Shown in pieces: positions 1 through 64,000 of a stretch of 64,000 nt of DNA. This DNA is from an uncultured delta proteobacterium (GTDB taxonomy: Bacteria; Myxococcota_A; Polyangia; Palsa-1104): NCBI GenBank assembly GCA_963785725.1, contig CAWAWS010000014.1, positions 224,001 to 288,000 on the forward strand. Direction: 5' to 3'. The notes beneath the pieces were generated by a model. The model ran no database searches. It was not told the DNA's origin and saw only the letters and a program-made list of their open reading frames with translations. A program made the translations under genes and the position numbers. The stretch's first letter is position 1. Each line of letters begins with the position of its first letter.

Positions 1-119
1 TGCTGCACGACGTAGTCGCTGATGTCCTGGCGCACGCGCGCCCGCTTTTGCGCCAGCGGCTGCGCGCCGGCCAGCGCCGGCACGACCAGCAGCAGCGTCG
101 TCAACATCGCCCACTTCAT
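1..119 (-). CDS. Secreted protein, N-terminal part only (runs off the window); third gene of the ECF sigma/anti-sigma operon
   Basis: Manual translation MKWAMLTTLLLVVPALAGAQPLAQKRARVRQDISDYVVQ; signal-peptide-like; ATG 1 nt after the anti-sigma stop with GGAGG RBS. Confidence 0.6.
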   Translation of the reverse strand, partial: MKWAMLTTLLLVVPALAGAQPLAQKRARVRQDISDYVVQ

Positions 120-120
120 G

Positions 121-504
121 TCAGGCTCCTCCCTTCTTGAACGCCGAGTCGAGCTGCTCGAGCTGCGCGTCGCTCATCTCTTCCAGCTCGTCGCCGTCGA
201 GCTCGTCGCCGAAGACGGTCATTTCGTCGATCTGCTCGCTCGCTTGCGGCGCCTTGACGACATGATGCGGCGGCCGCAGCCAGAACGTCAACGCCGCCGC
301 CAACGCCAGCGCGCTCGTCGTCGCCGCGAACAGGCGCGTGCGCAGGCGCCGCCGCCGCCGCGCCAGCTGCTCGCGCGCGTAGCCGTCGCGGACGTTGGCC
401 GCCATCGCCGTCCACAGCTCGGCCGGCGGCTCGGGCCAATCGTCTTCCAGCCGCAGCAGCTCGACCAAAAGTCGCGCATCGCCCTGGTCGCGGATGTCGC
501 TCAT
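121..504 (-). CDS. Putative single-pass membrane anti-sigma factor
   Basis: MSDIRDQG... start overlaps the sigma stop (ATGA); RRRRR followed by a hydrophobic TM segment. Confidence 0.65.
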   Translation of the reverse strand: MSDIRDQGDARLLVELLRLEDDWPEPPAELWTAMAANVRDGYAREQLARRRRRLRTRLFAATTSALALAAALTFWLRPPHHVVKAPQASEQIDEMTVFGDELDGDELEEMSDAQLEQLDSAFKKGGA

Positions 505-1112
505 GATTCGTCCTCGTTCATGCGCTGGCGTAGCCGCTTGAGCGCGTAATGATAATTGACCCGCGCCGACTCCTCGCTGCACCCGGCCACTTCCGCGACC
601 TCGGAGAACGGCAGCTCTTCGTAGACGCGCAGCTCGACCACCAGCCGCTGCTGTGGCGGGAGCGACGCCACCGCCGCGCGCAGCTGCTGCTGCCGCTCGC
701 CGGCGACGAGCGGGTCGACTGCGGGCGCTGCCGGCGCGACCAGCGTGTCCTCGGCGAGCGGCGCTTGCGGCTTGCGATCGCGCAGCACGTTCAAGGCCAG
801 ATTAGCCGCCGTCTTGTAGATCCAAAAGCGGAACGAACGCTGGTCGCGCAAAGCCCCCAGCTGCGTAAACGCTTGCACCAGCGCGCGTTGCGCCACGTCC
901 TGGGCGTCGGCGTCGTTGCCGACGTAGCGGCGGGCGAGGAAATAGAGGGCGCGCTGGTGACGCTTGACCAACATGTCGAAGGCCGCCGCGTCGCCGCCGC
1001 GAAAGCGCGCCACGAGCTCGTCGTCGCCCGGCTCGGGAACGCCGGGCGCGGCCGGCGGCTTGGGCGGCTCGGGCGAGATGATGGGCGTGCGCGCGGTCAC
1101 CACCTCTCCCAA
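501..1112 (-). CDS. ECF RNA polymerase sigma-70 factor
   Basis: Region 2 (DAAAFDMLVKRHQ...DAQDVAQ...FRFWIYKTAAN) and region 4 (LPPQQRLVVELR...FSEVAEV). Confidence 0.9.
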   Translation of the reverse strand: MGEVVTARTPIISPEPPKPPAAPGVPEPGDDELVARFRGGDAAAFDMLVKRHQRALYFLARRYVGNDADAQDVAQRALVQAFTQLGALRDQRSFRFWIYKTAANLALNVLRDRKPQAPLAEDTLVAPAAPAVDPLVAGERQQQLRAAVASLPPQQRLVVELRVYEELPFSEVAEVAGCSEESARVNYHYALKRLRQRMNEDES

Positions 1113-1156
1113 GACACGCTGGCGCGAGCGACGTTAAATCGGGCTAGGATGCGCGC

Positions 1157-1993
1157 ATGCCCGCAAACGCCGCGATTCTCAAGGACATCCCACTGTTCGC
1201 GCCCATGGACGACATCGAGCGGGCGGCGCTCGCGTCCTACCTCGACGAGATCACCTTCAAGGCCGGCCAGCAGATGTTTCACGAGCGCGATCAAGGCGGC
1301 ATCTGCTACGTGCTGCGTTCGGGGCGGGTCGAGCTCAGCGTCATCGACGAGAGCGGCGAGCGCCTCATCCTCGACGTGCTCGAGCCCGGCGAATTGTGCG
1401 GCGAGCTCTCGCTGCTCGACGGCGGCAACCGCTCGGCGACGGCCGTCGCGCTCACCGACGTCGAGGCGCTGGTGCTCGAGCGCGCCGAGTTCATCGACTT
1501 TTTGCAGCATCAGCGCGACGCCGCGCTCGACGTCATGGCGGCGCTGGCCAAGCGCATCCGCCGCTCCGACAAGCTGCTCAAACAGCGCGTCCAAGATCCC
1601 AACGAGCTCATCGAAGTGCACGCGACCCTAGGCGATCGCGTGGCCGATATCGTGGCAGCGTTTGGCGGCTCGTGGCGCTTCATCTTCATGTTCGGCGCCT
1701 TCATGGCCGGCTGGATGCTGCTCAACGCGACGAAGATGAAATGGGACGTCTATCCCTACATCCTGCTGAATTTGATCTTGTCGTCGCTGGCCGCGCTGCA
1801 GGCGCCGGTGATCATGATGAGCCAGAATCGGCAGGACGCCAAAGATCGCGTGCGCTCCGAGGCCGATTATCGCGTCAATGTGCGCGCGATGGTCGATATC
1901 GCCGAGCTGCACGAGAAGCTCGATCGCTTGCGCGGCGAGCTGAAGTTGGCGCGCGACGGCAAGTCCGCCGCGACGTCCGATCTGAGCGGCTGA
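1157..1993 (+). CDS. Cyclic-nucleotide-binding domain + DUF1003 membrane protein
   Basis: GELSLLDGGNRSATA cNMP motif; FGGSW...YPYILLNL...QAPVIMMSQNRQ DUF1003 motif. Confidence 0.9.
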   Translation: MPANAAILKDIPLFAPMDDIERAALASYLDEITFKAGQQMFHERDQGGICYVLRSGRVELSVIDESGERLILDVLEPGELCGELSLLDGGNRSATAVALTDVEALVLERAEFIDFLQHQRDAALDVMAALAKRIRRSDKLLKQRVQDPNELIEVHATLGDRVADIVAAFGGSWRFIFMFGAFMAGWMLLNATKMKWDVYPYILLNLILSSLAALQAPVIMMSQNRQDAKDRVRSEADYRVNVRAMVDIAELHEKLDRLRGELKLARDGKSAATSDLSG

Positions 1994-1995
1994 GG

Positions 1996-3426
1996 CTACT
2001 TGACGACGCGGCCTTGCACGTCGCGATATTCGATCGACTTCACGAACGGCAGCTTGCGCAGCGGCGCGTCGATGGCCTTGCGATCGCCGACGACGAGGAT
2101 GATCAGCTGCTCGGGATGAAACAGCCGCGCCGCCGCCTGACCGAGCGAGGGCACGTCGAGCTTCTCCAGCTGCGCCGGCACATGGCTCCAGGCATCGACC
2201 GGCAGATCGTGCGTCGTCAGCTCGTCGAGGTAGTTGGCCGTCTGACCGTTGTCGGCGAAGGCTTCGACGATCGCGCTCAGCACGAGCGAGCGCCCTTTGA
2301 CGACCTCGCCCGGCGTCAGCGGCGTGCGCATCCGCTGCAGCTCGCCGACGGTCTCCTTGACCGACTCGGCGGTGACGTCGGTGCGCACGGCCGCCGACGC
2401 CGTGAACGGACCGGCCGCGCGCCGCAGATCGAAGTGCGCGCGGGCGCCGTAGGTATAGCCGTGCTTTTCGCGCAGGTTCTGGTTCAGCCGTGACGTGAAC
2501 GAGCCGCCGAGCACCGTCTCCAGCAGCAAGATAGGCGCGAAATCGGGCGTCTTGCGATCGCGGCCGACGTAGCCGACGCGCAGCTCCGACTGCGGCGCGC
2601 CCGGCCGATCGACGAGCACGAGGCGCGCCGTGCCCACCGGCGCCGGCGGTGGCACGGCCGGCGGCACGGCGTTCGACTTCCAGTCGCCGAGCGTCTTGCC
2701 CACCGCCGCCACCGTCGTGTCGAGCGCGGCGTCGCCGGCGAGCACGAACGCGACCGTCTTCGGCCCGTAATGCGCGGCCCAGAAGCCGCGCACGTCGTCG
2801 ATGGTCAACGCCGCCACCGACTCCGGCGTGCCCAGCGGCGGATGGCCGTACGGATGCTCGCCGTACAACACGCGCGCGAAGACCTCGTCGGCCACTTCGC
2901 GCGGCTCGTCTTGATGGCGGCGCAGCTCGTCGAGGCGGCGCGCCTGCGCGCGCGGCCACTCGGCGGCGTCGAAGCGCGGTCGCGCCAGGATGTCGCCGAG
3001 CAGCTGCAGCGCCGGCGTCAGATTGCGCGCCAGCACGATCAGCTGCAGCTTCACTTCGTCGCCCTCGACGCGCGTGCGCAGCTCGCCGCCGAGCGCCGCG
3101 ATCGCCTGCGCCAGCTCGGGCGCGCTCTTGCCGCCGGCGCCGCCGTCTTGCAGCATCATCGCCGTCGCTGCCGCCAGCCCGGGATGGGCCGCCGGATCGG
3201 ACGCGCTGCCCGCCGCCACCGACACGAGCACGCACACGAGCGGCAGCTCGTGCTCGGCCAACACGACCACGCGCGCGCCGTTGGCGGTCGTCGCGCTGCC
3301 CGGCGCCGGCGCCGTCCACGCCGGCGGCGGCGGCATCTTCGGCGGGTGCGACAAATCCGGCGGGGCCGGCGTCGCCGCCAGCGCCGTCGACGAGAACATC
3401 AGTGCCGCTAGCAGTTGCGCGCGCAT
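1996..3426 (-). CDS. M16 (insulinase) family peptidase, non-catalytic partner subunit
   Basis: Start MRAQLL overlaps the upstream stop; SRLNQNLREKHGYTYG motif; no HxxEH. Confidence 0.85.
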   Translation of the reverse strand: MRAQLLAALMFSSTALAATPAPPDLSHPPKMPPPPAWTAPAPGSATTANGARVVVLAEHELPLVCVLVSVAAGSASDPAAHPGLAAATAMMLQDGGAGGKSAPELAQAIAALGGELRTRVEGDEVKLQLIVLARNLTPALQLLGDILARPRFDAAEWPRAQARRLDELRRHQDEPREVADEVFARVLYGEHPYGHPPLGTPESVAALTIDDVRGFWAAHYGPKTVAFVLAGDAALDTTVAAVGKTLGDWKSNAVPPAVPPPAPVGTARLVLVDRPGAPQSELRVGYVGRDRKTPDFAPILLLETVLGGSFTSRLNQNLREKHGYTYGARAHFDLRRAAGPFTASAAVRTDVTAESVKETVGELQRMRTPLTPGEVVKGRSLVLSAIVEAFADNGQTANYLDELTTHDLPVDAWSHVPAQLEKLDVPSLGQAAARLFHPEQLIILVVGDRKAIDAPLRKLPFVKSIEYRDVQGRVVK

Positions 3427-4763
3427 CACTTGGCCGCCTCCGGCTCGACGACGATGGTCACGTGCGGCGCCTTGAGCACCCGCTTGGCCACCGTCTGCAG
3501 CTTCTTGACGTCGACCGCATCGAAGCGGCCCAAATAGAGCGACTCGATCTTGCTCGGATCGCCGAAGATGTACTCGAAGGTGTTGAGCGCGTCGGCCATG
3601 CGTTCCGGCGTCGAGATGAAGCGCAGCTGCTGCACCTCGACGAACGAGCGCGCGCGATCGAGCTCCGCCTGCGTCACCGGCTTCTTGGCCAGGAGCTTGC
3701 CAATCTCCTCGTCGATGGCCTTCTCCAGCTCCGCCGACGTGTGCCCGCTCTGCGCCGTCGCCGTCACCGTGAACGCCGACTGATAGCGCGTCGGCGACTG
3801 ATCCACCTCCACCGACTGCGCGATCTTGCGTTCGTAGACGAGCGACTGGTAGAGCCGCGACGACTTGCCGGCGCCGAGCAGCGCCGCCAGCAGCGTCGAC
3901 TCGGCATCGCCGGGCGCGTACCACGGCGGCGACAGCCAGGCGACGACGACGCGCGGCAGCTGCACGGCGTCCTTCAGCTCGACGCGCTTGGACGCCGTCA
4001 GCTTCACCGGCGGCGGCGCCGCGTGCGGCGGCTCGGGCGCCTTCGGCATCCAGGCGAAGTAGTGGTCGACCAGCTTCTTGGCGTCCTCGGTCGCGAAATC
4101 GCCATCGATCACCAAGGACGCATTGGACGGCACGTAGAACTGGTGGAAGAACGCCTTGACGTCCTCCGCCGTCGCTGCCGTCAGATCCTCGTGCGAGCCG
4201 ATGACCGGGTGATGATAGGGGTGGTCGGGCGGAAACAGGTTCTCCGGCAGCGCCAGCTCGATGTGGCCATAAGGCCGATTCTCGATCGACTGCCGGCGCT
4301 CGTTCTTGACGACGTCACGCTGCAGATCGACCTTCTCCTTGGTCATGTCGTCGGCGAGGGTCGAGAGCCGATCGGCCTCCAAGTACAAAAACGTCTCCAA
4401 CAAGTTGGCGGGACCGACTTCGAAATAATTCGTACGATCTTCGCTGGTCGAGGCGTTGTTGGTGCCGCCGGCGGCCTCCATGATCGTGTCGAAGCTGCCG
4501 TTGGGGACGTTGCGCGTGCCCATGAACATGAGGTGCTCGAAGAGGTGCGCGAAGCCGGTGCGGCCGCTGCGCTCGTCCTTGCTGCCGACGCGGAACCAGA
4601 CGTTCACAGCGACGGTAGGCAGGTGGTGATCCTCGTGCAGGATGACGGTCAGGCCGTTGGGCAAGACGTAGCGCGTCGCGGGCACATGCAGCGTCGTTCG
4701 TTCGCTCGCCCAGGCAGGGCTCAGGAGCGACGTAAGCAGCAGGAATGACGTCAGACCTCGCAT
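3426..4763 (-). CDS. M16 family zinc peptidase, catalytic subunit
   Basis: GFAHLFEHLMF (HxxEH), NASTSEDRTNY; signal peptide. Confidence 0.92.
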   Translation of the reverse strand: MRGLTSFLLLTSLLSPAWASERTTLHVPATRYVLPNGLTVILHEDHHLPTVAVNVWFRVGSKDERSGRTGFAHLFEHLMFMGTRNVPNGSFDTIMEAAGGTNNASTSEDRTNYFEVGPANLLETFLYLEADRLSTLADDMTKEKVDLQRDVVKNERRQSIENRPYGHIELALPENLFPPDHPYHHPVIGSHEDLTAATAEDVKAFFHQFYVPSNASLVIDGDFATEDAKKLVDHYFAWMPKAPEPPHAAPPPVKLTASKRVELKDAVQLPRVVVAWLSPPWYAPGDAESTLLAALLGAGKSSRLYQSLVYERKIAQSVEVDQSPTRYQSAFTVTATAQSGHTSAELEKAIDEEIGKLLAKKPVTQAELDRARSFVEVQQLRFISTPERMADALNTFEYIFGDPSKIESLYLGRFDAVDVKKLQTVAKRVLKAPHVTIVVEPEAAK

Positions 4764-4851
4764 GGTCGGCACCGTAGCACAACACCCCTTCGTGACATGG
4801 GTTCGACGCGCGCTTGTTTTTTTTCTTGAGCACCCGTGCTACATCGCGGTC

Positions 4852-5514
4852 ATGCCCGCCAAGACGCCCCCCAAAGGCAAGAAGGCAGCGGCGCCAAAAG
4901 CGCCCAAGAAAACGGTCGCCAAGGCGAAGAAGCCGCCGGTCGATGAGGATGACGAGGCGGCGGAGGCCGCCGAAGATCTCGCCGCCGACGACGCCGAGGA
5001 AGGTGACGACGAGGAATTCGATCTCGGCGCCGCCCCCGAAGGTGAAGGCGACGACGAGGACGACGACGAGGATGACGACGAGGACGACGACGACGAGGAT
5101 GACGACGACGAGGGCAAGGCGGCCAAGAAGGCAGCCAAGTCGGCGACGCCGGCCAAGCCTGCGGCGAAGAAGCCGGCCGCTCCGGCGCCGGCTGCCAAGG
5201 CCAAGTCGCTCACCAGCGACGACGCCCCGGCCGTCGTTCCGGCGCGCCGTCTGACGCCCGAGGCCAAGGCGCGCGTCAACGAGATGGTCAAAAAGGGCAT
5301 GAGCCTCTCGGACGCGCTCAAGCAGGCGGCGTCGTGGGAGACGTTCGTGGCGCCGGTCAAGGACGAGCCGGCCAAGCTGGTTCAAGGTCGCATGGGCCAG
5401 AACGATCGCGGCGGTGGTGAGCCGCGGCATTCGAACTTCGCCGGCGAGACCGAGCCCGAGGACGTGCCCGAGGCCGGCGACGACGACGAGCCCGCCTCCG
5501 CCGACGAAGACTAG
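4852..5514 (+). CDS. Low-complexity Lys/Ala-rich and Asp/Glu-rich hypothetical protein
   Basis: PAKK/KKAA basic blocks flanking a long D/E run; coding-like codon usage. Confidence 0.7.
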   Translation: MPAKTPPKGKKAAAPKAPKKTVAKAKKPPVDEDDEAAEAAEDLAADDAEEGDDEEFDLGAAPEGEGDDEDDDEDDDEDDDDEDDDDEGKAAKKAAKSATPAKPAAKKPAAPAPAAKAKSLTSDDAPAVVPARRLTPEAKARVNEMVKKGMSLSDALKQAASWETFVAPVKDEPAKLVQGRMGQNDRGGGEPRHSNFAGETEPEDVPEAGDDDEPASADED

Positions 5515-5521
5515 CCCGCGC

Positions 5522-6292
5522 TTGTCCTGGGCCTGGGACGATCTCGACTACGCGTCGCGCTTGTGGGCGACGCTGGCCGGGATTGGCCTGACGGCGGCGG
5601 CCGCCTCGGCGCGGCTGCTGCTCGTGCCGCCGCTGACGGGGGTCAACCTCGTCGGCGCGCGGCTCGTGCAGGCGCAGCTGCAAGGGCTTCGGCTCGACGG
5701 CGCGCGGCTCGACGGCGCCGACCTGCGCAAGGCCGACCTCGACGGCGCCACGTTCGACGGCGCCATCCTCGCATACGCAAACCTGAGCTGGGTCGACGGC
5801 TGTGACGTCGCGTTGGCGGCGGCGTCGCTGGTGGCGGCCGATCTGACCGAGGCCTCGCTGCCGCGGGCGCGCGCCGACGGGGCCGACTTCGAAGGCGTCG
5901 TCGCCAACCGCGCCGGCTTGGCGGGCGCGTCGCTGCGCGCGGCGCGGCTCGTGGACGCTCTCTTCGAGAGCGCCGACTTGAGCGGCGCCGACCTGCGCGC
6001 CGCGTTCCTGACCGGCGCGCAGCTGCCGCTGGCCGATCTGCGCGGCGCCGACCTGCGGCAAGCGGTCTGCAAGCGCTGCGACTTCCGCGGCGCCGACTTC
6101 ACGGGCGCGCAGCTCGACGGCGCGCTGCTCGAGGGCGCGCGCTTCGGTGCCCCGGTCGATGATTTAGGATTGCCGCTGGCTTCTCGCTTGTCGACGCGAA
6201 CGGCGGCGCCGTTACCGACGCTGGAGCAGCTGGAATTGGCGCGTTGGAATCAGATCGTGATCGACGGCGCGATCAGATCGCGGAGGACGTAG
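5522..6292 (+). CDS. Pentapeptide repeat protein (start uncertain)
   Basis: Tandem A(D/N)Lxx repeats (ADLRKADLDGA, ADLSGADLRAA, ADLRGADLRQA). Confidence 0.8.
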   Translation: MSWAWDDLDYASRLWATLAGIGLTAAAASARLLLVPPLTGVNLVGARLVQAQLQGLRLDGARLDGADLRKADLDGATFDGAILAYANLSWVDGCDVALAAASLVAADLTEASLPRARADGADFEGVVANRAGLAGASLRAARLVDALFESADLSGADLRAAFLTGAQLPLADLRGADLRQAVCKRCDFRGADFTGAQLDGALLEGARFGAPVDDLGLPLASRLSTRTAAPLPTLEQLELARWNQIVIDGAIRSRRT

Positions 6293-6304
6293 CTCGCGTC
6301 GGGC

Positions 6305-6775
6305 TTAGAGGCTGCCGTTGTCGCAGACGCCGAAGAGCGTGAAGCAGGTGAAGCCTTGGCTCGTGCAGCAGTCGCTGTCGGTCGTGCACGGGTCGAGCTC
6401 CACGCCGCACGCCGCGTTCTGCGAGAGGTCGGGGGACGACGACATCGCCATGTCGTGCACCACCGTGCCGCCGCCGCCGGAGCTGCCGCCGCCGCCGGAC
6501 GTGCCGCCACCACTGCCGCCGCCGCCACCGGCGTTTCCGCCGCCGCCGCCGCCGCCGGTGCCGCCCCCGCCGCCCGTCTCGACCATCGACAGATCAGCCG
6601 GCGTGCTCACGCCGGGCATGTTCTGGCACTTGTCGTTGACGCAGTAAAAACCACTGGGGCAAGTGTCGTCTTGTCCCTGAACGCAGGCGAAGCCTTCGTT
6701 CTTGATTTTGGGGTTGAAACAGCCGGCCGCCGCGAGGCCGATTACGCACGCAAAAGCAATGTTAAATCCGCGCAC
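6305..6775 (-). CDS. Cys-rich/Gly-rich lipoprotein
   Basis: Lipobox AAGC; two small Cys modules separated by a poly-Gly linker. Confidence 0.75.
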   Translation of the reverse strand: MRGFNIAFACVIGLAAAGCFNPKIKNEGFACVQGQDDTCPSGFYCVNDKCQNMPGVSTPADLSMVETGGGGGTGGGGGGGNAGGGGGSGGGTSGGGGSSGGGGTVVHDMAMSSSPDLSQNAACGVELDPCTTDSDCCTSQGFTCFTLFGVCDNGSL

Positions 6776-6849
6776 AGGTCTTCATACGATCATTCAACCG
6801 AACCTTCAACAACATTGCATGACTAGCGTCACTACGGTATCTGAGCGGC

Positions 6850-7350
6850 ATGTCGGAAACGATGTTGGACGTGCGCGATCTGCCCAAAGCCGAAGCGTAT
6901 GAACAGCTTGAGCAGCAATTGAACGCCATTCTGGACGGCGTCGACGACGAGATTACGGCCATGGCGACCATCAGCTGTGTCGTACAAAACGGCTTCGGCC
7001 ACCTGTGGAGCGGCTTTTACCGCGTCGTGTCACCGGCGCTTTTGCGCGTCGGGCCCTACCAAGGCACGCTCGGCTGCCTCGAGATCGCCTTCGGACGCGG
7101 CGTGTGCGGGACGGCCGCCGCCGAGAAGCGCACCGTCGTCGTCGCCGATGTCGACGCCTTCCCCGGCCATATCAGCTGCGACGGCCGCTCCAAGAGCGAG
7201 ATCGTCGTGCCGGTTCTCGACGGCGACGGGAACTTATTGGCCGTCTTCGACGTCGACAGCGAGCGTGTGGCGACCTTCGACGACGAGGACGCGCGCGGGC
7301 TCGCCAAGCTGCTCGGCTGGTTCGCCCGCCGCCGCAATCGTGCTAACTAA
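6850..7350 (+). CDS. GAF domain protein, free methionine-R-sulfoxide reductase (MsrC/YebR-like)
   Basis: WSGFY, GPYQG..GC..I.FGRGVCG, FPGHISCD..SKSEIVVP, DVDS motifs. Confidence 0.88.
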   Translation: MSETMLDVRDLPKAEAYEQLEQQLNAILDGVDDEITAMATISCVVQNGFGHLWSGFYRVVSPALLRVGPYQGTLGCLEIAFGRGVCGTAAAEKRTVVVADVDAFPGHISCDGRSKSEIVVPVLDGDGNLLAVFDVDSERVATFDDEDARGLAKLLGWFARRRNRAN

Positions 7351-7356
7351 CCGCTC

Positions 7357-8336
7357 ATGAAGCTCGCCACTCTTCGCGACGGCGGCCGCGACGGCACGCT
7401 CATCGTCGTCAGCCGCGACGGCAGCCGCTACACGCCGGCGACAGGCATCGCGCCCACGCTGCAAGCCGCGCTCGACGACTGGGCCGACGTCGAGCCGCGC
7501 CTGCGCGCAGCTCGCCGAGCGGCTGCAGCATGAGCCCATTGGCGGCATGCCGCTCGACCCGACCAAGCTGCACGCGCCGTTGCCGCGCGCCTACGAGTGG
7601 GTCGACGGCTCGGCCTTCTTCAACCACGTCATCCTCGTGCGCAAAGCGCGCGACGCCGAGCCGCCCGCGACGCTGCGCACCGATCCGCTCGTCTATCAGG
7701 GCGGCTCCGGCGTGCTGCTCGGACCGACGCGACGACATCGTGCTCGCCGACGAGAGCTGGGGCCTCGACTTCGAGTCCGAGGTCTGCGTCATCCTCGGCG
7801 ACACGCCGCAAGGCACGCGCGCCGACGGCGCCGGCCGCCACGTCAAGCTGCTGCTGCTCGCCAACGACGTGACGCTGCGCAACCTGGTGCCCAACGAGCT
7901 GGCCAAGAGCTTCGGCTTCTTCCAGTCGAAGCCGGCGACCGCGTTCTCGCCGTTCGCGGTCACGCCCGACGAGCTCGGCGACGCCTGGCGCGGCGGCCGC
8001 GTGCACCTGCGCGCTGCGCACGACCTACAACGGCACGCTCGTCGGCGACTGCGACGCGGCGCCGAGATGCACTTCAGCTTCCACGAGCTCATCGCGCACA
8101 TCGCCAAGACGCGCGCGTTCACCGCCGGCACCATCGTCGGCAGCGGCACGGTGTCCAACGCCGACCGCGCGCGCGGCATCTCGCTGCCTCGCCGAGCGCC
8201 GCATGATCGAGACGATCGAGAGCGGCAAGCCGACGACGCCGTTCATGAAGGTCGGCGACTCGGTCGCCATCGAGATGCGCGCCGCCGACGGCTCCAGAGC
8301 TTGTTCGGCACCATCGCGCAGAAGGTCGTGTCATGA
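7357..8336 (+). CDS. Fumarylacetoacetate hydrolase family protein (several frameshifts, likely sequencing errors)
   Basis: MKLATLRDGGRDG, PLPRAYEWVDGSAF, LDFESE, LANDVTLRNL, FQSKP and GTIVGSGTVSN segments lie in shifting frames. Confidence 0.85.
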
Positions 8337-8991
8337 AGCTCGTCCTCACAGCTATTGGCGCTCGTCGGCCGTCGTGGCGCGTGCGCATCGGGCTGGCAGC
8401 TCAAGCGGCTCGCCTACGAGTACGTGCGCGGTGAACCTCGTGCGCGACGGCGGCGAGCAGCACAAGCCGGACTACGCGGCGCGCAATCCGATGGCGCAGG
8501 TGCCGACGCTCGAGCTCGACGACGGCGGCGGCCTCGCTCGCGCAGTCGCTGGCGATTCTCGAGTATCTCGAGGAGACGCATCGCGAATCCGCCGCTGTTG
8601 CCGCGCGATCCCTACTTGCGCGCGCGCTGCGCGGCAGCTGGCGGAGCTCGTCAACGCCGGCATCCAGCCGCTGCAAAACACCGGGCCGCAGCAGCGACTG
8701 AAGGCGCTCGGCGTCGACGAAGTGGCGTGGTCGCGCCACTTCATCGCGCAAGGCCTGACGGCGCTGGCGGCGACGGCGGAAGCGACGGCGGGCAGATTCC
8801 TCGTCGGTGACGCGCTCACGCTGGCCGACGTCTGCCTCGTGCCGCAGCTTTACAACGCGCGTCGCTTCGGTGTCGATTTGACGCAACCACCGTTTGCGCT
8901 CCTCGGCCGCGTCGAAGCGGCGTGCCTGGAGCTCGAGGCGTTCCAACTGGCTCAACCGGACCGGCAGCCGGACGCGGTCCAAGGAAAGTAA
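8333..8991 (+). CDS. maiA: Maleylacetoacetate isomerase (GST zeta class), frameshifted
   Basis: HSYWRSS, NPMAQVPTL, GIQPLQN, LADVCLVPQLYNARRF, QPDA motifs. Confidence 0.85.
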
Positions 8992-8994
8992 AAC

Positions 8995-10175
<1,181 letters not shown>

Positions 10176-10231
10176 CGCCGGCCCAACTCCGCGTCGAGCA
10201 ATGTGGCTCGGCGCGGCCAAATCGGGCGAAG

Positions 10232-10699
10232 ATGGCGGCGATGCCGAAGCCGCAGCGTCTTTCGCTCGATGACTTCCTGCCGTATCGCTTATCCGTCGCC
10301 GACAACGTCGTAAGCGCCGTCATCGAGCGCGCTTATGCCCGGCATGCGCTGTCGGTGCCGCAGTGGCGCGTCATCGCCGTCCTCGGCGAGGCCGACGCGC
10401 TCAGCCAGCGCGCCATCGTCGACCGCACGCGCATGGACAAGCTGGTGGTCAGCCGCGCCGCGCGCGCCCTCGAGTCGCGCCGGCTGGTCGCGCGCCGGCA
10501 AGACGCCGGCGATCGCCGCGCGCTCAGCCTGTCGCTGTCGGCGGCCGGGCGGCGCCTCTACGCGGCCGTGATTCCGGCGGCGCTGGCCGGGCAACGGCGC
10601 ATCGTCGAGCAGCTGGCGGCCGGCGAGCGCAAACAGCTGGAGCGGCTGCTGCGCAAAGTGGAGGCGGCGGCGCTGGCTTGCCGCGATAGTATCAAATGA
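10232..10699 (+). CDS. MarR family transcriptional regulator
   Basis: FLPYRLS, QWRVIAVL, VSRA..LE, D.R...LSLS..GR winged-helix pattern. Confidence 0.9.
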   Translation: MAAMPKPQRLSLDDFLPYRLSVADNVVSAVIERAYARHALSVPQWRVIAVLGEADALSQRAIVDRTRMDKLVVSRAARALESRRLVARRQDAGDRRALSLSLSAAGRRLYAAVIPAALAGQRRIVEQLAAGERKQLERLLRKVEAAALACRDSIK

Positions 10700-10705
10700 T
10701 ACTAT
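10686..10705. promoter_or_regulatory. Palindromic operator ATAGTATCA-AA-TGATACTAT just before hmgA
   Basis: Perfect 9-bp inverted repeat, AT-rich in a GC-rich background, overlapping the MarR stop codon and 6 nt before the hmgA ATG. Confidence 0.7.
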
Positions 10706-10711
10706 TAGCGC

Positions 10712-11992
10712 ATGAGCTACCAGCCCGGGTTCGGTAATCACTTCGTCACCGAGGCGGTCGCGGGCGCGCTGCCCGAAGGGCGCAACTCGCCGCAGCGCGT
10801 GCCCTTCGGCCTCTACGCCGAGCAGCTCTCGGGCGCGGCCTTCACGTCGCCGCGGCACGAGAACCGCCGCTCGTGGCTCTATCGGCTGCGGCCGTCGGCG
10901 GCGCACGCCAAGCTCGCGCCCATCGACGCCGGCCATATTCGCGGCGGGCCGTTCACCGAGGCGCCGCCGTCGCCCAATCGGCAGCGCTGGAGCCCATTTC
11001 CGCTGCCGACGCTGCCGACCGATTGGCTGCAGGGCCTCTTCACCATCGGCGGCAGCGGCGCGCCGGCGACGATGGCCGGCTCCGCGATCCACGTCTACGC
11101 CGCCAATCGCTCGATGGACGACGTCTTCTTCGACGCCGACGGCGAGCTCCTGATCGTGCCGCAGCTCGGCCCATTGCAAATCTTCACCGAGCTCGGCCGC
11201 CTCGAGCTCGCGCCCGGCGAATGCGCCGTCATCCCGCGCGGCGTGCGCTTTCGCGTCGCCGTCGACGGGCCGGTGCGCGGCTACGTCTGCGAAAATTACG
11301 GCGCGCCGTTTCGCCTGCCCGAGCTCGGGCCGATCGGATCGAACGGCCTCGCCAACGCGCGCGACTTCCTGACCCCGGTCGCGGCCTTCGAAGACGTGGC
11401 CAAGCCGACGCGGCTGGTCGAGAAATTCCAGAACGGCTTGTGGGCGACGACGCTCGACCATTCGCCGCTCGACGTCGTCGCCTGGCACGGCAATCTCGCG
11501 CCCTACAAGTACGATCTGGCGCGCTTCAACGTCATCAATACGGTGAGCTTCGACCATCCCGATCCGTCGATCTTCACGGTGCTGACGTCGCCGAGCGACA
11601 CGCCGGGCGTCGCCAATTGTGACTTCGTGATCTTTCCGCCGCGCTGGATGGTCGCCGAAGCGACGTTTCGTCCGCCCTGGTTTCATCGCAACGTCATGAG
11701 CGAGTTCATGGGTCTCGTGCACGGTGTGTATGACGCCAAGGCCGACGGGTTCGCGCCCGGCGGCGCGTCGCTGCACAACTGCATGAGCGCGCACGGCCCC
11801 GACGCGACGACCTACGACGGCGCGGTCGCCGCGCCGCTCGCGCCGCGGCAGATCGTCGACACCTTGGCGTTCATGTTCGAGACGCGCTGGGTGATCGCGC
11901 CGACGCGCGCGGCGTTGGAGAGCCCGGCGTTGCAGGCCGATTACGACGGCTGCTGGCGCGACCTGCGCCGCGTCGAGGCGCCGAAGATCTAG
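10712..11992 (+). CDS. hmgA: Homogentisate 1,2-dioxygenase
   Basis: [58 protein letters not shown]. Confidence 0.97.
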
Positions 11993-12011
11993 CGCGACTA
12001 ACGTTTATCGT

Positions 12012-12527
12012 TCAGCGCGTCGCTTGCGTCGGCAGCTGCGCGCGCAGCGCGGCGAGCGCGGCGTCGTCGAACACGCCGCCGCGATAGACGACGCGGCCTT
12101 TGCGATCGAGCACGAGCGTCGCCGGCACGCGCGACTGCCCGAGCGCGTCGGCCAAGCGGAACTGCTCGTCGACGAGCTGCGCGTACGGCAGGCCGCGGCT
12201 GCGTACGAAGTCGGCGACTTTGGCGCGCGGCTCGCCGACGGCGACGGCGATGACGGTCGCGCCCGCGCCGCGCGTGGCCGCGTCGAGCCGCGCCAGCGCC
12301 GCGAATTCGCCGGTGCACGCTTCGCACCACGTCGCCCACAAGCTGACGAGCGCGGGACGGCCGGCCGCGACTTCCACCAGCTGCGCCGGCTGGCCATCGA
12401 GCGTCGCGAGCGCGACCGGCGGCAGCGGCTGCGCGGTCGGCGGCGTAACCGGCGTGGCGAGCGTCGGCGCGCAGCCGAGCAGCAGGAGCAGCGGAAGCGA
12501 ACGAATCACGCGCGCATCATACGTCAT
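12012..12527 (-). CDS. TlpA-family thioredoxin lipoprotein
   Basis: Lipobox LLGC; WATWCEAC CxxC; VPAT cis-Pro loop. Confidence 0.85.
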   Translation of the reverse strand: MTYDARVIRSLPLLLLLGCAPTLATPVTPPTAQPLPPVALATLDGQPAQLVEVAAGRPALVSLWATWCEACTGEFAALARLDAATRGAGATVIAVAVGEPRAKVADFVRSRGLPYAQLVDEQFRLADALGQSRVPATLVLDRKGRVVYRGGVFDDAALAALRAQLPTQATR

Positions 12528-13702
12528 CAGTAGAAGCGAAAGCCGAGGCCGCACGTGATCATGTCGGCGCGTAAGTCGTTCGTTCGCCAATAGTGCTCGT
12601 AGCCGACGTCGGCGTGCAGCTCGCGCAGCCGCCGCGTCGGTTTCAAGTCGACGCCGATGGCGCCGCCGACCGTCTGGGCGACGAACGGCGCCAAGTCGCT
12701 GTCGGCGGTGCGCGGCGTCTGCGTCGTGGTCGCGCGCGTCGTGTAAAACGCGACGCCGTTCTGCTGATAGACGCGATAGGTCGCGCGCAGCCACAGCCAC
12801 GGGCTCAGCCGTTGATAGAGCTGCGCCTCGGCCGTGTGCGCGAGCAAGCCCCAATCGTCGACGTAGAAGCGGTAATACAGATGCAGCGCCGCGCGCCACG
12901 GCAGCGCTTGCACGAGCCGGCCGACGAACGCGTGGCGCTGCCGAAAGCCGGGCATCAGCTCGCTTTCGAAGCCGCCGACGACCGCCGGCACCGCGTTCCA
13001 GGTGTTACTGAGCTCGCCCGATTGCAGCGTGAGGCCGTAGTCGAGGTGCGCGATCGTCGTCGGCGACAAGAGCTGCGTGATGCCGAAGTTGACGTTCGTC
13101 GACGAACGGCCGGCACGCCCCAGTCGATGGCCGAGAAAGTCGAAGCGATCGAACCAGTCCCAGTATTCGTTGATGCTGGCGGCGAGCGTCGTGTTGTCGT
13201 CGGCGAAGCTGCGCGCCCAGCCGAGCCCGACGTCCCACGAGCGATAGGGCTCCTCGAAGTGCAGGCCGCCGTGCACGGTCCACGTCGTCGCGCGATCGGC
13301 CAGATACGTCGTCGCCAGCTCGACGGTGCCCGATTCGTTGACGCGCGAGGCGTGGCTCATGGCGTCGACGTTCCAGCTGTCGACCGCGTCGGGCGACGCG
13401 GCCGTGATGATGTCGAGCGGCACCCACAGCGTGTGCGTGATGTGCTCGCCTTGATGCGCGACGATCTCCAGCTGCGCCTGCTCGACGCTCAAGTATTCGT
13501 CGCCGGGCGAGCCGAACGCTTGCGATTGATAGCCGTGGCCGCGCTGCTCGTAGTGCGTGTAGCGCGCCGTCATCGAGTCGATCGTCCACGGTCGCGGCGG
13601 GCCGAAGATGGCGTCGGCGCCGAGCGGCTCGTCGGCGTCGACGATGGTGGGCGCGACGGCGGCGGCCGCGCACGCGAGCGCGACCACGAGGCGCAGGTTC
13701 AT
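12527..13702 (-). CDS. DUF3570 family outer-membrane protein
   Basis: DIITAAS motif, YRFYVDDWG, RYYQQ-like and TADSDLA motifs; aromatic C-terminus; flanked by DUF4266 and TlpA. Confidence 0.8.
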   Translation of the reverse strand: MNLRLVVALACAAAAVAPTIVDADEPLGADAIFGPPRPWTIDSMTARYTHYEQRGHGYQSQAFGSPGDEYLSVEQAQLEIVAHQGEHITHTLWVPLDIITAASPDAVDSWNVDAMSHASRVNESGTVELATTYLADRATTWTVHGGLHFEEPYRSWDVGLGWARSFADDNTTLAASINEYWDWFDRFDFLGHRLGRAGRSSTNVNFGITQLLSPTTIAHLDYGLTLQSGELSNTWNAVPAVVGGFESELMPGFRQRHAFVGRLVQALPWRAALHLYYRFYVDDWGLLAHTAEAQLYQRLSPWLWLRATYRVYQQNGVAFYTTRATTTQTPRTADSDLAPFVAQTVGGAIGVDLKPTRRLRELHADVGYEHYWRTNDLRADMITCGLGFRFY

Positions 13703-13917
13703 TGGCAGCCGCAGCCGCCGCCGGCGCTGGCGCCGTCGCCGCCGGCCGCTCCTTCGCGCACGCCGTAAAACTTCTGCTTGCGATAGGCCTCGGTCGGCTC
13801 GTCACCGAGCCGCATGATCGGATCGGCGAGCGCGGCGCGGCGATTCTGCGGCACGATCGCGCACGCCACGCTGCCGAGCGGCAGGCCGAGCAGCAGCACG
13901 AACAAGATCCGGCGCAT
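13699..13917 (-). CDS. DUF4266 family small lipoprotein
   Basis: Lipobox VAC; LADPIM...REGAAGG...GGGCGCQ C-terminus. Confidence 0.85.
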   Translation of the reverse strand: MRRILFVLLLGLPLGSVACAIVPQNRRAALADPIMRLGDEPTEAYRKQKFYGVREGAAGGDGASAGGGCGCQ

Positions 13918-14432
13918 CAAAAGAGTCCATTGCTGCGCGAATCCGCTAGTGGCATTAGGCCTTGGCGGCGACGACGGCGCCAACGATCGCCGGCGCTCGC
14001 GCTGTCCGCGACGCCGACGATGGCGCCCAGGATCGCCGCGCTGATGCCGATTCCAAAGCCGACACGCATCGCCGGATGGCCGTGATCGAGCAGCTCGGGA
14101 TGCGATTCCAAGAGTGCTATCGCGAGGATGCTGCCGGCGAGCGGAGCGATGGTGAAGTAGAGCGCGCGGCGATACTCGCGACCGATCAGGTGTGACGCCA
14201 GCGGCGCCAGCGTCAGTCCCGTCAACGCCGTGTAGATCCCGGCCTTGCGCGTGTCGACGTCGTCGCGCGCGGCGAAAGTGGCGCCGCCCGCGGCCAGCGG
14301 TACGATGCTGACGGCGGCGCCGATCGCCAACGAGAGCGGCACGTTGGGCGGCTTGTCACGCCCATCGGCCTCGTCGGCCGCGGCGCGCGCGACGAACCCG
14401 GCCACGAGGATGGCTGCGCAGACGAAACGCAT
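13917..14432 (-). CDS. Hypothetical membrane protein, translationally coupled to DUF4266
   Basis: Signal peptide plus several hydrophobic helices; TGA overlaps the next ATG. Confidence 0.6.
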   Translation of the reverse strand: MRFVCAAILVAGFVARAAADEADGRDKPPNVPLSLAIGAAVSIVPLAAGGATFAARDDVDTRKAGIYTALTGLTLAPLASHLIGREYRRALYFTIAPLAGSILAIALLESHPELLDHGHPAMRVGFGIGISAAILGAIVGVADSASAGDRWRRRRRQGLMPLADSRSNGLF

Positions 14433-14564
14433 GCGGCATGTTCGACCAGCGGTTCCGACGCGGCAACAAATCGACTAAATCGAGCGATTTGATCGACTTA
14501 TCAAATAACTTTTGTTTTCCTCGGCGCTGGAAAGAGGAATATGGGGGGCTGGGTGAGGCAGCAG

Positions 14565-16238
14565 ATGGCGACGGAACGAGAGGACGAAACGCCGCACGTC
14601 CCGTTGATCGTCATCCGCGTGCAGACGGCATCGCAGACCGAGGACGATTTCGTCGTCCATCATTGCCGCTACTTCGGGGTCGACGTCGTGTTCCTGCCGA
14701 CCGAAGGCGTGCAGCCGCCGGGTCGTCGCGTCCGCTTCGCGTTCGTGCTCGGCGACGGCAAGGAGGTCGTGAGCGGCGAAGGCGTCGTCCTGCGCATGCG
14801 CCGCGACAGCAACAGCCCGCAGCGACCGCCGGGCATGGAGCTGCGCTACCAATGTCTCGATGAGCCGAGCCAGCGCGTCGTCGATCGCATGCTGCTGTTG
14901 CGCACGCAGGGCGTCGTGCTGCGCAAGGCCGATCCGCCGCCGTACGTCTCGATGTGGCTCGAGGGCGACGAGAACACGCAGCAGACGACGACGCCGAAGC
15001 GACGTGCGAGCGCCGAGCCGTCGATGACGCTGCCGGCGAATCCGTTCGCCGAGGTGCCGCCGCAGGCGCTGAGCTACTTCGTGGACTGGGCGATCGAGCG
15101 CGCGACCGATGCGCGGCGGCGCGGGCCGTCGCGGACGTCGTTCGCGCGCGTGAAAATGCGGCCCAATCGGCGCGACTCGCCGCTGCGTCGGGCGCGCGTC
15201 GTCGTGGCGTTTTCGGGCGGTTTGGCGACGGGGCTCATCCTCTTGTTGTTCGCCGGGCCGCCCAAGCGCGCCGATGCGGTGGGCGTGCGCAACGATCGCT
15301 TGGCGACGCCGGCCGAGCTGGCGGCGCGCGTCGAGGCGGCGGCGCGGGCGCCCGGCGTCGGCGGTAACGCGGCGGCGCCGCGGCCGATCGCGGTCGAGCC
15401 GGCCGTCGCGCAAACGGCCGCGCCCGCCGCGATGACGCCGGCGACGACGAGCGCGCCGGCGACCGCCGAGCCGACACCGGTCGCGCCCAACGCGCTGTCG
15501 ACCCTGATCGCGCGCAACGCCGCGGCCGCGCAGTCGCAAGCGCCGGCCGCCAAGTCCGCGCCGAGCGTCGCGAGTCCGCCGCCGGTCGCGCCCAAGCCGA
15601 CGCTGCTGGCCTCGGCCGCGCCGACCATGCCGGCGACGACGTCGACGACCGCCGCGCCCGCCGAAAACAGCGCGCCGGCGACGACGAACAGCGATGGCGA
15701 CGGCGATCGCGACTCGCTCGATGCGCCCGCGCCGCCGGTTCGTCCCGTCGGCGCCAAGAAGGTGCCGCTCTTCGTGACCTCGTCGCCGCCCGGCTGGGTC
15801 GAAGTCGACGGCCGCCGCCGCGGACGCTCGCCGCTGACGACGGTCGTCGAGGCGGGCCCGCACGAAGTCGTCATCGAGCGGCCGCGTTATCTCTCGGCGC
15901 ACGAGCACGTCGACGGTCCGGGCAAGCTGGCCGTCGAGCTCTTGCGGCCGCCGGCGACGCTGCACGTGACGTCGTCGCCGTCGGGCGCGGTGGTGCGCGT
16001 CGATGGCCACGCCGCCGGAAATACGCCGGTGAATCTGACGTTGACCGGCTACGAGCAGCACAAAGTCGAGGTCGAGCTGAACGGAAAGACGCTGCGCCGT
16101 AAGGTCTACTTGCGGCCGCCGCTGGCCAGCGTCGACTTCGAGATCGCGGCGGCGGTGCTGCCGGTCAATCAATCAAGCCAGCTCGATAAGCATAGCGAAC
16201 GATCTCCGCGACCGAGTGTGCTCCTAGCTTCTCCTTGA
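14565..16238 (+). CDS. Myxobacterial PilZ-like N-terminal domain, TM segment, Pro/Ala linker and two PEGA domains
   Basis: GEGVVLR...PPGMELRY PilZ-like segment; VTSSPPG.VEVDG..GRSPL and VTSSPSGA.V.VDG..GNTP PEGA repeats. Confidence 0.8.
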   Translation: MATEREDETPHVPLIVIRVQTASQTEDDFVVHHCRYFGVDVVFLPTEGVQPPGRRVRFAFVLGDGKEVVSGEGVVLRMRRDSNSPQRPPGMELRYQCLDEPSQRVVDRMLLLRTQGVVLRKADPPPYVSMWLEGDENTQQTTTPKRRASAEPSMTLPANPFAEVPPQALSYFVDWAIERATDARRRGPSRTSFARVKMRPNRRDSPLRRARVVVAFSGGLATGLILLLFAGPPKRADAVGVRNDRLATPAELAARVEAAARAPGVGGNAAAPRPIAVEPAVAQTAAPAAMTPATTSAPATAEPTPVAPNALSTLIARNAAAAQSQAPAAKSAPSVASPPPVAPKPTLLASAAPTMPATTSTTAAPAENSAPATTNSDGDGDRDSLDAPAPPVRPVGAKKVPLFVTSSPPGWVEVDGRRRGRSPLTTVVEAGPHEVVIERPRYLSAHEHVDGPGKLAVELLRPPATLHVTSSPSGAVVRVDGHAAGNTPVNLTLTGYEQHKVEVELNGKTLRRKVYLRPPLASVDFEIAAAVLPVNQSSQLDKHSERSPRPSVLLASP

Positions 16239-16794
16239 TCTTGGCCAGGTGGTTCGACACCGTGCCTGCCGTCAAGTCGAGCTCGGCCGCGATCTCGGAG
16301 CTGGTGCGTCCCTGAATGATGAGCGTGAACACTTGATGCTCGCGCGCCGTCAGCTTGGCGTGCGGCGGCTCGTCGCTCTCGTGCTGCGTCGTCAGGAACT
16401 GCTGCGCGATCGTCTCGGTGAAATAGGTCTTGCCCGCGGCCACTTTGCGGATGGCCTCGAGCAGCTCGGTGCTCGGCCGATCTTTGCACAGGTAACCCGC
16501 GGCGCCCGATCGTAAGAGCGCGATCGCATACTGATCTTCGGGATACATCGAGAGCACGAGCACGGGCAGATTCGGCCGCATTTGGCGGACGCGCCGTAGC
16601 ACTTCCGGCCCGTTTACGCGCGGCAACGACAAGTCGAGGATGATGAGATCGCAGTCGAGCTGCGGCGCGGCGTTGAGGAGCTGCCGTCCATCGGACGCTT
16701 CGCCGACGACGGTCATGTCGGTCGTCGACGAGATGAGCTCGCGCAGGCCGTGTCTGACGATCGCGTGATCGTCGGCGATGAAGATGCGGATCAT
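16165..16794 (-). CDS. NarL/LuxR family response regulator
   Basis: IADDH, LDLSLP, GAAGYLCK, LTAREHQV HTH. Confidence 0.95.
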   Translation of the reverse strand: MIRIFIADDHAIVRHGLRELISSTTDMTVVGEASDGRQLLNAAPQLDCDLIILDLSLPRVNGPEVLRRVRQMRPNLPVLVLSMYPEDQYAIALLRSGAAGYLCKDRPSTELLEAIRKVAAGKTYFTETIAQQFLTTQHESDEPPHAKLTAREHQVFTLIIQGRTSSEIAAELDLTAGTVSNHLAKIKEKLGAHSVAEIVRYAYRAGLID

Positions 16795-18083
16795 GACCTA
16801 GGCTCCGATCGAGTCTCGGGAACTGCGGGAATCGCGCTCGGCGCGAGCGGCAACAGCGCGGCCAGCGTCGTGCCGCCGCCGACGCGCGGACGCAGCTCGA
16901 GGCGGCCGGCCAACGCCGAGACGCGCTCGCCGATGCCGAGCAGGCCGAAGCCGTTGCGCCGCTGCTTGCCGCTCGGCGGTCCGATGCCGTCGTCGGACAC
17001 GGTGATCGACAGCTGCCCATCGCGCGTCGTGACTTCGACTTCGGCGCGGCTGGCGTGCGCGTGGCGAACGACGTTGGTGAGCGCCTCTTGCACGATGCGG
17101 AAGGTGACCGCGGCCGCCTCCATCGGCAAGCCGTCGGCGCCGTCGCTGACGACGTCACAGCTGACGCCGGCGCGGTCGGTCTGGCGCGCCAGCCAATCGA
17201 GCGCCGCCGGCAAGCCCATCTCGGCCAACATCGGCGGGCGCAGCTCGGTGACGAGGTTGCGTGTCGTTTGATGTGTGCGCTTCAGCAGCGCCTCCAGCTC
17301 CGTCAGGTTGCTCTTGATGGACTGCGGATCTTTGGCGAACCGCTGCTGCGCCAAGGCCAACGCCAAGTGCATCGCGGTCAATTCTTGGCCCAGCTCGTCA
17401 TGCAGCTCGCGGGCGATGCGCGTCCGCTCCTGCTCGCGCGTGCGCTCCAAATGATCGAGCGCCAGCGACTGGAAGAACGACTGCCGCAAGCTGCGAAAGG
17501 CGAGGTGGCCAACGGCGACGACCATCGCTCCCATGGAGATCACGAAGCTCATCATGACCAAAACGAGCGGATCATGCCAATGGGCCGGATGTGGAACCAA
17601 AAAGCCTACACACAGCGCGATCGTCATCGCCGAGACCAGCACGATGCGCTGCCGGCGTTCGAGCGGCGCCAGCACGCTGAAGAAGAGCGCGGGAAAGCCG
17701 AGGCTCATCCACGGCTGACCGGGACCGCCCATGTTTCCGAGCGTCCAGCCGATGATGATCATCGTGAACGTGCCGGCGGTGCCGAGGACGGCGATGGGAT
17801 GACGCGTGCCCAGCTGCGCGCGCAGCATCGCGTAGCTCGACAGCGAGATGCCGATGACGGCCAGTCGCAGCCAAAAGACGGTGTGGCGCACGTCGGGAAA
17901 TTTGCTGAAGACGAGCCAGTCGGTCGGCCACAGAAGCGCCGTGAAGCCGGCCAAGAACAGCACGCCGATGAGCCCCGAGCGCAAGCTGACGCGGCGCAAA
18001 TGCTCGTCGAGCTGCGCTTCGACGTTCGCGCGCTCGCCGCTGTCGACGAAGCGCGGTTCAAAATTTCTTGATGCTTCGGTCAA
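16791..18083 (-). CDS. Membrane sensor histidine kinase (HisKA_3 type)
   Basis: ERTRIARELHDELGQ, QEALTNVVRHA, DDGIG, GFGLLGIGER; multiple N-terminal TMs. Confidence 0.95.
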   Translation of the reverse strand: MTEASRNFEPRFVDSGERANVEAQLDEHLRRVSLRSGLIGVLFLAGFTALLWPTDWLVFSKFPDVRHTVFWLRLAVIGISLSSYAMLRAQLGTRHPIAVLGTAGTFTMIIIGWTLGNMGGPGQPWMSLGFPALFFSVLAPLERRQRIVLVSAMTIALCVGFLVPHPAHWHDPLVLVMMSFVISMGAMVVAVGHLAFRSLRQSFFQSLALDHLERTREQERTRIARELHDELGQELTAMHLALALAQQRFAKDPQSIKSNLTELEALLKRTHQTTRNLVTELRPPMLAEMGLPAALDWLARQTDRAGVSCDVVSDGADGLPMEAAAVTFRIVQEALTNVVRHAHASRAEVEVTTRDGQLSITVSDDGIGPPSGKQRRNGFGLLGIGERVSALAGRLELRPRVGGGTTLAALLPLAPSAIPAVPETRSEPRS

Positions 18084-18161
18084 CGTTCACTCGGCGACTG
18101 CGCGAGCATGGAACCTTACCTTTGGCTTCGCAGACTAATCGTCCGAAGGGCCAGACGCAAC

Positions 18162-18524
18162 ATGGACCAGCGCGAGATCGAGGGCAATGCGACGGAACGG
18201 CTGGCCTGGCTGGCGCAAATGTGCCGGCTCAGCCCGCTCGGAGTCGCCCTCTTCGCGCTCGTCGCCGGTGTCGCCGAGGATCCCAACCTGCCGGTGGCGT
18301 GGTGGACGTTGGCGGCGGCGGCGACGCGGCTGGGCGTCGACGAGCCGCAGCTGCGACGGCAGCTGATGGTGGGCGCGCCGCTCATCGATTGGGGGCTCGT
18401 GCGCACAGCGCCACCGCCGCGCACACATTTACTGGGCGAGGCGCGCGTGGCCGTCAACGAGCGGATCGCGCGCTTCTTGTGGTCGCGGCGGACGCGGCCG
18501 GCCGAGTTCCGCCCCGCCTCGTAA
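18162..18524 (+). CDS. Small protein resembling the N-terminal winged-helix region of large AAA+ ATPases
   Basis: RLAWLAQMCRLSP...APLIDWGLV...VNERIARFLW pattern; no P-loop. Confidence 0.5.
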   Translation: MDQREIEGNATERLAWLAQMCRLSPLGVALFALVAGVAEDPNLPVAWWTLAAAATRLGVDEPQLRRQLMVGAPLIDWGLVRTAPPPRTHLLGEARVAVNERIARFLWSRRTRPAEFRPAS

Positions 18525-18634
18525 GTCCGTCAGTCGCTGGCGCTTCAGTCGCTCATTGCGAAGGCTATGGTACGTGCGATAGCCGCGCTAAAGTCACTAC
18601 ACTTTAGGCGGCTAAAGCACGTGCGATAGCCGGA

Positions 18635-20021
18635 TCAGCCGTTGGCGACGAGCGCGGGCTCGACGTCGGCCGCCGGCAGCTCGGTCGCTTGACGCGTGGC
18701 GGCGGCGATCCTGCGCCAACCGCCGCGCACCAAGCGGTGCCAGATGATGAAGGCGCCGATGATCGTCTCGCCGCACAAGCCGATCCAGCCGCCGTAGGCG
18801 CCGAGCCCGGCGTGCCAGCCGAGCAGCCAGGTCAAGGGCGGCGTCATCAGCCACGCGGTCACGACGCCGACGACGGCCGCGAAGCGCACGTCGCCGACGC
18901 CGCGCAAGAATCGAGCGACCGACGATGTTGGCGCCGTCGAACAGCTGGAAGACGGCGGCGACGCGCAAGAGACGGACGGCGACCGTCGCCAGCGCCGCGT
19001 TGGACGTGAAGCCGGCGACGATCATGGGCCCGCCGAACCAGAAGATCGGCGACGCCAGCGCGGTGTAGCCGCCGGCCGTCCACAAGCCGAGGCGCGCCAC
19101 CGGCATGACGAGCGCCTCGCGGCGCGCGCCGATCGCTTGGCCGGCCATGACCGACGCCGCTTCCGCGACCGCCCACGCCGGCAGGAACGAGAACTGACAG
19201 ACCTGCAGCGCGATCTGATGCGCCGCCATCTGCGTCTCGCTCAGCGACGAGATCATCGACGCCAACAGCGTGAACGAGCCGATCTCCAGCATGAACTGCA
19301 GCGCCGTCGGCAAGCCGATGCGCCACAGCTCGCGCACGTGCACGAACGACGCGCGGCCGATGCGCACGCCGCGACGCGCGCTCAGCCACCACAAGATCGC
19401 CGTCTCGAGCACGCTGGCGATCGCCGTCGCCGTCGCCGCGCCGGCCACGCCGCGATGCAAGCCGAAGACGAACAGCACGGCCAGCGTGACGTTGACCAGG
19501 TTGGCGCCGATCGTCGCCAGCATCGGTGACTGCGAGTCGCCTTCGGCGTAGCCCACTTCGCGCAGCGCGACGCCGACGAGCACGATCGGCGCCACCAGGT
19601 TGCGGATGTGCAAATACGTGCGCGCCGCTTCGCCCGCCGCCGGCGTCGCCGACAGGTGCACGAGCAGCTCGGCTACGATCTGACCGACGCCGACGGTGAG
19701 GACGCCGAGGACGACGGCCGCGCCCAACGCCGCGGCGCGGTAGGCGTTCACGAGATCGGGCCGGCGCGCGCCGACCGCCTGCGACACCAGCGTCTTACAG
19801 CCGCGCAACAGGCCGATCGAGAAGCACAGCACCGCGAACGTCGCCGTGCCCGCGAGCCCGACGCCGGCCAGCGCCGACGGGCCGAGGTGACCGACGAGCA
19901 GCGTGTCGACGAGCGTCATGATGCTGTACGACAGCGTCGACACCGCGATGGGCCAGGTCAGTCGCAATAACTCGCGAAGGGGATGCGCTTGCCAACTCAA
20001 CTCTTGCTGCTCGGTGCTCAT
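18635..20021 (-). CDS. MATE family efflux transporter (one frameshift near 18907)
   Basis: LTWPI...VDTLLVGHLG..ALAGVG, AAHQIALQ, FQLFDG; continues as RGVGDVRF in another frame. Confidence 0.9.
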
Positions 20022-20053
20022 TCGTGTCAGTCCGTTCGAAATCGAGATTGGGC

Positions 20054-20090
20054 AAAAAAAAACCGCGGGACCCTTTGTGGGAACCCGCGG
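20054..20090 (-). terminator. Intrinsic terminator in the MATE leader (attenuator)
   Basis: Minus strand CCGCGGGTTCCC-ACAAA-GGGTCCCGCGG followed by 9 T, 32 nt upstream of the MATE ATG. Confidence 0.85.
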
Positions 20091-20116
20091 CTTAAAGCGA
20101 CGATAAAACGGTCACG

Positions 20117-20224
20117 TCATCCGGGTCCCCGCACGCGCACGAGTCGCGTCATGGCGATGCCAGCCGCGATTCGCGGCTGCGTCGGCGACGGACGCTGGGT
20201 GCAGTATGTGTTGTGCGTTCGCAC
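20117..20224 (-). CDS. Putative leader peptide (35 aa from GTG, or 11 aa MTRLVRVRGPG from ATG at 20152)
   Basis: Short ORF between promoter and terminator; its last codons (GGGGACCCG) are complementary to the terminator 5' arm. Confidence 0.5.
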   Translation of the reverse strand: MRTHNTYCTQRPSPTQPRIAAGIAMTRLVRVRGPG

Positions 20225-20243
20225 GAAATGGGCCTGCCCGGTT

Positions 20244-20271
20244 AGGCTAGCCTGAAGCTGGCCGTTGTCAA
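20244..20271 (-). promoter_or_regulatory. Sigma70-like promoter TTGACA-N16-TAGCCT
   Basis: Perfect -35 and plausible -10 directly upstream of the leader ORF. Confidence 0.55.
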
Positions 20272-20424
20272 ACGCGAGCTACTTTGTTCGCCCGCGGCGG
20301 CCTGCGGCGGCTCTGCGTCGCGGCGCGGGCGTCGCACTTTGGTCGCTGCGGCGCGGCATGGCCCAATCGATAAGTTACGAATAGTTGCCAACGACTACGC
20401 GTCCGCGATGTTACGGTGTGCGCG

Positions 20425-21798
20425 ATGCCGTCGACGCTGCGCCTCGTCCTCATCGCCACGACCGCTGCCATCGGCGGCTTCTTGTTCGGCTTCGACACCG
20501 CCGTCATCAACGGCGCGGTCGGCGCGCTGCAGAAGCAGTTTCACGCGAGCGAGCTCGGCATCGGCCTCACCGTGTCGTCGGCGCTGCTCGGCTCGGCGTT
20601 GGGCGCGTTCGTCGCCGGCAAGATCGCCGATCGCTACGGCCGCGCGCGCGCCATGATCGTGACCGCGCTGCTCTTCGTCGGCAGCGGCGTCTTGTCGGGC
20701 GCCGCGTTCTCGCTGTGGGACTTGAGCGTCTGGCGCTTCTTCGGCGGCATCGCCATCGGCATGGCCAGCGTCATCGCGCCCGCCTACATCGCCGAGATCG
20801 CGCCCGCCGAATTGCGCGGCCGGCTCGGCTCGTTGCAGCAGCTCGCCATCGTCGTCGGCATCTTCGCGGCGCTGCTCGGCGACTTCGGCATCGCCGCCGT
20901 CGCCGGCTCGGCCTCGGCCAACGCCTGGCTCGGCTTCCCCGCGTGGCGCTGGATGTTCTGGAGCGAGCTCATCCCGGCGATTGCTTACGGCTTGGGCGCA
21001 CTCTTCATCCCCGAGTCGCCGCGCTATCTGGCTGCGCGCGGTCGCGACGCCGAGGCGCTGCTGGTCCTGCGCTCGCTCATGGGCGACCGCGCCGACGCGA
21101 AATTGCGCGAAATCCGCGACACCGTCGAGCGCGAGCACGTCCCCGGCATGTCCGACCTGCTCGGCCGCCGCTACGGCCTCTTGCCGATCGTGTGGATCGG
21201 CATCGCGCTCTCGGTCTTGCAGCAGCTCGTCGGCATCAACGTCATCTTTTATTACTCGAGCGTCTTGTGGCAGGCGGTCGGCTTCTCGGAGCACGACGCG
21301 CTCGCCATCACCGTCATCACCAGCGTCACCAACATCGTCACCACGCTCATCGCCATCGCCGCCATCGATCGCTTTGGCCGCAAGCCGCTCTTGATCGCCG
21401 GCTCCATCGGCATGGCATTGACCTTGGGCGCGATGGCGTTCGTCTTCGCGCGCGCCGGCTTCGACGCCGCCGGCCACCCGCTCTTGCGCAGCGGCGACGG
21501 CGTCATCGCGCTCGTCGCCGCCAACGTCTACGTCTTCTGCTTCGGCTTTTCCTGGGGCCCGGTCGTGTGGGTCTTGCTCGGCGAGATGTTCAACAACCGC
21601 ATTCGCGCCAGCGCCTTGTCGCTCGCCGCCGCCGCGCAATGGATCGCCAACTTCGCCGTGTCGGCGACGTTCCCGCTGCTGCAAAAGGCCGGGCTCGGCT
21701 TCGCCTATGGCGCCTATGCGGCGGCGGCGCTGGTGTCGCTGTGGTTCGTGTTGCGCTGGGTCAAAGAGACGCGCGGCAAAGAGCTGGAGCAGATGTAA
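20425..21798 (+). CDS. Sugar porter family MFS transporter
   Basis: GGFLFGFDTAVING, DRYGR, PESPRYL, QQLVGINVIFYY, ETRGKELEQM. Confidence 0.95.
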   Translation: MPSTLRLVLIATTAAIGGFLFGFDTAVINGAVGALQKQFHASELGIGLTVSSALLGSALGAFVAGKIADRYGRARAMIVTALLFVGSGVLSGAAFSLWDLSVWRFFGGIAIGMASVIAPAYIAEIAPAELRGRLGSLQQLAIVVGIFAALLGDFGIAAVAGSASANAWLGFPAWRWMFWSELIPAIAYGLGALFIPESPRYLAARGRDAEALLVLRSLMGDRADAKLREIRDTVEREHVPGMSDLLGRRYGLLPIVWIGIALSVLQQLVGINVIFYYSSVLWQAVGFSEHDALAITVITSVTNIVTTLIAIAAIDRFGRKPLLIAGSIGMALTLGAMAFVFARAGFDAAGHPLLRSGDGVIALVAANVYVFCFGFSWGPVVWVLLGEMFNNRIRASALSLAAAAQWIANFAVSATFPLLQKAGLGFAYGAYAAAALVSLWFVLRWVKETRGKELEQM

Positions 21799-21817
21799 AC
21801 GCGACGACCGCTGCCGG

Positions 21818-23014
21818 TTACGCCAGCTGAACGCGCAGCAGATCGATCGAATCGGTGGCGCTGAGCGTGCGTTCGAAGCGCGGCGGCATCTCGGCGCGAT
21901 GGGTGATGCCGGCGTCGAGCTGGCGCAGGCCGCGCTTGGCGTCTTCGTAGCTGACGGTCTTGCGGCCGGCGTGCGCGGCTTCGGCGCGCGCCAAGAACGC
22001 GCCCACGCCCGCCGACACGACGAGCAGGTCGAGGCCGCTCGACAGCGACAAGCCGAACGACGGATCGCCGAAGAACGTGCACGACTCGATGGCGTCGATG
22101 AACCAGCGCGTGAAGAGCGCTTCGCCGTCGGCGCCGATGCCGGGCGCGACCGCTTCGACGTCGTTCCACGCCACGGCGCCGCCGGTGCGCAGCTCGACGT
22201 GACCGCCGCCGAACAGCGCCGAGAAGACGTTGCCGACGCGGCCCTTGGCGGTGCTGCCGAGGACGGTGACTTTGACGAGCGTGCGAAAGAGCGCGCGCGA
22301 CAGGCGCTCGACGTTGGGCGGCGCGGCCAAGGCCTCGTCGAGCAGCGCGCCGGCGCCGGCTTTGGCCTCGGCGAACGCCTCGGCGAACGCCACGCCTTCG
22401 GCCATCTTCGTCTCGACGAGCGCCATGAGCGCGCACGCCAAACCGGCGCGGCGCAACAGCGTCGTCTCGGTCGCGAAGGCGGCGGCCAGCTCGGCGAGCA
22501 GCGGCTGCGCGTCGCTCCACGGCAGCTTCACGCCTTCGGTCAGCGTCAGCTCCGCCGGGATGCGAATGAGATAATGCGTGTTTTGAATCGAGTTTTTATA
22601 GAGCGCCTCGATCTCGGCGCGCTGCTCGTCGAGCGGCGGCCCTTCGTTGTCGACGACCGCCGGGCACGCGAACGACAGCCCGACGCGCACTTCCGTCGGC
22701 GTGGCCACGAAGCGCATGGGAAAGATCTGGCAGACGTGCGGCTTGGCCTCGGCGCCGAATTGGCTGTGAATGCCGCACAACATGTCGTCTTTGCGCACCG
22801 GGCAGCTGGTGCCGACGAGCGCCAGCGTCTCGATCTGCTGCTCCCCGAGCCGCGATTTTCCGATCGCCTTCTTCAGCCGCTCGGGCGAGATCAGCTGCCC
22901 CGCATATTTGCGATATTGGTCGGCTTCACCCGGCTCCATCAGTGGAATCTGCCAGCCGGCGCAGCAGTCGCCGCAGGCCGTGCAGGTGTAACGCGCCTTG
23001 GACAGCGAGAGCAT
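21818..23014 (-). CDS. YkgJ/FliB-like cysteine cluster protein
   Basis: CTACGDCC, C......LCGIH, KPHVCQIFP, LSFACP. Confidence 0.85.
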   Translation of the reverse strand: MLSLSKARYTCTACGDCCAGWQIPLMEPGEADQYRKYAGQLISPERLKKAIGKSRLGEQQIETLALVGTSCPVRKDDMLCGIHSQFGAEAKPHVCQIFPMRFVATPTEVRVGLSFACPAVVDNEGPPLDEQRAEIEALYKNSIQNTHYLIRIPAELTLTEGVKLPWSDAQPLLAELAAAFATETTLLRRAGLACALMALVETKMAEGVAFAEAFAEAKAGAGALLDEALAAPPNVERLSRALFRTLVKVTVLGSTAKGRVGNVFSALFGGGHVELRTGGAVAWNDVEAVAPGIGADGEALFTRWFIDAIESCTFFGDPSFGLSLSSGLDLLVVSAGVGAFLARAEAAHAGRKTVSYEDAKRGLRQLDAGITHRAEMPPRFERTLSATDSIDLLRVQLA

Positions 23015-23076
23015 TGGCTAACGGTAACAGCGCGCCCAAAGTCGAACCAGGACTTTTACGCGTGCCGACTGACGCT

Positions 23077-23826
23077 CTAAATGACCAGCTCGTCGACGAC
23101 GAAGGCGAACGGCTGCGGCTTCGGACGCTTCTCGAAGATGAAGAAGCCTTTCCAGTCGTCGACCGGCTCTTTGACGACGACGCGCACGATGACGGTGGCC
23201 CGCGCCTTGGCCTCGCCGGCGGCGATGAGCGCGCGCGAATGGACGAGCGCGCGCGAAAACGCCGTCGCGTAGAAGGGCACACCGCGCGCGATGTTGCGCG
23301 CGAACAAGAAGCGCGCGCCGTGGCCGACGTCGACGCCGAGCGCCACCGCCGCGCGCGCCGGCAGCGCGCCATAATCCTCGACGACGCCGGCGATGGCGAA
23401 GCGCTGACCGTCGACGGCGGCGCAGGCGGCGTGACAGCGCTTGAGCAGCGTCGGGCCGACCAGCTCGTAGCGGCCGCTCGGCGTCTCGACCATCGCGCCG
23501 TCGCGGCCGAGCTCGCGCTCGCGTTGGGCGCGGCGGGCCAGCGTGCCCGGCTGCGGCAGCGCCAACACCGTCTCAATCGCGTCGTCGTCGTCGTCGCTCT
23601 TGCCGCGCGGACGCTGCACCCACGTCGCCAGCTCCTCGGGCGCGCACTGCAGGACGACGGCGAGCGCCTTCAAGCTGCTCGCGTACATCGTCCGCGGCGC
23701 GCGCTTCGACTCGAGCAGCCGCACCGTTCGCTCGGTCAGACCCGAGCGTTTGGCGAGCTCGCGCTGCTCCAATTTCGCCGCCTCGCGATGCTGTCGAACG
23801 GCGCCGCGAATGGGTACCCAAGTCAT
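23077..23826 (-). CDS. XRE-type helix-turn-helix protein with an unknown C-terminal domain
   Basis: VRQHREAAKLEQRELAKRSGLTERTVRLLE...LAVVLQC. Confidence 0.75.
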   Translation of the reverse strand: MTWVPIRGAVRQHREAAKLEQRELAKRSGLTERTVRLLESKRAPRTMYASSLKALAVVLQCAPEELATWVQRPRGKSDDDDDAIETVLALPQPGTLARRAQRERELGRDGAMVETPSGRYELVGPTLLKRCHAACAAVDGQRFAIAGVVEDYGALPARAAVALGVDVGHGARFLFARNIARGVPFYATAFSRALVHSRALIAAGEAKARATVIVRVVVKEPVDDWKGFFIFEKRPKPQPFAFVVDELVI

Positions 23827-23932
23827 GTGAAATCCGTAGGAAAAGATCGCTTATAATGACACTAAAGTCAATGGGTTGGGTTTGCCTGTAGTGATCGGCG
23901 AGGAGGTGCGCGATCGGGCGGAAAATGCAGGC

Positions 23933-24325
23933 ATGACAAAGGACAGAGGCAAGGGTGGCGACGTGCGTTGGCTCGACGAGCGGGCCTTGCACGCGACGGT
24001 GTTGGCGGGCGATTCCGAGGCGTTCGCGGAGCTGATGCGGCGCTACGAATCGGTGGTGCGGCAGCAGCTCGGACGCGCGTTGGCCGGCGGTCAGGCGACG
24101 CCGAGCGACGCGGGCGACGAGCTCGTCGCCGAGTTCTGGTGCGCGCTGTTGCGCGACGATCGGCGGGCGCTGCGAGCGTGGGACGGCGAGCGTTACGGGC
24201 TGCTGGCGCCGTGGTTGGGCGCGCTGGCGATGCGCGCCGGTGCCGACGAGCTGCGGCGGCGCGTGCATGCGCGCGCCGTGCAGGCCGCGCGTCGCGATCG
24301 CGCGCCGCGCTCGACGACGGCGTGA
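23933..24325 (+). CDS. Sigma-70 region-2-like protein lacking region 4
   Basis: AGDSEAFAELMRRY...DELVAEFW..LL.DD.RALR...WL...A..AGADELRR; ends about 20 aa later. Confidence 0.55.
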   Translation: MTKDRGKGGDVRWLDERALHATVLAGDSEAFAELMRRYESVVRQQLGRALAGGQATPSDAGDELVAEFWCALLRDDRRALRAWDGERYGLLAPWLGALAMRAGADELRRRVHARAVQAARRDRAPRSTTA

Positions 24326-24473
24326 CGCGCGCGCGAAACGCCGGCACGGCCGCGTGAAACGGCCGCGCCGCGCGTGTTGAACAGTGTCGCCTAGCTCGTG
24401 AATCCATCGCGTCATCCAGCGTCAGCCGCTGCGGTGCCTGCTCACCTACCAAGACGAGCGCCGCGCGTTTCCC

Positions 24474-24733
24474 GTGCTGCTCGTCGCGGCCGCGCACGGC
24501 CATCGCTGCGTCATCCTCGGCGCGTGGGGCTGCGGCGTCTCCCGCAACGACGCCGTCGCGGTCGCCGCCGCCTTCGCGCGGGCGCTGGCCGACTCGCGGC
24601 TGCGCGGCGCCTTCGATCGCGTCGTGTTCGCCGTTTCGACCCCAGCGGCCGCAACGTGCGCGCGTTCGAGCGGCAATTCGGCGCCGTCCCCGATTCTGAG
24701 CGCGCGCCGTCGACGTCTGCCGATGAAGCTTGA
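24474..24733 (+). pseudogene. C-terminal remnant of a TIGR02452-family (bacterial PARG-like macrodomain) gene
   Basis: VILGAWGCGVSRND..VA.AF...FDRVVFAV, then a frameshift to FDPSGRNVRAFERQF; N-terminal portion absent. Confidence 0.7.
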
Positions 24734-24757
24734 CAACCCGAGGCCGTTGGCTAGAGT
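24730..24757 (+). promoter_or_regulatory. Sigma70-like promoter TTGACA-N16-TAGAGT for tRNA-Gly
   Basis: Consensus -35/-10 ending 12 nt before the tRNA. Confidence 0.6.
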
Positions 24758-24769
24758 TTTCACGAATTT

Positions 24770-24842
24770 GCGGGCGTAACTCAGTTGGTAGAGTACCTGC
24801 TTCCCAAGCAGGTTGTCGCCGGTTCGAGCCCGGTCGCCCGCT
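24770..24842 (+). tRNA. tRNA-Gly (anticodon CCC), CCA not encoded
   Basis: Acceptor GCGGGCG/CGCCCGC, D-arm CTCAGTTGGTAGAG, anticodon arm CCTGC-TTCCCAA-GCAGG, T-loop GGTTCGAGCC. Confidence 0.97.
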
Positions 24843-25183
24843 CTCCCTATCGCGCTTGTCCGTCCGACCGCGCCGCTCCTCGGCCAGCCGTTCGCTGGCG
24901 TCGCGCGCTTCTCGCTGCGCCCTCCTTCGCTAATCGTGTCGAATAGCGCCCGCAATCTGGTCGCGAACGGAAACGATCAACTCCTAGCGCGACCCATGAT
25001 TCATGGACGAGTCCAGTGCGGATCTTAGTGATCGTGAATATTGAGGATTCGCATTCGATTTACGTCCGTTGGTAATTGGTTTTCGCATTCTCGCCGCGTA
25101 CGAATCGGGCGCGGTCGGAGCCGCCGCGGAAGGTGAGCGCGAGCACGCGTTGGGGCCGCCGCCGATCGCTTGCGTCGGCTTCC

Positions 25184-25259
25184 GCGATCGAAAAACGATC
25201 GCCGAGCGATCGAAAACGATCGCCGAGCGATCGAAAAACGATCGCCGAGCGATCGCGGA
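25184..25259. repeat. Tandem array of 3 x 21-22-bp palindromic units GCGATCG-A4/5-CGATCGC-CGA plus a partial unit
   Basis: Units at 25184, 25206 and 25227; CGATCG every 10-11 bp. Confidence 0.9.
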
Positions 25260-25775
25260 CGGCGGTTCGTCACCCGCGGAGCGCATTTTGTGATCGCGTT
25301 GTGCACCGGCCGCTCCAGCGATCGAAAATGGCGTTTCTCGACGGTAAATCGGGCTACGAAGCGTGCACGGCCGGCGGCGAGACGGTAAATCTCGGGCAAA
25401 AATCGATCACGTCGCGCGAAAAGTGCGTTTTCTAGGCTTTTCGCGCCGATCTCGAGGTGCTAGGCTGACTGCGTCGGGTTGGTCGAGCGGAGGGGACATG
25501 TCGGATCGGATCGTGTTCCAGTCTTCGGCGCTCGGGCTTTCGCTCTGTGGAAAACCAAATCAGTCCTTAATGAGAACCGGGTACGGGAATGGATTTTCCC
25601 GCCGGTGAATGATCCGCGAACGGATCTGTTTTGCAGCTCGTACGCGTCCCGAGCAGTTGTCGGATGTTGGCGATCGGACGCATTGAATGATGGGTTTTTT
25701 GCTCACTCGGCGGCGCTTTTGGCGCAATCAGTGAAGCTTCGTAAGCCAACAACAACAGACAAGAGAGAACATCAA

Positions 25776-26117
25776 ATGGCGAAGGCAGGCAAAGCAGCAG
25801 CGGCTTCGGGCAAGGCGCCCACCAAGACGGAGATCTTCACGGCGATCGCGGAGCAGACCGAGCTCTCGCGCAAGCAGGTCGGCCTGGTTTTCGAGGCCCT
25901 CGGCGCGCAGATCGGCAAGAGCCTCGGCAACCGCGGCCCCGGCGTCATCGCGATCCCGGGCCTGGTGAAGATCGAGAAGAAGAGCGTCCCGGCCAAGCCG
26001 GCGCGCAAGAACGTTCCGAACCCGTTCAAGCCGGGCGAGTTCATGAACGTCGCCGCCAAGAAGGCGAGCACGAAGATCAAGGTCCGCGCGCTCAAGGGTC
26101 TCAAGGACCTCATCTGA
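25776..26117 (+). CDS. HU family DNA-binding protein
   Basis: TKTEIFTAIAEQTELSRKQV...IPGLVKI...PARKNVPNPF..GE...AKKAS.KIKVRALK.LKD. Confidence 0.92.
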   Translation: MAKAGKAAAASGKAPTKTEIFTAIAEQTELSRKQVGLVFEALGAQIGKSLGNRGPGVIAIPGLVKIEKKSVPAKPARKNVPNPFKPGEFMNVAAKKASTKIKVRALKGLKDLI

Positions 26118-26137
26118 TCTAGCAGTCGCTGTACAAG

Positions 26138-26183
26138 ATCGCCGCGCAGTCAGCCGTCCAGCGCTGACTGCGCGGCGATTTTT
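26138..26183 (+). terminator. Intrinsic terminator after HU
   Basis: ATCGCCGCGCAGTCAGC-loop-GCTGACTGCGCGGCGAT followed by a T run. Confidence 0.85.
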
Positions 26184-26266
26184 TATTTCGTAATCACTTT
26201 AGTTTTTCGCGCTTCGATATCGTAAGCAATCGCGACAATTCCAACGCCGATGATAGATTCACGCCC

Positions 26267-27064
26267 ATGAAACGCGCGTGGCTCTTGGCGTTGGCGCTGC
26301 TCGGCGGCTGCGCGTCGGCGCGGGCGACACCCTCGCGACTGACGCTGACGTATCTCGGCGTCGCCGGCTGGTCCATCTCCGACGGTCGCCACACCGTCCT
26401 CGTCGATCCCTATTTTTCGCGGCCGGCCGACCTCGAGCACGCCGTCCCCGACGAAGCCGCCATCGCCGCGCATTCGCCGGCGCGCGCCGACGTCATCCTC
26501 GTCGGCCACGGCCACGTCGATCACGCGCTCGATGCGCCGGCGGTCGCGCTGCGCACCGGCGCCACCCTCATCGCGGGCGCCGCCGTCGCCGCCAAAGCCC
26601 ACGCCGCCGGCCTCGCCAATTCCCGTATCCGCACCGCCAAAGCCGGCGACACCCACACCTTCGACGGGCTCTCCATCCGCGTCATCGCCAGCCTGCATTC
26701 CCTCATCGGCGCCGGCCAAGACGTCGAGACGTTCGCCTACCTCCTGCGCATCGCCGACCGCCAAATCCTCATCTTCGACACCGCCAACTTCGTCGAGACC
26801 GCGCTCACCAACGTCCACCCCGACATCGCCATCCTCGCCACCGGCCTGCGCGAGCAGATCCCCGACTACGCCTGCCGCCTGATGCGCATCCTCCACCGCC
26901 CACCGCGCGTATTCCCCACCCACTTCGACGCCTGGCGCCAACCACCCGAAACGCCGCTCACCCCCGCCGACCGCGCCGACCTCGCCACTTTCACCGCCGA
27001 AATCCACCACTGCGCGCCCAACACCACCGTCACGATCCCCATCCCTTTCACGCCGATTCCCTAA
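26267..27064 (+). CDS. Metallo-beta-lactamase fold hydrolase lipoprotein
   Basis: Lipobox LGGC; YLGVAGW, LVDPYFSR, GHGHVDHALD, PTHFD. Confidence 0.9.
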   Translation: MKRAWLLALALLGGCASARATPSRLTLTYLGVAGWSISDGRHTVLVDPYFSRPADLEHAVPDEAAIAAHSPARADVILVGHGHVDHALDAPAVALRTGATLIAGAAVAAKAHAAGLANSRIRTAKAGDTHTFDGLSIRVIASLHSLIGAGQDVETFAYLLRIADRQILIFDTANFVETALTNVHPDIAILATGLREQIPDYACRLMRILHRPPRVFPTHFDAWRQPPETPLTPADRADLATFTAEIHHCAPNTTVTIPIPFTPIP

Positions 27065-27067
27065 AAT

Positions 27068-27347
27068 CCAGGGGCGTGCCGCCCGCTCGCCGTCTGCCAC
27101 CCAAGACCCCCGCCAAGCCACGAGGGAATCGGACCCACCGCCGGGGTGGCGTCGCGACCTTCTTGTCCGCGCGCAGGCGGAGCGCGGCCCGCCTCAGCAT
27201 TCACCTACTCAATCCAATACCTTAGAAGCGACAGCGCCGACGTTCGCGCACTGGGCGCGCAGACGAGCACGGACAAGAAGGTCGCGATGACAGGACCCCG
27301 ACGCCGCGCCAGGGCCCCACGTGACTTGGCCTCCCAGCGAGCAGCGC
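27068..27347. repeat. ~280-bp palindromic dispersed repeat, copy 1
   Basis: Closely similar to 40512-40791; internal inverted repeat 27152-27169/27270-27287. Confidence 0.9.
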
Positions 27348-27425
27348 CCTCGCGAAGCGCCCACCATGCGGTAACCTGAATGCGTGCCCTCGGGAACTTC
27401 CGGCGCGCGCGTCCGTTTACCGATC

Positions 27426-28028
27426 GTGTCTCGAGCCTCGTCAACCGCGCGCACCCCCGACGCGTCCAGCGATCTCGACGAAGTCACGCTCGCCCGCGCC
27501 AAAACCGGCGATCGCCGAGCGTTCCGCGCCCTCGTCGAGCGTTATCAGCGCCCGGTGTTCTCGCTCTTGAGCCGCATGTTGCTCCCCGCCGGCCGTGAAT
27601 CCCTGGTCGAAGATTTGGCCCAAGAGGCCTTCGTGCGCGTCTTTCGCGGGCTGCCAACCTTCGGCAGCGACGGGCGCACCAACCTGGCGGCGTGGATCCT
27701 GACGATCGCGGCGCGCCTCGCCATCGACGAGCTGCGCCGGCAACCGCAGCGTCACGAGTCGCTCGATCGGCAGGCGCTCGGCGTCGCCGGCGGCGCGTCG
27801 GCCGATCACGAGAGCGAGCGGCGCGGCGTCGCCAGCGCCATCGAGCGCGCCGTCGCCGAGTTGACGCCGGAGCAGCGCGCGGCGTTCCTGCTGCGCGAGG
27901 TGCACGAGATGGATTACGAGTCGATCGCCGACGCGCTGGCCGTCGACGTGGGCACGGTGAAATCGCGGCTTTCGCGCGCCCGAGCGGCGCTGCGACGGGC
28001 GCTGCAAGGAACCTACGATGAGCGATGA
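27426..28028 (+). CDS. ECF RNA polymerase sigma-70 factor (start uncertain)
   Basis: GDRRAFRALVERYQ, EDLAQEAFVRVF, WILTIAAR, YESIADAL...GTVKSRLSRAR. Confidence 0.92.
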   Translation: MSRASSTARTPDASSDLDEVTLARAKTGDRRAFRALVERYQRPVFSLLSRMLLPAGRESLVEDLAQEAFVRVFRGLPTFGSDGRTNLAAWILTIAARLAIDELRRQPQRHESLDRQALGVAGGASADHESERRGVASAIERAVAELTPEQRAAFLLREVHEMDYESIADALAVDVGTVKSRLSRARAALRRALQGTYDER

Positions 28029-28440
28029 CCGCCGGTCGGCGAAGCGCCGACACAGAAACAAAGGGTCCGACGATTGGGGCGCGCTGTTCGAGCAGTGGGG
28101 CGACGCGCCACCGAGCGACGGCTTCGCCGAGCGCGTGCTCGCCGCGTGCGACGCCACGGCCGACGCCGGTGATTCGGTGCACGAGGCGCCGCGCGTCGTC
28201 GCCGCGCGCGCATCGTTGCCGCGCGACCTGCCGCGGATTCGCGAGCTGGCCTCGGCGCGGCTCGTGCGCGAAGCGGCGCCGCCACGTTCGCTGCGCGGCG
28301 GCGTGCTGCTCGTCGCTGCCGTGGCGGCGGCGCTGCTGCTCATTCCGCTCGCGCTCCGTCGCCAAGACCGTTCGCCGCCGCCGCAAATGACCGTCGCCGC
28401 CGGCCCGCCTTCGTACGACCTCGGCCCCACGCGGGATTAA
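28018..28440 (+). CDS. Putative membrane anti-sigma factor
   Basis: Overlaps the sigma stop; PPSDGFAERVL motif; single TM. Confidence 0.65.
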   Translation: MSDDRRSAKRRHRNKGSDDWGALFEQWGDAPPSDGFAERVLAACDATADAGDSVHEAPRVVAARASLPRDLPRIRELASARLVREAAPPRSLRGGVLLVAAVAAALLLIPLALRRQDRSPPPQMTVAAGPPSYDLGPTRD

Positions 28441-28446
28441 CCGAAC

Positions 28447-30429
28447 ATGCATACGCTTTTGAAGCGCCGCGCGCTGCCGGCGCTGCTGGTGGCGTGCGCG
28501 CTTTTGTACGGAATTCGCGCCGGCAGCTACGGCTTGTGGGATCCGTGGGAGACGCATTACGGCGAGATCGCGCGGCAGATGGCGATGACGGGCGACGTCG
28601 TGACGCCGCGCTGGCCGGGCTCGCCCATCGATCGCGTCGAGGTCTTCCACAAGCCGGTGCTGCATTTCTGGCTCCTGGCGGCGTCGCTGCGCAGCTTCGG
28701 CCTCGAGTCGGCGGGCGCGACACCGTCGCAGATGGTCGACGATTGGCGTCCCGAGTGGGCGCTCCGGCTGCCCAATATTCTGCTCTCGCTGCTGACGCTG
28801 GCCGTGCTCGCGTGGGCGGTCTCGCGGCTGGCCGGACGGCGCGCGGCGTGGCTGACGACGCTCGTGTTGGCGACGTCGTCGCAGTGGCTGCTGGTGACGC
28901 GACAGGCGATGACCGACATTCCCTTCGTCGCGCCGATGACCATCGCGCTCGCCTGCGCCGCCGTCGCGCTCCACGCCGCGGACGAAGCGGCCGCGCCGTC
29001 GCCGAAGGCCCGCCGCGCGGCGCTCTTCGGGCTCTTGATTTTGACGCTGCCGCAGCTCGTCGCCTTCTCGTTGCAGCTGCAAACGACGCTGCGAATCGGC
29101 GGTCACAGCTGGCGAATCTCGGGTTTCCTCGCGCTGCTGCCCTATTTCGCGCTGCTGGCGATTGCGATCATCTGGTGTCGAAGAGCGCGCACGCGACGCG
29201 AGCTGCACCTGCAGATCGCCTGGGTCGGCTGCGCGCTGGCGACGCTTGCCAAAGGCCCGGCCGGGATCGCGTTCCCGGCGATCATCATTGCGCTCTATCT
29301 TCTATTGTCCGGTCGCGCGCGCGAAATCCTAGTGGGACTGGACATTCCGCGCGGCCTGCTCTTATTCGTGCTGATCGCGTTCCCTTGGTATCACTGCATG
29401 CATATTCGCCACGGAATGGCCTTTTGGCGCGAGCTCATCGGCGACAATTACATCAATCGCGCCACCGGCCGCAGCGGCGATCGCGGCACTTTCGAATATT
29501 ACGTGCCGTGGATCGGCTATGGCACTTTCCCGTGGTGCGGCTTCGTCGTGCTCGGCCTCTTCCGCGGTCTCGGCGATTCCCGGCGCGCATTGGCCGCCTT
29601 CGCGCTCGTCTGGGCCAGCGTCGATATCGTCACCGTCACGTTGGTGACCACGAAGTTCCATCATTACATTCTGCCGGCGTTGCCGGCGCTGGCGATCTTG
29701 GCCGCGTTCACGATCGAAGATTGGCTCGACGGCAAGCTCCACGCGGCCGAGCTCGGCTTGGTGGCATTTCCCGTCATTGTCTTCTGTGGTCGCGATTTGC
29801 TGCTGCAGCCGGCCCGCTTGGTCTGGCTCTTCTGTTACGACTACGTCATTTCGCCGACGCTCGGTCGTCCTTGGCCGTCACCGACGCTCTATGGCACACG
29901 CTTCGAATACGCCACTACGATCACGATATTCGTGACACTCGCCGCGCTCATGGCGCTGCTCATGGCGCTCTTGTCGCAGCGCTGGCCGCGCGCGCGTTCT
30001 TACGTCTTCGCCGCATTCACGGCGCTGGCTCTTTCGTGGTCGATTTGGCTCGTCGACGACTTCTTGATCGCGCTGTCGCCGCATTGGAGTCAAAAGGCCG
30101 TCATCGCCGCTTATTATCGACAACGACACGATGCCAATGAGCCTTTGATCGCGTGGAATCTTTATTGGCGCGGCGAAAACTTCTATTCGCGCAACCAGAT
30201 CTCGAGCGCGAGCGACCCGCAAGAGCGGACTGCTTGGTGTTATATCGACGTGCCCAAGCGCTTACGCGAATATCTGCCGAAACATCGCGGTCACCGTCTC
30301 TTCTTTCTCGTCGATCGCACGCAATTGAACCAGCTGAAGTCTGCTTTGGGGACGCCGCTGGCCAATACCTTGCGAATCGTCGACGAGAGTAACTGCAAGC
30401 TCTATTTGACGGTCGTCGATAACCGTTAG
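28447..30429 (+). CDS. ArnT-like GT-C/family 39 glycosyltransferase
   Basis: WDPWETHYGEIARQM, KPVL.FW, LAKGPAG, TKFHHYILP; many TMs. Confidence 0.9.
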   Translation: MHTLLKRRALPALLVACALLYGIRAGSYGLWDPWETHYGEIARQMAMTGDVVTPRWPGSPIDRVEVFHKPVLHFWLLAASLRSFGLESAGATPSQMVDDWRPEWALRLPNILLSLLTLAVLAWAVSRLAGRRAAWLTTLVLATSSQWLLVTRQAMTDIPFVAPMTIALACAAVALHAADEAAAPSPKARRAALFGLLILTLPQLVAFSLQLQTTLRIGGHSWRISGFLALLPYFALLAIAIIWCRRARTRRELHLQIAWVGCALATLAKGPAGIAFPAIIIALYLLLSGRAREILVGLDIPRGLLLFVLIAFPWYHCMHIRHGMAFWRELIGDNYINRATGRSGDRGTFEYYVPWIGYGTFPWCGFVVLGLFRGLGDSRRALAAFALVWASVDIVTVTLVTTKFHHYILPALPALAILAAFTIEDWLDGKLHAAELGLVAFPVIVFCGRDLLLQPARLVWLFCYDYVISPTLGRPWPSPTLYGTRFEYATTITIFVTLAALMALLMALLSQRWPRARSYVFAAFTALALSWSIWLVDDFLIALSPHWSQKAVIAAYYRQRHDANEPLIAWNLYWRGENFYSRNQISSASDPQERTAWCYIDVPKRLREYLPKHRGHRLFFLVDRTQLNQLKSALGTPLANTLRIVDESNCKLYLTVVDNR

Positions 30430-30469
30430 ACGTGTCGATTAGGCGGGGCGATGCGAAGGCGAGCGATCG

Positions 30470-32050
30470 TTAGCCGTTGCGGCGACGACGGCGCCACGTG
30501 GCGAGCATCGCGAAGCCGACCGTCACGAGCCAGCCGCCGCCGGCCGTCTCGGCGCCGCCGAACGAGCAGCCGATGCCGCCGACGCCGCTCGACGACGTCG
30601 AGCCGCTGCCGCTGGTCGTGCCGCCGGTGTCGCCGTTGGTGCCGCCGGTCGATGTGCCGCTGCCGCCGCCCGTCGTGGCGCCGCCGCTGCCGCCGCTCGA
30701 CGACGCCGGCTCCATGTCGGGACCCGGCGTCATGTCGGGACCCATCGCCATGTCGGGCGTCGGCGTCGCCGTGCTCGACGCGAACATGGCGCCGTTGGGC
30801 GTGCCGACGCCGGTCGGGCCGTCCCACGCTTTGCCGGCGTTGCACAAGATGTTGCCGCAGGTGCCGTTGGTGCCGGACACGACATCGAAGAACGCGCCCG
30901 TGTTCGAGTACGGGAACGACGGCGCAGACGTGCCTTTGCCGTAGAGCGCGAACACGCCGGCGACGAACGGCGACGCCGCGCTGGTGCCGCCGACGACGAG
31001 GAAGCCGCCCGAGCCGGCGTTGTAGACGGCGACGCCGGTGGCCGGATCGCCGACCGCGGCGACGTCGGCCGACGCGCGGAAGGTGCAGGTGGTGTTGAGC
31101 GCGTTCTGGTACGCCGGCTTCGGGATCGAGATGCTGCACGAGCTGCCGCCGGCGCCTTTGGCCTTCGTGCTCGTCGACCACGCGGTCTCGCTCCAGCCGC
31201 GCGTCGTGCCCGCGGTCTTGGTGAGCGACGTGCCGCCGACGGCGATGACGAACGCCGAGACGCTCGGATAGTCGGGGCCGCTGCCGCCGTCGTCGAAGCC
31301 GTCGTCACCGGCGGCGACGAAGATGGCCAGCGGCTTGCCGACGTTCATGAAGTGCTCTTGGCTGGCGCCGGTCTGCGCCTTCGACTCGGGACCACCCCAG
31401 CTGTTGCTGATGACGCTGGCGCCGAGGCCGGCCGCGGTCGCCTGCGCGATCATGAGGCCGTCGCTGGTGTCGTCGTCGGCTTGCACGAGCAGCAGCTTGC
31501 AGTTCGGGCACGCGGCCGACGCCATGTCGAGATCGAGCGCGGTCTCGACGGTCCAGTCGTCGTTGGCGGGCGGCGCGGCGGGCAGCGGCGATGTCTTGCC
31601 CTCTTGGTTGACGATCGTGAGACAGCCGCTGGCGACGGTGCAGGCCGACAGCCCGTAGTTGGAGCGATATTTCGCCAAGTCGCTCTCGGCGTTGACGTAG
31701 CCGAACGCGTCGACGATGGCGATGGTGGCGTTGGGCTTGAGCGTGGGGTCGAGCGCGTAGGCCGACGCCAGATCGGCGGGACCGAACGCGGCGCCGGCGG
31801 CATCGGGCGAGAACGACGCGCGAATGTCGCTGCGAACATGTCCTTTGCAATGGAAGCGCTGCCCGTTGGCATTGCACGACATCGGCTCGCTCGGGTGCGC
31901 GACGTACGTGGACGCGGCCAGCGCGACGGCGGGCTCGTCCTCGGTCGCGCCGGTGTTGGCAGGCGGCGCGCCCACGCAAGCAGGCAGCGCCAAAGCCAAG
32001 GACGACACGAAGGACAGAGCGGCGAGGCGATTGCGGACGGGCTTGTTCAC
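30470..32050 (-). CDS. S53 (sedolisin-type) serine peptidase with MYXO-CTERM anchor
   Basis: ETALD, ISNSWG, AAGDDG, GGTSAASP; C-terminal GCSFGG + TM + RRRRR. Confidence 0.88.
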   Translation of the reverse strand: MNKPVRNRLAALSFVSSLALALPACVGAPPANTGATEDEPAVALAASTYVAHPSEPMSCNANGQRFHCKGHVRSDIRASFSPDAAGAAFGPADLASAYALDPTLKPNATIAIVDAFGYVNAESDLAKYRSNYGLSACTVASGCLTIVNQEGKTSPLPAAPPANDDWTVETALDLDMASAACPNCKLLLVQADDDTSDGLMIAQATAAGLGASVISNSWGGPESKAQTGASQEHFMNVGKPLAIFVAAGDDGFDDGGSGPDYPSVSAFVIAVGGTSLTKTAGTTRGWSETAWSTSTKAKGAGGSSCSISIPKPAYQNALNTTCTFRASADVAAVGDPATGVAVYNAGSGGFLVVGGTSAASPFVAGVFALYGKGTSAPSFPYSNTGAFFDVVSGTNGTCGNILCNAGKAWDGPTGVGTPNGAMFASSTATPTPDMAMGPDMTPGPDMEPASSSGGSGGATTGGGSGTSTGGTNGDTGGTTSGSGSTSSSGVGGIGCSFGGAETAGGGWLVTVGFAMLATWRRRRRNG

Positions 32051-32113
32051 GAGCGCTCCTTGCGAAACAGTGGCAATGCAATCAGTGACATCGGCGGCGA
32101 TGGCGACTGCTAA

Positions 32114-32129
32114 AGCAAGCGCTCGGCCA
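32114..32129 (-). promoter_or_regulatory. Candidate sigma54 promoter TGGCCG-N5-TTGCT
   Basis: GG-N10-GC spacing, ~65 nt upstream of the S53 start. Confidence 0.4.
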
Positions 32130-32397
32130 AGCCGCGCCGAATGTGGGGAAACGCGCGATTCCAACGCATTAGCACCCGGATTCACGGCCGCGGCGTTCGC
32201 ATCGCTGGGGGCGCGTTCCCCAGTCGCGCGGTCAGTTCGCAGTTCGATTGCGCTCTTTTATGCGCGCTCGTGCGACACGTCGTCGGCTCATCTACTCTGT
32301 GGCTCCGTAAGGGTACGCAGGCGCGGCGCCGAAGGCTTTGTCCACACGCGTTGACGAGCGGGCGCGCGACCCCCGGGCCGTGCTTAGGAGAGTCGAG

Positions 32398-33378
32398 ATG
32401 GCGCGTTCGCTGCTTCTGCTTGGCTGTTCGCTCGTCTCGTTCGGCTGCGCGTCGGGCTCGAGCCCTATGGCGACGATCGCGCAGCCGATCATCAACGGCA
32501 CCGTCGATACCGGCGATCCCAACGTCATGCTCTTCATCGCCGAAGATCGCGCGAGCGGTCACGCCGGCGCCTGCACGGCCAGCGTGGTCTCGCCGCACGT
32601 TCTATTGACCGCCGCGCACTGCATCGATCCGCGCGAGTTCGCCAATGACATGGGCGTCGCGCCGACCTCGCTGACCTATTTCACGTATCCGGGTAACTCA
32701 TTCAATTTGATCGATTTCGATCAGAGTTTATTGATACCGGCGAAAGAGGCGCACTTCGATCCGCAGTTCAACCCCGATCCCAACGTGTTCTCGACCGTCG
32801 GTCACGATGTCGGCGTCGTCATCTTGACCGACGCCGCGACGGCGGCGCCGATCCCGCTCAATCACACGGCGCTCGATTCGTCATTGAAGGGCGAGGTCTT
32901 GCGCGTCGTCGGCTATGGCGTGACCGCGGGCGACGATACGACCGGCGCGACGGCGGGCACGAAGCGGCAAGTCGACATCCCCGTCTCGTCGGTGAGCGAC
33001 CTGTTCATCAACTTCGACGACGGATCGCACGGCATCTGCGAAGGCGACTCGGGCGGCCCGGCCTTGCAGATTATTTACGGCGTCGAGACCATCGTCGGCA
33101 TCACCGCGTTCGGGCGCCAGGGTTGTCCGGTGAATCAGCCGCAATCGGAGACGCGCGTCGACCTCTACACGTCGTTCGTCGACGGCTACATCGAGCAATT
33201 CGACGGCACCATCCCGATGGGCGCCGACTTGGCCGGCACCGACGCGGGGCAAGTCATGCCGCACCGCTCGGGCGGCTGCTCGTTCGCCGCCGGTGACGAG
33301 CGAGCGAGCGCGCTCGGCTGGCTGGTGCTGCTCGTCGCCCTCGGATTCGGCGTTCGTCGGCTAAAGCACGTGCGATAG
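32398..33378 (+). CDS. Trypsin-like S1 serine protease with MYXO-CTERM anchor
   Basis: LTAAHC, HDVG, GDSGGP; C-terminal SGGCS + TM + RR. Confidence 0.92.
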   Translation: MARSLLLLGCSLVSFGCASGSSPMATIAQPIINGTVDTGDPNVMLFIAEDRASGHAGACTASVVSPHVLLTAAHCIDPREFANDMGVAPTSLTYFTYPGNSFNLIDFDQSLLIPAKEAHFDPQFNPDPNVFSTVGHDVGVVILTDAATAAPIPLNHTALDSSLKGEVLRVVGYGVTAGDDTTGATAGTKRQVDIPVSSVSDLFINFDDGSHGICEGDSGGPALQIIYGVETIVGITAFGRQGCPVNQPQSETRVDLYTSFVDGYIEQFDGTIPMGADLAGTDAGQVMPHRSGGCSFAAGDERASALGWLVLLVALGFGVRRLKHVR

Positions 33379-33424
33379 AGCTGCCGATTCGGCAGGAGCG
33401 GCGCAGCCATTGTACAGTGTGCCC

Positions 33425-33985
33425 ATGCGCGCCTTGCTCGTCGTCGTCAGCGTCGTCGCCCTCGCCCTCGGCGGCGGCTGCCGGCGCAAGGTCGACACGC
33501 AGACCTGCAACGATCACATCCGCAACCTCGACGAGACCGACGTCGACTGCGGCGGAACCGTCTGTCCCGCTTGCGGCACCGGCCGCAGCTGCCTCGTCAC
33601 GACCGACTGCATCTCGCTCTTGTGCACCGGCGGCGTCTGCGTGGCACCGAGCTGCAGCGACGGCATCAAGAACGGCAGCGAGAGCGGCATCGACTGCGGC
33701 GGCATCGACTGCCCGCCCTGCGGCGTCGGCTCCGCGTGCGCCGGCAACAACGACTGCGCGTCGGGCGTGTGCAGCGGTCGCAGCTGCGCGGCGCCGAGCT
33801 GCAGCGACGGCTTCAAGAACGGCAGCGAGACCGACGTCGACTGCGGCGGCGCCGATTGTCCGCCGTGCGCGGCCGGCCTCGGGTGCGCGACGGGCAGCGA
33901 CTGCCAGTCGATGACGTGCGACGGCGACGCCGGCTGCGCGGCGACCGCGTGCGGCTGCGGCGCCGGCTGCCCGCCTTGCGAATGA
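33425..33985 (+). CDS. Cys-rich repeat lipoprotein
   Basis: Lipobox GGGC; three C.DG.KNG.E..(V/I)DCGG..C..C repeats. Confidence 0.85.
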   Translation: MRALLVVVSVVALALGGGCRRKVDTQTCNDHIRNLDETDVDCGGTVCPACGTGRSCLVTTDCISLLCTGGVCVAPSCSDGIKNGSESGIDCGGIDCPPCGVGSACAGNNDCASGVCSGRSCAAPSCSDGFKNGSETDVDCGGADCPPCAAGLGCATGSDCQSMTCDGDAGCAATACGCGAGCPPCE

Positions 33986-33994
33986 CGTGAACGG

Positions 33995-35662
33995 CTATTC
34001 GTTGGCGGCGGCGCGTCGCTGCGCCGCGAAGCTGGCGTCCGGGCGGCGATAGAGCTGCGTGTAGTAGTCGCGCAGCATGCGATCGGACGAGAACGCGTCC
34101 TGCGTGGCCGCGATCGACGCCCGCATCAGCTGCCGCCAACGCGGCCGATTCCCGTAGAACGTCGGGATGATCTCGTCTTCGAGCAGCGCATAGAGCGCGG
34201 CGGCGTCGGCGGCGTCGCCCGCTGCGTCGTCGAGCAAGTGGTCGCCGATGGCCCAGCCGTTGTGGCCGTGGTCGCAGGCTTCGGGCCACCAGCCGTCGAG
34301 GATGGAGCAGTTGAGCACGCCGTTCATGGCCGCTTTCATGCCCGACGTGCCGCACGCTTCCAGCGGCCGCCGCGGCGTGTTGAGCCACACGTCGACGCCG
34401 CGCGTGAGCGCGCGCCCGAGCGCCAAGTCGTAGTTGGGCACGAAGACCACGCGCCCGCCGTAACGACGCGACAGTTGTACCATCTCCGCGACGAGCGCCT
34501 GTCCGCCGGCGTCGCGCGGATGCGCCTTGCCGGCGTACACGAGCTGCACCGGCCCGCGCTCGAGCAGGCCGGCCATGCGCTGCTCATCGGCAAACAGCAG
34601 CGTCGCGCGCTTGTAAGCGGTCGCCCGCCGCGCAAAGCCGATCGTCAACAGGTCGGGATCGAGCACGACGCCGCTGCGCGCGGCCACTTCGCGGCACAGC
34701 GCGCGCTTGCAGGCCGCCCGCGCCGCGTCGAGCGCGCCGTCGTCGCCGGCGGCCGCGGCCGCGCGCACGCCGGCGTCTTGCCACACGCGCGCGTCGACGC
34801 CGTTGGTGATGCTGGCGATGGGCGCCGCGTCATCGACGTGACGCCACATGTCGCGCGCCGTCTCGCCGTGCAGCTGCGCCACCGCGTTGGCGGCGCGCGA
34901 CAGCCGCAGCGCGCCGACGGTCATGTTGAACGGCGAGCCGCCCAGCTGCGTCAGCTGCGCCGTCGTCAGGCCGAGCGTCGCGCCTTGCGCTTCCAGCCGC
35001 TCGATCGCGTGCGTCTCGTTGCCGGCGTCGATCGGCGTATGCGTCGTGAACACGATCTGCTGCCGCGTCTCCGTCCATGCGTCGTCGAAGTCGAGCCCAC
35101 GCCCGCGCGCCTGCCGAATCAGCTCGAAGCCCGCGAACAGCGCGTGGCCTTCGTTGAAGTGAAAGAGATCGACCTCGATGCCGAGCGCTTGCAACGCGCG
35201 CACGCCGCCGACGCCGAGCACGATCTCCTGCGCGATCCGATCGTCGCTGCCGCCGCCATAGAGCCGCGCCGTGATCCAGCGATCGTGCGCCTCCACCGGC
35301 TCGAGCAGATAGAGCGGCGCCGTGTTCAGCCCCTCGACGCGAAAGATCGCCAGCGGCACGACGCGGCCGGCGATCGTCACCGTGACGGTCGGCGCCAGCT
35401 TCTCGAGGTGCCGGCGATCGTGCGGCGTCGGATGATCCTCGTTCGTCCCAGCGGCCGCGATGCGCTGCGTGGTGTACCCTTGTCCCCACACGATGCCTAC
35501 GCCGACCACCGGCAACGCCAGCGCATGCGCCGACCGCATGAAGTCGCCCGCCAACACGCCGAGGCCGCCCGAATAGATGGGCAGGCTCTCGTCGAGGCCG
35601 TATTCCATGCAAAAATAGGCCACACGCGGGCGTTCACCGATTTCGGGACTTTCGTAACTCAT
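33995..35662 (-). CDS. glgP: Alpha-glucan phosphorylase (short, 555 aa)
   Basis: VAYFCMEYGL...YSGGLGVLAGD, HFNEGH, FTTHT, FARRATAYKR, EACGTSGMK (PLP lysine). Confidence 0.93.
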   Translation of the reverse strand: MSYESPEIGERPRVAYFCMEYGLDESLPIYSGGLGVLAGDFMRSAHALALPVVGVGIVWGQGYTTQRIAAAGTNEDHPTPHDRRHLEKLAPTVTVTIAGRVVPLAIFRVEGLNTAPLYLLEPVEAHDRWITARLYGGGSDDRIAQEIVLGVGGVRALQALGIEVDLFHFNEGHALFAGFELIRQARGRGLDFDDAWTETRQQIVFTTHTPIDAGNETHAIERLEAQGATLGLTTAQLTQLGGSPFNMTVGALRLSRAANAVAQLHGETARDMWRHVDDAAPIASITNGVDARVWQDAGVRAAAAAGDDGALDAARAACKRALCREVAARSGVVLDPDLLTIGFARRATAYKRATLLFADEQRMAGLLERGPVQLVYAGKAHPRDAGGQALVAEMVQLSRRYGGRVVFVPNYDLALGRALTRGVDVWLNTPRRPLEACGTSGMKAAMNGVLNCSILDGWWPEACDHGHNGWAIGDHLLDDAAGDAADAAALYALLEDEIIPTFYGNRPRWRQLMRASIAATQDAFSSDRMLRDYYTQLYRRPDASFAAQRRAAANE

Positions 35663-35719
35663 ATCAGAGTTACTAGCACCGGGTAGCGAAGCGGTCAAGG
35701 CGCGTGCTATCGACGGCGC

Positions 35720-37123
35720 ATGACGACGCCAGCCAACACCGACAAAGCGCTGCACCATTTCGAGCAAGAACGAGCTCATTACCTCGAAGATTTGAAGACG
35801 CTGGCGCGGATTCCCAGCGTCTCCTTCGACGGCTTTCCGCCGGCCGAAGTGCGCCGCTCGGCCGAGGCGACGGCGAAGCTCCTGCGCGAGCGCGGCTTCG
35901 ACAACGTGCAGCTGCTCGAGCTGGCCGGCGCGCATCCTTACGTCTACGGCGAGATCAAGAAGACGCCGGGCGCGCCGACGATCCTCTTGTACGCGCATCA
36001 CGACGTGCAGCCGGCGGGCGACGCCGAGCGCTGGAAGTCGCCGCCGTTCGAGCCGACCGAGCGCGACGGCCGCCTGTACGGCCGCGGCACCGCCGACGAC
36101 AAAGCGGGCGTCGTCGTGCACACGAGCGCCGTCGCCGCGTGGTTGAAGGGCGTCGGCTCGCTGCCGCTCAACGTCAAGATCGTCGTCGAAGGCGAAGAAG
36201 AGATCGGCTCCGGCCACTTGACCGAGTTCTTGCGGACGCATCGCGCGCTCTTGTCGGCCGACGCCATCGTGCTGACGGACACGGGCAACTTCGAGACCGG
36301 CTTGCCCTCGATCACGACGGCGCTGCGCGGGCTCGTCGCCGTCGACGTCGAAGTGCGCGCGCTCAAGCAGTCGCTGCACTCGGGCATGTGGGGCGGGCCG
36401 GTGCCCGATCCGACGCTGGCGCTGTGCAAGATGATCGCGTCGCTCACCAATGACGACGGCACCATCGCCATCGACGACATCTACTCGCACGTGCGGCCGC
36501 TGACCGACGCCGAGAAGCGCGACATCGCGGCGCTGCCGACGGACGTGGCCAAGTTCCGCGCGCAGGCCGGCATCCTCGACGGCGTGCAGCTGCTCGGCGG
36601 CGGCCGTCATCCGTGGGAGACGAACTGGCGCATGCCGTCCTTGTCGGTGAACGCGTTCGAAGCGTCGAACCGCAAGGATGCGCGCAACATCATCAATGAG
36701 TCGGCCTGGGCGCGCGTCGGCATTCGCATCGTGCCCGACCTCGATCCGACGTGGGTCAAAGAGCAGCTCGTCGCCAAGCTCAAGAAGTCGGCGCCGTGGG
36801 GCGTGCAGGTCGAGATCCACGACGAAGCCTGCAACGGCTGGTGGTACACCGATCCGGCGCATCCGGCGTTCCAAGCCGCGTTCCGCGCGCTCAAGAAGGG
36901 CTACGACACCGACGCCATCACCATGGGCTGCGGCGGGTCGATTCCGTTCGTCGAGCCGTTCGCGCGCGAGCTCGGCGGCGTGCCGGCGCTGCTCATCGGC
37001 GTCGAAGATCCGTACACCAACGCGCACTCGGAGAACGAGAGCTTGCACCTCGGCGACTGGAACAAGGCCGTCAAGAGCGCGATCTATCTCTACGAAGAGC
37101 TGGCCGTCGCCCTCAAGAAGTAA
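35720..37123 (+). CDS. M20/M25/M40 family dipeptidase
   Basis: [35 protein letters not shown]. Confidence 0.95.
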
Positions 37124-37131
37124 ACACGCGT

Positions 37132-37821
37132 TTACATCGTCGTCGGGTGATGGCGGAAGTCGACGCCGAGCACGATGCGCTCTTCGCGGCGATTTCCCGG
37201 CACGCGCTCCAAGCAGCTCAACATGAACGGCACGAGCACGGCCTGATCCGCGGCCGGCATCGACCACAGCTCCTGCGCGCCGCGAATGACGAACGGCAGC
37301 GTGCGCTCGCCGAAGTACGTCGGCGTGCGCACGGTGCCGAGCAGATCATTGCCGGCGGTGCGCGTCAGCTGGTAGTGGCGCAAGCCGACGGTGCCCACGA
37401 GCGAATCGGGCTTGAGGTAGATTTCGATCGGATAAAGCCCAACGCTGCTGCCCGAGCGCGTGCCGAAGATCTCACGTCCTTTGCGGCCGTCGCGCACGTC
37501 GAAGCGCATCGAAGCGCTCCCGCTCGACCCGCCGAAGCGCGCGTCGAGCTGTGTGTAGCCGCTGACGTCGAGCCGCCTGCCCCAATATTCGCTGTAGAAG
37601 TCGACGTCGATGCCGCAGACTTCGCCGACGACGCGGCCGGCGTCGGCGTGGAGCCTGCCGGTCGGCTCGACGACGCTGGTGTCGCCAAGCTCATGCTTGA
37701 CCGCGAAATAGCGGCCGTCGCTGTAGCCCAACGTCGCCGTCTGCGTGTGCGTCGCCGATTGCGACGCGCACGCCGGCAGCGCGCAGGCCAAGAGCACCAT
37801 CGAAGCCCATTTTGTCGTCAT
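37132..37821 (-). CDS. Hypothetical lipoprotein
   Basis: Lipobox LPAC; fills the gap with coding-like codon usage. Confidence 0.65.
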   Translation of the reverse strand: MTTKWASMVLLACALPACASQSATHTQTATLGYSDGRYFAVKHELGDTSVVEPTGRLHADAGRVVGEVCGIDVDFYSEYWGRRLDVSGYTQLDARFGGSSGSASMRFDVRDGRKGREIFGTRSGSSVGLYPIEIYLKPDSLVGTVGLRHYQLTRTAGNDLLGTVRTPTYFGERTLPFVIRGAQELWSMPAADQAVLVPFMLSCLERVPGNRREERIVLGVDFRHHPTTM

Positions 37822-38023
37822 TTCGCAGTGACGCCCGGCCCCGCGAAATATTCACGCGCCCAGATCGCCTGTGAATCTCGGGTGATCGCGATCACCCGAG
37901 CCGATTTGCGCCGGCGGAGCATTATTGCTCCGTCCGTCGCCGGCAACGTCGCGCTCGGGGGCACGATTCCGCGCGTTTATGTCGCTCGTCGCAATGGCAT
38001 GTCGCGTGCTGAAGGACGGCGCC

Positions 38024-38641
38024 ATGAAGATTCTATCTTTCGTAGTCGTGATGCTCTTGAGCACGGCGGCGCTGGCCCAGGTCGGCATCGAGCGACATAT
38101 GAGCGGCTTTAGCGGCAACGACGAGATCTCGACCCAGGTCGGCTTTCAAGCGTCGCTCGGCGGCGGCACGCCCGACGGCTTCAAGCTCTTCATCGACTAT
38201 TCGCACCGCTTATCGAACCTCGTGTGGCTGAACTTCAAGATCAACCCGACCATCAGCGCCGGCGATTCGCGCTCCATCTGCTTCGACAGCAATGGCAACG
38301 CCTACGATTGCTCGAGCGGCTTTCAGGGCGACGGCTACGCGATCGACATCTTGGCGGGTGTGAAGCTCAAGTGGATGACGCGCATTCACCTCATGCCGTA
38401 CGTCAATATCGACGGCGGCGTCGTGCCCATCTTCGGCCGGCCCGAGCACGACAACGGCGCCGCGGTCATCGTGCACGCCGGCGGCGGCGTCAAATACTTC
38501 ATTACGCCGCGCGTGGCGCTCGGCGGAGAGGTGGATTTTGGCTTGGGACCGGCTTTTTACAGCCAAGGAAACTACCCGCAGTCGCACAACGAATTCTATC
38601 GCGCCTTCAACCTGGCCTTTGGCGCCGAATTCCTGCTGTAA
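38024..38641 (+). CDS. Small outer-membrane beta-barrel protein
   Basis: Signal peptide; alternating strands, GGGVKYFIT, terminal LAFGAEFLL. Confidence 0.75.
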   Translation: MKILSFVVVMLLSTAALAQVGIERHMSGFSGNDEISTQVGFQASLGGGTPDGFKLFIDYSHRLSNLVWLNFKINPTISAGDSRSICFDSNGNAYDCSSGFQGDGYAIDILAGVKLKWMTRIHLMPYVNIDGGVVPIFGRPEHDNGAAVIVHAGGGVKYFITPRVALGGEVDFGLGPAFYSQGNYPQSHNEFYRAFNLAFGAEFLL

Positions 38642-38691
38642 AGCACGTGCTTTACAACCTTCTAAGGTACGTGACTGACGATAGGATTCTG

Positions 38692-40377
38692 TCAGTCGTT
38701 GGAGGCGTTGGCTTCGTCGACGACGAGCGCCAAGCGCTTGGTGAGCGGCAGGAGCGCGATGCCGGCGACGATGGCGGCGACGGCGCTGATGGCAAAGAAG
38801 ATCCACTTCTGCTCGAACTGATCCCAGAAGCCGGCGAGGATTCCTGAGATCTTGCCGCCGAGCGAGGTCGTCAAGAACCAGCCGCCCATCATGAGCGACG
38901 TGATGCGCTTGGGCGCGACCTTCGAAGTCAGCGACAGACCAATCGGCGATAAGAACAGCTCGGATATGGTGAACACGCCATAGCTCGTGAATATCCAGGC
39001 CGACGACACCTTGTCCGTATAGATGTTCGTCACGAGACAAGCGCCGACCATGATGAGCGACGAGACGCCGGAGATGATGATGCCCCAGGCGATCTTCGAC
39101 GGTGTCGACGGCTCGACGCCGCGCGAGCGCAGAAAGCCCAAGAAGCCGACCATCACCGGCGTCAACATGACGATCCAGAACGGATTGATCGACTGATAGA
39201 GCTCGGTCGAGATCAGCTTCAGATCCTGACCCGGCGCCGGCCAGCGCTCCTTTGGCAGGTTCTTGAAGTACGGATCGATCCCTTGGTGCGTAATGACTTT
39301 GCCGTCTTTGTCGCTCTGCGTACGGAAGTGCTCGTCGAGCACCGGCACGTCTTTGGGATTCGTATTGACCGTCTGCGCCAAGTCGAACGTCTTGAGAACG
39401 CGCTCGGCGCTGGCCGGCATTTCGCGGTGCGTATAGTTATCGGCCCAAATCGTCAGTGCGGTCGCGTTCTGGTTGTAGATGTTCCAAAAGAGAATGGCGA
39501 CGGCGAACATGATGAGGAGGGTGCCGATGCGCTGCCGCTCGAAGCCCTTGGCCGCGCGCCAAATGTAGAAGTAGAAGCCGACGACGGGCACGCTGGCGAA
39601 CACGAACGCGTCATTGCTGTTGCTGCCGATGAGCGAGTGGCCAAAGAGCTTCTCGGGCACGAACCAGCCAATGGCACCGGCGATGAGCGCCGGCAAGAAG
39701 ACATAGAGCGCGATCTGCGAGAACGGCGTATCGCCGGGCTGCACCGGCTTGATGACGTCGGCATCGCGGACATAGCGCATGCCGCCCAAGAACCACACTA
39801 AGCAGATGACCATGCCGAAGCCGGCGGCGGCGAAGGCGTAACCCCAGCCGTAATGATTGCGCAGATAGGCGGCGACGAAGTTACAGACAAAGGCACCGAT
39901 GTTGATGCCCATGTAGAACAAGTTATAGGCCGAGTCCTTCTTCGGCTTGAGCTCGTCGGTGTTGTACAAATTGCCGAGCAGCGTCGAGATATTCGGCTTG
40001 AAGAACCCGTTGCCGATGATGACGAGCGCCAGCGCCGTGATGACGAGCGCCAGGTTTCCCGGCACCGCCAGCAGGAAATAGCCCGACGCCATCAACGTCC
40101 CGCCCAACAAAATTGCCCGCCGGTATCCCAAATAGCGATCGGCGATCAATCCGCCCAAGAACGGCGTCAGATAGACCAAAGCGACATAGCTACCGACGAT
40201 ATCGGTCGCCAGCTGCGTCGTCAGTCCTTTGCCGCCGTGACTCACGGTATCCCGTAAGAACAGCAACAAGATCCCGACGATTAGATAGTAACCAAAGCGC
40301 TCCCACATCTCGGTGAAGAACAAGACATAGAGACCGCGAGGATGTTTCCCGCCCGAAGCAGCCGTTTGAGTGTTCAT
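38692..40377 (-). CDS. POT family proton-dependent oligopeptide transporter
   Basis: HPRGL..LFFTEMWERFGYY, GNGFFKPNIS, FYMGINIG, ELFLSPIGLS. Confidence 0.95.
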   Translation of the reverse strand: MNTQTAASGGKHPRGLYVLFFTEMWERFGYYLIVGILLLFLRDTVSHGGKGLTTQLATDIVGSYVALVYLTPFLGGLIADRYLGYRRAILLGGTLMASGYFLLAVPGNLALVITALALVIIGNGFFKPNISTLLGNLYNTDELKPKKDSAYNLFYMGINIGAFVCNFVAAYLRNHYGWGYAFAAAGFGMVICLVWFLGGMRYVRDADVIKPVQPGDTPFSQIALYVFLPALIAGAIGWFVPEKLFGHSLIGSNSNDAFVFASVPVVGFYFYIWRAAKGFERQRIGTLLIMFAVAILFWNIYNQNATALTIWADNYTHREMPASAERVLKTFDLAQTVNTNPKDVPVLDEHFRTQSDKDGKVITHQGIDPYFKNLPKERWPAPGQDLKLISTELYQSINPFWIVMLTPVMVGFLGFLRSRGVEPSTPSKIAWGIIISGVSSLIMVGACLVTNIYTDKVSSAWIFTSYGVFTISELFLSPIGLSLTSKVAPKRITSLMMGGWFLTTSLGGKISGILAGFWDQFEQKWIFFAISAVAAIVAGIALLPLTKRLALVVDEANASND

Positions 40378-40511
40378 GCGTGAATTGCCGAGAACATATC
40401 CCAACCGCCGCCTACCAGTCTGCCGAAACCTCACCCTCAAACTTACCCACTAACACACCGCATCAAAGTTCGCCGCGCGCAACGCTCAGGGCCTCTTAGG
40501 CCCAACCGAAA

Positions 40512-40791
40512 CCAGGGGCGTGCGACCCGCTTGACGTCTGCCACCCAAGACCTCCGCCAAGCCACGAGGGAATCGGCACCATCGCTGGGGTGGCGTCGCG
40601 ACCTTCTTGTCCGCGCGCAGGCGGAGCGCGGCCCGAAAAAGCACCCACTTCGTCGTTGCATATCTTCGAAGCGAAGCGCCGAACGCCTAGAACCGCGCGC
40701 GCAGACGAGCACGGACAAGAAGGTCGCGACGACAGGACCCCAGACTTCCGCGCCAGGGCCCCACGTGACTTGGCCTCCGCGCGAGCAGCGC
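40512..40791. repeat. ~280-bp palindromic dispersed repeat, copy 2
   Basis: Same orientation as copy 1; perfect 20-bp inverted repeat 40594-40613/40712-40731. Confidence 0.9.
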
Positions 40792-40805
40792 AACCGCGAG
40801 CAGCG

Positions 40806-43800
40806 CTACGCCGTCAGCCTCACGTAACTACGCCAGCAGTTTTCGGACGCAAGATAACGGACCAATTCGATGACGCGCGCGCTCGTCTTCGCGTCTTTGT
40901 CGCCGGCGAGCGTTTCGATGGCGGCGACGGCATCGCGTGCGAGCAGGAAGGCGATGCGATCGGCCCAGCGCTGCTCCTCGGCGTGCCAATCGGCGGCCGC
41001 CCGACTGAGCCCGCTGCCCAGATCGGTCATGACCACGCGCTCGACCTCTTTGCGCACCTTACGCGGCAGCGGCTTCAACACGCGCCGGCGCAGCTCTTTG
41101 ACGTTGTCATCGCCGCCGTCGGTGCCGATGGCGATGATCAACGCCGGCAGGTCGTTCGCCGGCACGAACGCGCCGATCGTCGCGCCTTGCGACGTCCACG
41201 ACAGCACGCGCGCGACCTCGAACGTCAGCCGCGACTGCGCGCCCGGCGCCGCCAGCGGCGCGCTGATGGCGAGCGCCAGCCGACCGTCGGCGCACAAGCG
41301 CGCCTCGCGCACGCCCGGGTCGACGAACAGCCGGAGCGGCTCGACGCCGAACGCCGACGCCACGGCGCGCACGCGCAGCGACGCCGGATTGGCCTCGGGC
41401 AACAGATCGCCGCGCGGAATCTGTCCCGTGATCTCGACGAGCAGCCCCGCCGCATACGGCTCGAGCATGCGCGCGATCTCGGCCACCGCGCGCACGCCGA
41501 CGTTCTGCGCGCGCGGGAAATGCGTCTGCCACTCGGCGGCATCGAGCGGCCGTTTGACGATGAGCGGCTGCAGCGCCTTGTTCGCGCCGGCATTGCCCTC
41601 GGCCAGCGCCGCGATGTCGTCGAGAAAGCGCGCCGCGTCGTTGATGCCCGAGCGCAGGAACGCGCCGCCGATGCCGCGCAGCGCCTCGGGGAAGAGCGGC
41701 GAAATCTCGAGCGCGCGCCGGAACTCGGGCAGCGCCAGGTCCGGCCGCTGGTTGTCGATGTGCAGCTTCGCCAGCCGCACGCTCGGCAAGGGATCGCCCG
41801 GGCACAGCGTAATCGCCACGGCCAGGTGGTTTTGCGCGAGGTCGGGCCGGTGCAGCTCCTCCTGACAGACACGCGCCACCATCAGCCGCAGCGTCACCTG
41901 CGCGTCGCCGCCGCGGACGCGCCCGAGCACGCGCTCGCCGACGGCCGCGAAGGTCGCCCAGTCGCCGCCGGCGCGGAACCGCTTTTCGACGATGGCCGCG
42001 ACGTCGGCGTCCTGCGCGGCGATGGTGAACGCCTCGTCGAACGTGCGCGCCGCCGACTCGCGATCGTCGAAGCCCTCTTCGAACACGAAGCCGAGCGAGA
42101 GGAGCGCGTCGGCGCGCTTCTTGGCGTCGCGGGTGCGCGCCAGCTGCTGCCACAGTTCGCGCGCGCGATCCCAGCGACCCATGCGCTCGCACAGCTGCGC
42201 CATGACGCGCGCCGCCTCGGTGTCGTTGGGATCGACGACCAACTCCTCGAGGATCAAGCGCGCGGCCTCGCGATCGCCGAGCTCGCGCTCGCGAATTTCG
42301 GCCTCTTTCATGCGCGCTTTACGCGACGTCTCGTCGCCGGGCACGAGCTCGCTGATCTGCCGATAGGTCTGCGCCGCGTCTTGCCACCAACGGAGCTGCT
42401 CGAGCAGCGGCGCCAGCAGCAAGTGTGACTCCAGCTCTTGCGGGCGCGCTTCGACCGCCTGCTGCAGCGCCGCCACGGCACCGCGCGCGTCGCCGAGCCG
42501 GTCGCGCAAGAGCTCGGCCTGCTTGCGCAAGAAGGCGGCGCGCGCCTGCGGCTCGTCGGTGGCGGCGGTGCGCGCTTGCAGGAGATCGAGCAGGCCTTGG
42601 TAGTCGCCGAGCTTCTCGTAGAGCGCGACGGCACGCGAGTAGGCGCGCTCGTGCGACGGCATGATCTCGAGCAGCCGGCGATAATGATTGAGCGCCACCC
42701 GCGGCTCGTTCAGCTTCGACAGCGCGATTTCGGCGGCGGCCAAGAGCGCGCCGGCGCGGTTCTCGCCGTCGGCGGCGACTTCGGCCTCGTGCGCCAAGAG
42801 CGCGGCGACGGCCGGCCACTGCTCGCCCGCGCCCGCGATGCGCCGCACACCACGCAGCACCGGCAGGAAATCGGTCACGGCGTTGCCGGCCTGCTCGTAA
42901 GCCAAGGCCGCGTCACGCGCGCGACCGACGCGGTCGAACAGGCACGCCGCCTCGAACAGCAACAGCGCGCGCGCCGGCGCCGAGTCACACTGCGACGCGC
43001 GTTCGACGAGCGCGCCCGGCAGCCGCTCCTTCGCCGGCGAATCGGCGGCGGCGCGCGACAAGGTGCGCACGACGCCGTCGGCCACGCCCGGATCGGGCTG
43101 CGCCAGCGCCGCGGCGTCGAGGTACAGCTGCGACGACGGGCGCGCCTGCCGCTGCTGGGCCGACACCTCGTCGCGCAAGGCCGCCAGCGTGCGATAGCCG
43201 AGCGCCAGCCGCTTGTCCGACGTGCGCGCCCCGAGCGCCGACAGCGCCTGCACCGTCGCCGCGCCGCCGCCGTCGAGCCGCAGCGCGCGCAGCTCGGCCA
43301 AGCGCAGCGGCTGCCCGAGCGGTGACGCTTCGTAGGCCTCGCGATAGGCCAACGCCGCGCGCGCCGGCTGCTGCAGCCTGAGCTCGTACAGCGGCGCCAA
43401 ACGCGCCAACACGCTCACGCGCGCCGCCGCCGTCTGCGTGCGCGCCAGCAAGTCCGCGTACAGCTCTTCGAGCGCCTCCCATTGACCGCGCGCCTCGCGC
43501 ACGTGCGCCAACGCCGCCACCGCCGCTTCGTGCAGCGCCGCCAGCTTGACCGCTTGCGTGTACTCGCGCTCGGCCGCCTCCAAGTCGCGCAGGTGCAGCT
43601 CGAAGATCTGCCCGCGCGCGTGATGCAGCTGCGCCCGCGCCGTCGGTGTGCGCGCTGCCCGCGACTGCTTCTCCAGCGTCTCGAGCAGCCGCGGCCACAG
43701 GCGATCGCGGCGCAAGATCCGCTCGAGCGCGCGCAGCGCCGGTCGATAGGCCGCGTCGTGATCGAGCGCCACTTCGTACGCCGTCAGCGCGTCGTCGCGG

Positions 43801-46184
43801 CGGCCGAGCTTGCGCTCGTAGACGCGCCCGATGCGGTAATAGAGCGCCGCCTGCTCTTCCGGCGTATTGGCGAGCGGCAGCTGGCGGCCGTAGTTGGTGA
43901 TGACGTCGAGCCAGCGCCCGGCGCGATAATGCAAGCGGCCAATGGCGCGCAGCGAGCCTTCGTTCGTCGACGACAGCGCGAGCACGCGATCGTGCGCCTG
44001 CAACGCGCGATCTTCCTGCGCCAGCTGCGTCTCCAGCACGCGCGCCAGCCGATGCAGCTGCGCGATGACGTCCGCCGGATCGTGCAGCTGCGCCACCAGC
44101 CGCTCCAAAATGTCGACCAGCGGATCCCAGCGCTGCGCCTGCTCCAGCGTCGTCGCCAGGTGAATCAGCGGCGCCAAGTCGTCGGCCTCGATGCCGAGCG
44201 CTTCCCGCAGCGCCGCCGCCGCTTTGTCGCCGTTGGGCGCGCGCTCGCGATAGAGCCGACCGAGCTCCTGCTTGTAGAAGCGCACGAGCTTCGGGTCTTG
44301 CACCGCCGCCGCTTGCCGCTCGTACAAGGCGACGATGTCGCGCCAGCGATCTTCCTTGCGATAGAGCTGATCGAGCGCGGCGAACGCGGCGCGATGGCCG
44401 GGCACCAAGTCGAGACAGCGCTCGTACAGCGACACCGCGTGCGGATGGTCGCCGAGGCGCCGCTCGACCAAGTCGGCGACGTCGTGATAACGCGACGCGC
44501 GCCGCTCGGGGTCGGCGATGCGCTCGGCCTCGCGCAGATCCATGTCGGCCAAGTCGCTCCAGCGCTCGGCGGCGCGATAGAGCGCGCCCAACGCCTGCAG
44601 CGTCGGCAAATGCGTGGGCACGGCGTCGAGCGCGGCGCGATAGGCGTTGATGGCGTCGTCGGTGCGGCCGAGGTTCTGCTCGTGCACCTCGCCGATGCGA
44701 TGGTGTAGATCCGCGCGCTCTTCCGGATCTTTGATGAGCGGCAGCTCGGAGTTGTAGACGTCGACGAGCTCGCGCCAGCGCCCGTTCGACTCGAGCACCG
44801 CCGACAGCTTGCGCAGCGGCGTCGCCTCGTCGGGCGTGGCGTGCGCGGCGCGGCGATAGGCGCCGATGGCGTTCTCGGCGTCGCCCAGCCGCTCGAAGTA
44901 CAAATCGCCGGCGCGCTCGCTGAAGCGGCGCACGGTGCGCGGATCGTCGACCAGATCGGCCTCGGCGACGAGGATGCGCGCCAGCTCGCCCCAGTCTTCC
45001 TGCAACAGCGCCAGCGACGACAGCGAGGCCGCGGCCGGCAGGTTCGTCATATCGTCGTTGAGCGCGATCTTGTACGACGCCCGCGCCGCGCCCGGCTGAT
45101 GCAGCATCACCTCTTGGATCTGCCCGGCGCCATGCCGCAGCATCGAGCGGAAGACGACGTCGCTCGTCGCGTCGGCCATCGACGACAGCGCCGTGACCAG
45201 CTTGTCCCAGTCGCCTTCGGTCAGATAGATCTCGGCCAGCGCCTCGAGCACGGCCACGTTCGCCGGATCGATCTCGCGCGCCTCTTCCAGCGCGTGACGC
45301 GCGTGCGCCAAGTCGCCGGAGATGAGCTCCTCGATCGTCGCCAGGTCGAGCAGCAGCGAGACGCGCTCGTGCGGATCGCCGACCAGCGGCAGCTCGGCGC
45401 GCCCGAGCTCGAGCGCGCGATCCCAGCGCAGCTGCGTGGCCGCGTCGCGACGCGAGAGCAGCGCGATCCAGCGCTCGCGCACGAGCCCCGTGCCCGGCAG
45501 AAGCTGCGTGGCCGCGACCAGCGCCTGCGCGGCCGTCTGCGGATCGGACATGACCGACGTGGCGATCTGCGCCACCGCGCCGCAAAACAGCGCCGCCCGC
45601 GACGGATCCCGCTCGCGCAAGGCCTCGGCCTCGCGGCGCAAAATGTCGAGCTCGGTGCGCCAGGCGCCTTCGCCCTTGGCCGGCGGCGGCTCGGCGGCCT
45701 GCGGCCGACGACGCGGCGGCGCATGCGCGCCCGACACGATCTGCGTCGGCATCTCGGTGAAGTTGCCGTCCGACACCAGCTCGATCGCGTCCGACGACAG
45801 GAGCACGCTCGGCTCGGGGACCGCGCTCTCCGGCATCTTCGTCGGCGTCGGCGGTCGCGGCGCGGCCGGCGGGCGCGCCGGTGGTTGTGCCGGCGGTAAT
45901 GTCGGACGCTCCTGACGCGGCTCGTTCACGCGCCGTTCGATCGTGCGCGCCATCGAGTCGATCGGCTTCGGCTTGGGCGGCGGCGCCGACGGCCGCTGAC
46001 TCATCGGCGGGACAACCGGCGCGTGATTGCCCGTCGACGGCCGACGCGGCTGCGGTGGCGGCGGCGGGCCGGGCGCCGGCGTCGTCTGCTGCGCCCGCGG
46101 ATCGCGCGGCATCAAACGCGAGCCGGTGTCCGGCTCGACTTCGACCTCCATCGTCGGTTCCCGCGGTGGTACGCGCTCGGCCAT
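40806..46184 (-). CDS. Giant tetratricopeptide repeat protein (myxobacterial AgmK-like architecture)
   Basis: 1792 aa; Pro-rich N-terminus then many A...Y..AL...P.....AL..L..LY....W repeats. Confidence 0.88.
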   Translation of the reverse strand: MAERVPPREPTMEVEVEPDTGSRLMPRDPRAQQTTPAPGPPPPPQPRRPSTGNHAPVVPPMSQRPSAPPPKPKPIDSMARTIERRVNEPRQERPTLPPAQPPARPPAAPRPPTPTKMPESAVPEPSVLLSSDAIELVSDGNFTEMPTQIVSGAHAPPRRRPQAAEPPPAKGEGAWRTELDILRREAEALRERDPSRAALFCGAVAQIATSVMSDPQTAAQALVAATQLLPGTGLVRERWIALLSRRDAATQLRWDRALELGRAELPLVGDPHERVSLLLDLATIEELISGDLAHARHALEEAREIDPANVAVLEALAEIYLTEGDWDKLVTALSSMADATSDVVFRSMLRHGAGQIQEVMLHQPGAARASYKIALNDDMTNLPAAASLSSLALLQEDWGELARILVAEADLVDDPRTVRRFSERAGDLYFERLGDAENAIGAYRRAAHATPDEATPLRKLSAVLESNGRWRELVDVYNSELPLIKDPEERADLHHRIGEVHEQNLGRTDDAINAYRAALDAVPTHLPTLQALGALYRAAERWSDLADMDLREAERIADPERRASRYHDVADLVERRLGDHPHAVSLYERCLDLVPGHRAAFAALDQLYRKEDRWRDIVALYERQAAAVQDPKLVRFYKQELGRLYRERAPNGDKAAAALREALGIEADDLAPLIHLATTLEQAQRWDPLVDILERLVAQLHDPADVIAQLHRLARVLETQLAQEDRALQAHDRVLALSSTNEGSLRAIGRLHYRAGRWLDVITNYGRQLPLANTPEEQAALYYRIGRVYERKLGRRDDALTAYEVALDHDAAYRPALRALERILRRDRLWPRLLETLEKQSRAARTPTARAQLHHARGQIFELHLRDLEAAEREYTQAVKLAALHEAAVAALAHVREARGQWEALEELYADLLARTQTAAARVSVLARLAPLYELRLQQPARAALAYREAYEASPLGQPLRLAELRALRLDGGGAATVQALSALGARTSDKRLALGYRTLAALRDEVSAQQRQARPSSQLYLDAAALAQPDPGVADGVVRTLSRAAADSPAKERLPGALVERASQCDSAPARALLLFEAACLFDRVGRARDAALAYEQAGNAVTDFLPVLRGVRRIAGAGEQWPAVAALLAHEAEVAADGENRAGALLAAAEIALSKLNEPRVALNHYRRLLEIMPSHERAYSRAVALYEKLGDYQGLLDLLQARTAATDEPQARAAFLRKQAELLRDRLGDARGAVAALQQAVEARPQELESHLLLAPLLEQLRWWQDAAQTYRQISELVPGDETSRKARMKEAEIRERELGDREAARLILEELVVDPNDTEAARVMAQLCERMGRWDRARELWQQLARTRDAKKRADALLSLGFVFEEGFDDRESAARTFDEAFTIAAQDADVAAIVEKRFRAGGDWATFAAVGERVLGRVRGGDAQVTLRLMVARVCQEELHRPDLAQNHLAVAITLCPGDPLPSVRLAKLHIDNQRPDLALPEFRRALEISPLFPEALRGIGGAFLRSGINDAARFLDDIAALAEGNAGANKALQPLIVKRPLDAAEWQTHFPRAQNVGVRAVAEIARMLEPYAAGLLVEITGQIPRGDLLPEANPASLRVRAVASAFGVEPLRLFVDPGVREARLCADGRLALAISAPLAAPGAQSRLTFEVARVLSWTSQGATIGAFVPANDLPALIIAIGTDGGDDNVKELRRRVLKPLPRKVRKEVERVVMTDLGSGLSRAAADWHAEEQRWADRIAFLLARDAVAAIETLAGDKDAKTSARVIELVRYLASENCWRSYVRLTA

Positions 46185-46488
46185 GGGCGACCTATTTTAC
46201 CCTTTTTCCCGCTAGGGGCTGCGCCTATTTGCCGGGCCGAGACGAACCGACGGCGAGGCGCGCGGAATGCCGGCAACGACGCGGCGCCGGCTGTAGGCAG
46301 TGACCGTGGCGTGGCGCGCGCGGCCGGTTCACCGACGAGCGGGAAATGGGCGTGGCGCTCGAGGCTGCGCCTAATTCCGGGTCGTGACGACTGTGCGACG
46401 CATGTGCGAAGAGTAGGCCTTCGCTCTAGACGGCGCATCGCCTGTCACCTTACAGTCCGCGCCAAACCACGGGCGGGCGGTCGTCAAA

Positions 46489-47997
46489 ATGCGCAGATTC
46501 ACGCTTTCGCTGTTCCTCGTCGCCACCTTCGCCGGCGTCGCGACGGCCGCTCCGACCTTGACGTACGGTCCGATCCTCGGCCGCGGCGCCACGCCCGATA
46601 AGATGATCCTGCACTGGGGCACCGACTCGACCGCCGCCAACAACGCTACCGGCGTGCAATATCGCCTGCATGGCGCGACGACGGCGACGACCGCCACCGC
46701 CACCCGCGTCTGCAGTGCCAACAGCGGCGCCAACTGCGACTACGAAGCCAACCTGAGCGGCCTCGCCGTCGCCACCGACTACGATTACGCCATCGCCGGC
46801 AACGCCATCGACGGCACGCAGCAGTTCACGACCTGTCCCGCCGCCGGTCAGCCGCTCGACGTCGTCTTCTATGGTGATAGTCGGTCGGGCGGCTCGCAGC
46901 ATCAGATCGTCGCCGGCAACGTCTTGAAGCGCAGCCCCGACATCGTCTTCGAGAGCGGCGACATCGAGGTCGGCGGCATCTACAGCGACTATTTTGCCGC
47001 CAACGACGACGGCAGCGGTCAGCCCGGCTTCTTCGTCGGCGCCAAGGCGCTCGTCGCCGCCGTGCCGTTCATGGCGGTGCCCGGCAACCACGACGCCACC
47101 ACCAACATGCCGACGAATTACGGCCTCTTGTTCCCCAATCCCGCGCACGTCGTCGGCGCCGCCGGCTGGACCGGCTACTACTCGTTCGTGTGCGGCGACT
47201 CGATGTTCATCGGCCTCGACGCCAACTCGCCCGCCGACGCGACGCAGCTGAGCTGGCTCAAGGCGCAATTGGCGACGGCGAAGTCGACCGCCAGCGTCGT
47301 GCACGTGTTCGTTTGGTTCCATCAATCGCCCTATTCGATCGGCACGCACGGCGACGACACGGCGACGCAGGCGTGGACGCCGCTGTTCGAAGATCCGACG
47401 AGCAAAGTGCGCGCGGTCTTCACCGGCCACGATCACGACTATCAGCGGCTCTCGCACGGCGGCTTGACGTACATCGTGTCCGGCGGCGCCGGCGCCGATT
47501 TGTACCCGGTGGCGACGACGGATCAGGCGGGCGCGACGGTGCTGGCGAAGACGGCGCAGTTCAACTTCGTGGCCGTGCACATCACGCCCGGCCTCGTGAC
47601 GGGCGCGGTCTACGACGGCTCGAGCGGCAATCCGCTCAACAGTGACCTCACGAACGCGTCCGACACGTTCACGCTCTACGGCAGCGCCGGCGGCGGTGGC
47701 AGCGGCGGCGGCGGCGGAAACGCCGGCGGCGGCGGCACGGCCGGCGGCACCGGCAACGCGGGCGGCACCGGCAACGCCGGCGGATCGGGCAGCGCCGGCG
47801 GCGGCGATGCCGGCGGCACCGGCAGCGCCGGCGGAGTCGGCACGGCGGGCGGCACCGGCAGTGCCGGCGGATCGGGCAGCGCCGGCGGTTCCGGCGGCAA
47901 CAGCGGCGGCTGCAGCGTCCCCGGCGGCGATCTCGGCTACGGCGGCGCGTTCCTGCTCGCGCTCGCGCTCCTCATTCGCCGTCGCCGCTACGTCTAA
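46489..47997 (+). CDS. Purple-acid-phosphatase-like metallophosphoesterase with MYXO-CTERM anchor
   Basis: YGDSR, GDI, PGNHD, FHQSPY, GHDHDYQR; Gly-rich linker; GGCS + TM + RRRR. Confidence 0.9.
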   Translation: MRRFTLSLFLVATFAGVATAAPTLTYGPILGRGATPDKMILHWGTDSTAANNATGVQYRLHGATTATTATATRVCSANSGANCDYEANLSGLAVATDYDYAIAGNAIDGTQQFTTCPAAGQPLDVVFYGDSRSGGSQHQIVAGNVLKRSPDIVFESGDIEVGGIYSDYFAANDDGSGQPGFFVGAKALVAAVPFMAVPGNHDATTNMPTNYGLLFPNPAHVVGAAGWTGYYSFVCGDSMFIGLDANSPADATQLSWLKAQLATAKSTASVVHVFVWFHQSPYSIGTHGDDTATQAWTPLFEDPTSKVRAVFTGHDHDYQRLSHGGLTYIVSGGAGADLYPVATTDQAGATVLAKTAQFNFVAVHITPGLVTGAVYDGSSGNPLNSDLTNASDTFTLYGSAGGGGSGGGGGNAGGGGTAGGTGNAGGTGNAGGSGSAGGGDAGGTGSAGGVGTAGGTGSAGGSGSAGGSGGNSGGCSVPGGDLGYGGAFLLALALLIRRRRYV

Positions 47998-48157
47998 CCG
48001 CTCGCCACACCCGCACGACTTCGCAATCGCACGACTCGCACGCGATTAGGCGCCACAGGCGCGTCGTCCGCGCGCCGCAGCAACCGCGAACGGTCGGCGA
48101 CGTGTGAAGATCGGAAATTCGTAGGATTCGCGGGCGGAGAGCGGAAGACGGAGCGAG

Positions 48158-49222
48158 CTACGCGACCATTTGGCCGGAATCGGCGGGCGTCTCCGGCTCG
48201 TGCTGCAGATCCTCGAACGGATCGGACCAGCTCTCGAACTGCAGGATGCCGAGCTGCTCGAACCGCGTCCGCTGGCGATCGCTCAAGAGGCCCATCTTCT
48301 TGATCGCCGGCACGATCTTCGAGAACAGCATCTGCCGGAACATCGTCTGCGACATGCTGTTGAGCGTGATCTCTTTGCACTCCGCCGTCGGCAGGCCGAT
48401 CTTGTCCCACACCTGATCGTACAAGAAGCGATTGCGCATGAGGACGGCCGCTTCGTAGATGAAGTCTTCGCGCTCGAGACGATCGGCCTCCTGCATGTCG
48501 CCGTAATAATCCTTCAGCGACAGGATGCCGTAAGCGACATGGCGCGCCTCGTCGAGCATGACGTAATGCGTGAGCTTCTTGAGCAGCGGCTCGGTGGTCT
48601 GCGCGCGGATCATGCCGAACGCCGCCAGCGCCAAGCCCTCGACCATGATCTGCATGCCGAGCAGCTTCATGTCCCAGCGCGAGTCGGTGAGGATGAGATC
48701 GAGCAGCTTCTTCAGGTACGGCGAGATCGGATACGAGAAGCCGATCTTCTCGTGCAGATAGCGATCGTAGACCTCGACGTGGCGACCCTCGTCGAACACC
48801 TGCGTCGAGGCGTAATACTTCGAGTCCATGTCCGGCACCGTCGTCACCAGCTGCGACGCGGCCAAGAGCGCGCCTTGCTCGCCGTGCAGGAACTGCGACA
48901 GCACCCAGCTGAACATCTCGCGGTTGGCGTTCTGCCGCTCGGCCGGCGTCATCTTCGCCGCGATGTGGCTGCCGTGCAGCGGGAACATCTCCTCGGGATA
49001 ATAGTTTTTCTCGAGGTCGACCTGGCTGTTCCACGGCAGCGTGATGTCGGGCTGCCACTGCGTTCGCTGCGCTTTCTTGTACAGATCGCGCAGATCTTGG
49101 CGCGACTTCTCGTAACCCCAGTTGTAGGTGAGGTCGAGCTTGGCTTCGAGATGCTCGATGGTCACCGGCCGACCGATCGGCGTCTCGACGATATCCAAGG
49201 CCAGGTCAGCGTGCTTGCTCAT
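48158..49222 (-). CDS. Ferritin-like diiron protein (AurF-like oxygenase family)
   Basis: SQFLHGEQGAL, DEGRHVE, VEGLAL, DEARHV (two ExxH motifs). Confidence 0.9.
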   Translation of the reverse strand: MSKHADLALDIVETPIGRPVTIEHLEAKLDLTYNWGYEKSRQDLRDLYKKAQRTQWQPDITLPWNSQVDLEKNYYPEEMFPLHGSHIAAKMTPAERQNANREMFSWVLSQFLHGEQGALLAASQLVTTVPDMDSKYYASTQVFDEGRHVEVYDRYLHEKIGFSYPISPYLKKLLDLILTDSRWDMKLLGMQIMVEGLALAAFGMIRAQTTEPLLKKLTHYVMLDEARHVAYGILSLKDYYGDMQEADRLEREDFIYEAAVLMRNRFLYDQVWDKIGLPTAECKEITLNSMSQTMFRQMLFSKIVPAIKKMGLLSDRQRTRFEQLGILQFESWSDPFEDLQHEPETPADSGQMVA

Positions 49223-49240
49223 CGCTCGAAGCCTCCCCCA

Positions 49241-49312
49241 AAAGTGAAGTCGATTTCACTTTAAGCAAGCGCTCGCTCGCTGTCAAAACAAAAACGAAGC
49301 CGGCTTCACTTT
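49241..49312. promoter_or_regulatory. Two 22-bp palindromic operators plus a minus-strand TTGACA-N17-TAAAGT promoter
   Basis: AAAGTGAAGTCGATTTCACTTT (49241-49262) and AAAACGAAGCCGGCTTCACTTT (49291-49312); -35 at 49281-49286, -10 at 49258-49263. Confidence 0.75.
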
Positions 49313-49340
49313 TGGAGGTTCAGCTGCTACAAAGTGCTCC

Positions 49341-50045
49341 ATGGCGTTGCAGCGCGAGTTCAAGCAAAAGCGCGCGGCGGCGACGTTCGATTCGCTGGTC
49401 GCGGCGGCGGCGCGGGTATTCGCGCGGCGCGGCTTCGAAGCCGCGCAAACGCCGGAAATAGCGGCCGAAGCCGGCGTTTCGACGGGCGCGCTCTATCGCT
49501 ACTTCAAGGACAAGCGGGCGGTGTTCGTGGAGGTCGTCACGCAGCATCTGCAGCTGTCGCACGAAGAGGTGATGGCCAAGCTGACGCCCGAGCGCTTCAC
49601 GGCCGGCGGCGCCGACGCGAAAGCGGCGATCGAGCTGGTCATCGACGTGCTGTTCGAGCGCGTCCGTCGCGATGCCGACCTCGAGCGCGTCTACGTGGCG
49701 ATGTCGTACTCGGATCCCGAGGTTCGGCAGCTGCGCGCGGAGTACGAGACGCGCGGTTGTGTAGCGTTGGCGCGGCTGATCGATCTCGTCATCGCGCCCG
49801 GTGTCGTCGCTGATTCGACGGCGGCGGCGCGCGTCATCGGCATCGCGGCGGTGGAAGTGGCGGCCGATCGCGCCGGCTTGCGGCCGCGCGCGGGCGACGT
49901 CGGCAGCGACGCCGCGGTCAAGGCCGCGCTGCGCGAGATGCTCCACCGCTACCTGTTTCCGGCGAGCGCGACGGGGACATCGACCGCGTCGCCCTCGGCA
50001 GCGACGCCGGCTGCGCCCGCGAAACGGCGGCGCGCCAAGCGTTGA
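49341..50045 (+). CDS. TetR/AcrR family regulator
   Basis: AAARVFARRGF...EIAAEAGVSTGALYRYFKDK. Confidence 0.95.
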   Translation: MALQREFKQKRAAATFDSLVAAAARVFARRGFEAAQTPEIAAEAGVSTGALYRYFKDKRAVFVEVVTQHLQLSHEEVMAKLTPERFTAGGADAKAAIELVIDVLFERVRRDADLERVYVAMSYSDPEVRQLRAEYETRGCVALARLIDLVIAPGVVADSTAAARVIGIAAVEVAADRAGLRPRAGDVGSDAAVKAALREMLHRYLFPASATGTSTASPSAATPAAPAKRRRAKR

Positions 50046-50099
50046 CGCTCGCCATCCGTCATAGCGGACGGACGCGCGCCATCGGCCGGTTCGTCCGTT

Positions 50100-51224
50100 T
50101 TAGCGGATCTTGGGCGAAGGCTCGACGCGCGTGCCGTAGCGGTTGAGCATGGCGATGGCGCGCGGCAACGGAATCGGCATGTGGACGGCGCGGCGCGCGA
50201 GCTCGCGGCGCTCGGGATAGTGCTCGCGATAGGCGCGGAAGGCGGCGCCGCGCGCGTCGGCGGGGCCGGCGACGAGGGCGCGCAAGGCGGCGTCATCGGC
50301 GGCGGGATCGTAGCCGGCGGCCACCGCTTCCAGCGCGGCCAGCACGCCGTCTTCGCGCCACGTGACGACGAGCGGCGAGGGCGCGGGCGGTAGCGAATCG
50401 GTCGTGCGCCACGTCGGCGCGCGGCCCAAGAATTGGCAGGCGGCGTCGTAGATCATTTGCGTGCCGTTGGCTTTGCCGTCGAGCGAGTGGCCGGCGATGT
50501 GCGGCGTGGCGACGACGGCGCGGGCGACGAGCGCCGGATCGGGCGACGGCTCGCCGGCGAACACGTCGAGCAGGATCGGGTTGGCGACGGCGAGGGCCGG
50601 CGCGCCGGCCAGCACTTCGCCGCGGCAGGCGTTGACGAGCCAGGCGTCGGGCCGCAGCCGGCGCGCGTCGACGAGATCGACGGTCGCGTCCACGCCCGAC
50701 TTCGTCAGCGGCACGTGCAAGGTCACCAGATCGCAGCGCGCCAAGATCTCGTCGAGCGTGACGAATCCGGCGGCGCCTTCGGCGCGGGCGCGCGGTGGAT
50801 CGCACAAGAGCGGCGGCGGGACGTCGAGCGCGCGCCACAGCCGCTCGATGCGCTTGCCGACATTGCCGACGCCGACGATGCCGAGCTGCCGCGCCGCCAA
50901 ATTGGGCACGCGGGCGACGGCGGCGGCGAACCATTGCACGACCGAGTCGGCGTTGGAGCCGGGCGCGGAGGCCCAGGTGATGCCGGCGCCGTCGAGCCAG
51001 GCGCCGTCGATGTGGTCGATGCCGATGGTGGCGGTGGCGACGAAGCGGACGCGACTGCCGGCGAGCAGTGCTTCGTTGACCTTGACGGTGGAGCGCGTCA
51101 ACAACATATCGGCGTCGCGAACGGCTGCGCGCGTGATCTCCGACGAGCGCAGCGTGATGACGTCGCCGAGCGGGCCGAAGGCGTCCTGGACATACGAGAT
51201 GTTGGCGTCGGCGACGATACGCAT
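50100..51224 (-). CDS. pdxB: Erythronate-4-phosphate dehydrogenase
   Basis: MRIVADANI, TRSTVKV, ATATIGIDHID, GVGNVG, NACRGEV, TPHIAGHSLDGK. Confidence 0.9.
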   Translation of the reverse strand: MRIVADANISYVQDAFGPLGDVITLRSSEITRAAVRDADMLLTRSTVKVNEALLAGSRVRFVATATIGIDHIDGAWLDGAGITWASAPGSNADSVVQWFAAAVARVPNLAARQLGIVGVGNVGKRIERLWRALDVPPPLLCDPPRARAEGAAGFVTLDEILARCDLVTLHVPLTKSGVDATVDLVDARRLRPDAWLVNACRGEVLAGAPALAVANPILLDVFAGEPSPDPALVARAVVATPHIAGHSLDGKANGTQMIYDAACQFLGRAPTWRTTDSLPPAPSPLVVTWREDGVLAALEAVAAGYDPAADDAALRALVAGPADARGAAFRAYREHYPERRELARRAVHMPIPLPRAIAMLNRYGTRVEPSPKIR

Positions 51225-51263
51225 GCGCTGCATCATAAGCCGATCCTATGCTAGGAATCTTGC

Positions 51264-52211
51264 ATGCCGACGCTGCAAGAGGTCCGCGCCATCCACGATC
51301 TGCCCTTGCCGGAGCTGCTCTTTCGCGCTCACGGTGTCCATCGCCAGCATCACGCCGCCAACGAGGTCCAGCTGTGCACGCTCCTGTCGGTCAAGACCGG
51401 CGGCTGCCAAGAAGACTGCGCTTATTGTCCGCAGAGCGCGCATTACGAGACGCCGGTCAGCGCCGAGAAGTCGCTCGCCGTCGCCGAGGTGCTCGACGCG
51501 GCGCAGAAGGCGCACGAGTCGGGCGCGACGCGGTTTTGCATGGGCGCGGCCTGGCGCGAGGTCAAGGACGGCCCCGCGTTCGACAACGTGCTGTCGATGG
51601 TGCGCGGCGTGAAGAACCTGGGCATGGAAGCGTGCGTGACGCTGGGCATGCTCAACGACGATCAAGCGCGGCGGCTCAAAGAGGCCGGCTTGACGGCGTA
51701 TAACCACAACCTCGACACCTCGCGCCAGCACTACAAGTCGATCATCTCGACGCGCACCTACGACGACCGCCTGGCGACGCTCGATCGCGTGCGCCGCGCG
51801 GGAATCACCGTGTGCTCGGGCGGCATCATCGGCATGGGCGAGTCGATCGACGATCGCTGCGCCATGCTGCAGACGCTAGCCGAGCTGTCGCCGCAGCCGG
51901 AGAGCGTGCCCATCAACACGCTCGTGGCGACGCCGGGGACGCCGCTGGCGGACCTGCCGCCGGTCGAGCCGATGGAGCTGGTGCGCATGATCGCGACGGC
52001 GCGCATCCTGATCCCGAAAGCGCGCGTGCGGCTGTCGGCGGGGCGCATGGCGCTCAACAAAGAGGCGCAGCTGCTCTGCTTCTTTGCCGGCGCCAACTCG
52101 ATCTTCTACGGCGAGAAGCTCTTGACCACGGGCAACCCGGACGTATCTGAAGATCAGGCGTTGCTCGCTTCGGCGGGCCTCAAAGCGGCGCCGTTGGAGG
52201 CTACTCCGTGA
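51264..52211 (+). CDS. bioB: Biotin synthase
   Basis: [11 protein letters not shown] radical SAM motif, [37 protein letters not shown]. Confidence 0.97.
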
Positions 52212-52462
52212 CCGTGACCGTGAAGCGAATGCTGTTGGCGTCGGTCGGCGCATTCGCGCTGTTGGGGCTGACGGCGGCGCCGGCGCAGGCGAAGAAAAAG
52301 AAGAAGCCGACGCCGGCGGCGACGGTGCAGAAGTCGGCCGACGGGAACAAGATCCCGCCGGTGGGCGACAAGCGCACCAACGAGGGCGCGCAAGGGCGCA
52401 TGAACGCCACGGAAGACGCCGCGCAGCAGGCCGATTCGCCGCAGTTCGACCATCGTCCGTAA
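52208..52462 (+). CDS. Small secreted hypothetical protein
   Basis: GGAGG RBS, signal peptide ending AQA, overlaps the bioB stop. Confidence 0.65.
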
Positions 52463-52531
52463 ATTCAGGCGCGCCAACCGTCCTCGTGTGTCGCGGATTT
52501 CTCGCGGCGGCGATCCTGTTATAGTTCGCTC

Positions 52532-52696
52532 GTGCGGATCTTGAAGTATCAGCCGAATCGGCGTCGTCTGTTGCGCGCGCTCTTGACGGTGGCCGTGGGG
52601 GCGCCGGCGCTGCTGCGCTTCGGGCGCGTGCTCGATCGACCGCGAACGATCGAGCCTAAAGATCTGCCGCCGATTCCGTGGATCGGGCACTGCTGA
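52532..52696 (+). CDS. Putative 54-aa peptide with a twin-arginine-like motif, ending WIGHC
   Basis: Manual translation VRILKYQPNRRRLLRALLTVAVGAPALLRFG...PPIPWIGHC. Confidence 0.4.
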   Translation: MRILKYQPNRRRLLRALLTVAVGAPALLRFGRVLDRPRTIEPKDLPPIPWIGHC

Positions 52697-53050
52697 CGGC
52701 GCGCGGCGCCGATCGCGGCGCCTAGCGTTCGAGCTCGGGCACCGGTCGTCGGAGCCCTTCTTCCGCTTGAAGCCGGCTCCGGCTCGATGACGTAGTCGTG
52801 CGACACCGGATAGTCGAAGACCTCGAGATTGGGCAGCTTCGCCAGATCGGCGAGCCGCGAACGACCTGCGTCACGCAGCGTGGAACGATCGGCGCGTGTA
52901 TCGTCAGCGAGACGATCGCGCGATCACTCGGCGTCGTCGGTGCGCGGCTTCCCCACAGTTCATGCACGAAACGGTTTCGATCGCGTAAACCTACGCGCAG
53001 AAATTTGCGTCGCACGAGAGACGAGCGCTCATGGAACGAGGAGGTCGACC

Positions 53051-53536
53051 ATGCGCATGCTCTCGCTCGTCCTGGCGTTGGGAATGGCAGTGCCGCACAA
53101 AGCGCGCGCCCGCTCGACGACGGCCGAGCCGCCGACGCGCGAGCCGCCGCCGCAGAAGCAGTCGCGCCGTCGCGTCGCGCGCACCGGGCTGCTCGCGCTG
53201 CCGCCGTCGCGCTCGCCGTGTGGGCGTCATCTCGTCGAGGTCGACGGTGGCAGCGTCTACGTCGACGGCCGGCGCGTGCATCCGGCGACGGGCGCGGTCG
53301 AGCTGCTCGCGCCGCCGACGTGGCGCGACGATGGCGACGCCGTCGCCTGGCTCGAGCGCGGCGGCGGCGAGACGCGGCTCATCGTGCTGCCGCAGCTGTC
53401 GGCGCAAGCGGACGCGCTCGCTTGGCCGCTGCCGCGCGCGCTCGGCGGCGAGCAGGTCCACTGGGCCGGCACGCGTCGCGTCGTGGTCGGCCCGCAGATG
53501 CTGGATCCGCGCGCGGTCGCCAGCTGGAGCGAATGA
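53051..53536 (+). CDS. Hypothetical secreted protein
   Basis: GAGGAGG RBS; signal-peptide-like N-terminus. Confidence 0.6.
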   Translation: MRMLSLVLALGMAVPHKARARSTTAEPPTREPPPQKQSRRRVARTGLLALPPSRSPCGRHLVEVDGGSVYVDGRRVHPATGAVELLAPPTWRDDGDAVAWLERGGGETRLIVLPQLSAQADALAWPLPRALGGEQVHWAGTRRVVVGPQMLDPRAVASWSE

Positions 53537-53623
53537 CGCGGCCGCCGTGGCGACGCGCGAACGCTTACTCGTCGTAGCGGCCGTACCTCCGCAAAGTTGC
53601 TTCTCGATCCACCCGAGCGCCGC

Positions 53624-53746
53624 TCACCGCGGCGCTTGCAGCTGCGCCTTGCGCGCCACCGCCTGTCGCTTCATCACGATCGCCATCCCAAAGCTAGCCG
53701 CCGTCGCGATGATCACGAGCAGCGCCACGATCTTCCAGCCGCTCAT
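53624..53746 (-). CDS. 40-aa single-TM peptide
   Basis: MSGWKIVALLVIIATAASFGMAIVMKRQ...; ATGA overlap with the hydrolase stop. Confidence 0.5.
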   Translation of the reverse strand: MSGWKIVALLVIIATAASFGMAIVMKRQAVARKAQLQAPR

Positions 53747-54570
53747 TTGACCCCGCCGCCGACGCGCGCCAACCACGCCTCCAGCACGTCGCTGAAATGC
53801 GCCGGCTCGTCCCACATGATCCAATGCGCCGCCTCGGGAAACACCTCGACCGTCAGCTTCGGCGCGTGGCCAAACCCCGCCTCGGCCAGCTCTTGCGCGC
53901 GCGGCTGCTTGCCCGGCATCAGCTCCTTCGTCGCCATCAGCAGCACCGGCATCGTCAGCGCCTTGCCGCCATCGCCGAGCGCGCCCGTCGCCAGCGCATC
54001 GATGTAACCCATCAGCGTCGCCGTCGACGTCTTGTCGAGCGACGGCCTCAGCCGCTCCATGTTCCCCGGCTTCATCATGCTGCCGTACCAGCGCGGCACG
54101 ATCGCATCGCGGTTCGCCTGCAGCTTCTGCTTCAGCTCCGCCGCGCCCGCCGCATCGAACGTGACGCCGATGCCCATGTCGACGACGACCAGCGCCGCCA
54201 CCAGCTCCGCATGCCGCTCCGCCAAATGCGCCGCCACGCCGCCGCCGAGCGAGTGGCCGATGACGATCGCCGGCGTCGCCTTCTCCGCGCGCAGCAGCGC
54301 CGCCAAATCATCCGCGATCGCATCCAAGCTCGGCCGGGCGACCGCCGGCGTTTGCCCATGTCCCGGCAGATCGACCGCGATCACCGTGTGCGACTTGGCC
54401 AGCCGCGCGCTCACCTCGCGCCATTCGTTGCGATCGCCGCCCAGGCAATGCACGAGCAGCACCGCCGGCCCCGAGCCGACGCGCGAGTGCGCCAGCTCGC
54501 CCGCATTCGCCGTGGCTTGCGTCGTCATCATCAGTCCTCCAAGCAGGGCGAGCAGCGCCGGCAGCTTCAC
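53743..54570 (-). CDS. Alpha/beta hydrolase with signal peptide
   Basis: DLPGHG, GHSLGG nucleophile elbow, AAHWIM catalytic His. Confidence 0.88.
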   Translation of the reverse strand: MKLPALLALLGGLMMTTQATANAGELAHSRVGSGPAVLLVHCLGGDRNEWREVSARLAKSHTVIAVDLPGHGQTPAVARPSLDAIADDLAALLRAEKATPAIVIGHSLGGGVAAHLAERHAELVAALVVVDMGIGVTFDAAGAAELKQKLQANRDAIVPRWYGSMMKPGNMERLRPSLDKTSTATLMGYIDALATGALGDGGKALTMPVLLMATKELMPGKQPRAQELAEAGFGHAPKLTVEVFPEAAHWIMWDEPAHFSDVLEAWLARVGGGVK

Positions 54571-56474
54571 TTCTTCTTCTCGTCGTCGGGATAGCCCTTG
54601 GCCATGTCCTCGAGCTCGAGCTTCTTGCCGTTGTCGCCGAACGAGATGTCCTCGTCGTCGGTGAACCCTTCGGTGGCGTCGCCGTCGTCCTTGATGTTCG
54701 TCGGCGCCGCCTTGCCCTCGAACGTGCCTTCGCCGCCGATGCCTGCCGACGCCGTCTTGGCATTGCGCATCTGATCGTGCAGCCAGACGATGAACGTGAT
54801 CGGATGATAGTTCCACACGATCTTGTCCGCCGGCAGCTGCGCCTTGTCCTGCACCTCGTCGGTCCACCACAACACCGGCTCGATCTGATCGCGGAACATC
54901 TGCGCCCGCTGCGGCTTCGGCAGCGTCGCAAAATCGCGCGTCTTGTTCAGCGCCACCAGCCAATCGTTGTTGTCGGCCCACTCGCTCACGTGATGCACGG
55001 CCAGCTTGCGGAACGCCTCGCGCTGCGGATCGGCCTTGAAGAAATTGACCATCTCCGTGCGCGACAAGAGGCCGTCTTTCTTGCCGCCGGCGGTCGGCTT
55101 GTCGATGCGACCGACGATCTCCGGCGCGTCGCAAAAGCGGCTCATGCCCGAGCCCTCGACGAGCGTCCAAAAGCCGGGCTCGATCTTCTCGCCGATCTCG
55201 TCGCCGCTCATGATCTCGACGTGCAGCTGACCATCCATGCGCCCGGGCGGACCGGCTTCACCGACGTGACCGACGAGATCGCCGGCCGACACGTCGATGT
55301 CGAGCGGCACCGGATCGTCGGCCAATTGCTGCTGCGCCGTCTTGTACCAAGCGGGCACGTCACCTTGCGCCGACGGCTCTTGATCGAGATGAAACAGGAG
55401 CGTCCAGAAGCGAATCTGCGCCGAGCCGACGATCGTATCGGTGCGAATGAGCACGAAGTTGCGCGAGCCGACCGGGCACTCGTCGGTCATGCGCGCGGCC
55501 ACGATCTTGCCCGAAAACGGCGCGTAAACCGGCGTTCCCTGCGCGGCGCGCAGGTGCACGCCGCCGTGCCACAGTCGCGTCGCGCCGAACGGGCCGACCG
55601 GGTAATAACCGCCTTCGCCCTCCGATTCGTTATTCTCGAATAACGCGTTGGCGATTTCTTCCGCCTTATCCGGCTCCTCCGGCACATCGGGCTTGGAGCC
55701 GATGATGACGACGGGAAACACGCTGCGACCGCGAATCTTGCTCGCGAAAAACTTGAAGTCGAATGGACCGGGATCCCATTTCTGATCGGTGACGTGATAA
55801 TGGCCTAAATAACCGGCATATTCGCGCACGTCGCCGGACAACGAGCCCCACATCTGATCGCTGCCGTTGGTCGGATAGCTCTGCGGCAAGTTGGGGAAGA
55901 TGCGCGCCAGCGTCTTGCCGACGGAGATCATGCTGTCCATCTGCGCTTTGGTGTACGCGTAAGCGAGCCATTGGTGACCGTTGATCTTGCAGGTCACCTT
56001 GTCGCGCTTGCCGTGATAGTCGTTGGGGAAGCGCATGGCGTCGCCGCGGTTGGCGAGCTCGACACCGACGGAGATCTCGTTCACGCCCGCCGCCTGAAAC
56101 GCGCAGTCGACCAGATCGAGCGTCTGAAACACGGTGCCGTCGTTGTCGATGAGGAAGTGCACCGACAGCCCGCGCTCGTTGTGCAAGACCTGGAAACAGG
56201 TGCGCGAATCTTGGCAGCCGTCATGATGCACCACGAACTGCCGCACCACCTGCTTCAGGCGATCGATCGAGCGATCGGCGCCGATGAGCCGGCGCGGCCG
56301 CCAGCGATCGCGAATGCCGGCCATGCCTTTGGCCGGCTGAAAAGGCGGCACTTCCGACGGCTTGTCGGTGCGATGCGGCGTGTACGCGTTGACGCCCGGA
56401 TCGTCCTCGAACGTGACGACGCGCTGGCCGATGTCGTACTTCTTGCCGCAGACGATGATGCTGGAGCCCGGCAT
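54567..56474 (-). CDS. N-acetylmuramoyl-L-alanine amidase + M23-like domain fusion
   Basis: VVHHD, SVHFLID.DG...Q, SVGVE, GHYH...KWDPG; then WHGGVHL...VYAPFSG..VAAR, GHVG, LHVEI. Confidence 0.8.
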   Translation of the reverse strand: MPGSSIIVCGKKYDIGQRVVTFEDDPGVNAYTPHRTDKPSEVPPFQPAKGMAGIRDRWRPRRLIGADRSIDRLKQVVRQFVVHHDGCQDSRTCFQVLHNERGLSVHFLIDNDGTVFQTLDLVDCAFQAAGVNEISVGVELANRGDAMRFPNDYHGKRDKVTCKINGHQWLAYAYTKAQMDSMISVGKTLARIFPNLPQSYPTNGSDQMWGSLSGDVREYAGYLGHYHVTDQKWDPGPFDFKFFASKIRGRSVFPVVIIGSKPDVPEEPDKAEEIANALFENNESEGEGGYYPVGPFGATRLWHGGVHLRAAQGTPVYAPFSGKIVAARMTDECPVGSRNFVLIRTDTIVGSAQIRFWTLLFHLDQEPSAQGDVPAWYKTAQQQLADDPVPLDIDVSAGDLVGHVGEAGPPGRMDGQLHVEIMSGDEIGEKIEPGFWTLVEGSGMSRFCDAPEIVGRIDKPTAGGKKDGLLSRTEMVNFFKADPQREAFRKLAVHHVSEWADNNDWLVALNKTRDFATLPKPQRAQMFRDQIEPVLWWTDEVQDKAQLPADKIVWNYHPITFIVWLHDQMRNAKTASAGIGGEGTFEGKAAPTNIKDDGDATEGFTDDEDISFGDNGKKLELEDMAKGYPDDEKKK

Positions 56475-58069
56475 TATTCGATCCTGAATTTCATTTGCGT
56501 GTTACCGAAGCGCAGGAGATCGCCGTCGTTCAGGCGAGTCGGCTGCGCGATGCGCTGGCTGTTCACGAAGGTGCCGTTCGTCGAGCCCAAGTCGGTGACG
56601 ACGAACAGAGTCCCGCGCTGCGCCAGCTCGGCGTGGCGCGTGGAGACGGCGGGGTCGTCGCCGATCTGCAGCGACGACGGGCCTTTGCCGACGCTGACCG
56701 GCTGCGCGCCGACGTCGACGCGCTGGCCGGCGAGCGCGCCCGAGACGACGATGAGCACGCCGCGCGCCGTCGCCGCCGTCGGCTCGACGCGACCGGCGAC
56801 CGCGACCGGCGCGATCGGCTGCGGCGCCGGCTGAGCCGCCGGCGGCGCCTGCGTTTGCGGCTGCGCCTTGCCGTCGCGATAGGGCGAAAACTTCATCGGC
56901 TTCTTCGGCCTGGCCGCCGCGCGCGAGAGGCCGACGGCGACCCCGCCACCGACGAGCACGAGCGCCGCCAACAGCCACAGCCACCAGGTGTGCGTTTCCG
57001 GCCCCGGACCCGGCGGACCGATGACCAGCACGTTCGAGGTCAGATCTTCCACCGCCAGCTGGAGCCTCTTGCCGTCGAGCGAACGGGTGTCGAGCTTGAA
57101 CGTCAACACGTACTGCTTGTTGAGCTCGTCGGTGAGCGTATCGATCTGCGCGCGCAGGTCTTCCGCCGTCTTGGCCCAGCGAAACGTGCCGTTCGAGCGC
57201 TTGGAAATTTCGCCCAGGTTGAGCAGCGGGCCGCGCTCATCCGTCGGCGAGAACGCGATCGTGTGGATCGGCACGTGCGCCCGCGCCGCCGCGTCGCCGA
57301 GCGCCTTGAACGTCTTGTGGTCCATCTGCGAGTTCAGCCCGTCGGACACGACGGCGATGAGCCGGCGCGCCTGGCGACCATCCGGGCGCGGCTTGTTGAG
57401 CTCGATGAGCGCCGCGTCGACCGCTTTGACGAGCGACAGATCGCCGGCTTCACCGTCGGTCGTGAGGTCATCGACGTCGCCGCCGACCGCGCCCGCCGGA
57501 CGAAAGGGCGGATGCGACGTGACGTCGGCGCCGTAGTCGACCAGCAGCACGCGCACCTTCGGGCTCAGCCCGTCGAGCAGCGCGTGCACGGCGTCCTTGA
57601 CCTTGTCGAGCGGCTCGCCGTCACCCGCGGGCACGACGACCGGCGCCGGCGGCGTGACCGGCGGCGCCGCCGGCTTGTGGCCCTTGAGCGCCTTCGTCGC
57701 CTTCGGTTTCGGCGGCAGCGGCGGCGGCACGACGATCTGCTTCGGCCCGTACAGCGCCGAGGACTCGACGACGAGCACCAGATCGAGCGGCTCGCCCGCG
57801 GGGCCGAACGGCTGCGCTTTGAGCGGCCGGCCCACGTTCTTGCCGTCGATGCGCAGCGTGAACGCCGGCGCCGCGTGGTCGTCGTCGACGTTGCCTTCGA
57901 GCTCGACGACGGACGCGTAGAGCCGCACCGTGCCGTCGTCGGCGAGCTGCGCGTCGTCGACGCGCTCGAGGCGCAGGCGTGGCTTCGACGCGCCGGCCAA
58001 GGTCGAGACGGCCAAGGTCGAGACGGCCAAGCCGAGAACGAGCAGCGACAGGCGGCGGCGCACGGTCAA
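56474..58069 (-). CDS. vWA domain + TM + FHA domain protein
   Basis: Signal peptide; LVLVVESS, VSDG vWA motifs; WWLWLL TM; VSTRHA...DLGSTNGTFVN FHA. Confidence 0.85.
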   Translation of the reverse strand: MTVRRRLSLLVLGLAVSTLAVSTLAGASKPRLRLERVDDAQLADDGTVRLYASVVELEGNVDDDHAAPAFTLRIDGKNVGRPLKAQPFGPAGEPLDLVLVVESSALYGPKQIVVPPPLPPKPKATKALKGHKPAAPPVTPPAPVVVPAGDGEPLDKVKDAVHALLDGLSPKVRVLLVDYGADVTSHPPFRPAGAVGGDVDDLTTDGEAGDLSLVKAVDAALIELNKPRPDGRQARRLIAVVSDGLNSQMDHKTFKALGDAAARAHVPIHTIAFSPTDERGPLLNLGEISKRSNGTFRWAKTAEDLRAQIDTLTDELNKQYVLTFKLDTRSLDGKRLQLAVEDLTSNVLVIGPPGPGPETHTWWLWLLAALVLVGGGVAVGLSRAAARPKKPMKFSPYRDGKAQPQTQAPPAAQPAPQPIAPVAVAGRVEPTAATARGVLIVVSGALAGQRVDVGAQPVSVGKGPSSLQIGDDPAVSTRHAELAQRGTLFVVTDLGSTNGTFVNSQRIAQPTRLNDGDLLRFGNTQMKFRIE

Positions 58070-58168
58070 CGGGCAAAACGCTAGCGCATCGGCCAGATCC
58101 CGTCGAGCCCTTGTACTTGTATTCCGGCGGGCGGGCCAGCGCCGTGCGCTAGGTCATCGACCTACGCG

Positions 58169-58453
58169 TCAGATCGTGTCGAGATCGTCGTTGCCGATGT
58201 TGGGGGCCCAGACGTGAACGGTGTGCTCGACGAGCTGCTCCTGCGCGAACGGATCGTCGGCGATGATGCGCGCGAGCTCGGCGTCGTCGTCGGTGCGCAA
58301 GAGCAGCGCGCCGCCCGTGCGCGGCACCAACGGGCCGGACGCGACCAGCTTTCGCCGCGCCTTCAAGCCGCGCAGATAGGCGCGATGGCGATCGACCGTT
58401 TCGTTCAACCGCTCCATCGGGACCAGATACCGCAGCACTACGTATGCGTACAT
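58169..58453 (-). CDS. YciI family protein
   Basis: HRAYL, ASGP..P.TGG, DDPF. Confidence 0.85.
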   Translation of the reverse strand: MYAYVVLRYLVPMERLNETVDRHRAYLRGLKARRKLVASGPLVPRTGGALLLRTDDDAELARIIADDPFAQEQLVEHTVHVWAPNIGNDDLDTI

Positions 58454-58681
58454 GAGGGCCCTCCGCCCGCTGATGTGTCGTCAGCTTGCTGACGTTCATA
58501 ACGCATCCGCTGTCGCGCGGCCACGCACTCGGCGGCACTCGTCCCTGCAGTAAGCGACCTGTTCAAAGGGTGTTAGCTGCCACACGTCTTACAAATTGAC
58601 GCCTACACGGAGGCATTGCGATTGTGTGACGCGAAAGCCGAATTACCAGAATCACACGCCAAACGTTGGAGGAGGTGCACC

Positions 58682-60301
58682 ATGCGCAACTTGCGGTGGA
58701 TACTCGTGGCAGCGGTAGCAGCGGGCGGCTGTGCTGGCCAAACCAGCGTCGAAGAAGGCGGGTCGACCAGCGAGGCGCTGTCCGCGTCCGAGCAGCATGG
58801 TCACGATGTCTGGTTCAAGTCGACCTTCGGCGGCGAGAAGTTCTTCTCGCTGATCTTGCCGTCGGCGCCCTTCAACTTGTCGGTCGGCTTCGACGAGGTG
58901 CTCGCCTCCGATCGCAACACGCGCTTCGAGAACTTTGGCGTCATCAACGATCCCGACTGCGTGCAAGGTGACGCGTCGACGGGCGGCCTCGACAAGTGCG
59001 CCGACGACGCCAACATGTTCACCAGCCCGCAGGGCGCCAGCGCCGGTCTCGTCGGCGTGCGCAAGTTCGCCAACCCGAATTACACGCCGACCAACGGGCA
59101 GCCGCCGGTGCTCGTCGGCGTCACCTGCGCCGCTTGCCACGCCGGTCTCGACGCGCAGCATCCGGCCGCCGATCCCGATCACCCGACGTGGGCGCAGATC
59201 CACGCCACCACCGGCAACCAGTACATCGGCATCGGCAAGATCTTCGGCGCGCATCTGTCGACGCATGACCCGCGCTTCCAGGTCTTTCACACGTGGGGTC
59301 CCGGCACCGTCGACACGACGGCGATCGAGAGCGACGGCATCAACAACCCCGGCATCATCACGCAGTTCTTCAACCTCGGTAAACGCCCCTATTTCAACGT
59401 GACCGAGAACGGCGCGGCCTTGCCGCCGGCGCATCGCGCGGGTCAGGGCGGCGAGGACGACGCCGGCTGCACCGCCGCCGCCTTGCGCGTCTTCTTCAAC
59501 ATCGGCATGTGCGCGGCGGAGTGCATGGTGCCGCATCTGGCGAACGGACCGGGCGGCACGCAGACGCCGATCGATCAGGTCGAGTGCGCGCAGGTGTGCC
59601 CCGATTTCGTGCAGGCCCAGGCCGACGTCGTCGATATGTGCGCGTTCATGGCGACGACGACGCCGCCGTCGCTGGCGCAGACGGCGGGCGGCCAGTCGTA
59701 CATCACGTCCGATCGCAGCGTGCTGGCGCGCGGGCAGCAGGTGTTCACGCAGAACTGCGCGTCGTGCCACGGCGGCGCGGTGTTGTCGGACGATCAGGTG
59801 CACGTCGCGTCGGACATCGGCACCAACAGCTGCCGCTCGAAGACGACCAACTGGACCTCGGGTCACATCTGGGCCGAGTTCTCGTCCGATCAGTACAAGG
59901 CGCGTCCGACGGGCGGCCCCGGCTACTACCGCGACGTGCCGCTCATCGGCATCTGGGCCACCGCGCCGTTCTTGCACACGAACGCGCTCGGTCTCTACAA
60001 CGGTGACCCGAGCGTCAAGGGGCGCGTCGCGGCCTACGAAGAGTCGATGTTCGAGCTGCTCAATCCGCTGTCGCGCGACTACTTGGGCTCGATTCAGACG
60101 ACGACCGATACGGTCAACATCCCGGGCATTCCGATCGCGCTGCCGAAAGGCACGCCGGTCGCGCTCTTCGCCAACTTGAACCCGGCCAATCCGCTCGACA
60201 ACTTGTGCCCCGATCTCGTCGAGAACGAGGGCCACACGTTCGGCTGGCTGTTGCCGCCGGGTGACAAGTACGCGCTCACGGAGTGGCTCAAGACCCAGTA
60301 G
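58682..60301 (+). CDS. Di-heme c-type cytochrome lipoprotein
   Basis: Lipobox AGGC; CAACH and CASCH; GYY...L.GIWATAPFLH motif; ENEGHTFG. Confidence 0.85.
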   Translation: MRNLRWILVAAVAAGGCAGQTSVEEGGSTSEALSASEQHGHDVWFKSTFGGEKFFSLILPSAPFNLSVGFDEVLASDRNTRFENFGVINDPDCVQGDASTGGLDKCADDANMFTSPQGASAGLVGVRKFANPNYTPTNGQPPVLVGVTCAACHAGLDAQHPAADPDHPTWAQIHATTGNQYIGIGKIFGAHLSTHDPRFQVFHTWGPGTVDTTAIESDGINNPGIITQFFNLGKRPYFNVTENGAALPPAHRAGQGGEDDAGCTAAALRVFFNIGMCAAECMVPHLANGPGGTQTPIDQVECAQVCPDFVQAQADVVDMCAFMATTTPPSLAQTAGGQSYITSDRSVLARGQQVFTQNCASCHGGAVLSDDQVHVASDIGTNSCRSKTTNWTSGHIWAEFSSDQYKARPTGGPGYYRDVPLIGIWATAPFLHTNALGLYNGDPSVKGRVAAYEESMFELLNPLSRDYLGSIQTTTDTVNIPGIPIALPKGTPVALFANLNPANPLDNLCPDLVENEGHTFGWLLPPGDKYALTEWLKTQ

Positions 60302-60338
60302 CCCTTGCGCTCATGCGCGGATGCGTTACGGTCCGCGC

Positions 60339-60662
60339 ATGGGCATGCAAGATCACTTCGACCTGATCGCCGACGCCGAGCTCCGCTACCTCGAATCCAA
60401 GCTGGGCGAGCTCGATCCCGATGACGTCGAGGTCGAGCTCTCGCAAGGCGTCCTCACCCTCACGCTCGCCGACGACGCCAAGATCGTCGTCAACAGCCAT
60501 CACGCCGCCGGCGAAATCTGGATGGCCGCCTTCCGTCAGGCGTGGCACTTCGCGCCCAAGGAATCCGACGGCCGCGTCGAATGGCGCACCCACCAAGACG
60601 AGCTGCGCGCGACGCTGAAGCGCGTCCTCGACGAGCACTTGGCCGCGCCCGTCAGCATCTGA
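60339..60662 (+). CDS. cyaY: Frataxin/CyaY iron donor
   Basis: GVLTLTL...KIVVNSH....EIWMAA...WHF. Confidence 0.85.
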   Translation: MGMQDHFDLIADAELRYLESKLGELDPDDVEVELSQGVLTLTLADDAKIVVNSHHAAGEIWMAAFRQAWHFAPKESDGRVEWRTHQDELRATLKRVLDEHLAAPVSI

Positions 60663-60902
60663 CCTTCGCGAACGCTTACTCGTCTCAGCTGTTGCGTTTG
60701 GGGGCGAACGTCGGCGTTTCAAGACGAGGCCGGATATAAACCAATCACGCTGTGGCTAGATCCGCCGATGTCCGGCGCGATGGAGCTCCGGCGCGCGCGG
60801 CCACCGGCCGCCCGCGCGCCTACGCCCAAATTAAACCTGCGAACGACCGAAGACCAAGGCTGAGACCCTACCGTGCCGCGCGTTTCCGAAAGCCAGAGCG
60901 GA

Positions 60903-60977
60903 GACAAAATGGGCGCCAGCGAGTTGTCTCCCGCAGGCCGTAGGCCGAGGATTGTCTGAGCTGGCGCCCGTTTTGTC
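60903..60977. repeat. 18-bp inverted repeat between convergent cyaY and M13 genes
   Basis: GACAAAATGGGCGCCAGC / GCTGGCGCCCGTTTTGTC with one G-U pair; 39-nt loop. Confidence 0.75.
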
Positions 60978-60994
60978 GTAGCGACTTGGCAGCG

Positions 60995-63052
60995 TCACCA
61001 GACGACGCAGGCGTTGGCGCGCATCATCTTATCCCCCGGCTTGCACTGGAACGCTGCGCCGAACTCCGGCAGATTCGACATCGGCCCGTCGACGCGATAG
61101 TGCGCCGGCGAGTGCGGGTCCGTCGTCACGCGCACGCGCGCATTCTCCGGCCGCATCTTCGTGCACCACGACTGCGCCGTCCCCAAGAAGAACAGCTGCT
61201 CGTCGGTCCAGTTGCCGATCTGCTCGGGCTTGGCCGAGCCGCGCGCCGCGACGTAGGCCGCGTGCGCCAGCTTGAGCCCGCCCAAGTCGGCCAGGTTCTC
61301 GCCCAGCGTCAGCTTGCCGTTCAAATGCATGTCGTCGACCGCGACGTAGCCGTTGAACTGATCGACCACGCACTGCGCGCGGCGATCGAACTCCTTGCCG
61401 ACCGTCGGCGACCACCAGTCGCGCAAGTTGCCGGCGGCGTCGAACTGGCGGCCTTCGTCGTCGAAGCCGTGCGTCAGCTCGTGACCCATGACCATGCCGA
61501 TGGCGCCGAAGTTGACCGGGCGCGCCGCCTGCCGATTGAAGAACGGCGGCTGCAAAATACCCGACGGAAACACCATCTCGTTCAGCGACGGGTTGTAATA
61601 GGCGTTCACCGTCGGCGGCGTGATGTCCCACTCGGCGCGATCGACCGGCTTGCCGATCTTGGCCAAGCGGCGACGCGTCTCGAACTCGTCGGCGTGCATG
61701 GCGTTCTGCACGTACGAATCCTTGGCCAGCTGCAGCTTCGAGTAATCGCGCTCTTTGTCGGGATAACCGATCTTGTTGACGATGTGATCGAGCTTGCCGT
61801 GCGCCTGCACGCGCGTCGCGTCGTCGAGCCAGGTCAGCGAGTCGAGGTTGTGGCTCATCGCCGCCTCGATGCTCTTGACCATCGCCTGCGTCAGCTCCTT
61901 GCCGTCGGCGCCGAACGTCTTCTTCACGAACGCGTCGCCGAGCGCGAAGCCGATCAGCTGATCGGTCGCTTCCACGCAGCGCTTCCAGCGCGGCTGATTC
62001 TCGGCCACGCCGTTGAGCGTGTGCGCGTAGAACGCGAAGTTCTCGTCGACGATCGCCTTGTTGAGCGTCGGCGCCAGCGAATGCACGAGGTGCCAGCGCA
62101 GGTAGGCCTTCCACTCCGGCAGCGTCGTCTTCGTCAGCTCCTTGTCGAGCCCGCCGAAGAACTCCGGCGCCGCGACGTTGATCTGCGTCATCGTCGGCAC
62201 GCCCATGTCGCTGAAGTACGCCTTCCAGCCGAACTTGGGCGCCGTCTTCTCGATGCCGGCGAGCTCGAGGCGATGGTAGACCTTCTGCGGATCGCGGCGC
62301 TCGACGCGCGACATCGCCGCCGTCGCCATCGACGTCTCGATGCGCATGATCGTCGCCGCGTCCTTCGTCGCCTGCGCCGCCGGCTCGCCCGCCAACGTCA
62401 GCATCTTCTCGACGTGCGCCTGATAGGCCTTGCGCAGCTCGGGGAATTTGCCGTCGGTCTTCAAGTAGTAGTCGCGATCGGGCAGCCCGAGGCCGCCTTG
62501 ATCGAGCGCGCCGATGACCAGCGTCGCGTCCTTGAAGTCCTGCGCCTGATCGAACTGGAACAGCGAATCGATGCCCGCCAAGTGCTCGCGCGCGATCTCG
62601 TGCGTCAGCGCCTTCTGATCTTTGACGGCGTCGATGAGCTGAAGCTGCGTCTTCAGCTCCGCCGGCGCCGACTGCTCGAGGCCCGCTTCGTCCATGCAGC
62701 TCGTCCACATGGCGCCCAATTTGTCGCCGAACTTGCCGACGTCCTCGCCTTTGGCAGCGGCTTCGAGGATGGCGCGCTCCTCGGTCAAGTTGGAGTCCAT
62801 GATGGTGCTGAAGCCGCGACCCCAAATGGCGCGATCGGCCGGGATCTCGGTGCGCGCGATCCAGCCGCCGCAGGCGTACTGGTAGAAGTCGTCGCACGGG
62901 CTGACGGTGGGATCGAGCGCCGATTCGTCGATGCCGTTCGCGCCGCCCGGCGCCGCCGGCGTCATCGCCACGGGCGTGTTGGACTGCGGAGCCGAGGTCG
63001 CGGCGTGCGAACAGCCGGCGGTGAAAGCGGCGAGTAATAGCCAATTGCGCAT
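60995..63052 (-). CDS. M13 family metallopeptidase (neprilysin/PepO-like) lipoprotein
   Basis: PCDDFYQYACGGW, VNAYY, GHELTHGFD, GENLADLGG, DPHSP. Confidence 0.96.
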   Translation of the reverse strand: MRNWLLLAAFTAGCSHAATSAPQSNTPVAMTPAAPGGANGIDESALDPTVSPCDDFYQYACGGWIARTEIPADRAIWGRGFSTIMDSNLTEERAILEAAAKGEDVGKFGDKLGAMWTSCMDEAGLEQSAPAELKTQLQLIDAVKDQKALTHEIAREHLAGIDSLFQFDQAQDFKDATLVIGALDQGGLGLPDRDYYLKTDGKFPELRKAYQAHVEKMLTLAGEPAAQATKDAATIMRIETSMATAAMSRVERRDPQKVYHRLELAGIEKTAPKFGWKAYFSDMGVPTMTQINVAAPEFFGGLDKELTKTTLPEWKAYLRWHLVHSLAPTLNKAIVDENFAFYAHTLNGVAENQPRWKRCVEATDQLIGFALGDAFVKKTFGADGKELTQAMVKSIEAAMSHNLDSLTWLDDATRVQAHGKLDHIVNKIGYPDKERDYSKLQLAKDSYVQNAMHADEFETRRRLAKIGKPVDRAEWDITPPTVNAYYNPSLNEMVFPSGILQPPFFNRQAARPVNFGAIGMVMGHELTHGFDDEGRQFDAAGNLRDWWSPTVGKEFDRRAQCVVDQFNGYVAVDDMHLNGKLTLGENLADLGGLKLAHAAYVAARGSAKPEQIGNWTDEQLFFLGTAQSWCTKMRPENARVRVTTDPHSPAHYRVDGPMSNLPEFGAAFQCKPGDKMMRANACVVW

Positions 63053-63130
63053 GGTTCCTCCGACGAGAAATAATCCGCGCAACGCGCGGAATTGGTCTGG
63101 GTGAACCGCTATACCCTATATTCGTAGGCG

Positions 63131-64000
63131 ATGGCCAGACGAAGCCCGCGACTGGTGCCCGCTGATGGCGCCGAGCTGACGCTCGACATCGACGGCCGCT
63201 CGGTCAAGCTGACGAACCTGGGAAAGCCCTTTTGGCCGCACATCACCAAGGGCGATCTCATCCAGTATTACGTCGACGTCGCGCCCTATTTGCTGCCGCA
63301 TCTGCGCGATCGCGCCATGGTCATGAAGCGCTATCCGCACGGCGCCGCAGGCGAATTCTTCTTCATGAAGCGCGCGCCGACGCCGCGGCCGCCGTGGATC
63401 GAGACGGTCGCCATCGAGCACGACTCGGGCAACGTCATCGACTTCCCGATGATTCAAGATCTGCCGTCGCTCATGTGGTGCATCAACTTGGGCTGCATCG
63501 ATCTGAACCAATGGTATGCGCGCGCCGACGACGTCAATCGGCCCGACTATGTTCACTTCGATCTCGACCCGGGCACGGCCTCGTTCGCGATGGTCAAAGA
63601 GACGGCGCGGCTGCTCGACGCGACGCTGCGCGGCATCGGCCTGACGACGTTCGTCAAGACCTCGGGCTCCAAAGGCCTGCACGTCTACGTCCCGATCGTC
63701 CGCGCGCCGCTGCAAAAGCAGGTGTGGACGTTCGCCAAGACCGTCTCCGTCGAGCTCGCCAAGCAGCATCCGGAGCTGATGACGGCGGTCTATGTGCGCG
63801 CCAAACGGCCCGAAGGGCGCGTGCTCGTCGACTACAATCAGAACCGTTGGGGCTCGACCTTGGCGTCGATCTACTCGGTCCGCCCGACGCCGCACGCGAC
63901 GGTGTCGACGCCGGTGACCTGGGACGAGCTGCCCCAAGTCGAGATCGCCGACTTCACGCTCGAGAACGTCCCCGAGCGGCTGGAGAAGATCGGCGACTTG
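63131..64000 (+). CDS. ligD: LigD polymerase (primase-like) domain protein, runs off the window end
   Basis: Manual translation: LTNLGKPFWP.ITKGDLIQYY, KRYPHG, FDLDPG, KTSGSKGLHVY, VDYNQN, YSVR...VSTPVTW. Confidence 0.9.
   Translation, partial: MARRSPRLVPADGAELTLDIDGRSVKLTNLGKPFWPHITKGDLIQYYVDVAPYLLPHLRDRAMVMKRYPHGAAGEFFFMKRAPTPRPPWIETVAIEHDSGNVIDFPMIQDLPSLMWCINLGCIDLNQWYARADDVNRPDYVHFDLDPGTASFAMVKETARLLDATLRGIGLTTFVKTSGSKGLHVYVPIVRAPLQKQVWTFAKTVSVELAKQHPELMTAVYVRAKRPEGRVLVDYNQNRWGSTLASIYSVRPTPHATVSTPVTWDELPQVEIADFTLENVPERLEKIGDL

Follow-up and report, generated by a model that had tools for sequence, protein, structure and literature searches.

In the genome of an uncultured delta proteobacterium the genes flanking most copies of a mobile hairpin, element A, have lost G from one strand. 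The loss is real and derived, and it is locked to the orientation of the element: at silent sites it reaches about 1 kb on the 5' side and about 0.5 kb, more weakly, on the 3' side. The cause is probably local strand-specific mutagenesis, in which the host processes the hairpin and translesion synthesis fills in the exposed DNA, the differences being known as fixed ones. The genome under study (G000) is 8.9 Mb and 88% complete. The window, by which we mean the whole 64,000-nucleotide stretch of DNA analyzed, has the following relevant features:

26121..27445, no strand assigned: segment with the hydrolase gene and the element; in contigs from related soil organisms 226 other bases stand in its place (joint 26120>27446)
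26267..27064, + strand: metallo-beta-lactamase-fold (UlaG-like) hydrolase gene that bears the 5' halo (Pfam Lactamase_B_2/B_3, homologues, composition)
26350..27067, + strand: 5' G-depletion halo of copy 1, with silent G>C and G>A and some amino-acid shifts (composition, four-fold sites)
27068..27347, + strand: element A copy 1, a nested hairpin of about 280 nt (folding z=-3.4, genome copies)
27144..27298, + strand: core found across phyla, composed of a GGGTGGC motif, an 18-bp stem (27152-27169 / 27270-27287), a G-poor loop and the GACAGGACCC motif
27384..27620, + strand: short 3' halo in the first part of the gene for an ECF sigma factor (27384-28028) (third-position comparison, Pfam)
40512..40791, + strand: element A copy 2, with a weaker two-sided halo (four-fold -0.10 and -0.17)

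Loss of G around element A

The hand counts of the sequence-only reading, 30 G versus 93 C at 26881-27060 and 24 G versus 22 C at 26281-26340, were exact (Fisher p=0.0008), and in absolute G/C skew (-0.48) the 300-bp stretch at copy 1 ranked 1 of 177,636 genome windows (sd 0.078). The skew deepens without a break from about 26350 up to 27060 and is already -0.24 by 26350, which places the start of the halo upstream of the previously assigned position 26560. The hydrolase gene is intact, and its G loss grows toward the element (Pfam, homologues, composition). Judged by the names of homologues, the host is probably a Myxococcota-like soil organism. By thirds of the gene, third-position G runs 28, 11 and 15 and third-position C runs 49, 69 and 65. 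The encoded tail had been described as rich in T, H, I and P and is indeed so, these residues making up 45% of the last 85, whereas the 39 best homologues average 26% and reach 40% at most. A homologue 77% identical to the hydrolase (P0002) has a comparable tail shift. Searches of 400 genomes of the phylum gave no DNA of a close hydrolase orthologue at E<=1e-45, the genus matches being ~40% paralogues.

We scored halos as G minus C at four-fold sites relative to an amino-acid-matched expectation, on the element strand and within 700 bp, in genes called with a purpose-built codon model. The 5' side of copy 1 gave -0.61 over 148 four-fold sites and the right flank +0.07 over 700 bp. At that scale the statement that the DNA to the right of the element looks normal holds. 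It fails in the first ~180 nt of rpoE, to the right of copy 1, where 6 of 11 consensus-G third positions are altered (4 to C, 2 to A) and none of 13 consensus-C third positions has become G. As the right-hand halo of copy 1 is only a short one, a normal right side is nearly true locally and false for the family. No sigma-70 promoter-like site was found in 26100-27500. A sequencing artefact is unlikely because, in orthologue-anchored genes, the changes are synonymous and the amino acid is retained. Elsewhere in the window there is a tRNA-like gene (24773-24845), and an HU-like gene is preceded by three ~20-nt direct repeats (25180-25260).

Across the eight copies of element A, and by permutation against 2,104 intergenic anchors, the average skew depends on orientation. 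The 5' side scored -0.33 (p<=0.0002), with 7 of 8 copies negative, and the 3' side -0.18 (p<=0.0064), with 6 of 8 negative. The halo is therefore not one-sided as first described, G being depleted from the same strand on the 3' side too. The single 5' exception lies at a gene common to that copy and an opposite-facing one. Loss of G is set by the orientation of the element rather than by gene direction, and genes of both orientations show it (5' same-strand G, 68 observed versus 167 expected; 3' opposite-strand G, 148 versus 236). Genes that end at the 3' side of the element show an increase in coding-strand G. At G000:C7:252357-253667 two opposite copies stand 735 bp apart with a peroxiredoxin gene between them. 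Each copy has a halo on its own strand, so the effect is not set by replication direction, and each end of the peroxiredoxin gene follows the nearer copy. Four MITE families used for comparison (23, 25, 17 and 21 copies; 86 in total) had no halo (p=0.15-0.95). Genes neighboring one of them, family M2, showed a mild gene-3'-end effect of ~10%, much below the halo of element A, and an effect of that kind is opposite in sign to the 3' side of A.

Element A, its insertion sites and its relatives

Element A is a non-coding mobile hairpin. Its eight genome copies, two of which fall in the window, are 74-90% identical to copy 1. Compensatory change was seen at 13 of 66 predicted pairs and the G residues of the element's own stem are conserved. 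Several positions retain G-T wobble pairs on the + strand, which suggests that this is the strand that folds. At copy 2, orthologue-polarised sites showed ancestral G changed at 7/18 and 7/19 on the two sides. All four aligned relatives lack the element at the C5 site, and the family C element at C16 is likewise missing from the relatives aligned there. Hence, with such sites empty in relatives, element A is an insertion, and comparison of filled and empty sites of G000 gave no clear target duplication. The joint 26120>27446 was seen in one contig each of two runs of the same study (X1 and X4). Given that the hydrolase gene and the element are jointly absent there, the gene may have entered alongside the element or into a hot spot shared with it. 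Rfam gave no match to copy 1 at E<=5 and none to eight other loci at the gathering threshold. BLAST searches of 40 relatives for a near-identical element A gave only two marginal matches of 25-42 nt, and an exact 25-mer of the element had no match in metagenome contigs.

Three other families of G000, B (22 copies), C (2 copies) and D, also have oriented halos, those of family B in a subset only (5' side negative in only 12 of 20 copies). Exact family B patterns were absent from the 14 and 60 relatives searched, and a diverged B-like copy is visible in genome G002. Among the B copies (e.g., C14:356828) the three strongest differ in their 5' flank, one of them bearing the 5' end of element A, and several copies show short tandem duplications of one end of the stem. 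The two family C copies (C16:490483 and C15:225062) are hairpins with the same oriented G loss. Family D is a structured repeat of ~180 nt having two reverse-complement sub-motifs in common with element A. It gave 71 matches (e.g., C39:299032-299212, C7:419315-419496 and C14:46113-46250), and its halo is mirror-like, about +0.1 on one side and -0.40 to -0.09 on the other (64 copies scoring >40). Family D was seeded from skewed windows and adjoins 15 of the 60 most skewed coding windows of G000. Together the four families adjoin 23 of those 60 windows versus 2.7% expected, a comparison in which family D had been found from the same windows.

The core motif of element A occurs in other phyla. 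A relaxed pattern gave 106 stretches in GTDB genomes, several of which lack the left motif and are chance matches; the stretches include Actinomycetota, Nitrospirae, Rokubacteria and Gammaproteobacteria. With a looser pattern, 19 of the 20 genomes chosen gave matches, and the controls gave 0-1 each. Genome G072 duplicates G002 and was counted once, and the genomes compared are kin within groups rather than independent. Sampled copies from six Thermoleophilia genomes had a mirror-shaped halo (5' negative 24/32, 3' positive 42/50), and ordinary gene ends, in the five of those genomes that offered sufficient data, showed almost no shift. Genus relatives of G000 were weakly negative (7/9 and 9/13), as were Rokubacteria (10/12 and 11/13), and the Nitrospirae copies sampled had no halo (6/13 and 6/12 negative). 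NucS was present in 6/6 of the mirror-halo Thermoleophilia and MutL in G000. The type of mismatch repair thus fits element A and Thermoleophilia as a cause of halo geometry, and it is insufficient overall because family D is mirror-like within G000 itself.

Some core copies have unusual surroundings. Short copies lie within coding sequences, apparently in frame, at L161, L174, L180, L222, L224 (pdhC-like), L170 (ychF-like) and L254, and these resemble Rickettsia palindromic elements. At L233:3460-4650, and also at L210, L214 and L230, inverted back-to-back copies ~1 kb apart surround a decayed reading frame, which we take to resemble an ISAs1 transposase.

No recurrent mobile-element or nuclease gene was found beside core copies by inspection of ORF lists and N-terminal sequences by eye, the exception being IS1182 in G002. 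There three near-identical, CTAG-flanked IS1182 copies (L306, L307 and L308, of which L307 is frameshifted) have the core hairpin downstream of the stop codon of the transposase gene and ahead of the right end. The G002 transposase gene shows only a slight drift, G:C being 53:21, 35:25 and 39:38 by thirds. The core was found inside the right end of none of 59 other related IS1182 elements, and the distant IS1182 of G000 itself, missed by tblastn of the G002 transposase and found by a family search, lacks the core. IS1182 was hence rejected as the general parent, and the core hairpin looks like a passenger. Many Thermoleophilia copies are followed on the right by CTAG or a close variant.

The substitution spectrum and its cause

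To polarise the changes, codons were aligned to those of G001-G004 and G010, and only sites with the same base in three or more relatives were counted. The A-only set comprises the 6 of 8 copies with orthologue data, 4 of these on the 5' side, and far reference sites are those beyond 1.2 kb. Within 500 bp on the 5' side ancestral four-fold G had become C at 36/71 sites versus 81/589 far sites (p=1e-11). Changes of four-fold G to A (4/71) and to T (3/71) compare with 15/589 and 7/589 far. The reverse change, ancestral C to G, was found at 0/26 sites versus 65/550 far. At two-fold sites G>A was raised (13/39 versus 45/351 far, p=0.003) and C>T showed no rise (3/24 versus 60/383 far), which points to minus-strand C as the likelier target. 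The 3' side gave G>C at 25/90 (p=0.0015) and two-fold G>A at 15/66 (p=0.054). A larger set of 13 elements consisted of the A copies, the two copies of family C and three of family B chosen for strong halos; within 250 bp on its 5' side 23 of 24 ancestral G had changed, and the four-fold G fraction was 0.53 in relatives and 0.09 with the element. Element-free orthologues thus do not share the bias, and as G is normal in them and lost here, the change is derived and does not reflect choice of insertion site.

Amino-acid-changing loss of G near A copies (3/174) was no higher than far away (31/1,392), with loss-to-gain ratios of 11:11 and 13:14. Adding the three hand-picked B copies and family C gave 27:13 and 41:21 (about 1.5-2-fold). 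Amino-acid changes are therefore raised less than expected of a plain mutator. Near the elements T was also scarce (10 observed versus 25 expected), T>C being up as well. A context table gave no dependence of the G changes on the next base, the effect predicted by template-slippage bypass, which was rejected.

We fitted a mutation-selection model calibrated on far sites, a crude model in that sites are treated as independent. For the A-only 5' set the AIC values were 310 with no effect, 294 with G>A only, 295 with G>A plus T>C, 237 with a fixation bias for C and against G, 234 with G>N raised 4.7-fold and 233 with G>A raised 3.2-fold plus G>C raised 6.2-fold. Across the fits G>C and G>A were each up about 3-8-fold. 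Transition-only cytosine deamination (G>A) was rejected, being ~60 AIC units behind models with direct G>C on this unbiased 5' set. The sequence-only reading had invoked cytosine damage on an exposed minus strand; loss of minus-strand C suits the spectrum, and plain deamination fits badly.

The mutagenesis that we favor could proceed as follows. The + strand of element A would fold, and host enzymes processing the hairpin would leave the minus strand exposed as single-stranded DNA within the element and beside it. Exposed minus-strand cytosines would be damaged to uracil and then to abasic sites, opposite which a translesion polymerase, most likely ImuA-ImuB-DnaE2, would insert C or A. Over evolutionary time G>C would be fixed wherever silent, and G>A at two-fold sites. 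In Caulobacter, section 7.3 of a review (PMC3901139) describes ImuBC-dependent G:C>C:G transversions. G000 has a dnaE2 above the profile cut-off, preceded by RecA/ImuA-like and Y-family/ImuB-like genes that both score below theirs. Of the six Thermoleophilia with a mirror halo, four also have a dnaE2 above cut-off; the Nitrospirae genome, which has no halo, does not. Both dnaE2 and core-motif copies are present in G001, G003, G004 and G010, but the halo of the genus sample is weak at most, and hence dnaE2 plus the motif is not sufficient. Geometries also differ, element A acting on the same strand on both sides and family D and Thermoleophilia being mirror-like with opposite signs, so that one simple model does not account for all.

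It is possible, if somewhat unlikely, that mutation proceeds at a normal rate and that fixation favors C and disfavors G on the element strand, whether through C-over-G Rho-loading tracts that stop transcripts, avoidance of mispairing with the hairpin or strand-biased gene conversion. Such a bias would suit the mostly silent changes, with amino-acid change barely up at A copies, the concurrent rise in T>C, the compensatory changes within the element and the C-over-G bias of Rut sites (PMC13650167). On the A-only data it is only 4.5 AIC units worse than mutation; in the larger 5' set, some of whose copies were hand-picked, it is 10-19 units worse. The same effect in sense and antisense genes and on both sides of the element also argues against it, as does a hydrolase tail that is the most T/H/I/P-shifted of 40 homologues. 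Moreover, Rho selection does not predict a gain of A over T in non-coding flanks of the G-poor side, which was seen for family D (p=6e-9) and family B (p=2e-4), was not significant for A and appears to some extent beside two MITE controls. The earlier proposal of element-triggered, strand-specific mutagenesis named two outcomes that would refute it, and neither was obtained, as the multi-copy average depends on orientation and orthologues free of the element do not share the bias; the proposal has to allow for a halo that is two-sided in the family and for a fixation bias only ~5 AIC units worse.

A dedicated trans-acting enzyme (a deaminase, a nickase or a DGR-like reverse transcriptase that copies RNA of the element with C-specific errors) that recognizes the core and mutates one strand in its vicinity seems to us quite improbable. 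Conservation in several phyla of a core with asymmetric internal loops, a base-specific spectrum that a one-factor G>N model fits about as well as the best model and the lineage dependence of the halo would all accord with it. Against this, G000 (88% complete) gave no match to the Y1/RAYT transposase (PF01797) and had no intact reverse transcriptase, only a single RVT_1 fragment below cut-off; core copies lack a recurrent partner gene, IS1182 in G002 excepted; and four different families have halos in one genome, which points to a general host response. The last reading, that the elements prefer to insert in strands already poor in G, or that the halo stems from ordinary codon usage at gene ends or from a sequencing artefact beside palindromes, is already largely refuted and has very little probability left. 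The mild effect beside family M2 speaks for it; against it are the normal G content of empty-site orthologues, the gain of coding-strand G in genes ending at the 3' side of the element, contrary to a gene-end effect, and the preservation of the amino acid.

Relation to known systems and significance

Kataegis-like clusters of C>T and C>G arise on exposed single strands, and in the mitochondrial strand-displacement gradient one strand loses C. The halo resembles both in the loss of C from one strand with a distance gradient, and it differs in that pure deamination is rejected by the model fit. The MITEs of G000 (M1, M2, M4 and M5) have terminal inverted repeats, with CTAG-type ends in M1 and M4, and are presumably ERIC-like. 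Element A is akin to the IS1182/MITE group in that the G002 core lies within an IS1182 right end and Thermoleophilia copies have CTAG-like ends; it differs in that the MITEs show no halo.

A close parallel is palindrome-induced mutagenesis at a distance, known from yeast (Saini et al. 2013), which likewise consists of hairpin-linked changes in flanking DNA that decay with distance. The flanks of element A carry an excess of substitutions that depends on the repeat and decays with distance, and by analogy the halo may work in the same way. In the yeast study (PMC3681665), a hairpin-forming repeat raises mutation in both flanks via resection, single-stranded DNA and a translesion polymerase, the system being one of engineered repeats and double-strand breaks with a reach of up to 8 kb. 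The footprint of element A, in contrast, is natural, fixed, bacterial, ~1 kb, orientation-locked and G-specific, and in family A it lies on the same strand on both sides, which two-ended resection as described there does not predict.

REP/REPIN sequences (GTAG and CGTC superfamilies; PMC3733652) are multi-copy extragenic palindromes found mostly downstream of genes and sometimes as dimers or in frame within genes, CGTC types lacking a dedicated transposase; the word "skew" is absent from that paper. Core copies too occur in frame in genes. The elements described here are far longer (70-280 nt), with a different conserved core and no RAYT in G000, and membership was rejected given a 280-nt nested hairpin with other conserved ends, rather than a 20-40 bp GTAG/CGTC-tagged palindrome, and the lack of Y1. 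A diversity-generating retroelement or retron was rejected as well, there being no intact reverse transcriptase and the changes falling at G across unrelated single-copy genes rather than as A>N in a repeat pair. For human inverted repeats, PMC7897504 reports no effect on flanks. A literature search with thin coverage of subscription journals gave no account of bacterial strand skew anchored on such elements. The present work adds the orthologue-polarised spectrum, empty insertion sites, a core that spans phyla and the occurrence of two halo geometries within a single genome.

Bacterial strand asymmetry is usually attributed to replication and transcription. The present findings indicate that small mobile elements also imprint a kilobase-scale, strand-specific loss of G on host genes, conserved housekeeping operons included. 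If the cause is selective, the halos reveal an unrecognized function of these hairpins. A bolder proposal, which we hold to be unlikely, is that cross-phylum structured DNA elements are programmable local mutators whose conserved core recruits a specific enzyme, from the host or associated with the element, that mutates the cytosines of one strand over ~1 kb; if so, insertion would diversify whichever gene the element lands beside. If the cause is mutational, codon-usage and dN/dS estimates would be biased near such elements, in vivo hairpin processing and DnaE2 activity would become directly testable, and element A would amount to a naturally occurring targeted mutator, whose cis element is defined and could be cloned beside a reporter.
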